A DNA stretch of 9,026 nucleotides. Origin: Giardia intestinalis (taxonomy: Eukaryota). Location: the NCBI GenBank assembly GCA_000002435.2, contig AACB03000012.1; one strand, given 5' to 3'. The notes under the pieces were generated by a model. It was not told the origin of the DNA. It worked only from the letters and a program-made list of their open reading frames with translations, and did not search any database. Positions 1-9,026 of this stretch are shown here, one piece after another. Every line of letters starts with the position of its first letter. Positions within the stretch are counted from its first letter, which is position 1. Position numbers and translations under genes: made by a program.

Positions 1-1146
1 TGTCTGTTTGATTAATTCGTTAGCAGAGGTAGACACATGTGGAGCAGGTTGGTGAGGAGCCAGTTCCTTGAGAGTCTGTTCTGGTCGAGGTTGTTCGCAA
101 GAAGGAGTTCTAGACCTCTTAGAAGAGTGCATAACTAAAGAGTCCGATGGGCTATGGGTTTCCTCATAGGTCTCCTCCGGCTGCTCCGCCAGTAAGTCGC
201 ACGTTTCAAATTCGTCTAGCTGACCTTCGCAACCAGGCTCATCCGGAAAATCTAACGGTTTATGTGCCCGTTTAATCGTGGATCGCGACAGGGTAATAAC
301 GTGAGCTGGACTGGCGGGCTGAGGACAGAAACCTTTCGAGGAATCGCTAGATAGTAAACCCGGCTCTCTGGCAGTAGCGAATGTCATAGTGACCTCTGGA
401 ACCATAGTGCTCTGAGCTGAATTTGGTCTGGAGAGCTGAGTAGTAGAAGATACTGCTGGTGTTTCAGAGATGTCCATCAAGCTGCTGAGTACTGTTGTAT
501 GGTCCTGGAGTGGTTTATCAAACGACTTGCTTTCTAAATTAATAGTATTAATAGTTGATGGGTCAGCAAGAAAGTTTCGATGATGTGGATTTTCAACCAC
601 GTGAGAATCAGCTGCAAATGTCAAAATCATCTGAGTTACAGTTACATCTTCGTCTAGTGTACTTTCAGTAGAGCTTCTTGATTGGACAGAAGAGCTTTCC
701 TTAGAACCTAAAGTAGTAGAGGATAGAACTTGAGGATGCTCACCAGCGTTTTCCTGGGCAATTGATGAATACTGATCTTGAGAATTTTGTTTAGGCACTT
801 CATTGGAAGAATGCTTGATTAAAAATGAAGACTCGTGAGTTAAGGGCCTAGATAACGAATTTTCTTCTGCCTTATTTTGTGAATGCATAAAGTTCTCAAT
901 CAAAATATCGTAAGAAGTATCTCCATTACCATAAACATCTGTATTTAGCAAAGTATCCTCACACACCGTGTCTTCTGCCAAGGGCTTCTTTTGGTTTGTT
1001 CTCGATGCATCGGTAGGTTTTAATTTCCGTAAAGGTGGAAGGGATGATAAGGAATACGTTAGAACAAGCTCACTAACAGGTACATCTTCATTATCACAAG
1101 CTGGAGTAAGTACTCCCTCATGTATATCGTTAACTACAAGAAGGTC
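1..1146 (-). CDS. Non-repetitive, S/T/E/D-rich segment of a large repetitive protein. It looks disordered and matches no domain I recognise. It lies C-terminal to the repeat domain, and the frame continues past position 1 with no stop in the window.
   Basis: The minus-strand frame using plus triplets 1-3, 4-6 and onward contains no TTA, CTA or TCA triplet across all 382 codons from 1146 to 1, so no stop. I checked this twice by hand. The same phase on the plus strand is loaded with TAA, TAG and TGA. The translation, read 5' to 3' on the minus strand, begins DLLVVNDIHEGVLTPACDNEDVPVSELVLTYSLSSPSTLRKLKPTDASRTNQKKPLAEDTVCEDTLLNTDVYGNGDTSYDILIENFMHSQNKAEENSLSRPLTHESSFLIKHSSNEVPKQNSQDQYSSIAQENAGEHPQVLSSTTLGSKESSSVQSRSSTESTLDEDVTVTQMILTFAADSHVVENPHHRNFLADPSTINTINLESKSFDKPLQDHTTVLSSLMDISETPAVSSTTQLSRPNSAQSTMVPEVTMTFATAREPGLLSSDSSKGFCPQPASPAHVITLSRSTIKRAHKPLDFPDEPGCEGQLDEFETCDLLAEQPEETYEETHSPSDSLVMHSSKRSRTPSCEQPRPEQTLKELAPHQPAPHVSTSANELIKQT. 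The chance of a stop-free run this long arising by accident is about 1e-8. Confidence 0.7.
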
Positions 1147-4100
1147 TTCGACGGGCTCCGCGGGCTCTGCAAGGCGTGCCTCCTCGGGCTCCTCAACGGG
1201 CGCTTCAGGTTCTTCGACGGGCTCCGCGGGGTCTGCAAGGCGTGCCTCCTCGGGCTCCTCAACGGGCGCTTCAGGTTCTTCGACGGGCTCCGCGGGGTCT
1301 GCAAGGCGTGCCTCCTCGGGCTCCTCAACGGGCGCTTCAGGTTCTTCGACGGGCTCCGCGGGGTCTGCAAGGCGTGCCTCCTCGGGCTCCTCAACGGGCG
1401 CTTCAGGTTCTTCGACGGGCTCCGCGGGGTCTGCAAGGCGTGCCTCCTCGGGCTCCTCAACGGGCGCTTCAGGTTCTTCGACGGGCGCCTCTTGCTGCTC
1501 GGGTTCTTCGACGGGCTCCGCGGGCTCTGCAAGGCGTGCCTCCTCGGGCTCCTCAACGGGCGCTTCAGGTTCTTCGACGGGCTCCGCGGGCTCTGCAAGG
1601 CGTGCCTCCTCGGGCTCCTCAACGGGCGCTTCAGGTTCTTCGACGGGCTCCGCGGGGTCTGCAAGGCGTGCCTCCTCGGGCTCCTCAACGGGCGCTTCAG
1701 GTTCTTCGACGGGCGCCTCTTGCTGCTCGGGTTCTTCGACGGGCTCCGCGGGGTCTGCAAGGCGTGCCTCCTCGGGCTCCTCAACGGGCGCTTCAGGTTC
1801 TTCGACGGGCGCCTCTTGCTGCTCGGGTTCTTCGACGGGCTCCGCGGGGTCTGCAAGGCGTGCCTCCTCGGGCTCCTCAACGGGCGCTTCAGGTTCTTCG
1901 ACGGGCTCCGCGGGGTCTGCAAGGCGTGCCTCCTCGGGCTCCTCAACGGGCGCTTCAGGTTCTTCGACGGGCTCCGCGGGGTCTGCAAGGCGTGCCTCCT
2001 CGGGCTCCTCAACGGGCGCTTCAGGTTCTTCGACGGGCTCCGCGGGCTCTGCAAGGCGTGCCTCCTCGGGCTCCTCAACGGGCGCTTCAGGTTCTTCGAC
2101 GGGCTCCGCGGGGTCTGCAAGGCGTGCCTCCTCGGGCTCCTCAACGGGCGCTTCAGGTTCTTCGACGGGCTCCGCGGGGTCTGCAAGGCGTGCCTCCTCG
2201 GGCTCCTCAACGGGCGCTTCAGGTTCTTCGACGGGCTCCGCGGGGTCTGCAAGGCGTGCCTCCTCGGGCTCCTCAACGGGCGCTTCAGGTTCTTCGACGG
2301 GCTCCGCGGGCTCTGCAAGGCGTGCCTCCTCGGGCTCCTCAACGGGCGCTTCAGGTTCTTCGACGGGCTCCGCGGGCTCTGCAAGGCGTGCCTCCTCGGG
2401 CTCCTCAACGGGCGCTTCAGGTTCTTCGACGGGCTCCGCGGGCTCTGCAAGGCGTGCCTCCTCGGGCTCCTCAACGGGCGCTTCAGGTTCTTCGACGGGC
2501 TCCGCGGGCTCTGCAAGGCGTGCCTCCTCGGGCTCCTCAACGGGCGCTTCAGGTTCTTCGACGGGCTCCGCGGGTCTGCAAGGCGTGCCTCCTCGGGCTC
2601 CTCAACGGGCGCTTCAGGTTCTTCGACGGGCGCCTCTTGCTGCTCGGGTTCTTCGACGGGCTCCGCGGGCTCTGCAAGGCGTGCCTCCTCGGGCTCCTCA
2701 ACGGGCGCTTCAGGTTCTTCGACGGGCTCCGCGGGCTCTGCAAGGCGTGCCTCCTCGGGCTCCTCAACGGGCGCTTCAGGTTCTTCGACGGGCGCCTCTT
2801 GCTGCTCGGGTTCTTCGACGGGCTCCGCGGGTCTGCAAGGCGTGCCTCCTCGGGCTCCTCAACGGGCGCTTCAGGTTCTTCGACGGGCTCCGCGGGGTCT
2901 GCAAGGCGTGCCTCCTCGGGCTCCTCAACGGGCGCTTCAGGTTCTTCGACGGGCTCTGCAAGGCGTGCCTCCTCGGGCTCCTCAACGGGCGCTTCAGGTT
3001 CTTCGACGGGCTCCGCGGGCTCTGCAAGGCGTGCCTCCTCGGGCTCCTCAACGGGCGCTTCAGGTTCTTCGACGGGCTCCGCGGGCTCTGCAAGGCGTGC
3101 CTCCTCGGGCTCCTCAACGGGCGCTTCAGGTTCTTCGACGGGCTCCGCGGGCTCTGCAAGGCGTGCCTCCTCGGGCTCCTCAACGGGCGCTTCAGGTTCT
3201 TCGACGGGCGCCTCTTGCTGCTCGGGTTCTTCGACGGGCTCCGCGGGGTCTGCAAGGCGTGCCTCCTCGGGCTCCTCAACGGGCGCTTCAGGTTCTTCGA
3301 CGGGCTCCGCGGGGTCTGCAAGGCGTGCCTCCTCGGGCTCCTCAACGGGCGCTTCAGGTTCTTCGACGGGCTCCGCGGGGTCTGCAAGGCGTGCCTCCTC
3401 GGGCTCCTCAACGGGCGCTTCAGGTTCTTCGACGGGCTCCGCGGGGTCTGCAAGGCGTGCCTCCTCGGGCTCCTCAACGGGCGCTTCAGGTTCTTCGACG
3501 GGCTCTGCAAGGCGTGCCTCCTCGGGCTCCTCAACGGGCGCTTCAGGTTCTTCGACGGGCTCCGCGGGCTCTGCAAGGCGTGCCTCCTCGGGCTCCTCAA
3601 CGGGCGCTTCAGGTTCTTCGACGGGCGCCTCTTGCTGCTCGGGTTCTTCGACGGGCTCCGCGGGCTCTGCAAGGCGTGCCTCCTCGGGCTCCTCAACGGG
3701 CGCTTCAGGTTCTTCGACGGGCGCCTCTTGCTGCTCGGGTTCTTCGACGGGCTCCGCGGGGTCTGCAAGGCGTGCCTCCTCGGGCTCCTCAACGGGCGCT
3801 TCAGGTTCTTCGACGGGCTCCGCGGGCTCTGCAAGGCGTGCCTCCTCGGGCTCCTCAACGGGCGCTTCAGGTTCTTCGACGGGCGCCTCTTGCTGCTCGG
3901 GTTCTTCGACGGGCTCCGCGGGCTCTGCAAGGCGTGCCTCCTCGGGCTCCTCAACGGGCGCTTCAGGTTCTTCGACGGGCTCCGCGGGGTCTGCAAGGCG
4001 TGCCTCCTCGGGCTCCTCAACGGGCGCTTCAGGTTCTTCGACGGGCGCCTCTTGCTGCTCGGGTTCTTCGACGGGCTCCGCGGGGTCTGCAAGGCGTGCC

Positions 4101-7100
4101 TCCTCGGGCTCCTCAACGGGCGCTTCAGGTTCTTCGACGGGCTCCGCGGGCTCTGCAAGGCGTGCCTCCTCGGGCTCCTCAACGGGCGCTTCAGGTTCTT
4201 CGACGGGCTCCGCGGGCTCTGCAAGGCGTGCCTCCTCGGGCTCCTCAACGGGCGCTTCAGGTTCTTCGACGGGCTCCGCGGGCTCTGCAAGGCGTGCCTC
4301 CTCGGGCTCCTCAACGGGCGCTTCAGGTTCTTCGACGGGCGCCTCTTGCTGCTCGGGTTCTTCGACGGGCTCCGCGGGGTCTGCAAGGCGTGCCTCCTCG
4401 GGCTCCTCAACGGGCGCTTCAGGTTCTTCGACGGGCTCCGCGGGCTCTGCAAGGCGTGCCTCCTCGGGCTCCTCAACGGGCGCTTCAGGTTCTTCGACGG
4501 GCTCCGCGGGCTCTGCAAGGCGTGCCTCCTCGGGCTCCTCAACGGGCGCTTCAGGTTCTTCGACGGGCTCTGCAAGGCGTGCCTCCTCGGGCTCCTCAAC
4601 GGGCGCTTCAGGTTCTTCGACGGGCTCCGCGGGCTCTGCAAGGCGTGCCTCCTCGGGCTCCTCAACGGGCGCTTCAGGTTCTTCGACGGGCTCTGCAAGG
4701 CGTGCCTCCTCGGGCTCCTCAACGGGCGCTTCAGGTTCTTCGACGGGCTCCGCGGGCTCTGCAAGGCGTGCCTCCTCGGGCTCCTCAACGGGCGCTTCAG
4801 GTTCTTCGACGGGCTCTGCAAGGCGTGCCTCCTCGGGCTCCTCAACGGGCGCTTCAGGTTCTTCGACGGGCTCTGCAAGGCGTGCCTCCTCGGGCTCCTC
4901 AACGGGCGCTTCAGGTTCTTCGACGGGCTCCGCGGGCTCTGCAAGGCGTGCCTCCTCGGGCTCCTCAACGGGCGCTTCAGGTTCTTCGACGGGCTCTGCA
5001 AGGCGTGCCTCCTCGGGCTCCTCAACGGGCGCTTCAGGTTCTTCGACGGGCTCCGCGGGCTCTGCAAGGCGTGCCTCCTCGGGCTCCTCAACGGGCGCTT
5101 CAGGTTCTTCGACGGGCTCTGCAAGGCGTGCCTCCTCGGGCTCCTCAACGGGCGCTTCAGGTTCTTCGACGGGCTCCGCGGGCTCTGCAAGGCGTGCCTC
5201 CTCGGGCTCCTCAACGGGCGCTTCAGGTTCTTCGACGGGCTCTGCAAGGCGTGCCTCCTCGGGCTCCTCAACGGGCGCTTCAGGTTCTTCGACGGGCTCC
5301 GCGGGCTCTGCAAGGCGTGCCTCCTCGGGCTCCTCAACGGGCGCTTCAGGTTCTTCGACGGGCTCCGCGGGCTCTGCAAGGCGTGCCTCCTCGGGCTCCT
5401 CAACGGGCGCTTCAGGTTCTTCGACGGGCTCCGCGGGCTCTGCAAGGCGTGCCTCCTCGGGCTCCTCAACGGGCGCTTCAGGTTCTTCGACGGGCTCCGC
5501 GGGGTCTGCAAGGCGTGCCTCCTCGGGCTCCTCAACGGGCGCTTCAGGTTCTTCGACGGGCGCCTCTTGCTGCTCGGGTTCTTCGACGGGCTCCGCGGGG
5601 TCTGCAAGGCGTGCCTCCTCGGGCTCCTCAACGGGCGCTTCAGGTTCTTCGACGGGCTCCGCGGGGTCTGCAAGGCGTGCCTCCTCGGGCTCCTCAACGG
5701 GCGCTTCAGGTTCTTCGACGGGCTCCGCGGGGTCTGCAAGGCGTGCCTCCTCGGGCTCCTCAACGGGCGCTTCAGGTTCTTCGACGGGCGCCTCTTGCTG
5801 CTCGGGTTCTTCGACGGGCTCCGCGGGCTCTGCAAGGCGTGCCTCCTCGGGCTCCTCAACGGGCGCTTCAGGTTCTTCGACGGGCTCCGCGGGCTCTGCA
5901 AGGCGTGCCTCCTCGGGCTCCTCAACGGGCGCTTCAGGTTCTTCGACGGGCGCCTCTTGCTGCTCGGGTTCTTCGACGGGCTCCGCGGGCTCTGCAAGGC
6001 GTGCCTCCTCGGGCTCCTCAACGGGCGCTTCAGGTTCTTCGACGGGCTCCGCGGGGTCTGCAAGGCGTGCCTCCTCGGGCTCCTCAACGGGCGCTTCAGG
6101 TTCTTCGACGGGCGCCTCTTGCTGCTCGGGTTCTTCGACGGGCTCCGCGGGGTCTGCAAGGCGTGCCTCCTCGGGCTCCTCAACGGGCGCTTCAGGTTCT
6201 TCGACGGGCGCCTCTTGCTGCTCGGGTTCTTCGACGGGCTCCGCGGGCTCTGCAAGGCGTGCCTCCTCGGGCTCCTCAACGGGCGCTTCAGGTTCTTCGA
6301 CGGGCTCCGCGGGCTCTGCAAGGCGTGCCTCCTCGGGCTCCTCAACGGGCGCTTCAGGTTCTTCGACGGGCTCCGCGGGGTCTGCAAGGCGTGCCTCCTC
6401 GGGCTCCTCAACGGGCGCTTCAGGTTCTTCGACGGGCTCCGCGGGCTCTGCAAGGCGTGCCTCCTCGGGCTCCTCAACGGGCGCTTCAGGTTCTTCGACG
6501 GGCTCCGCGGGGTCTGCAAGGCGTGCCTCCTCGGGCTCCTCAACGGGCGCTTCAGGTTCTTCGACGGGCGCCTCTTGCTGCTCGGGTTCTTCGACGGGCT
6601 CCGCGGGCTCTGCAAGGCGTGCCTCCTCGGGCTCCTCAACGGGCGCTTCAGGTTCTTCGACGGGCTCCGCGGGGTCTGCAAGGCGTGCCTCCTCGGGCTC
6701 CTCAACGGGCGCTTCAGGTTCTTCGACGGGCTCCGCGGGGTCTGCAAGGCGTGCCTCCTCGGGCTCCTCAACGGGCGCTTCAGGTTCTTCGACGGGCTCC
6801 GCGGGGTCTGCAAGGCGTGCCTCCTCGGGCTCCTCAACGGGCGCTTCAGGTTCTTCGACGGGCGCCTCTTGCTGCTCGGGTTCTTCGACGGGCTCCGCGG
6901 GCTCTGCAAGGCGTGCCTCCTCGGGCTCCTCAACGGGCGCTTCAGGTTCTTCGACGGGCTCCGCGGGCTCTGCAAGGCGTGCCTCCTCGGGCTCCTCAAC
7001 GGGCGCTTCAGGTTCTTCGACGGGCTCCGCGGGGTCTGCAAGGCGTGCCTCCTCGGGCTCCTCAACGGGCGCTTCAGGTTCTTCGACGGGCTCCGCGGGG

Positions 7101-9026
7101 TCTGCAAGGCGTGCCTCCTCGGGCTCCTCAACGGGCGCTTCAGGTTCTTCGACGGGCTCCGCGGGGTCTGCAAGGCGTGCCTCCTCGGGCTCCTCAACGG
7201 GCGCTTCAGGTTCTTCGACGGGCGCCTCTTGCTGCTCGGGTTCTTCGACGGGCTCCGCGGGCTCTGCAAGGCGTGCCTCCTCGGGCTCCTCAACGGGCGC
7301 TTCAGGTTCTTCGACGGGCTCCGCGGGCTCTGCAAGGCGTGCCTCCTCGGGCTCCTCAACGGGCGCTTCAGGTTCTTCGACGGGCGCCTCTTGCTGCTCG
7401 GGTTCTTCGACGGGCTCCGCGGGGTCTGCAAGGCGTGCCTCCTCGGGCTCCTCAACGGGCGCTTCAGGTTCTTCGACGGGCGCCTCTTGCTGCTCGGGTT
7501 CTTCGACGGGCTCCGCGGGGTCTGCAAGGCGTGCCTCCTCGGGCTCCTCAACGGGCGCTTCAGGTTCTTCGACGGGCGCCTCTTGCTGCTCGGGTTCTTC
7601 GACGGGCTCCGCGGGGTCTGCAAGGCGTGCCTCCTCGGGCTCCTCAACGGGCGCTTCAGGTTCTTCGACGGGCGCCTCTTGCTGCTCGGGTTCTTCGACG
7701 GGCTCCGCGGGGTCTGCAAGGCGTGCCTCCTCGGGCTCCTCAACGGGCGCTTCAGGTTCTTCGACGGGCGCCTCTTGCTGCTCGGGTTCTTCGACGGGCT
7801 CCGCGGGGTCTGCAAGGCGTGCCTCCTCGGGCTCCTCAACGGGCGCTTCAGGTTCTTCGACGGGCGCCTCTTGCTGCTCGGGTTCTTCGACGGGCTCCGC
7901 GGGCTCTGCAAGGCGTGCCTCCTCGGGCTCCTCAACGGGCGCTTCAGGTTCTTCGACGGGCTCCGCGGGCTCTGCAAGGCGTGCCTCCTCGGGCTCCTCA
8001 ACGGGCGCTTCAGGTTCTTCGACGGGCTCCGCGGGGTCTGCAAGGCGTGCCTCCTCGGGCTCCTCAACGGGCGCTTCAGGTTCTTCGACGGGCTCCGCGG
8101 GGTCTGCAAGGCGTGCCTCCTCGGGCTCCTCAACGGGCGCTTCAGGTTCTTCGACGGGCTCCGCGGGGTCTGCAAGGCGTGCCTCCTCGGGCTCCTCAAC
8201 GGGCGCTTCAGGTTCTTCGACGGGCGCCTCTTGCTGCTCGGGTTCTTCGACGGGCTCCGCGGGGTCTGCAAGGCGTGCCTCCTCGGGCTCCTCAACGGGC
8301 GCTTCAGGTTCTTCGACGGGCGCCTCTTGCTGCTCGGGTTCTTCGACGGGCTCCGCGGGGTCTGCAAGGCGTGCCTCCTCGGGCTCCTCAACGGGCGCTT
8401 CAGGTTCTTCGACGGGCGCCTCTTGCTGCTCGGGTTCTTCGACGGGCTCCGCGGGGTCTGCAAGGCGTGCCTCCTCGGGCTCCTCAACGGGCGCTTCAGG
8501 TTCTTCGACGGGCGCCTCTTGCTGCTCGGGTTCTTCGACGGGCTCCGCGGGGTCTGCAAGGCGTGCCTCCTCGGGCTCCTCAACGGGCGCTTCAGGTTCT
8601 TCGACGGGCGCCTCTTGCTGCTCGGGTTCTTCGACGGGCTCCGCGGGTCTGCAAGGCGTGCCTCCTCGGGCTCCTCAACGGGCGCTTCAGGTTCTTCGAC
8701 GGGCTCCGCGGGGTCTGCAAGGCGTGCCTCCTCGGGCTCCTCAACGGGCGCTTCAGGTTCTTCGACGGGCTCCGCGGGGTCTGCAAGGCGTGCCTCCTCG
8801 GGCTCCTCAACGGGCGCTTCAGGTTCTTCGACGGCGCCTCTTGCTGCTCGGGTTCTTCGACGGGCTCCGCGGGGTCTGCAAGGCGTGCCTCCTCGGGCTC
8901 CTCAACGGGCGCTTCAGGTTCTTCGACGGGCGCTCTTGCTGCTCGGTTCTTCGACGGGCTCCGCGGGTCTGCAAGGCGTGCCTCCTCGGGCTCCTCAACG
9001 GGCGCTTCAGGTTCTTCGACGGGCGC
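1147..9026 (-). CDS. Repeat domain of the same protein, read in the acidic frame: (EEPEAPVEEPEEARLA[E/D]PAEPV)n, with 32-aa units inserting EEPEQQEAPV and 19-aa units lacking AEP. It is N-terminal to the flank segment. The true start lies beyond position 9026. The frame is broken in this assembly by single-base homopolymer indels.
   Basis: The reverse complement of the unit, read in phase with the stop-free flank frame, gives codons CCT GAA GCG CCC GTT GAG GAG CCC GAG GAG GCA CGC CTT GCA GAG CCC GCG GAG CCC GTC GAA GAA, with no stop and no ATG, GTG, TTG or CTG. All unit variants differ by multiples of 3 (66, 96 and 57 bp), which is the pattern of selection on a reading frame. Frame continuity with the flank holds up to the first indel at 2572-2575. 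Beyond that point continuity requires the indels to be errors. Confidence 0.5.
2572..2575. other. Single-base deletion in a homopolymer (CGCGGGTCTG where CGCGGGGTCTG or CGCGGGCTCTG is expected). It shifts the frame.
   Basis: I compared it directly with flanking units. This is where the track ORF 1134..2540 ends and ORF 2549..2767 begins. Confidence 0.9.
2829..2832. other. Single-base deletion in a homopolymer (G4 to G3) that shifts the frame.
   Basis: GGCTCCGCGGGTCTGCAAGG at 2821-2840 compared with the canonical unit. This indel bounds the 1935-aa track ORF. Confidence 0.9.
4558..5352. repeat. Higher-order repeat block in which 57-bp and 66-bp units alternate as a 123-bp super-unit. The order is S C S C S S C S C S C S C, and every canonical unit here carries the C allele (CGCGGGCTCTG).
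   Basis: I traced the unit boundaries by hand: short units at 4558, 4681, 4804, 4861, 4984, 5107 and 5230, with canonical units between them. Only two other short units occur in the window (about 2950 and about 3501). Confidence 0.8.
7375..7950. repeat. Run of six consecutive 96-bp variant units.
   Basis: GCGCCTCTTGC recurs at exactly 96-bp spacing (7384, 7480, 7576, 7672, 7768, 7864). The first five units carry the G allele. Confidence 0.85.
8215..8693. repeat. Run of five consecutive 96-bp variant units. The last one carries the single-base deletion at 8645-8648.
   Basis: Insert motifs lie at 8224, 8320, 8416, 8512 and 8608, at 96-bp spacing. Long units dominate the high-coordinate end of the array, which is the N-terminal-proximal end of the minus-strand gene. 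Confidence 0.85.
8645..8648. other. Single-base deletion in a homopolymer (G4 to G3) that shifts the frame.
   Basis: CCGCGGGTCT at 8641-8650. This indel bounds the 1935-aa track ORF on its upstream side. Confidence 0.9.
8831..8968. other. Cluster of four more single-base homopolymer contractions: ACGGCGCC at about 8833 (G3 to G2), GGGCGCTCTTG at about 8933 (CC to C), CTCGGTTC at about 8945 (G3 to G2), and CCGCGGGTCT at about 8965 (G4 to G3).
   Basis: I compared each against the consensus unit. Five of the seven indels in the window fall in the final 200 bp, which suggests degraded base quality at a contig or read end. Confidence 0.85.

Follow-up and report, generated by a model that had tools for sequence, protein, structure and literature searches.

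A probable coding minisatellite in the acidic minus-strand frame of a large Giardia-specific gene

The DNA analysed here is a stretch of 9,026 nucleotides of Giardia intestinalis (contig AACB03000012.1 of assembly GCA_000002435.2), referred to below as the window. Most of it is a head-to-tail tandem array, placed at 1145..9026 by Tandem Repeats Finder, and the remainder is a unique flank. The two parts differ in base composition, with a G+C content of 69% in the array compared with 38-49% in the flank. The main features of the window are the following:

1..1140, minus strand: unique coding flank of 380 codons, Ser/Thr-rich, part of the C-terminal region of the 'mucin-like protein'
886..888, minus strand: ATG of Met85, the start of XP_001704184.1 / KAE8302722.1 and the 5′ end of three WB RNA-seq contigs, which begin exactly there
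1134..1136, minus strand: TAG stop of the basic frame at the array/flank junction, which ends KAE8302723.1 (P0010, ...RSPSKTFL*)
1145..9026, minus strand: probable coding tandem array of 105 long units and 32 inserted 30-nt modules

The array was split into units on the anchor GGTTCTTCGACGG. This yields 105 long units of 66 or 57 nt (65 nt where damaged) and, damaged copies included, 32 modules of the 30-nt type. The 66-nt units come in two forms, 'D' (CGGGGTC, Asp; n=50) and 'E' (CGGGCTC, Glu; n=42), which differ at a single C/G site; the residue is Glu/Asp when this is read in the acidic frame and Ser/Thr in the basic one. This site is the sole substitution within 7.9 kb. The 57-nt 's' units (n=9) carry a 9-nt deletion that takes out Pro-Ala-Glu, and the intact 30-nt 'q' modules (n=30) translate as EQQEAPVEEP. 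In the acidic frame the unit reads ...APVEEPEEARLA[E/D]PAEPVEEPE(QQEAPVEEPE)..., and the tryptic peptides expected from the array are LA[E/D]PAEPVEEPEAPVEEPEEAR, LAEPAEPVEEPEAPVEEPEEAR, LADPAEPVEEPEAPVEEPEEAR and LAEPVEEPEAPVEEPEEAR. Units of 66, 57 and 30 nt repeated over 7.9 kb lie in the range of about 10-100 nt that defines coding minisatellites. An earlier note on this DNA had described more than 100 near-identical units with one polymorphic site in an array running past position 9026, and our count, the lack of a second substitution and a final unit cut by the window end all bear this out. The tandem array itself also stands, with its start moved from 1141 to about 1145. The variants of 66 and 57 bp described in that note were recovered, and its third variant, of 96 bp, is a 66-nt unit joined to a q module.

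The four unit types follow no periodic order, yet their arrangement is significantly structured and the variants are spatially clustered (permutation P of 0.002 or less). This clustering is most evident in three blocks:

4488..5282, minus strand: block EsEsEssEsEsEs with a 123-nt super-unit, which holds seven of the nine 57-nt units
7401..7880, minus strand: block (Dq)x5 with a 96-nt super-unit
8145..8624, minus strand: second (Dq)x5 block

The coding strand is the minus strand, and the acidic frame passes stop-free from the array into the unique flank, where it remains open for all 380 codons from 1140 to 1; when the flank was shuffled 2000 times, no open stretch exceeded 212 codons. Residues 85-380 of the flank are 100% identical to the 'Mucin-like protein' of Giardia intestinalis WB (XP_001704184.1; P0006, A8BYJ8), and window positions 1-888, the 888 nt shared with WB RNA-seq contigs, match these contigs at 100% identity. 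Across the full 1140 nt, the flank is 99.2% identical to that of assemblage AII and 84.8% identical to that of assemblage E. Three close orthologues exist. Both in assemblage AII (P0015, 2178 aa, Illumina contig L005) and in assemblage E (P0016, 2207 aa, contig L004), one ORF in the acidic frame contains all three parts of the gene: N-terminal region, short acidic repeat and C-terminal region. The two ORFs have the same genes as neighbours. In P0015 and P0016 the frame of the repeat thus carries on into unique coding sequence at either end. The gene consists of an N-terminal region of about 830 aa that lies outside the window, the array, and a Ser/Thr/Pro-rich C-terminal region of about 1,280 aa whose first 380 aa correspond to window positions 1140-1. 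Purifying selection acts on both sides of the array: dN/dS is 0.10 in the N-terminal region and, within the C-terminal region, 0.26 in the window flank and 0.20 in the remainder.

The WB reference divides this gene into two models. The split occurs because the reference chromosome carries a collapsed array of five units with one frameshift, and the units that its N-terminal model P0010 shows between the N-terminal region and the flank are q-D-E-D-D*-E. The 84 codons between the two models have a dN/dS of 0.35, without gaps or stops. KAE8302723.1 and KAE8302722.1/XP_001704184.1 are most likely one gene, and if they are, the reference proteome would miss about 2,600 residues. Taken together, we consider it probable that the array in the window, which belongs to assemblage AI (WB or a near-identical line), is a coding minisatellite in the middle of a large Giardia-specific gene and is read in the acidic frame of the minus strand.

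The array units have evolved in concert, as the earlier note had proposed. Every WB unit carries CCT where every AII unit seen carries CCC, and in assemblage E the corresponding place in the gene holds another acidic unit, PAEQPEAPIEEP(EEP)VEEQ. Units are therefore more alike within than between lineages, and these subtype-specific fixed variants, together with the clustered unit order, support concerted evolution on sequence grounds. The pattern suggests that the array would grow, shrink and homogenise through replication slippage and through unequal exchange or gene conversion between units. Units specific to sub-assemblages also make the locus a candidate marker for high-resolution typing. 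Collapse of tandem arrays by assemblers is commoner than expansion. The size recovered for this array ranges from about 2.5 units (MEGAHIT contig) through 5 (WB reference model) to at least 105 (window), in keeping with the earlier warning that assemblers collapse such loci; the same collapse confounds any comparison of copy number.

The different sizes could themselves be biological. In Giardia vspA6, repeat number differs between alleles, and the tetraploid trophozoite might likewise hold alleles of about 5 and more than 100 units, with the two assemblies having sampled different ones. Nanopore reads have led to the prediction of structural variation within the WB isolate (PMC7048089). However, WB heterozygosity is very low, at 0.03% or less (PMC7000408 Table 1), and we regard it as unlikely that both lengths are real. 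Slightly less likely still is that the true WB array has about five units and that a long-read assembler working on noisy reads over-expanded it to 7.9 kb. The short run of units in P0010 would fit such an artefact, and the window stops within the array with five of the seven single-base deletions described below in its final 400 nt, suggesting a weakly supported end. In contrast, assemblers usually collapse rather than expand tandem arrays (PMC6868369), and the non-periodic but structured unit order is hard to obtain by over-expansion. The absence of substitution errors from a 7.9-kb consensus implies deep read support. Moreover, P0010 resembles the first three units of the window array fused to its last three, and a contig from isolate DHA2 also breaks inside the array.

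The reading frame of the array, by contrast with what the earlier note had claimed for all variants, is not kept throughout the assembled sequence. The note overlooked seven one-base deletions, spread over six units or modules of 65, 29 or 28 nt:

2552..2616: 65-nt unit, GGGG to GGG, frame shift
2809..2873: 65-nt unit, GGGG to GGG, frame shift
8625..8689: 65-nt unit, GGGG to GGG, frame shift
8822..8850: 29-nt q module, GGGC to GGC
8917..8944: 28-nt q module, two deletions (GCC to GC and GGG to GG)
8945..9009: 65-nt unit, GGGG to GGG

Of 137 complete units and modules, 131 have a length divisible by 3. As assembled, the acidic frame switches among all three minus-strand frames, none of which is open over the whole window. 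Restoring the seven bases opens a single minus-strand frame across the whole window; it has 3011 codons without a stop, and the array accounts for 2629 of these. The 65-nt unit, for which CTCCGCGGGTCTGCAAGG is a specific k-mer, occurs four times in the window and also in the reference model, and could be a real variant that spread.

Several observations point to uncorrected homopolymer errors in a long-read consensus as the most likely source of the deletions. All seven lie in runs of G or C, four of them in the longest run of the unit. The penultimate unit of P0010 is 65 nt long, while the window has an intact 66-nt unit there. In addition, this G run is one base longer (+1 insertion) in the 454-based DHA2 contig, and the Illumina-only contig L005 has no frameshift. 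Short reads would not be uniquely placeable inside the array, which may have left such deletions uncorrected. Consistent with this, PacBio homopolymer frameshifts in the WB assembly were fixed only where Illumina reads mapped, and small repeat-rich contigs were left unplaced (Xu et al. 2020, PMC7000408).

If the frameshifts were instead real in WB, the locus would yield two proteins, one made of the N-terminal region and the repeat and ending out of frame, the other C-terminal and starting at Met85, with the array in decay or only recently without function. The recurrence of the 65-nt unit (four in the window and one in the reference model) is in line with this, as is the start of three WB RNA-seq contigs at the Met85 ATG, given that Giardia 5′ UTRs are very short. 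However, those contigs came from a look-up by exact protein match, which returns only contigs that yield exactly the product sought. It is also a different unit that is 65 nt long in the window than in the reference, and indels at this homopolymer are confined to assemblies from indel-prone platforms, with none in the Illumina contig. The 84 codons between the two models evolve like coding DNA, and with no substitutions the array lacks the marks of decay. We therefore judge real frameshifts improbable, and retain the reading of the deletions as consensus errors in one continuous frame.

All three plus-strand frames and the basic frame of the minus strand are also stop-free within the array, and a mechanically made ORF list contains basic-frame ORFs only, since ATG, GTG and TTG codons are all absent from the acidic frame. 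It is nevertheless very improbable that the array is a non-coding satellite, is read from the plus strand or uses the basic frame: the plus-strand frames close at 935-1134, the basic frame ends at the TAG at 1134-1136, and no frame other than the acidic one of the minus strand carries on into the flank and into both orthologue halves. The earlier note had left the choice between acidic and basic frames unmade, and our analysis ties coding to the former. Its proposal that the array is translated and under selection is supported, as this frame is open into the flank and joins the gene halves, and flank dN/dS is 0.10-0.26.

Read in the acidic frame, the array encodes at least 2,629 aa, of which 39% are Glu, 22% Pro, 17% Ala and 9% Val. 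It has no Ser, Thr, Lys, Cys or aromatic residues and a net charge of about -970. Together with an N-terminal region of about 830 aa and a C-terminal region of about 1,280 aa, this would give a full protein of at least about 4,750 aa; no transcript containing the array was found. In a charge-hydropathy plot the array falls on the disordered side (mean hydropathy H 0.366, boundary 0.546). A hydropathy scan and inspection of P0015 revealed no signal peptide or clear membrane anchor; its N-terminus is basic/polar (maximum 10-aa hydropathy 0.7), and its sole hydrophobic 19-mer (1.69) contains Asp and Arg. The C-terminus of the protein is ...TGRKQRR. AlphaFold2, run on the N-terminal 430 aa as a single sequence, gave a mean pLDDT of 39.5, with a helical hairpin alone above 70, and a PDB sequence search with the N-terminal region returned no matches. 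Pfam gave nothing significant for the flank, the repeat, P0015, P0010 or P0006, and no family for the array at E of 1 or below. Judged from composition, the array is most likely an intrinsically disordered polyanionic spacer. It would be strongly negative and proline-stiffened within a non-secreted protein, with its length set by copy number.

Database searches place the locus in Giardia. A word-indexed homologue search with the flank protein gave no matches, and an exhaustive HMMER search recovered the Giardia 'mucin-like protein'. The repeat protein matched only bacterial Pro/Glu linkers (P0002-P0004), with E-values of 1e-7 to 1e-3 that reflect composition. Rfam and tRNA scans found nothing. 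An exact search for the unit in bacterial and archaeal genomes, viral contigs and JGI metagenomes had no matches, and prokaryotes, viruses and the JGI metagenomes were rejected as sources on this ground. A vertebrate origin, suggested at first by the disordered, Ser-rich flank, was likewise rejected, given the match of the flank to the Giardia protein. A literature search on Giardia mucin-like proteins, minisatellites, long-read assemblies and protein localisation turned up no description of the locus and no proteomic or localisation evidence for the protein.

It is tempting to speculate, though doubtful as a whole, that WB produces a protein of 4,750 aa or more with a Glu/Pro centre of more than 2,600 residues and a net charge near -1000, that array length differs between genome copies and isolates and tunes a spacing or ion-binding role, perhaps cytoskeletal, and that a C-terminal isoform starts at Met85. 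If true, this protein, predicted to be very large, polyanionic and disordered, would be among the largest and most acidic of the parasite and would be missing from the reference proteome. More immediately, the locus is useful mainly for mending a Giardia gene model, and the array provides a test case for polishing errors within repeats.

Among known systems, the bacterial surface proteins P0002-P0004 share the motif EEPEAPVEEPE with the array; in their linkers (EEPEAPV)n precedes a C-terminal membrane anchor and plausibly forms an extended stalk. These proteins are bacterial and secreted and have 8-12 heptads, in contrast to the more than 2,600 aa of the Giardia array, and the likeness is compositional and convergent. 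An analogy as an extensible spacer may be drawn with the PEVK/poly-E segments of titin, an entropic spring, given that the array is low in complexity, predicted to be disordered and rich in Pro, Glu and Val (70%). However, the array lacks Lys (0%) and is thus no polyampholyte, its unit is 22 aa compared with the 26-28 aa of PPAK, no PPAK/poly-E profile was found by Pfam at E of 1 or below, and the two are not homologous. Kinetoplastid repeat proteins offer another parallel. T. brucei MARP has more than 50 near-identical copies of a 38-aa unit, and its repeats bind microtubules. Like the Giardia protein, it is a very large protist protein with nucleotide-identical units that are typically under-assembled, but no sequence similarity was found and the Giardia array is polyanionic.

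Within Giardia, vspA6/CRP170 has 195-nt units and CRP136 has 120-nt units, with copy number reported to differ between alleles, and these genes share with our locus perfect nucleotide-level repeats inside ORFs. They encode Cys-rich secreted surface proteins with CXXC motifs, whereas the array has no Cys, and with no signal peptide found and a C-terminus that is not a CRGKA anchor, the gene lies outside the VSP family. The 'mucin-like' label is probably owed to the flanks, which are rich in Ser/Thr (24% S+T). With 0% Ser/Thr, the array itself is not a Pro/Thr/Ser glycosylation domain, and neither the Ser/Thr/Pro-rich repeats nor the signal peptide or membrane anchor of mucins was seen, the latter from the same scan of P0015. 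Among the coding VNTRs of mucins, human MUC1 has 60-nt units in tens to more than 100 copies, and as there, the Giardia locus is an in-frame minisatellite in a large exon, with near-identical units, concerted evolution and collapse in short-read assemblies. In this respect the locus is a textbook coding VNTR, in agreement with the current understanding of such sequences.

The locus is a real coding minisatellite lying within a giant gene specific to Giardia, and the reading first made of it was correct in outline. A single array was recovered by Tandem Repeats Finder from position 1145 to the window end, with periods of 66, 132 and 162 nt, which bears out the tandem organization described in the earlier note. 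G+C is 38-49% in the flank and 69% in the array. The array was cut into units at the anchor GGTTCTTCGACGG, giving the following types.

Unit types of the array
D unit: 66 nt, with CGGGGTC; 50 exact copies
E unit: 66 nt, with CGGGCTC; 42 exact copies
s unit: 57 nt; 9 exact copies
q module: 30 nt; 30 exact copies

The 66- and 57-nt variants reported earlier stand, and the supposed 96-nt variant resolves into a 66-nt unit plus a q module. The C/G site that distinguishes D from E was confirmed as the only substitution polymorphism over the 7.9 kb. The order of the variants is structured: seven of the nine s units lie in a block EsEsEssEsEsEs at 4488-5282, and (Dq)x5 blocks occur at 7401-7880 and 8145-8624. 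Permutation tests of unit order in the window gave P < 0.0002 for tandem two-unit super-repeats, P = 0.0004 for clustering of s units, and P = 0.002 for like-neighbour pairs. Slippage and unequal exchange would duplicate local blocks, for which clustered unit variants are expected.

The unit is free of stops in all three plus-strand frames, which stay open for 7.9 kb, and has a stop in just one minus-strand frame, so that the array alone cannot fix the reading frame, and the flank decides. On the minus strand, the acidic, Glu/Pro-rich frame (...PVEEPEEARLAEPAEPVE|DLLVVNDIHEG...) runs through the flank for 380 stop-free codons to window position 1; the longest open stretch among 2000 flank shuffles was 212 codons. 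The plus-strand frames are shut at 935-1134, and the alternative, basic minus-strand frame ends at 1134-1136. A mechanical ORF list for 1134-8583 on the minus strand holds two ORFs (468 and 1935 aa, TTG starts), both in the basic frame, and omits the acidic frame because the latter is without ATG, GTG or TTG. The locus is a trap for automated annotation, as ORF callers would choose the wrong frame.

A word-indexed protein search with the flank protein returned no match; an exhaustive HMMER search aligned flank residues 85-380 to residues 1-296 of P0006 at 100% identity. P0006 is the Giardia intestinalis WB C6 'Mucin-like protein' (XP_001704184.1 / KAE8302722.1 / A8BYJ8), on a 1.97-Mb contig. 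It is adjoined in the WB reference by an N-terminal model, P0010 (KAE8302723.1), which comprises an N-terminal region and the units q-D-E-D-D*-E. The 65-nt D* shifts this model into the basic frame, where the TAG at window 1134-1136 terminates it, and the 245-nt gap between the two models is open in the acidic frame. In an Illumina MEGAHIT contig resembling sub-assemblage AII, the gene is a single 2178-aa ORF (P0015), with an ~830-aa N-terminal region, ~2.5 acidic-frame repeat units and an ~1,280-aa C-terminal region. In assemblage E (P15), the orthologue P0016 is likewise one ORF, of 2207 aa, and carries another acidic Pro/Glu unit, PAEQPEAPIEEP(EEP)VEEQ, where the repeat stands; the two contigs share the same gene neighbours. 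Given these single ORFs and the D* frameshift in P0010, the two models of the WB reference are most likely one gene.

A Logan contig (L007, SRR17450159; protein P0011) spans the gene's N-terminal half and stops short of the array; compared with P0010 and P0015, its frame shifts near residue 555. The putative starts of the models differ: that of P0010 is an internal Met (MRTSRRDSG...), and that of the AII and E models and of a Logan contig (MRTGGRSRPQ...) lies 22-28 residues upstream. The flank is also uneven in composition for no obvious reason, with a CpG observed/expected ratio of 0.89 and G+C of 50% in 1-400, against 0.50 and 39% in 401-1140.

Contrary to the earlier claim that all variants are multiples of 3, six units carry seven one-base deletions, every one in a G or C run, and as a result the acidic frame passes through all three minus-strand frames.

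Units with one-base deletions (window positions)
2552-2616: 65-nt unit
2809-2873: 65-nt unit
8625-8689: 65-nt unit
8822-8850: 29-nt unit
8917-8944: 28-nt unit
8945-9009: 65-nt unit

Restoring the seven bases turns the whole window into one open frame of 3011 codons. The deletions are probably consensus errors in homopolymers, as indicated by their placement, by disagreement among sequences and by the history of the assembly. Four of the seven lie in GGGG, the longest run of the unit, which is present in D units only and starts at the polymorphic D/E site. Two WB-derived sequences conflict, since the penultimate unit is D* in P0010 but an intact D (1208-1273) in the window. A 454-based contig of isolate DHA2 (L006, AHGT01000123.1, positions 1-240), which terminates inside the array, has a 67-nt unit (GAGCCCCGCG, +1 C) altered at this same homopolymer and polymorphic site, whereas the Illumina-only contig L005 shows no frameshift. 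In the WB assembly, PacBio homopolymer errors truncated genes and were fixed only with Illumina read support (Xu et al. 2020, PMC7000408). Faced with mixed GGGGTC and GGGCTC reads, a long-read consensus caller might explain both more cheaply by GGGTC than by a substitution. Five of the seven deletions fall within the final 400 nt of the window, a pile-up that fits a thinly covered contig end. WB reads that did not map went into a separate assembly of 33 small contigs 'enriched with repeats' (Xu et al. 2020, PMC7000408), and the window may be one of these small unplaced contigs.

The array spans at least 7.9 kb in the window, where it is cut at 9026, and more lies beyond because its far end differs from the N-terminal junction order q-D-E of P0010. 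The P0010 array resembles the first three units fused to the last three, as a collapse would produce. Allelic differences in array length would be one alternative and over-expansion in the assembly another; the clustered order of variants would not readily arise through random mis-assembly. The collapse pattern of P0010 and the break of the DHA2 contig inside the array lead us to favour a long array over a short one.

The two gene halves and the intervening linker all show the evolution of coding sequence. In the comparison of AII with E, the N-terminal region has a dN/dS of 0.10, the part matching the window flank one of 0.26, and the remainder of the C-terminal region one of 0.20. Between WB and E it is 0.35 for the 84 codons from the array to residue Met85, which lie outside both reference models and contain no gaps or stops. 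The concerted evolution proposed earlier gains direct evidence: GAA CCT GAA stands in all 105 long units of WB and GAA CCC GAA in every AII unit seen (three in L006, one in L005), and a synonymous difference fixed across all copies of a lineage is the signature of this process. In assemblage E the unit has been wholly replaced, with position, composition and high G+C kept (62% in the repeat, 45% in the remaining gene).

The C-terminal ORF is transcribed, as its entire 1193 aa are contained in three independent Logan assemblies (L001-L003) of RNA-seq runs of WB1B trophozoites (Ansell et al. 2015, listed in PMC5224939 Table 1). All three contigs begin with the Met85 ATG (window 886-888, minus strand), which hints at a discrete 5' end there and suggests that transcription starts, internally or separately, 250 nt past the array, although they were found by exact protein product look-up, which returns such contigs only and may bias the shared 5' end. 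None of the transcripts found speaks for or against the array itself.

This kind of locus is well known. What is new is its strand and frame, its organism and gene, the split reference annotation, seven probable homopolymer errors and the direct evidence of concerted evolution. Its value lies in annotation correction and as a typing locus; the biological interest, a protein domain with about 1000 negative charges, is modest.

Glu (39%), Pro (22%), Ala (17%) and Val (9%) dominate the array protein; each unit has a single Arg, and Ser, Thr, Lys, Cys and aromatic residues are absent. It has a net charge of about -970, and a charge-hydropathy plot places it deep in the disordered region (mean hydropathy H 0.366, boundary 0.546). 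The name 'mucin-like' suits the Ser/Thr-rich flanks (24% S+T), not the repeat. The N-terminus is unlike a signal peptide, and no convincing membrane segment was found. About residues 100-430 of the N-terminal region appear foldable; a PDB sequence search with this region gave no match, and its single-sequence structure model was poor. The array matched no Pfam family, and database searches found nothing similar to it apart from short (EEPEAPV)n stalks in bacterial surface proteins. In three bacterial proteins (P0002-P0004, ENA/NCBI), (EEPEAPV)8-12 linkers stand immediately ahead of a C-terminal membrane anchor. The motif and the core of the Giardia unit are almost identical, presumably by convergence. 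The array most likely serves as a polyanionic spacer or entropic spring, extended and self-repelling, with its length set by copy number; it would act in the manner of titin PEVK or of the projection domains found in cytoskeletal proteins, with homology to neither.

Follow-up and report, generated by a model that had tools for sequence, protein, structure and literature searches.

The window, a 9,026-nucleotide stretch of Giardia intestinalis assemblage A1 (WB-type) DNA, covers part of one gene on the minus strand, in which the flank at 1-1140 lies C-terminal to a long tandem repeat. The following features can be delineated:

1..1140, minus strand: unique coding sequence adjoining the repeat on its C-terminal side, a stop-free, Ser/Thr-rich frame of 380 codons
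886..888, minus strand: first in-frame ATG past the array, the start of the RefSeq model
1141..1152, minus strand: last, truncated repeat unit (GTCGAAGACCTT), where the array meets the flank, ..PVE/DLLVVNDIH (in assemblage E, ..PVE/ELLVANDIH; the slash marks the border)
1141..2562, minus strand: array portion (~22 units) that shares an uninterrupted VEEPEAP frame with the flank
2563..9026, minus strand: remaining array, made of units A-D, with the VEEP frame shifted by seven one-base deletions; exits the window
2563..2627, minus strand: 65-nt unit with a frameshift (CCCC to CCC)
2820..2884, minus strand: 65-nt unit with, likewise, a CCCC to CCC deletion
8636..9020, minus strand: five one-base homopolymer deletions, clustered near the window end and spread over four units (8636-8700, 8833-8861, 8928-8955 with two deletions, and 8956-9020)

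The flank is clearly coding: its 380 codons contain no stop, compared with 16-34 stops in each of the other five frames, and it aligns to the assemblage E sequence without indels, with a dN/dS of 0.27 at a dS of approximately 0.4. A non-coding flank, which the initial annotation had allowed for, is incompatible with these observations. Codons 85-380 of the flank are 100% identical to residues 1-296 of the WB "mucin-like protein" (XP_001704184.1 / KAE8302722.1). The gene was identified by an exhaustive HMMER search; a word-index protein search with the flank missed even the identical protein, and two further word-index searches for orthologues returned only the P15 (assemblage E) orthologue and a fragment, with no orthologue from assemblage B or G. 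muris. The open reading frame of the flank exits the window at base 1, and about 900 further codons are found in other contigs. In an A2-type contig and in the P15 contig, the gene is one continuous ORF that consists of an N-terminal part of 830-840 amino acids, the repeat, and a C-terminal part of 1280 amino acids. The two adjacent RefSeq "mucin-like protein" models of WB are the halves of this one gene; in RefSeq, the gene is split and carries only about 5.5 repeat units. Three independent RNA-seq contigs start precisely at base 888, the ATG of the RefSeq model, suggesting that in WB the C-terminal part may be expressed as a separate transcript, which counts against the interpretation favored below.

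Neither the flank nor the repeat matched any Pfam domain, nor did the full-length orthologues, and a PDB sequence search with the conserved N-terminal domain yielded no meaningful match. In the single-sequence AlphaFold model of this domain (pLDDT 39), moderate confidence is confined to a long helical hairpin (residues 55-164). There was no match in a blastn comparison with plasmids and phages, and scans for related loci in prokaryotic genomes, IMG/VR and JGI metagenomes found no relatives. The protein accessions are mentioned in no paper found, and the long-read Giardia papers checked do not discuss the locus. Jointly with the origin of the array proposed below, it is likely that the gene product is a very large, fast-evolving, mostly disordered, Giardia-specific protein.

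Organization and length of the repeat array

In the region 1141-9026, units of 66, 57 and 30 nt are repeated in tandem; they encode the peptides VEEPEAPVEEPEEARLA(D/E)PAEP and VEEPEQQEAP, and all unit lengths are multiples of three. The 139 units represent only four true sequence types, namely A (66 nt), B (66 nt, with a single C/G difference that leads to D/E), C (30 nt) and D (57 nt), and are arranged in higher-order blocks, e.g., (CA)n and (BD)n. The initial annotation described the first unit at 1141 as nearly consensus, and it is indeed a truncated consensus unit. The main unit comprises 22 codons, is rich in Glu, Pro, Ala and Val, and is present in more than 100 copies. In this assembly, the array spans at least 7.9 kb and encodes at least ~2,625 residues, which carry a net charge of about -967; the amino acid composition is E 39%, P 22%, A 17% and V 9%, R, L, Q and D each contribute 2-4%, and S and T are absent. 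The diagnostic tryptic peptide of the repeat is LA[D/E]PAEPVEEPEAPVEEPEEAR. The unit shows no hairpin propensity, and its dimer folds worse than shuffled sequences (z = +2.4 and +1.4), which led to the rejection of hairpin-driven expansion.

The repeat and the flank were initially assigned to the same ORF. This assignment holds for 1141-2562; further on, the VEEP frame is broken by the seven deletions, and these one-base homopolymer deletions, probably long-read errors, are its sole interruptions past 2562. Owing to these frameshifts, the window as written contains no single intact ORF, which counts against the interpretation favored below. The listed 1935-aa ORF at 2776-8583 is misleading, as it represents the alternative open frame (RSPSKN...) instead of the repeat protein.

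Long-read assembly could have generated most of the length and uniformity of the array, with the ~0.4 kb RefSeq array representing the true locus. The RefSeq protein XP_037901788.1, which can be rebuilt from the units in the window, consists of the N-terminus, about 5.5 units, a frameshift and the border in the wrong frame (..SKTFL-stop); the homopolymer deletions cluster toward the window end; and Xu et al. describe PacBio homopolymer frameshifts as well as small Canu contigs, obtained from unmapped reads, that are "enriched with repeats" (PMC7000408). However, assemblers collapse arrays more commonly than they expand them, and for this array collapse is to be expected in every assembly built from short, 454 or Sanger reads; the A, B, C and D units follow a non-random higher-order pattern that resembles real sequence; and the compositional step discussed below is independent of copy number. 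An assembly artefact therefore appears to be an improbable explanation, and it is the RefSeq reference array that seems to be collapsed and frameshifted. The RefSeq chromosome model implies just ~5.5 units, which also counts against the interpretation favored below, and the length seen here is therefore to be read as resolved in this contig only, allele-specific, or in part a product of assembly. If the long array is real, the protein is among the largest in Giardia and is possibly length-variable.

Base composition of the array

The GC content is 0.43 in 1-1140 and 0.69 in 1141-9026, close to the 40-50% and ~70% stated initially, and the border is as abrupt as claimed: between the adjacent 30-nt blocks at 1140/1141, GC rises from 0.37 to 0.70. 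Across 7,838 windows of 22 codons in the host gene and nine genes nearby, GC stays below 0.69 throughout, so that the step exceeds chance. What does not stand is the claim that the repeat uses almost only G/C-ending codons: its GC3 is 0.64, and GAA accounts for 37% of the Glu codons, GCA for 47% of Ala, GTT for 45% of Val, and CTT for 100% of Leu.

Most of the step lies elsewhere in the codon. The GC1/2/3 values are 0.99/0.45/0.64 in the array and 0.51/0.44/0.34 in the flank, such that about 60% of the jump comes from the first codon positions, i.e., from amino acid composition, with GC2 unchanged; GC1 is close to 1 because each amino acid in the unit can be encoded by a codon beginning with G or C. 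Recoding the repeat peptide with the codon usage of the host gene already gives a GC of 0.57-0.60. Thus, of the proposed recent amplification from a GC-rich, not yet ameliorated seed, the seed is not needed to account for the composition. The AT and TA dinucleotides are absent from all of 1141-9026, as originally noted, but this is not an independent signal, being a property of one 66-nt and one 30-nt unit. The G/C-starting codons remove all potential AT/TA sites except those that depend on five codon choices, and the absence of both dinucleotides has a probability of ~0.10-0.13 given the peptide and the codon usage of the host gene; it is also found in ~5% of unit shuffles.

The synonymous part of the jump (GC3 of 0.64 vs 0.34-0.37, at a locus with an average GC of ~0.46) rests on only 22-32 founder codons, copied approximately 100-fold. 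For unit A, 14 of the 22 third positions are G or C vs 8.2-9.8 expected (P = 0.01 with the host gene and 0.05 with the nine neighbouring genes as reference); for units A and C combined, the excess has P = 0.0015 and 0.016, respectively. A GC3 of at least 14/22 occurs in 7.7% of the local 22-codon windows. The array GC3 also falls within the genome-wide GC3s range reported for Giardia (26-99%), where mean GC3 is 51.7% (PMC8393687). Bimodal codon usage across the genome, the other circumstance that could have deprived the discontinuity of significance, is at odds with the same survey, in which gene GC content is unimodal and GC3s is broadly distributed.

Orthologous repeats and evolution of the array

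At the same site, the orthologue from P15 (assemblage E) carries a related repeat with a 48/57-nt unit (VEEQPAEQPEAPIEEP), a GC of 0.655 and a GC3 of 0.64. The borders, ..SSLP[A/T]KKQ and PVE[D/E]LLV[V/A]NDIH, are shared by A1, A2 and E, and the comparison of orthologues suggested initially thus shows that both A2 and E carry a related repeat. The presence in assemblage E of a related GC-rich repeat with conserved borders indicates that the repeat is old rather than foreign. A foreign or chimeric origin, for instance from a GC-rich gut bacterium, draws on the GC of 0.69 within a locus that averages ~0.46 and on gut Clostridia MAGs that encode PEAPVEEPEAPVEEP linkers, one of which includes a 46-nt stretch with 89% identity. 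However, the matched peptide is of low complexity and differs in its period (8 aa), and the loci were pre-selected for the motif; the GC excess is mostly a matter of amino acid composition; and the repeat is in frame at the same position in A1, A2 and E, contrary to the absence from relatives expected of horizontally acquired sequence. A scan for the core motif across 185,579 prokaryotic species genomes, JGI metagenomes and IMG/VR found no array and no donor homologue, just single, isolated matches, attributable to chance, to the core pattern of 22 nt, of which 19 are fully specified. Foreign origin, one of the possibilities raised initially, is accordingly highly improbable.

The copies within a lineage are more alike than copies from different lineages: every one of the 106 long A1 units has CCT where each of the four observable A2 units has CCC, with the flanks 99.2% identical, and assemblage E has a different unit. 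These patterns support recent amplification or homogenization of the array. The different mutational history originally attributed to the repeat is therefore upheld in part, that is, for recent amplification, which is also reflected in the four unit types.

The locus is most likely a coding minisatellite within one gene, whose composition over 7.9 kb is dictated by the amino acids and founder codons of the amplified unit. A short unit, in frame and rich in Glu, Pro, Ala and Val, would have undergone amplification within the host gene, with uniformity maintained by unequal recombination or replication slippage, a form of concerted evolution. When a single unit is copied more than 100 times, its amino acid make-up and a few founder codon choices fix the composition of the entire 7.9 kb; the compositional step would be a near-mechanical outcome of such multiplication. 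The repeat domain itself could serve as an extended acidic spacer.

The nominally significant GC3 excess relative to the host gene (units A and C), common to the A and E lineages, counts against this explanation and indicates that a directional force, namely biased conversion or selection for G/C-ending codons, may contribute. GC-biased gene conversion, the third possibility raised initially, or selection for G/C-ending optimal codons, would hold the GC3 of the array above that of the host gene. Such a force would fit the GC3 of 0.64 in the A and E arrays alike vs 0.36-0.38 elsewhere in the gene, the P values of 0.0015-0.016, the recombination evident from the uniformity of the units, and the reported optimal codons of Giardia, 26 of 26 of which end in G or C (PMC8393687). 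However, the effective sample is just 22-32 codons, and those common to A and E are shared by descent. In a hand alignment, 2 of the 13 same-amino-acid codons of the repeat differ between A and E, matching the flank rate of 0.21 (P = 0.45), and additional synonymous constraint on the repeat core is thus unsupported. The A-E divergence (dS) is too short for GC3 decay to be informative. GC3 is lower in the flanks adjoining the array (0.24-0.35) than elsewhere in the gene, which means that it shows no regional gradient. The sole array-wide substitution seen, CCT in A1 vs CCC in A2, may have occurred in either direction. A directional force of this kind is a rather unlikely explanation.

A more dynamic scenario, which we consider doubtful, is a hypervariable coding minisatellite with a ~20-fold length range (~0.4 kb to at least 7.9 kb) among alleles, nuclei or clones of one isolate, with GC3 raised by biased conversion during frequent intra-array recombination; the protein would exceed 4,700 aa and include an acidic spacer of ~2,600 residues. 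If true, a length-variable array with biased conversion would offer a rare opportunity to study recombination in an organism that is tetraploid and putatively asexual. Under the favored coding minisatellite explanation, the locus is of small importance as a compositional anomaly, the GC jump being real but ordinary. The wider implications are that amplification of one short unit can mimic a "foreign" signature and that, for GC and dinucleotide statistics on tandem arrays, the effective sample is one unit.

Comparison with known systems

The "mucin-like" name is ill-suited to a repeat without Ser or Thr. Mucin (PTS) repeats are rich in Pro, Thr and Ser and carry O-glycans; here, only the flanks are Ser/Thr-rich, and the Giardia repeat, with its extremely acidic unit, is not a mucin PTS domain. 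No hydrophobic stretch was seen by eye at the N-terminus (MRTGGRSRPQAVLRSSTPKTD..).

The E-rich and PEVK segments of titin and the acidic projection domains of MAPs are long, disordered repeats with abundant Pro, Glu and Val and units of ~20-30 residues, and are expected to act as extended polyelectrolyte spacers or entropic springs. The Giardia repeat resembles them in its length, disorder and composition, which may point to a functional analogy; unlike them, it lacks Lys, and it shows no sequence homology to them and has no known cytoskeletal context. The EP procyclins of Trypanosoma brucei, another parasitic protist, are small, GPI-anchored surface proteins with an acidic, Glu-Pro-rich dipeptide repeat. 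Glu-Pro-rich acidic repeats are common to both, but the Giardia unit is 22 aa long, the protein exceeds 4,700 aa, and no signal sequence was seen by eye. Bacterial acidic linkers of the PEAPVEEP type (e.g., at the Intestinimonas MAG locus) share the short motif and the GC-rich coding sequence, yet have an 8-aa period, few copies and unrelated host proteins; this likeness is best read as convergent low complexity.

Close parallels are also found in coding minisatellites, or VNTR domains, such as those of human MUC1, Cryptosporidium gp900 and the Plasmodium repeat antigens. These likewise consist of head-to-tail, near-identical units with lengths that are multiples of three, differ between closely related lineages in the number and sequence of their units, with borders and flanks conserved, and have their composition set by one short unit.

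Architecture and reading frame of the array

According to Tandem Repeats Finder, the region has a period of 66 nt throughout, and cutting the minus strand at GTCGAAGA yields 139 units, among which there are only four true sequence types.

Repeat units of the array (1141-9026, minus strand)
Unit A: 66 nt, 50 copies
Unit B: 66 nt, 43 copies; one C/G change relative to A, resulting in Asp or Glu
Unit C: 30 nt, 30 copies
Unit D: 57 nt, 9 copies
Six further units: A or C with one or two single-base deletions
Truncated unit: 12 nt, at the array/flank border

Across 1141-9026, the units form higher-order blocks (alternating C-A runs, B-D runs and AAAB-type groups), a sign that several units may have been duplicated together rather than one by one. 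On the non-coding plus strand, each 66-nt unit contains four runs of at least three G (GGG, GGGG, GGG, GGG) separated by loops of 6-20 nt, a sequence pattern compatible with a possible long-loop G-quadruplex that could influence replication and array stability. The unit shows no hairpin propensity, its single-stranded DNA folding worse than shuffled sequences.

The plus strand contains 16-34 stops per frame in 1-1131, and one minus-strand frame is stop-free from 2601 down to base 1. This frame encodes (VEEPEAPVEEPEEARLA[D/E]PAEP)n, with VEEPEQQEAP inserted at times, and runs on unbroken through a unique, Ser/Thr-rich stretch of 380 codons; therefore, the gene is on the minus strand and the flank (1-1140) follows the repeat on its C-terminal side. 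The flank is indeed coding, given that its alignment with the assemblage E orthologue (1,139 nt) is gapless, with 52, 35 and 88 differences at the three codon positions and a dN/dS of 0.27. The single ORF proposed in the initial annotation holds in part: the frame is open from the array through the flank (2601 to 1), but within the array the VEEP frame is broken by seven deletions of one base, each in a run of C or G; four of them are the identical change of CCCC to CCC.

Deletion-bearing units (minus strand)
2563-2627
2820-2884
8636-8700
8833-8861
8928-8955 (two deletions)
8956-9020

The last 400 nt of the window contain five of the seven deletions (8636-9020). Such clustering of homopolymer deletions near a contig end is typical of long-read consensus errors. 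Because the unit lacks TA and, on the plus strand, TGA, stops are absent from five of the six frames over most of the array. A 1935-aa ORF called by a mechanical ORF finder (2776-8583) was rejected as the repeat protein, being an alternative open frame (RSPSKN...), and the deposited partial protein DHA2_153816 likewise starts in the wrong, alternative frame.

One further feature of the flank may concern transcription.

886-888, minus strand: the first ATG in frame downstream of the array, where the flank is richest in AT

Assemblies of three WB1B trophozoite RNA-seq runs (SRR2642195, SRR2642197 and SRR2642199) all have their position 1 exactly at window base 888. Transcription of the part encoding the C-terminal 1193 aa may start internally here, or the assembly graph may branch at this point, e.g., at an antisense poly(A) site.

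Identity of the gene and its models in the reference genome

Nothing matched the flank in Pfam, by word-index protein search, by blastn with plasmids and phages as targets, or in scans for related loci in prokaryotic genomes and viral contigs. An exhaustive HMMER search produced a single strong match, P0001, a 'mucin-like protein' of Giardia intestinalis WB C6 (XP_001704184.1, KAE8302722.1, A8BYJ8), with 100% identity over flank residues 85-380. Further proteins in its 90% cluster reveal the entire gene. P0010, encoded on an A2-type ENA metagenome contig (L004), is a single 2178-aa ORF in which three collapsed repeat units separate N-terminal (~830 aa) and C-terminal (~1280 aa) parts. In P0005 (KAE8302723.1/XP_037901788.1), also named 'mucin-like protein', the N-terminal part is followed by a small number of units and then by a tail in a shifted frame. 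This tail could be rebuilt from units of the window: a frameshifted unit A followed by B and the border sequence gives ..ADPRSPSKNLKRPLRSPRRHALQSPRSPSKTFL*, exactly the end of P0005. Therefore, the array in the RefSeq chromosome, as implied by the model, contains only ~5.5 units (~0.36 kb) and a frameshift, compared with at least 139 units (at least 7.9 kb) in the window, and the adjacent models make up a single gene, XP_037901788.1 being its N-terminal and XP_001704184.1 its C-terminal half. The Giardia reference paper reports PacBio homopolymer frameshifts as well as small Canu contigs from unmapped reads that are 'enriched with repeats' (PMC7000408); the window fits the latter description and may be such a contig. 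This problem of gene model and array length in the Giardia reference is the most useful by-product of the analysis. Given that the repeat contains neither Ser nor Thr, the label 'mucin-like' is unfit for it.

Source of the compositional step

The abrupt GC discontinuity noticed in the initial annotation is real. In 200-nt windows, GC is 0.36-0.50 up to ~base 1100 and 0.68-0.70 from ~1200 on, and the change from 0.37 to 0.70 occurs between adjoining 30-nt blocks (1111-1140 and 1141-1170). The reported lack of AT and TA dinucleotides is equally accurate, with none, and no N, from 1141 to the window end.

GC content by codon position
Flank: GC1 0.51, GC2 0.44, GC3 0.34
Array: GC1 0.99, GC2 0.45, GC3 0.64

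First positions account for ~0.16 (61%) of the 0.27 rise in GC, second positions for almost nothing and third positions for 0.10 (37%). The array GC1 is close to 1 because the unit encodes only E, P, A, V, D and Q, together with Arg as CGC and Leu as CTT; when the repeat peptide is recoded with the codon usage of the non-repeat parts of the host gene, GC already reaches 0.57-0.60. AT and TA are missing because all codons begin with G or C, so that these dinucleotides could arise only within GTA, CTA, TTA or GAT, which concerns two or three codons for Val and one each for Leu and Asp; under host usage, the chance of escaping all such codons is 0.10-0.13, and ~5% of unit shuffles also lack both AT and TA. 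The description of the array as using almost only G/C-ending codons is overstated, considering the counts of GAA and GAG (67 vs 115), GCA and GCG (40 vs 44), GTT and GTC (20 vs 24), and CCT and CCC (21 vs 88), with CTT encoding all Leu. Thus, the compositional step is real, yet largely a mechanical outcome of amplifying one short unit.

There is also a synonymous component. Unit A has a GC3 of 14/22, whereas the codon usage of the host gene predicts 8.2 (P = 0.01) and that of nine neighbouring genes 9.8 (P = 0.05). Against the same two references, units A and C combined (21/32) give P = 0.0015 and 0.016. Among all 22-codon windows of the host and neighbouring genes, 7.7% have a GC3 of at least 14/22 and none reaches the total GC of 0.69. 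GC3 is ~0.37 in the host gene outside the repeat, and 0.42-0.54 (A2 contig) and 0.36-0.44 (assemblage E isolate P15) in neighbouring genes. Genome-wide, GC1/2/3 in Giardia are 53.4/41.8/51.7%, GC3s ranges from 26 to 99%, and every optimal codon has G or C in third position (PMC8393687). Gene GC content is described as unimodal (PMC8393687), which speaks against the bimodal codon usage that would undercut the contrast. The array GC3 lies slightly over the genome mean and that of the host gene at the low end; the difference between the two is real but based on very few independent codons. GC-biased conversion, another of the explanations initially put forward, may be a hypothetical, minor contributor to the step. 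The 100-codon blocks on both sides of the array have the lowest GC3 of the gene (0.24-0.35), so that what shapes the array, of whatever kind, does not extend into its surroundings.

Origin and homogenisation of the repeat

The P15 orthologue (P0011, 2207 aa, 82-84% identical) carries a repeat at the matching site, bordered by ..SSLP[A/T]KKQ on the N-terminal side and PVE[D/E]LLV[V/A]NDIH on the C-terminal side. Its unit is distinct yet related (VEEQPAEQPEAPIEEP, at times followed by EEP; 48 or 57 nt), has the DNA cores GAGGCGCCC and GAGGAGCCCGTCGAAGAAC in common with the WB unit, and has nearly the composition of the WB array (GC 0.655; GC1/2/3 0.93/0.40/0.64). This GC-rich repeat is therefore older than the split of assemblages A and E (dS ~0.4) and is not a recent foreign insertion. 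When the A and E units were aligned by hand, 2 of the 13 codons for the same amino acid differed synonymously, matching the flank rate of 0.21 (P = 0.45), and hence there is no sign of extra constraint.

The foreign origin entertained initially is not upheld by searches for the repeat itself either. A 22-nt core (19 fully specified bases) common to A and E units matched 72 times in 185,579 prokaryotic species genomes, 83 times in metagenome contigs and once in viral contigs, each time as a lone occurrence, mostly in GC-rich taxa. The best blastn match of an A-C-A unit string to all the pattern-bearing loci, which were pre-selected for the motif, spans 46 nt at 89% identity and comes from a gut Intestinimonas MAG (L156 ~677-722) that encodes a (PEAPVEEP)n linker. 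Two more Clostridia MAGs, from ruminant gut, encode similar acidic PEAPVEEP/EEAPVEEP tandem linkers (L125 ~5900-6500; L102 ~7100-7700). The resemblance of these linkers to the Giardia unit core is probably convergent low complexity, and it shows that acidic peptides of this kind are GC-rich in whatever genome.

Recent amplification, in contrast, survives as an explanation. The flanks of this array (A1) and of A2 are 99.2% identical, yet GAA-CCT-GAA is present in 106/106 long A1 units and GAA-CCC-GAA in all four observable A2 units (L004 12497-12694); the unit adjoining the border is B in A1 and C in A2. This contrast is direct evidence of recent, array-wide homogenisation after a very recent split. 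The best-supported scenario is that one short in-frame unit would have been amplified and would still be undergoing homogenisation, by unequal recombination or slippage.

The N-terminal ~400-450 residues of the gene product (L004 10001-11350; L005, the P15 contig, 10001-11370) are strongly conserved between A and E (dN/dS of 0.09 over 395 codons) and have no relative in Pfam or PDB. A single-sequence AlphaFold model of this region is poor overall, although a long helical hairpin in it is predicted with moderate confidence; the region looks like an uncharacterised Giardia-specific domain. The encoded repeat domain, at least ~2,625 residues long, is 39% Glu and 22% Pro and carries a net charge of ~-967, and we infer, by analogy with PEVK-type segments, that it is presumably an extended acidic spacer.

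What the first reader, a model, noticed from the sequence alone, without database searches (positions are those of the whole stretch)
1..9026. The locus does not look like a typical prokaryotic gene neighbourhood, and its domain of life and function are unresolved
Nine kilobases contain one partial gene, with no second gene, no RBS-led ATG ORFs, no terminators and no RNA genes. The product is a disordered S/T-rich region joined to a long acidic EP-rich repeat. Its shadow frame is an SR/SPRR-like basic repeat. Perfect coding minisatellites of this size are classic in eukaryotes, in mucin-like and VNTR genes and in the tandem-repeat antigens of protists. Rare bacterial analogues are acidic tandem-repeat surface or effector proteins of intracellular bacteria and Gram-positive surface proteins. 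If the source is a bacterial or metagenomic assembly, this contig may be eukaryotic host or contaminant DNA. If the gene is truly prokaryotic, it is likely a giant surface or secreted repeat protein, and its identity would be worth establishing.
Basis: inference. Interest (0 to 1): 0.5.

Follow-up and report, generated by a model that had tools for sequence, protein, structure and literature searches.

The report
Giardia giant acidic repeat-protein gene
The window is not prokaryotic: it is part of a gene of the gut parasite Giardia duodenalis that is already in the databases as "mucin-like protein". Here it carries a much longer glutamate/proline-rich tandem repeat than the reference gene models show.

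Summary
The minus strand carries one partial gene: a 1.1-kb unique S/T-rich coding flank joined to a 7.9-kb tandem array that runs off the contig. The array has 138 units of four in-frame types (66, 66, 57 and 30 bp). There is no other ORF, RNA gene or terminator.

The domain of life is resolved. The flank is 100% identical to Giardia duodenalis WB "Mucin-like protein" XP_001704184.1/KAE8302722.1. Its DNA is identical to three Giardia short-read contigs, and the neighbouring genes are syntenic with the WB chromosome.

The WB reference splits the gene into two models (932 aa and 1193 aa) around a collapsed, frameshifted array. Assemblies of assemblages A2-like, E and B each show one uninterrupted ORF: an N-terminal helical domain, then an acidic E/P array, then an S/T-rich tail.

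The seven frameshifts in the window are homopolymer deletions. Five lie in the last 390 bp of the contig, so they are most likely long-read errors.

The protein has no signal peptide or transmembrane segment, and the repeat has no Ser or Thr. It is therefore not a mucin or surface protein. It is most likely an intracellular protein of at least about 4,700 aa with a polyanionic spacer of net charge about -970.

This is an ordinary kind of feature, a protist coding minisatellite. Interest is low, apart from the correction to the gene model.

The parts
1145..9026 (-). Coding minisatellite, 7.9 kb, running off the contig end. It has 138 units: A VEEPEAPVEEPEEARLADPAEP, B VEEPEAPVEEPEEARLAEPAEP, C VEEPEQQEAP and D VEEPEAPVEEPEEARLAEP. 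After correction it is 2,625 aa with net charge -967. The last full unit is 1218-1153.
1..1144 (-). Unique coding flank, about 380 aa, S/T-rich and in frame with the array. It is the start of the 1,282-aa C-terminal region of the Giardia protein and runs off the window at position 1.
   Evidence: open frame. GC1 > GC2 > GC3 and 23.6% S+T; 100% identical to XP_001704184.1; bases 1-888 are identical in DNA to L001-L003.
886..888 (-). ATG annotated as the start of the 1193-aa WB 'Mucin-like protein' (MHSQNK...). It is the first ATG downstream of an array that contains no start codon. It is probably an internal Met, not a true start.
   Evidence: for the ATG; no start codons in the array; orthologues read straight through.
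8636..9020 (-). Five single-base homopolymer deletions (C4->C3, C3->C2, GG->G) in four units: 8956-9020, 8928-8955 (two deletions), 8833-8861 and 8636-8700. Each shifts the frame. They are probably consensus errors at the low-coverage end of the contig.
   Evidence: P = 5.7e-6 for such clustering by chance.
2563..2884 (-). Two further frameshifting units (2820-2884 and 2563-2627). Each is an A unit with GACCCCGCG -> GACCCGCG.
   Evidence: The same C4->C3 variant causes the frameshift in the WB reference model P0008.
4565..5359 (-). Block of alternating B and D units (BDBDBDBDDBDBDB). This is a local higher-order duplication, which argues that the array order is real and not assembler noise.
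2776..8583 (-). The 1935-aa 'ORF' reported by the ORF finder. It is the basic shadow frame (SKNLKRPLRSPRRHALQ[S/T]PRSP), not the gene.

Best explanation
The window is eukaryotic DNA from Giardia duodenalis (= intestinalis/lamblia), assemblage A, with a flank identical to isolate WB. It covers the middle of one large intronless gene.

The gene has three parts:
1. An N-terminal region of about 830 aa with an unassigned helical domain. This lies outside the window.
2. A central coding minisatellite, of which 138 units (2,625 aa) are in the window.
3. A 1,282-aa S/T-rich disordered C-terminal region, of which the first 380 aa are in the window.

The WB reference annotates this gene as two adjacent 'Mucin-like protein' models (KAE8302723.1 and KAE8302722.1). 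In the chromosome copy the array is collapsed to about five units and carries a homopolymer frameshift.

The array changes length in in-frame steps of 66, 57 or 30 bp, by unequal recombination or slippage. It is homogenised within a lineage: assemblages A, B and E have different unit sequences at the same site (inferred concerted evolution).

The seven 1-bp deletions in the window are most likely long-read consensus errors.

Inferred function: an intracellular, non-secreted protein whose E/P array is a very long, proline-stiffened, polyanionic disordered spacer between the N-terminal domain and the C-terminal tail. It is not a glycosylated mucin domain.
For: Identity:
- An exhaustive phmmer search of the flank gives one strong hit, P0004, at 100% identity and E 5e-182.
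- P0004 is XP_001704184.1/KAE8302722.1/A8BYJ8, 'Mucin-like protein', Giardia WB, on a 1,973,847-bp contig.
- Window 1-888 has 0 mismatches to three Logan Giardia contigs.
- There are 9 substitutions in 1,146 bp against an A2-like contig.
- Neighbours have consecutive WB accessions, KAE8302718 and KAE8302721 to -725, in the same order as in L004.
- L004 has GC 46.1%. The published WB genome has 46.3% (PMC7000408).

One gene:
- P0013 (2178 aa), the P15 orthologue (2207 aa) and the GS-B orthologue (2468 aa) are each a single ORF with the order N-terminal domain, E/P array, C-terminal tail.
- P0008 (WB) reads N-terminus, then array, then shifts at a C4->C3 unit into the shadow frame and stops at ...SKTFL*, which is window position 1134.

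Coding constraint: all unit types are multiples of 3 bp. There are no stop codons in 2,625 corrected codons.

Frameshifts as errors:
- All seven are homopolymer contractions, and 5 of 7 lie in the terminal 390 bp (P = 5.7e-6).
- Xu et al. 2020 report PacBio homopolymer frameshifts. They also report 33 small repeat-rich leftover contigs under 33 kb in the WB assembly.

Not secreted: the maximum Kyte-Doolittle score over the first 60 windows is 0.05, and there is no transmembrane-like segment.

Not a mucin domain: there is no S or T in the repeat.
Against: - The source of the window itself was not found. Exact 35-mers of the flank are absent from the three contig collections, so origin from the WB assembly is inferred, not shown.
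- The WB chromosome copy, also from long reads, has only about five units. The 138-unit length therefore rests on this contig alone. It could be one allele, or an over-extended assembly.
- The same C4->C3 frameshift unit occurs in the reference model, so at least some frameshifts could be real.
- No expression, localisation or proteomic data were found.
- The N-terminal domain could not be assigned: no Pfam family; PDB profile hits all at E >= 0.055; AlphaFold pLDDT 44-46; Foldseek E >= 0.8. The 'spacer' function is therefore inferred from composition only.
Confidence: 0.8

Rival explanations
1. The 7.9-kb array is an assembly artefact or over-extension. The real WB locus has about five units, as in the chromosome copy.
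For: P0008, from the WB chromosome scaffold, shows only C-like, A, B, A, A(del), B before the flank. The window is a short contig that ends inside the array. The contig end is error-rich.
Against: The unit order is structured and non-random: (CA)n runs, a BD block, and D units confined to 2951-5359. 132 of 138 units are exact copies of four in-frame types. The 454 DH contig also breaks inside the array (P0007). Short-read and consensus assemblers are known to collapse such arrays (PMC6868369). Xu et al. assembled reads that failed to map into separate small repeat-rich contigs.
Confidence: 0.12
2. In WB the locus really is two genes or a pseudogene. The frameshifts are real: an N-terminal protein ends in the shadow frame, and a separate 1193-aa protein starts at the ATG at 888.
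For: This is the current reference annotation, KAE8302723.1 and KAE8302722.1. The same C4->C3 variant is seen in two independent sequences. The Logan contigs L001-L003 all begin exactly at that ATG.
Against: Three other assemblages or isolates have one uninterrupted ORF. The deletions are only homopolymer contractions and cluster at the contig end. The sequence upstream of the ATG at 888 (GATATTTTGATTGAGAACTTT) is not the A-rich context that PMC7000408 describes for Giardia starts. That ATG is simply the first one after an array without start codons.
Confidence: 0.1
3. It is a bacterial or archaeal giant surface or secreted acidic repeat protein, or an effector of an intracellular bacterium.
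For: Short EEPEAPV-type linkers occur in bacterial lipoproteins and surface proteins (P0001 and P0002).
Against: The flank is identical to a Giardia chromosomal gene with full synteny. The degenerate repeat pattern is absent from all GTDB species genomes, from JGI metagenomes and from IMG/VR. There are no tblastn hits in plasmids or phages. The bacterial hits have E 2.8e-5 or weaker, consist only of short EP-type motif repeats with a different period, and do not match the unique flank.
Confidence: 0.01
4. It is a true secreted or surface mucin-like antigen of Giardia, as the database name suggests.
For: The database name is 'Mucin-like protein'. The flanks are 19-24% S+T. Tandem-repeat proteins of parasites are often antigens (own knowledge).
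Against: There is no N-terminal hydrophobic signal, no transmembrane segment, and a hydrophilic C-terminus. The tandem repeat itself has no Ser or Thr to glycosylate.
Confidence: 0.05

Closest known systems
Giardia duodenalis WB 'Mucin-like protein' XP_001704184.1/KAE8302722.1 (1193 aa) plus the adjacent XP_037901788.1/KAE8302723.1 (932 aa)
   Same: Same locus. The flank is 100% identical over 296 aa, with 0 of 888 DNA mismatches to Giardia contigs. The A and B repeat units and the shadow-frame tail ...RSPSKTFL* are the same.
   Different: The reference has about 5 units and two gene models. The window has at least 138 units joined in frame to the C-terminal part.
Orthologues in assemblage E (P15, ACVC01000093.1, 2207 aa) and assemblage B (GS-B, AHHH01000034.1, 2468 aa; BAH15c1, 2424 aa)
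   Same: Same architecture and synteny, with an acidic E/P/A-rich tandem array at the same position in one ORF.
   Different: Unit sequences and periods are lineage-specific: 16/19 aa PAEQPEAPIEEP(EEP)VEEQ in E, and 11/14 aa EPEAPAEEPAQ / EPEAAEESDVRRLA in B. The arrays are only 0.26 kb and 0.87 kb in those short-read assemblies.
Glutamate-rich megadalton tandem-repeat proteins of other parasitic protists, e.g. Plasmodium falciparum Pf11-1 (PEE(L/V)VEEV(I/V) nonamers) and Pf332 (own knowledge)
   Same: Very long, near-perfect, Glu-rich coding minisatellites inside giant intronless ORFs that break assemblies.
   Different: No sequence homology was detected. No such protein scored E <= 0.001 in either protein search. 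The organism, period and flanking domains differ.
Titin PEVK / poly-E segments; neurofilament and MAP projection domains (own knowledge)
   Same: Proline- and glutamate-rich, low-complexity disordered regions that act as entropic springs or spacers. P+E+V is 70% of the array.
   Different: The array has no lysine and a net charge of -967. There are no Ig or Fn3 flanks. The array is a single exon of identical units. The analogy is functional only and was not tested.
Trypanosoma brucei EP procyclin (own knowledge)
   Same: An acidic Glu-Pro repeat in a protist protein.
   Different: Procyclin has (EP)n dipeptides, a signal peptide and a GPI anchor. None of these is present here.
Bacterial EP-rich linker proteins P0001 and P0002
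   Same: Short EEPEAPV / EEPEQTP motif repeats.
   Different: E 2.8e-5 and 2.0e-4 (42 and 40 bits), with a 7-8-aa period and signal peptides. The resemblance is confined to the low-complexity motif and is not evidence of homology.

Membership tests
Giardia duodenalis assemblage A gene 'Mucin-like protein' (KAE8302722/KAE8302723 locus) | Sequence identity of the unique flank to the annotated protein and to Giardia DNA | tested here: met
   100% over 296 aa, E 5e-182. 0 of 888 DNA mismatches.
Giardia duodenalis assemblage A gene 'Mucin-like protein' (KAE8302722/KAE8302723 locus) | Conserved gene neighbourhood on the Giardia chromosome | tested here: met
   Uridine kinase, NEK kinases, GL50803_0061043, GL50803_0016289 and GL50803_003720 flank it in L001 and L004. 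Their WB accessions are consecutive.
Coding minisatellite (in-frame VNTR) | Head-to-tail units of 10-100 bp, with high identity and unit lengths that are multiples of three in an open frame | tested here: met
   Units are 66, 66, 57 and 30 bp. 132 of 138 are exact copies. There are 0 stops in 2,625 codons, and the frame continues into the unique coding flank.
Mucin / mucin-like glycoprotein | Tandem repeats rich in Ser/Thr/Pro (PTS domain) as O-glycosylation sites | tested here: not met
   The repeat contains no Ser or Thr. Only the non-repetitive flanks are S/T-rich, at 19-24%.
Mucin / mucin-like glycoprotein | Entry into the secretory pathway (signal peptide, or a transmembrane or GPI anchor) | tested here: not met
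   A hydropathy scan of full-length P0013 gives a maximum of 0.05 over the first 60 windows. The global maximum is 1.69, in a charged amphipathic helix. The C-terminus is ...GRKQRR. No dedicated signal-peptide predictor was available.
Bacterial acidic tandem-repeat surface or effector proteins (e.g. Ehrlichia TRPs, Gram-positive wall proteins) | Encoded in a bacterial genome, with bacterial neighbours | tested here: not met
   The locus is in Giardia. The repeat pattern is absent from 185,579 GTDB species genomes.
PRC1 / Ase1 / MAP65 microtubule cross-linkers (considered for the N-terminal domain, outside the window) | Significant sequence or fold match to the MAP65_ASE1 family | tested here: not met
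   No Pfam family at E <= 1. The PDB profile hit to PRC1 4l3i_A rests only on an LWDxLxIxEEER motif and has E 0.77. The AlphaFold models have pLDDT 44-46, and Foldseek gives nothing below E 0.8.
EP procyclin-like coat protein | (Glu-Pro)n dipeptide array with a signal peptide and a GPI signal | tested here: not met
   The units are 22, 19 and 10 aa, not dipeptides. There are no hydrophobic termini.

The most novel reading that the evidence does not exclude
Giardia WB really makes a single protein of about 4,700 aa or more, whose centre is an E/P array of at least 2,600 aa with about -970 net charge. That is more than 25 times longer than in the reference chromosome copy. Assemblages A, B and E keep an acidic E/P array at this site while replacing its unit sequence. 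This suggests selection for a long polyanionic spacer, perhaps in a cytoskeletal protein whose N-terminal domain belongs to a Giardia-specific family of three tandem paralogues.
Probability: 0.3. Interest if true: 0.4.

Novelty: already known. Interest (0 to 1): 0.2.

Why it matters
The main value is as a correction.

1. A contig that looks anomalous for a prokaryote is simply Giardia DNA. If it sits in a bacterial or metagenomic bin, it is eukaryotic carry-over.
2. The WB reference annotation probably splits one gene into two 'mucin-like' models around a collapsed, frameshifted array. The name 'mucin-like' is also misleading.
3. For Giardia biology, a polyanionic protein of roughly half a megadalton, with an array conserved in position but lineage-specific in sequence, would be a candidate structural component and a possible typing (VNTR) marker. 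Nothing here shows a new kind of system.

Tried and rejected
- Word-indexed protein searches with the flank, the repeat and the N-terminal domain found no relatives. The results were no hit, three weak motif-level matches, and one 296-aa Logan fragment of the same gene. This tool missed the Giardia reference protein that exhaustive phmmer found.
- Pfam on the flank and on full-length P0013 gave no family.
- An exact 35-mer of the flank was absent from viral, GTDB and JGI metagenome contigs.
- A degenerate pattern for EEARLA[DE]PAEPVEEP was absent from the same three collections.
- tblastn of the flank against plasmids and phages gave nothing.
- Rfam, tRNA and promoter/terminator scans found no RNA gene and almost no signals: two weak promoter-like sites and one terminator-like site.
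- Literature searches for the repeat peptides, accession numbers, neighbouring locus tags and 'Giardia mucin-like protein' found no paper on this gene.
- The N-terminal domain could not be assigned. PDB searches by sequence and by profile gave only sub-threshold hits. AlphaFold with 1 or 3 sequences was low-confidence. The Foldseek PDB search was meaningless. The PRC1-like idea is therefore dropped to a hint.
- Early guesses from codon usage and CpG content (yeast, Chlamydiae, vertebrate exon) were superseded by the direct identification.
Full report
**What is in the window**

Bases 1145-9026 are a tandem array (TRF period 66/132) with 69% GC. Bases 1-1144 are unique sequence with 38-50% GC.

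I cut the minus strand at a fixed 11-mer. This gives 138 units of four types:
- A: 66 bp, 50 copies, VEEPEAPVEEPEEARLADPAEP.
- B: 66 bp, 42 copies plus the last unit. It differs from A by one base (D->E).
- C: 30 bp, 30 copies, VEEPEQQEAP.
- D: 57 bp, 9 copies. It is B without AEP.

Six further units are A or C copies with one or two single-base deletions.

The E/P frame runs without a stop out of the array, through the flank and on to position 1. The gene therefore lies on the minus strand and runs off both ends of the window.

The frame has no ATG, GTG or TTG in 2,625 codons. This is why ORF listing does not report it. What ORF listing does report is the basic shadow frame SKNLKRPLRSPRRHALQSPRSP, including a 1935-aa 'ORF' at 2776-8583.

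There is no + strand ORF of 50 aa or more. There is no Rfam family and no tRNA. One terminator-like site was found against 19.6 expected. The one addition is that seven 1-bp deletions break the frame.

**Where it comes from**

The cheap searches failed:
- The word-indexed protein search found no relatives of the flank, and only three weak motif-level matches (E 2.8e-5 to 8.3e-4) for the repeat.
- Pfam found nothing.
- tblastn against plasmids and phages found nothing.
- An exact 35-mer of the flank is absent from the viral, GTDB and JGI metagenome contig collections.
- A degenerate pattern encoding EEARLA[DE]PAEPVEEP is also absent from all three.

The exhaustive phmmer search of the flank gave one strong hit, P0004: 1193 aa, 100% identity over flank residues 87-382, E 5e-182. 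P0004 is XP_001704184.1 / KAE8302722.1 / UniProt A8BYJ8, 'Mucin-like protein' of Giardia intestinalis WB clone C6. It sits on a 1,973,847-bp contig.

Further support:
- Window 1-888 has no mismatch to three Logan contigs that encode P0004.
- It differs at 9 of 1,146 bases from an A2-like metagenomic contig, L004.
- In L004 and L001 the gene is flanked by NEK-type kinases, uridine kinase and several hypothetical genes. The exact or near-exact WB counterparts carry consecutive accessions (KAE8302718, and KAE8302721 to -725) on the same chromosome contig.
- L004 has 46.1% GC. The published WB genome has 46.3% (PMC7000408).
- Giardia duodenalis is a diplomonad eukaryote.

The domain-of-life question is settled. 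The window is Giardia, assemblage A, WB-like.

**Gene model**

The WB reference has two adjacent 'Mucin-like protein' models. P0008 (932 aa) holds the N-terminal region and then the units C-like, A, B, A. It then has an A unit with GACCCCGCG -> GACCCGCG, which throws it into the shadow frame. It stops at ...RSPSKTFL*, which is the stop at window 1134. P0004 begins at the first ATG after the array, at window 886-888.

Three other assemblies show one uninterrupted ORF with the same order of parts:
- P0013, 2178 aa, from the A2-like MEGAHIT contig.
- The assemblage E (P15) orthologue, 2207 aa.
- The assemblage B (GS-B) orthologue, 2468 aa. A second B isolate gives 2424 aa.

The window itself joins the E/P frame in frame to the C-terminal region. 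The sequence upstream of the ATG at 888 is not the A-rich context that Xu et al. describe for Giardia start codons.

I conclude that this is one gene: about 830 aa N-terminal, an array of at least 2,627 aa in this window, and a 1,282-aa C-terminal region. The total is at least about 4,700 aa. The confidence that it is one gene is about 0.8. This is an inference from orthologues. No transcript or peptide data were available.

**Are the frameshifts and the array length real?**

All seven indels are contractions of short homopolymers (C4->C3, C3->C2, GG->G). Five lie in the last 390 bp of the contig. The chance of that clustering is 5.7e-6. The unique flank is error-free against short-read contigs.

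Xu et al. 2020 built the WB reference from PacBio RS II reads and noted frameshifts from PacBio homopolymer errors. They assembled reads that did not map to the scaffolds into separate contigs with Canu. The 33 small contigs under 33 kb that remain in the assembly are 'enriched with repeats'. The window looks like such a contig, but I could not verify its source.

Three observations favour a real long array:
- The order of units is structured: (CA)n runs, a BDBDBDBDDBDBDB block at 4565-5359, and D units confined to 2951-5359.
- The 454 assembly of isolate DH breaks inside the array (P0007).
- Collapse of such arrays in assemblies is well documented (PMC6868369).

Against it, the chromosome copy has only about five units. 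I give about 0.12 to the array being over-extended. Allelic length variation in this polyploid organism is also possible.

**Evolution**

Assemblages E and B carry an acidic E/P/A array at the same site, but with other units:
- E: 16/19-aa PAEQPEAPIEEP(EEP)VEEQ, 262 bp.
- B: 11-aa EPEAPAEEPAQ with 14-aa EPEAAEESDVRRLA, 870 bp.

Position and composition are conserved while the unit sequence is not. Units within one genome are nearly identical. This is the pattern expected from concerted evolution by unequal exchange (inference). The fact that all unit lengths are multiples of three shows that the frame is maintained.

**What the protein is likely to do**

Full-length P0013 has no hydrophobic N-terminal segment: the maximum hydropathy over the first 60 windows is 0.05. 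It has no transmembrane-like stretch. All orthologues end in a hydrophilic ...TGR(K/R)QRR.

The array is E 38.8%, P 22.3%, A 17.0%, V 9.3%, with no Ser or Thr and a net charge of -967. So 'mucin-like' describes only the S/T-rich flanks.

My best guess is an intracellular protein in which the array acts as a long, extended, polyanionic disordered spacer or entropic spring. This guess is inferred from composition only, and I give it about 0.4 given that the gene is expressed intact. The array would sit between an N-terminal helical domain and a long S/T-rich tail.

**The N-terminal domain**

The N-terminal domain lies outside the window. It has two paralogues next door:
- GL50803_0061043, downstream: 28% identity over 305 aa, E 8e-33.
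- GL50803_0016289, upstream and divergent (alignment A1).

I could not assign the domain:
- No Pfam family.
- PDB sequence and profile hits only at E >= 0.055. These include a PRC1 hit at E 0.77 that rests on an LWDxLxIxEEER motif.
- AlphaFold models at pLDDT 44-46.
- Foldseek nothing below E 0.8.

**Comparison and verdict**

The locus is an already deposited and annotated Giardia gene. As a kind, it is a giant Glu-rich tandem-repeat protein gene of a parasitic protist, which is well known; examples from my own knowledge are Pf11-1 and Pf332 of Plasmodium. It fails the defining tests for a mucin, a procyclin-like coat protein and a bacterial repeat surface protein (see the membership table).

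No paper on this gene was found. What is possibly unreported is the array length (at least 138 units against about 5) and the fact that the two reference models are one gene.

Novelty: already known. Interest: 0.2.

Noticed in passing
L004 8079-9998 (-), 10001-16537 (+), 16855-18222 (+); L001 3900-5267: Three neighbouring Giardia genes share one unassigned helical domain of about 300 aa. They are the repeat gene, GL50803_0061043 and GL50803_0016289. Shared motifs are PLWxxLD....ER, GKGSR/K, N..R.IC.KPV and LLLG...F.GD.L.V.W. This looks like a small tandem paralogue family with no Pfam or PDB match. There is a sub-threshold resemblance to the LWDxLxIxEEER motif of PRC1 (E 0.77).
   Followed up: partly
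window 1145-9026, both strands: All three + strand frames and two of the three - strand frames have no stop codon across the 7.9-kb array. ORF finders therefore report the wrong (shadow) frame, and the true frame has no start codon.
   Followed up: yes
L001, L002, L003 position 1 (= window 888): Logan contigs from three different runs (SRR2642195, SRR2642197, SRR2642199) all begin exactly at the annotated ATG of the 1193-aa model. I have no explanation. Possible causes are a deterministic assembly break, a trimming convention of the tool, or a transcript end.
   Followed up: no
L010 2431-9837 versus L009 12649-15759: The two assemblage B isolates, GS-B and BAH15c1, have gene models of 2468 aa and 2424 aa. 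The 44-aa difference could be repeat-number polymorphism, or could come from assembly or start-codon calling.
   Followed up: no
window 1-1146 (tool behaviour): The word-indexed protein search found nothing for the flank, although a 1193-aa protein identical over 296 aa exists in the same underlying collection. Only the exhaustive search found it. A negative result from that tool should not be read as 'orphan'.
   Followed up: partly
L008 2097-6456: In assemblage B, two VSP (variant-specific surface protein) genes lie just beyond uridine kinase, about 12 kb from the 3' end of the repeat gene. This fits the published remark that synteny breaks at multigene families.
   Followed up: no
window 1-400 versus 400-1133: Within the unique flank, GC falls from 50% to 39% and CpG observed/expected falls from 0.89 to 0.51. 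The array then jumps to 69% GC (GC3 64%) in a genome of 46% GC. The cause of this GC-rich repeat composition is unexplained.
   Followed up: no

Follow-up and report, generated by a model that had tools for sequence, protein, structure and literature searches.

Probable consensus errors in an acidic repeat array within the 'mucin-like protein' gene of Giardia intestinalis

Seven one-base deletions that break the frame of a long tandem repeat in Giardia intestinalis are best read as consensus errors of an assembly made from error-prone reads, lying inside the repeat of the gene annotated as 'mucin-like protein' (we put the probability of this reading at about 0.85). The support for it is indirect; every prediction of this reading that could be tested held. 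The original prediction, made from the letters of the window alone (the window being the whole stretch of DNA that was analysed, 9,026 nucleotides), had already favoured errors over a decaying pseudogene, and this choice is supported by the open reading frame (ORF) that appears on repair, by uninterrupted orthologues, by a downstream pN/pS of 0.28, by the dependence of the deletions on run length and by their clustering.

A long acidic array inside one gene

Judging by protein identity, the window is the 'mucin-like protein' gene of G. intestinalis (sub-assemblage AI, WB-like), read on the minus strand. Residues 87-382 of its unique part were found to be 100% identical over 296 aa (E = 5e-182, exhaustive representative search) to P0001, the public 1193-aa gene model (XP_001704184.1 / KAE8302722.1), which places positions 1 to 1143 in the C-terminal half of this protein. 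The gene also shares its layout with its assemblage AII and E orthologues, the acidic repeat lying between an N-terminal and a C-terminal region. The main features of the window are:

1 to 1143, minus strand: unique coding sequence that adjoins the array on its downstream side; 381 codons sharing the acidic frame, open (no stop), leaving the window at its low end
886 to 888, minus strand: internal ATG at which the public 1193-aa model starts; the open frame goes on upstream into the array
1144 to 9026, minus strand: tandem array of 139 units (66, 57 and 30 bp) with an acidic Pro/Glu-rich coding frame, leaving the window at its high end
4490 to 5350, minus strand: sub-domain of alternating C-type 66-bp and 57-bp units (from unit order)
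7373 to 8626 (7373-7882 and 8147-8626), minus strand: sub-domains of alternating G-type 66-bp and 30-bp units (from unit order)

Units were obtained by splitting the array (1144-9026) at TTCTTCGAC. There were 50 units of 66 bp with GGGGTCTGC and 43 with GGGCTCTGC (boundary unit included), these two main types differing at one G/C position only; a further 30 units were of 30 bp and nine of 57 bp, the last unit was cut off at 15 bp, and the six deviant units carried all seven deletions. Every one of the 132 intact full-length units had a length divisible by 3 (66, 57 or 30 bp). The minus-strand frame of the unit reads PVEEPEAPVEEPEEARLA[D/E]PAE, with a 30-bp variant (PVEEPEQQEA) and a 57-bp variant that does without AEP, and the GC content of the array was 0.69 against 0.38-0.49 in the flank. 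As a tandem repeat the array is very long (at least 7.9 kb), in frame, acidic and rich in Pro and Glu, and it has been homogenised recently. The 139 or more units in the window (7.9 kb) compare with about 5-6 implied by the reference gene model and about 4 by the short-read AII contigs.

The unique 888 bp showed no difference from three Illumina-derived contigs (L001-L003), the AII contigs aligned to the window with 0 gaps across 1159 bp, the array-to-flank junction (…PVEDLLVVNDIHEG…) is common to the window and the AII contigs, and the ORF downstream of the array is intact over 1279 codons. In the acidic frame, DLLVVNDIHEGVLTPACDNEDVPVSELVLTYSLSSLPPLR is the peptide predicted for the part that precedes the annotated Met and follows the array. 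The gene is one uninterrupted ORF in assemblage AII (P0010, 2178 aa, from an Illumina MEGAHIT contig) and in assemblage E (P0011, 2207 aa). Downstream of the array, a protein-guided alignment, with an in-frame 3-bp indel present, gave 22 synonymous and 20 nonsynonymous changes (pN/pS 0.28, P = 6e-5), indicating that this region is under purifying selection. A Logan contig (L006) has the N-terminal part of the gene and ends before the array.

'Mucin-like' is an annotation label only. Pfam gave no match for the unique part, the repeat, P0010 or P0011, and homology searches that used the unique 382 aa or a repeat peptide across a frameshift had no hits outside the exhaustive representative search that identified P0001. 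An exact scan of bacterial and archaeal genomes, viral contigs and JGI metagenome contigs with a 54-base piece of the repeat unit gave 0 matches, the sequence being eukaryotic, and Rfam and tRNA scans of the window found no RNA genes. An AlphaFold single-sequence model of the N-terminal 451 aa had a pLDDT of 38, too poor for a fold search.

Seven deletions in short G/C runs

The original prediction had placed seven one-base deletions in the array, and all seven coordinates proved exact. It had also claimed that no deviation was an insertion, which agrees with our count of 7 deletions, 0 insertions and 0 private substitutions in 139 units. The deletions (no strand assigned; a slash marks the missing base) are:

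2572 to 2574: deletion 1, 65-bp unit, CGCGGG/TCTGC (G4 to G3, or C of GGGC lost); 6454 bp from the window end
2829 to 2831: deletion 2, 65-bp unit, CGCGGG/TCTGC as in deletion 1; 6197 bp from the end
8645 to 8647: deletion 3, 65-bp unit, CGCGGG/TCTGC; 381 bp from the end
8833 to 8834: deletion 4, 29-bp unit, GACGGG to GACGG (G3 to G2), GACGG/CGCC; 193 bp from the end
8933 to 8933: deletion 5, 28-bp unit, GCGCC to GCGC (CC to C), GCGC/TCTT; 93 bp from the end
8945 to 8946: deletion 6, 28-bp unit of deletion 5, CTCGGG to CTCGG (G3 to G2), CTCGG/TTC; 81 bp from the end
8965 to 8967: deletion 7, 65-bp unit, CGCGGG/TCTGC; 61 bp from the end

No difference exists among the four 65-bp units, which are marked by the junction CTCCGCGGGTCTGCAAGG and by CGCGGGTCTGC; further sequences diagnostic of deletions are GACGGCGCCTC, GGGCGCTCTTG, GCTCGGTTC, CGACGGCGCCTCT, GGGCGCTCTTGC and GCTCGGTTCTT. 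In all four units the missing base is exactly the G/C position by which the two types of 66-bp unit are told apart. All seven deletions can be read as contractions of a G or C run, as had been claimed, although for these four units this holds only if the parent run is taken as G4. The ambiguity between GGGC and GGGG had been seen at a single site, which proved too narrow since it affects all four 65-bp units.

At each deletion, when moving along the minus strand, the acidic frame passes into the basic frame and the basic frame into a stop-containing frame with two stops per unit; this frame walk, described earlier, was reproduced. The trio at 8965, 8945 and 8933 restores the frame locally, and when the seven bases were put back a single ORF of 3011 codons ran without a stop through the whole window.

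Contraction was more frequent in longer runs: it was seen in 4 of 54 G4 runs (7.4%), in 2 of 430 G3 runs (0.47%), in 1 of 661 G/C 2-mers (0.15%) and in 0 of 627 A/T 2-mers. Under uniform placement in the 7883-bp array, and with all tests being post hoc, the probability of finding all seven deletions in G/C runs of at least 2 is 7e-4, and that of finding at least four of seven in G4 runs, which make up 2.7% of bases, is 2e-5. The deletions also pile up near the window end. Five had been placed within the last 200 bp; four are found there (P = 1.4e-5, again uniform placement and post hoc), and it is only within the last 381 bp that the count reaches five, with 8645 lying at that distance (P = 6e-6 for five within the last 400 bp, on the same terms). 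The error rate of the array did not differ significantly from that of the unique flank, where about 1 error was expected and 0 were seen. CpG methylation context was considered as a trigger of the errors and dropped: all G runs of at least 3 in the unit begin at a CpG, so that this context cannot discriminate.

How could such errors arise and persist? Homopolymer errors of long-read or 454 assemblies are typically indels confined to homopolymer runs and strongly biased in one direction, towards deletion in PacBio or nanopore consensus. The source reads would be PacBio CLR or early nanopore, possibly 454, that under-call short G/C runs; to the candidates named earlier (nanopore, 454 or Ion Torrent reads) PacBio CLR has to be added. 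In unique sequence such errors would be removed through coverage or short-read polishing; in a 7.9-kb array they would stay because short reads cannot be placed among near-identical units. Long-read coverage anchored in the unique flank would thin with distance into the array, which would explain why five of the seven errors lie in the last 381 bp, and base 9026 is presumably a contig end. The site that was hit four times is at once the unit's longest homopolymer and the single column at which the main unit types differ (G or C). Reads lying one unit out of register would disagree at this column and a gap could win the consensus there; the site may fail as a polymorphic column between unit types, and not only as the longest homopolymer.

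Published observations are in line with this reading. Homopolymer-error frameshifts truncating full-length genes were reported for the PacBio WB Giardia assembly, in which a correction needed the agreement of 50% or more of no fewer than 10 Illumina reads, and small Canu contigs under 33 kb were repeat-enriched (PMC7000408). In four out of six Giardia read sets, deleted bases outnumbered inserted ones in the nanopore reads (PMC7048089), and homopolymer errors inside repeats outlast short-read polishing (PMC8812927).

Some observations count against errors. Runs of 2-4 bases are short for the classic homopolymer error, and the WB annotation, which is Illumina-corrected, also has a 65-bp-type frameshift, so that at least one such unit could be genuine in WB. 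Replication slippage in vivo likewise gives length-dependent deletion in short runs, and the similar error rates of array and flank also count on this side.

Mixed registers, genuine frameshifts and decoded shifts

The deletions might instead be artefacts of a mis-registered or collapsed alignment of unit types, or of alleles of the tetraploid genome, in which the gap wins at the G/C column and the low-coverage tail comes close to a single noisy read; we regard this as possible yet clearly less probable. Four of the seven deletions remove exactly the sole base that distinguishes the 66-bp unit types from each other, those at 2572 and 2829 are located in a stretch where units of the C type adjoin units of the G type, and the error-rich tail, once repaired, repeats the unit pattern of units 119-126. 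When, within the AII lineage, the 454 DH contig was compared with an Illumina contig 99.94% identical to it, the only indel in 13.6 kb was a frame-breaking extra base in the 454 contig (G plus CCCC), which sits at the recurrent site of the 65-bp units, is absent from the Illumina contig and forms the opposite chimera at the same column; this comparison speaks for the consensus-error reading as a whole, too. However, the deletions at 8833, 8933 and 8945 fall at columns that are invariant among units, and those at 8645 and 8965 fall within a purely G-type stretch. Mixing of registers would, besides, be a sub-mechanism of the consensus-error explanation rather than a true alternative to it.

Another idea, which we consider improbable, is that some 65-bp units are genuine and reflect a recent split of the WB-type gene by slippage at G4, the mutant unit being spread by unequal exchange, with a very young pseudogene or two expressed products as the result. 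The WB reference protein KAE8302723.1 (P0005) ends in ...ARLADP followed by RSPSKNLKRPL...SKTFL and a stop, which is a 65-bp-type (C4-to-C3) frameshift that was kept after Illumina-based correction, and the gene appears in public models as two pieces of 932 and 1193 aa. The four identical copies are what one would expect from one copied mutation, and the downstream ORF would still be intact if the event were very recent. Yet the frameshifted unit is placed differently in the two sequences: it is penultimate in the reference model, while the penultimate unit of the window is an intact G4 unit and its nearest 65-bp unit lies 22 units into the array. The four units have different neighbours, therefore no duplicated block carries them. 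Genuine units would also leave unexplained the other three deletions and the pile-up at the window end, no substitutions or insertions accompany them, and the downstream pN/pS speaks against them as well. The reference correction rule (at least 50%, single alternative) could moreover fail where reads split between an added G and an added C. The hallmarks of a decaying pseudogene (pN/pS near 1, stops, mixed mutations) were not found, leaving aside a case only a few generations old.

Less probable still is that the frame is truly broken in AI Giardia by slippage at a G4 tract, of which the array has about 50 copies. If 65-bp units were genuine, the N-terminal product would have a variable acidic or basic tail and the C-terminal half would be lost or separately expressed; this would amount to a frame switch embedded in a repeat, in the giant disordered protein of a protist that is tetraploid, and alleles or nuclei might differ in it.

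That the shifts are decoded, by programmed ribosomal frameshifting or by a switch resembling phase variation, is effectively refuted: such shifts do lie in short runs and nothing beyond that speaks for decoding, while no X_XXY_YYZ heptamer exists anywhere on the array coding strand, the sites have three different sequence contexts, an uncorrected shift leads to the basic frame and then to the one with two stops per unit, and the orthologues are in frame and need none. The slippery heptamer conserved in relatives that characterises programmed -1 ribosomal frameshifting is thus missing; the original prediction had called this mechanism unlikely. Phase-variable contingency loci have a long simple tract, typically of 7 or more bases, whose length varies in the population and turns an ORF on or off; the runs of 2-4 bases in the array are far shorter.

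Consequences for annotation and comparison with known systems

Taken as consensus errors, the indels are almost certainly an ordinary assembly artefact without importance as biology, and their practical value lies in curation. In WB, a single gene of 4719 codons or more very probably encodes the 'mucin-like protein', and its acidic repeat spans no less than 7.9 kb; the repaired protein would have at least 4719 aa, against the 932 and 1193 aa annotated. The gene would thus be mis-assembled and split in public annotations, and proteomics, knock-outs, localisation and comparative genomics based on current models would be misled. The locus also illustrates a failure mode, in which 454 and long-read assemblies break at the column that differs between unit types and that is, in this case, the longest homopolymer as well.

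The gene corresponds to XP_001704184.1 / KAE8302722.1 plus KAE8302723.1 in WB, DHA2_153816 in DH and the P15 orthologue. With a young unitary pseudogene the window shares frame-breaking one-base deletions in short runs and an intact downstream ORF; it differs in having no substitutions or insertions, in deletions whose placement follows the window end, in purifying selection downstream and in a frameshift position that is not reproducible between assemblies. With residual homopolymer errors of long-read or 454 assemblies it shares indels in one direction only, all seven being single-base deletions in G/C runs (although four could be the loss of a lone C), a rate that rises with run length, confinement to a repeat where short reads cannot be placed, enrichment toward the window end that lies deepest in the array and a gene broken into several ORFs. 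It differs from them in that its runs are short (2-4 bases) and in that its recurrent site is also a polymorphic unit column, to which mixing of registers may contribute.

Units and reading frames of the repeat array

Unique sequence in the window is joined to one tandem array, whose units were delimited by splitting at TTCTTCGAC:

1-1143, unique sequence, GC 0.38-0.49
1144-9026, single tandem array, GC 0.69, exiting the high end of the window
66-bp unit with GGGGTCTGC, 50 copies
66-bp unit with GGGCTCTGC, 43 copies, boundary unit included
30-bp unit, 30 copies
57-bp unit, 9 copies

The array contains 139 units, including these four exact sequence classes, six deviant units and a last unit that is cut off. 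The common unit lengths are all multiples of three, and the G/C difference that separates the two 66-bp classes (G-type, GGGG; C-type, GGGC) is that of an Asp/Glu codon. On the minus strand, the acidic frame translates as PVEEPEAPVEEPEEARLA[D/E]PAE, the basic frame is stop-free (RSPRRHALQ[T/S]PRSPSKNLKRPL) and the third frame has two stops in each unit. Since the plus strand has zero stop codons in all three frames over the whole array (1132-9026) and the basic minus-strand frame is open, mechanical ORF lists are misleading here; such a listing called wrong-frame ORFs of up to 1935 aa.

Unit order along the array is non-random, with sub-domains of higher-order periodicity. At 4490-5350 the alternation is between C-type 66-bp and 57-bp units, at 7373-7882 and 8147-8626 it is between G-type 66-bp and 30-bp units, and the last eight units, once repaired (GGGqGqGq), show the pattern of units 119-126 again. 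When all units in window 1144-9026 were compared with those of assemblage AII contigs (Illumina, L004:12440-12720; 454, DH isolate, L005:1-240), the WB-type 66-bp and 57-bp units all carried GAACCTGAAGCG and the AII 66-bp units all carried GAACCCGAAGCG, a pattern that points to concerted evolution of the array units.

Seven single-base deletions

Seven one-base losses, carried by the six deviant units, were found exactly where the original prediction had placed them (the slash marks the missing base):

2572, 2829, 8645 and 8965, CGCGGG/TCTGC
8833, GACGG/CGCC
8933, GCGC/TCTT
8945, CTCGG/TTC

The spectrum is thus 7 deletions, 0 insertions and 0 substitutions: the claimed absence of insertions holds throughout the 7.9 kb of array, across which the units also have no private substitutions. 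Restriction of the deletions to homopolymers, as had been proposed, exceeds chance (P = 7e-4), and so do their recurrence in G4 runs (P = 2e-5) and their terminal clustering (P about 1e-5), each in a post hoc test against uniform placement. Contraction rates per run were 7.4% for G4, 0.47% for G3, 0.15% for G/C 2-mers and 0 for A/T 2-mers. Two details needed correction. Five deletions had been counted in the last 200 bp, but only four lie there, 8645 being 381 bp from the end. The ambiguity between a G4-to-G3 contraction and loss of the only C in GGGC does exist, but it affects all four 65-bp units rather than one, and the base that these units lack is the single variable column between unit types.

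The described passage from the acidic to the basic and then to the stop-containing frame was reproduced: deletions 8965, 8945 and 8933 cancel one another locally, 8833 shifts the acidic frame into the basic one and 8645 shifts this into the stop frame, where the first stop occurs at 8594.

A probable single gene with an acidic coding frame

Restoring the seven bases yields one stop-free ORF of 3011 codons over the entire window. The unique part is open over 381 codons, exits the low end of the window and is in phase with the acidic frame in the last segment of the array. An exhaustive HMMER search matched it at 100% identity across 296 residues to P0001, the 1193-aa "Mucin-like protein" of Giardia intestinalis WB C6 (XP_001704184.1 / KAE8302722.1), whose model takes as its start an internal ATG (window 888-886, minus strand) located 86 codons below the array. 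A word-indexed protein search missed P0001 despite this identity, so a negative from an indexed search is weak for such a sequence.

Four informative relatives were drawn from the cluster of P0001 and one further search. P0010 (2178 aa, from an Illumina MEGAHIT contig of assemblage AII-like Giardia) is one unbroken ORF in which a short, collapsed acidic repeat lies between an N-terminal and a C-terminal region. P0011 (2207 aa, assemblage E isolate P15) is organised likewise, and the acidic Pro/Glu unit that it carries at the corresponding place is a different one (EQPAEQPEAPIEEPVE). P0005 (KAE8302723.1, 932 aa, WB reference) consists of the N-terminal region and about four acidic units, then a frameshift (...ARLADP/RSPSKNLKRPL...SKTFL, then stop) that is a C4-to-C3 change, as in the 65-bp unit of the window, after which the basic frame runs up to the array boundary. 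P0004 (DH isolate, 454 assembly) is read in the basic frame at first and in the acidic one from HALQSP/AEPVEE on. It follows that coding runs in the acidic frame and that relatives have this gene as a single ORF.

The giant acidic repeat is real, in a Giardia gene without assigned function whose repaired form would encode at least 4719 residues. The public WB annotation cuts this gene in two, KAE8302723.1 (932 aa) and KAE8302722.1 (1193 aa), and implies about 5-6 array units versus at least 139 (7.9 kb) in the window; the WB reference array is probably collapsed. No Pfam domain was found in the encoded protein, so the "mucin-like" label reflects composition only. The N-terminal fold prediction was uninformative; in a single-sequence AlphaFold model of P0011, the sole moderately confident part is an N-terminal three-helix stretch outside the window (residues 104-214; H104-138, H140-180, H185-214; pLDDT about 74-84 over 150-210).

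Origin of the deletions

Between WB and AII, the C-terminal 1193 codons show 22 synonymous changes, 20 nonsynonymous ones and a single 3-bp indel that keeps the frame (pN/pS 0.28, binomial P 6e-5), so the part downstream of the array has been maintained as coding sequence. The unique 888 bp are identical in three Illumina-derived contigs, and no gap was found against AII contigs over 1159 bp; errors were observed only within the array, where short reads are unplaceable, the flank being too short for this contrast to reach statistical significance. Along 13.6 kb, the DH 454 contig matches the Illumina AII contig at 99.94% identity. Their alignment has one gap, GCAGAGCCCCGCGG (454) versus GCAGA-CCCCGCGG (Illumina), which falls at the window's recurrent deletion site and breaks the frame in the 454 assembly only. 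The DH contig has a 67-bp unit there (L005:190-210; counterpart L004:12640-12660), which is why the annotated partial protein DHA2_153816 starts in the wrong, basic frame.

These results support the proposed assembly-error interpretation: the indels are very probably artefacts rather than biology. That WB truly acquired a frameshift very recently keeps some probability because the Illumina-corrected reference carries one too. We nevertheless consider it quite improbable, since it leaves unexplained the terminal pile-up, the three other deletion sites, the absence of substitutions and the inconsistent unit position: the frameshifted unit is penultimate in the WB reference model, whereas in the window that place is taken by an intact G4 unit. 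Both programmed frameshifting and phase variation are effectively excluded; the coding strand has no slippery heptamer.

Two observations concern other contigs. The independent Logan contigs L001-L003, from different runs, all begin at window 888 (minus strand), the ATG of the 1193-aa model, a point 258 bp below the array upstream of which the frame is still open. Trimming, a heterozygous site or a graph junction could lie behind this exact shared start. In L006:5261-5545 (Logan, SRR17450159), the unique N-terminal region is frameshifted (…DAPIVNL/FSSKGRGVARD…, P0006), which suggests that another data set also has an assembly or read-quality problem.

Nanopore hybrid assemblies exist for WB and another AI isolate (PMC7048089, PMC11169602), and deleted bases outnumbered inserted ones in four of six read sets (PMC7048089). 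For the PacBio WB reference, its authors described homopolymer errors whose frameshifts cut full-length genes short; these were corrected only where one alternative was backed by 50% or more of a minimum of 10 Illumina reads. Unmapped reads were assembled separately with Canu, and leftover non-chromosomal contigs were all <33 kb and repeat-enriched (PMC7000408). A 9026-bp window ending inside an array would fit a small repeat-rich contig of a long-read assembly. Such a contig may have its anchor in the unique C-terminal flank, from which it would reach about 7.9 kb into the array, with anchored-read coverage declining with distance, consensus quality falling toward base 9026 and G/C runs being under-called. 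The G4 run would fail most, being both the longest run in the unit and the sole column where out-of-register reads differ (G/C). If reads divided there between +G and +C, the 50% polishing rule could fail, which would explain the reference frameshift at the same site. According to the Polypolish authors, wrong homopolymer lengths are the most frequent type of residual error, and in repeats they often outlast short-read polishing (PMC8812927). The value of this analysis is that of a curation note on a gene that the reference annotation shows collapsed and in two pieces.
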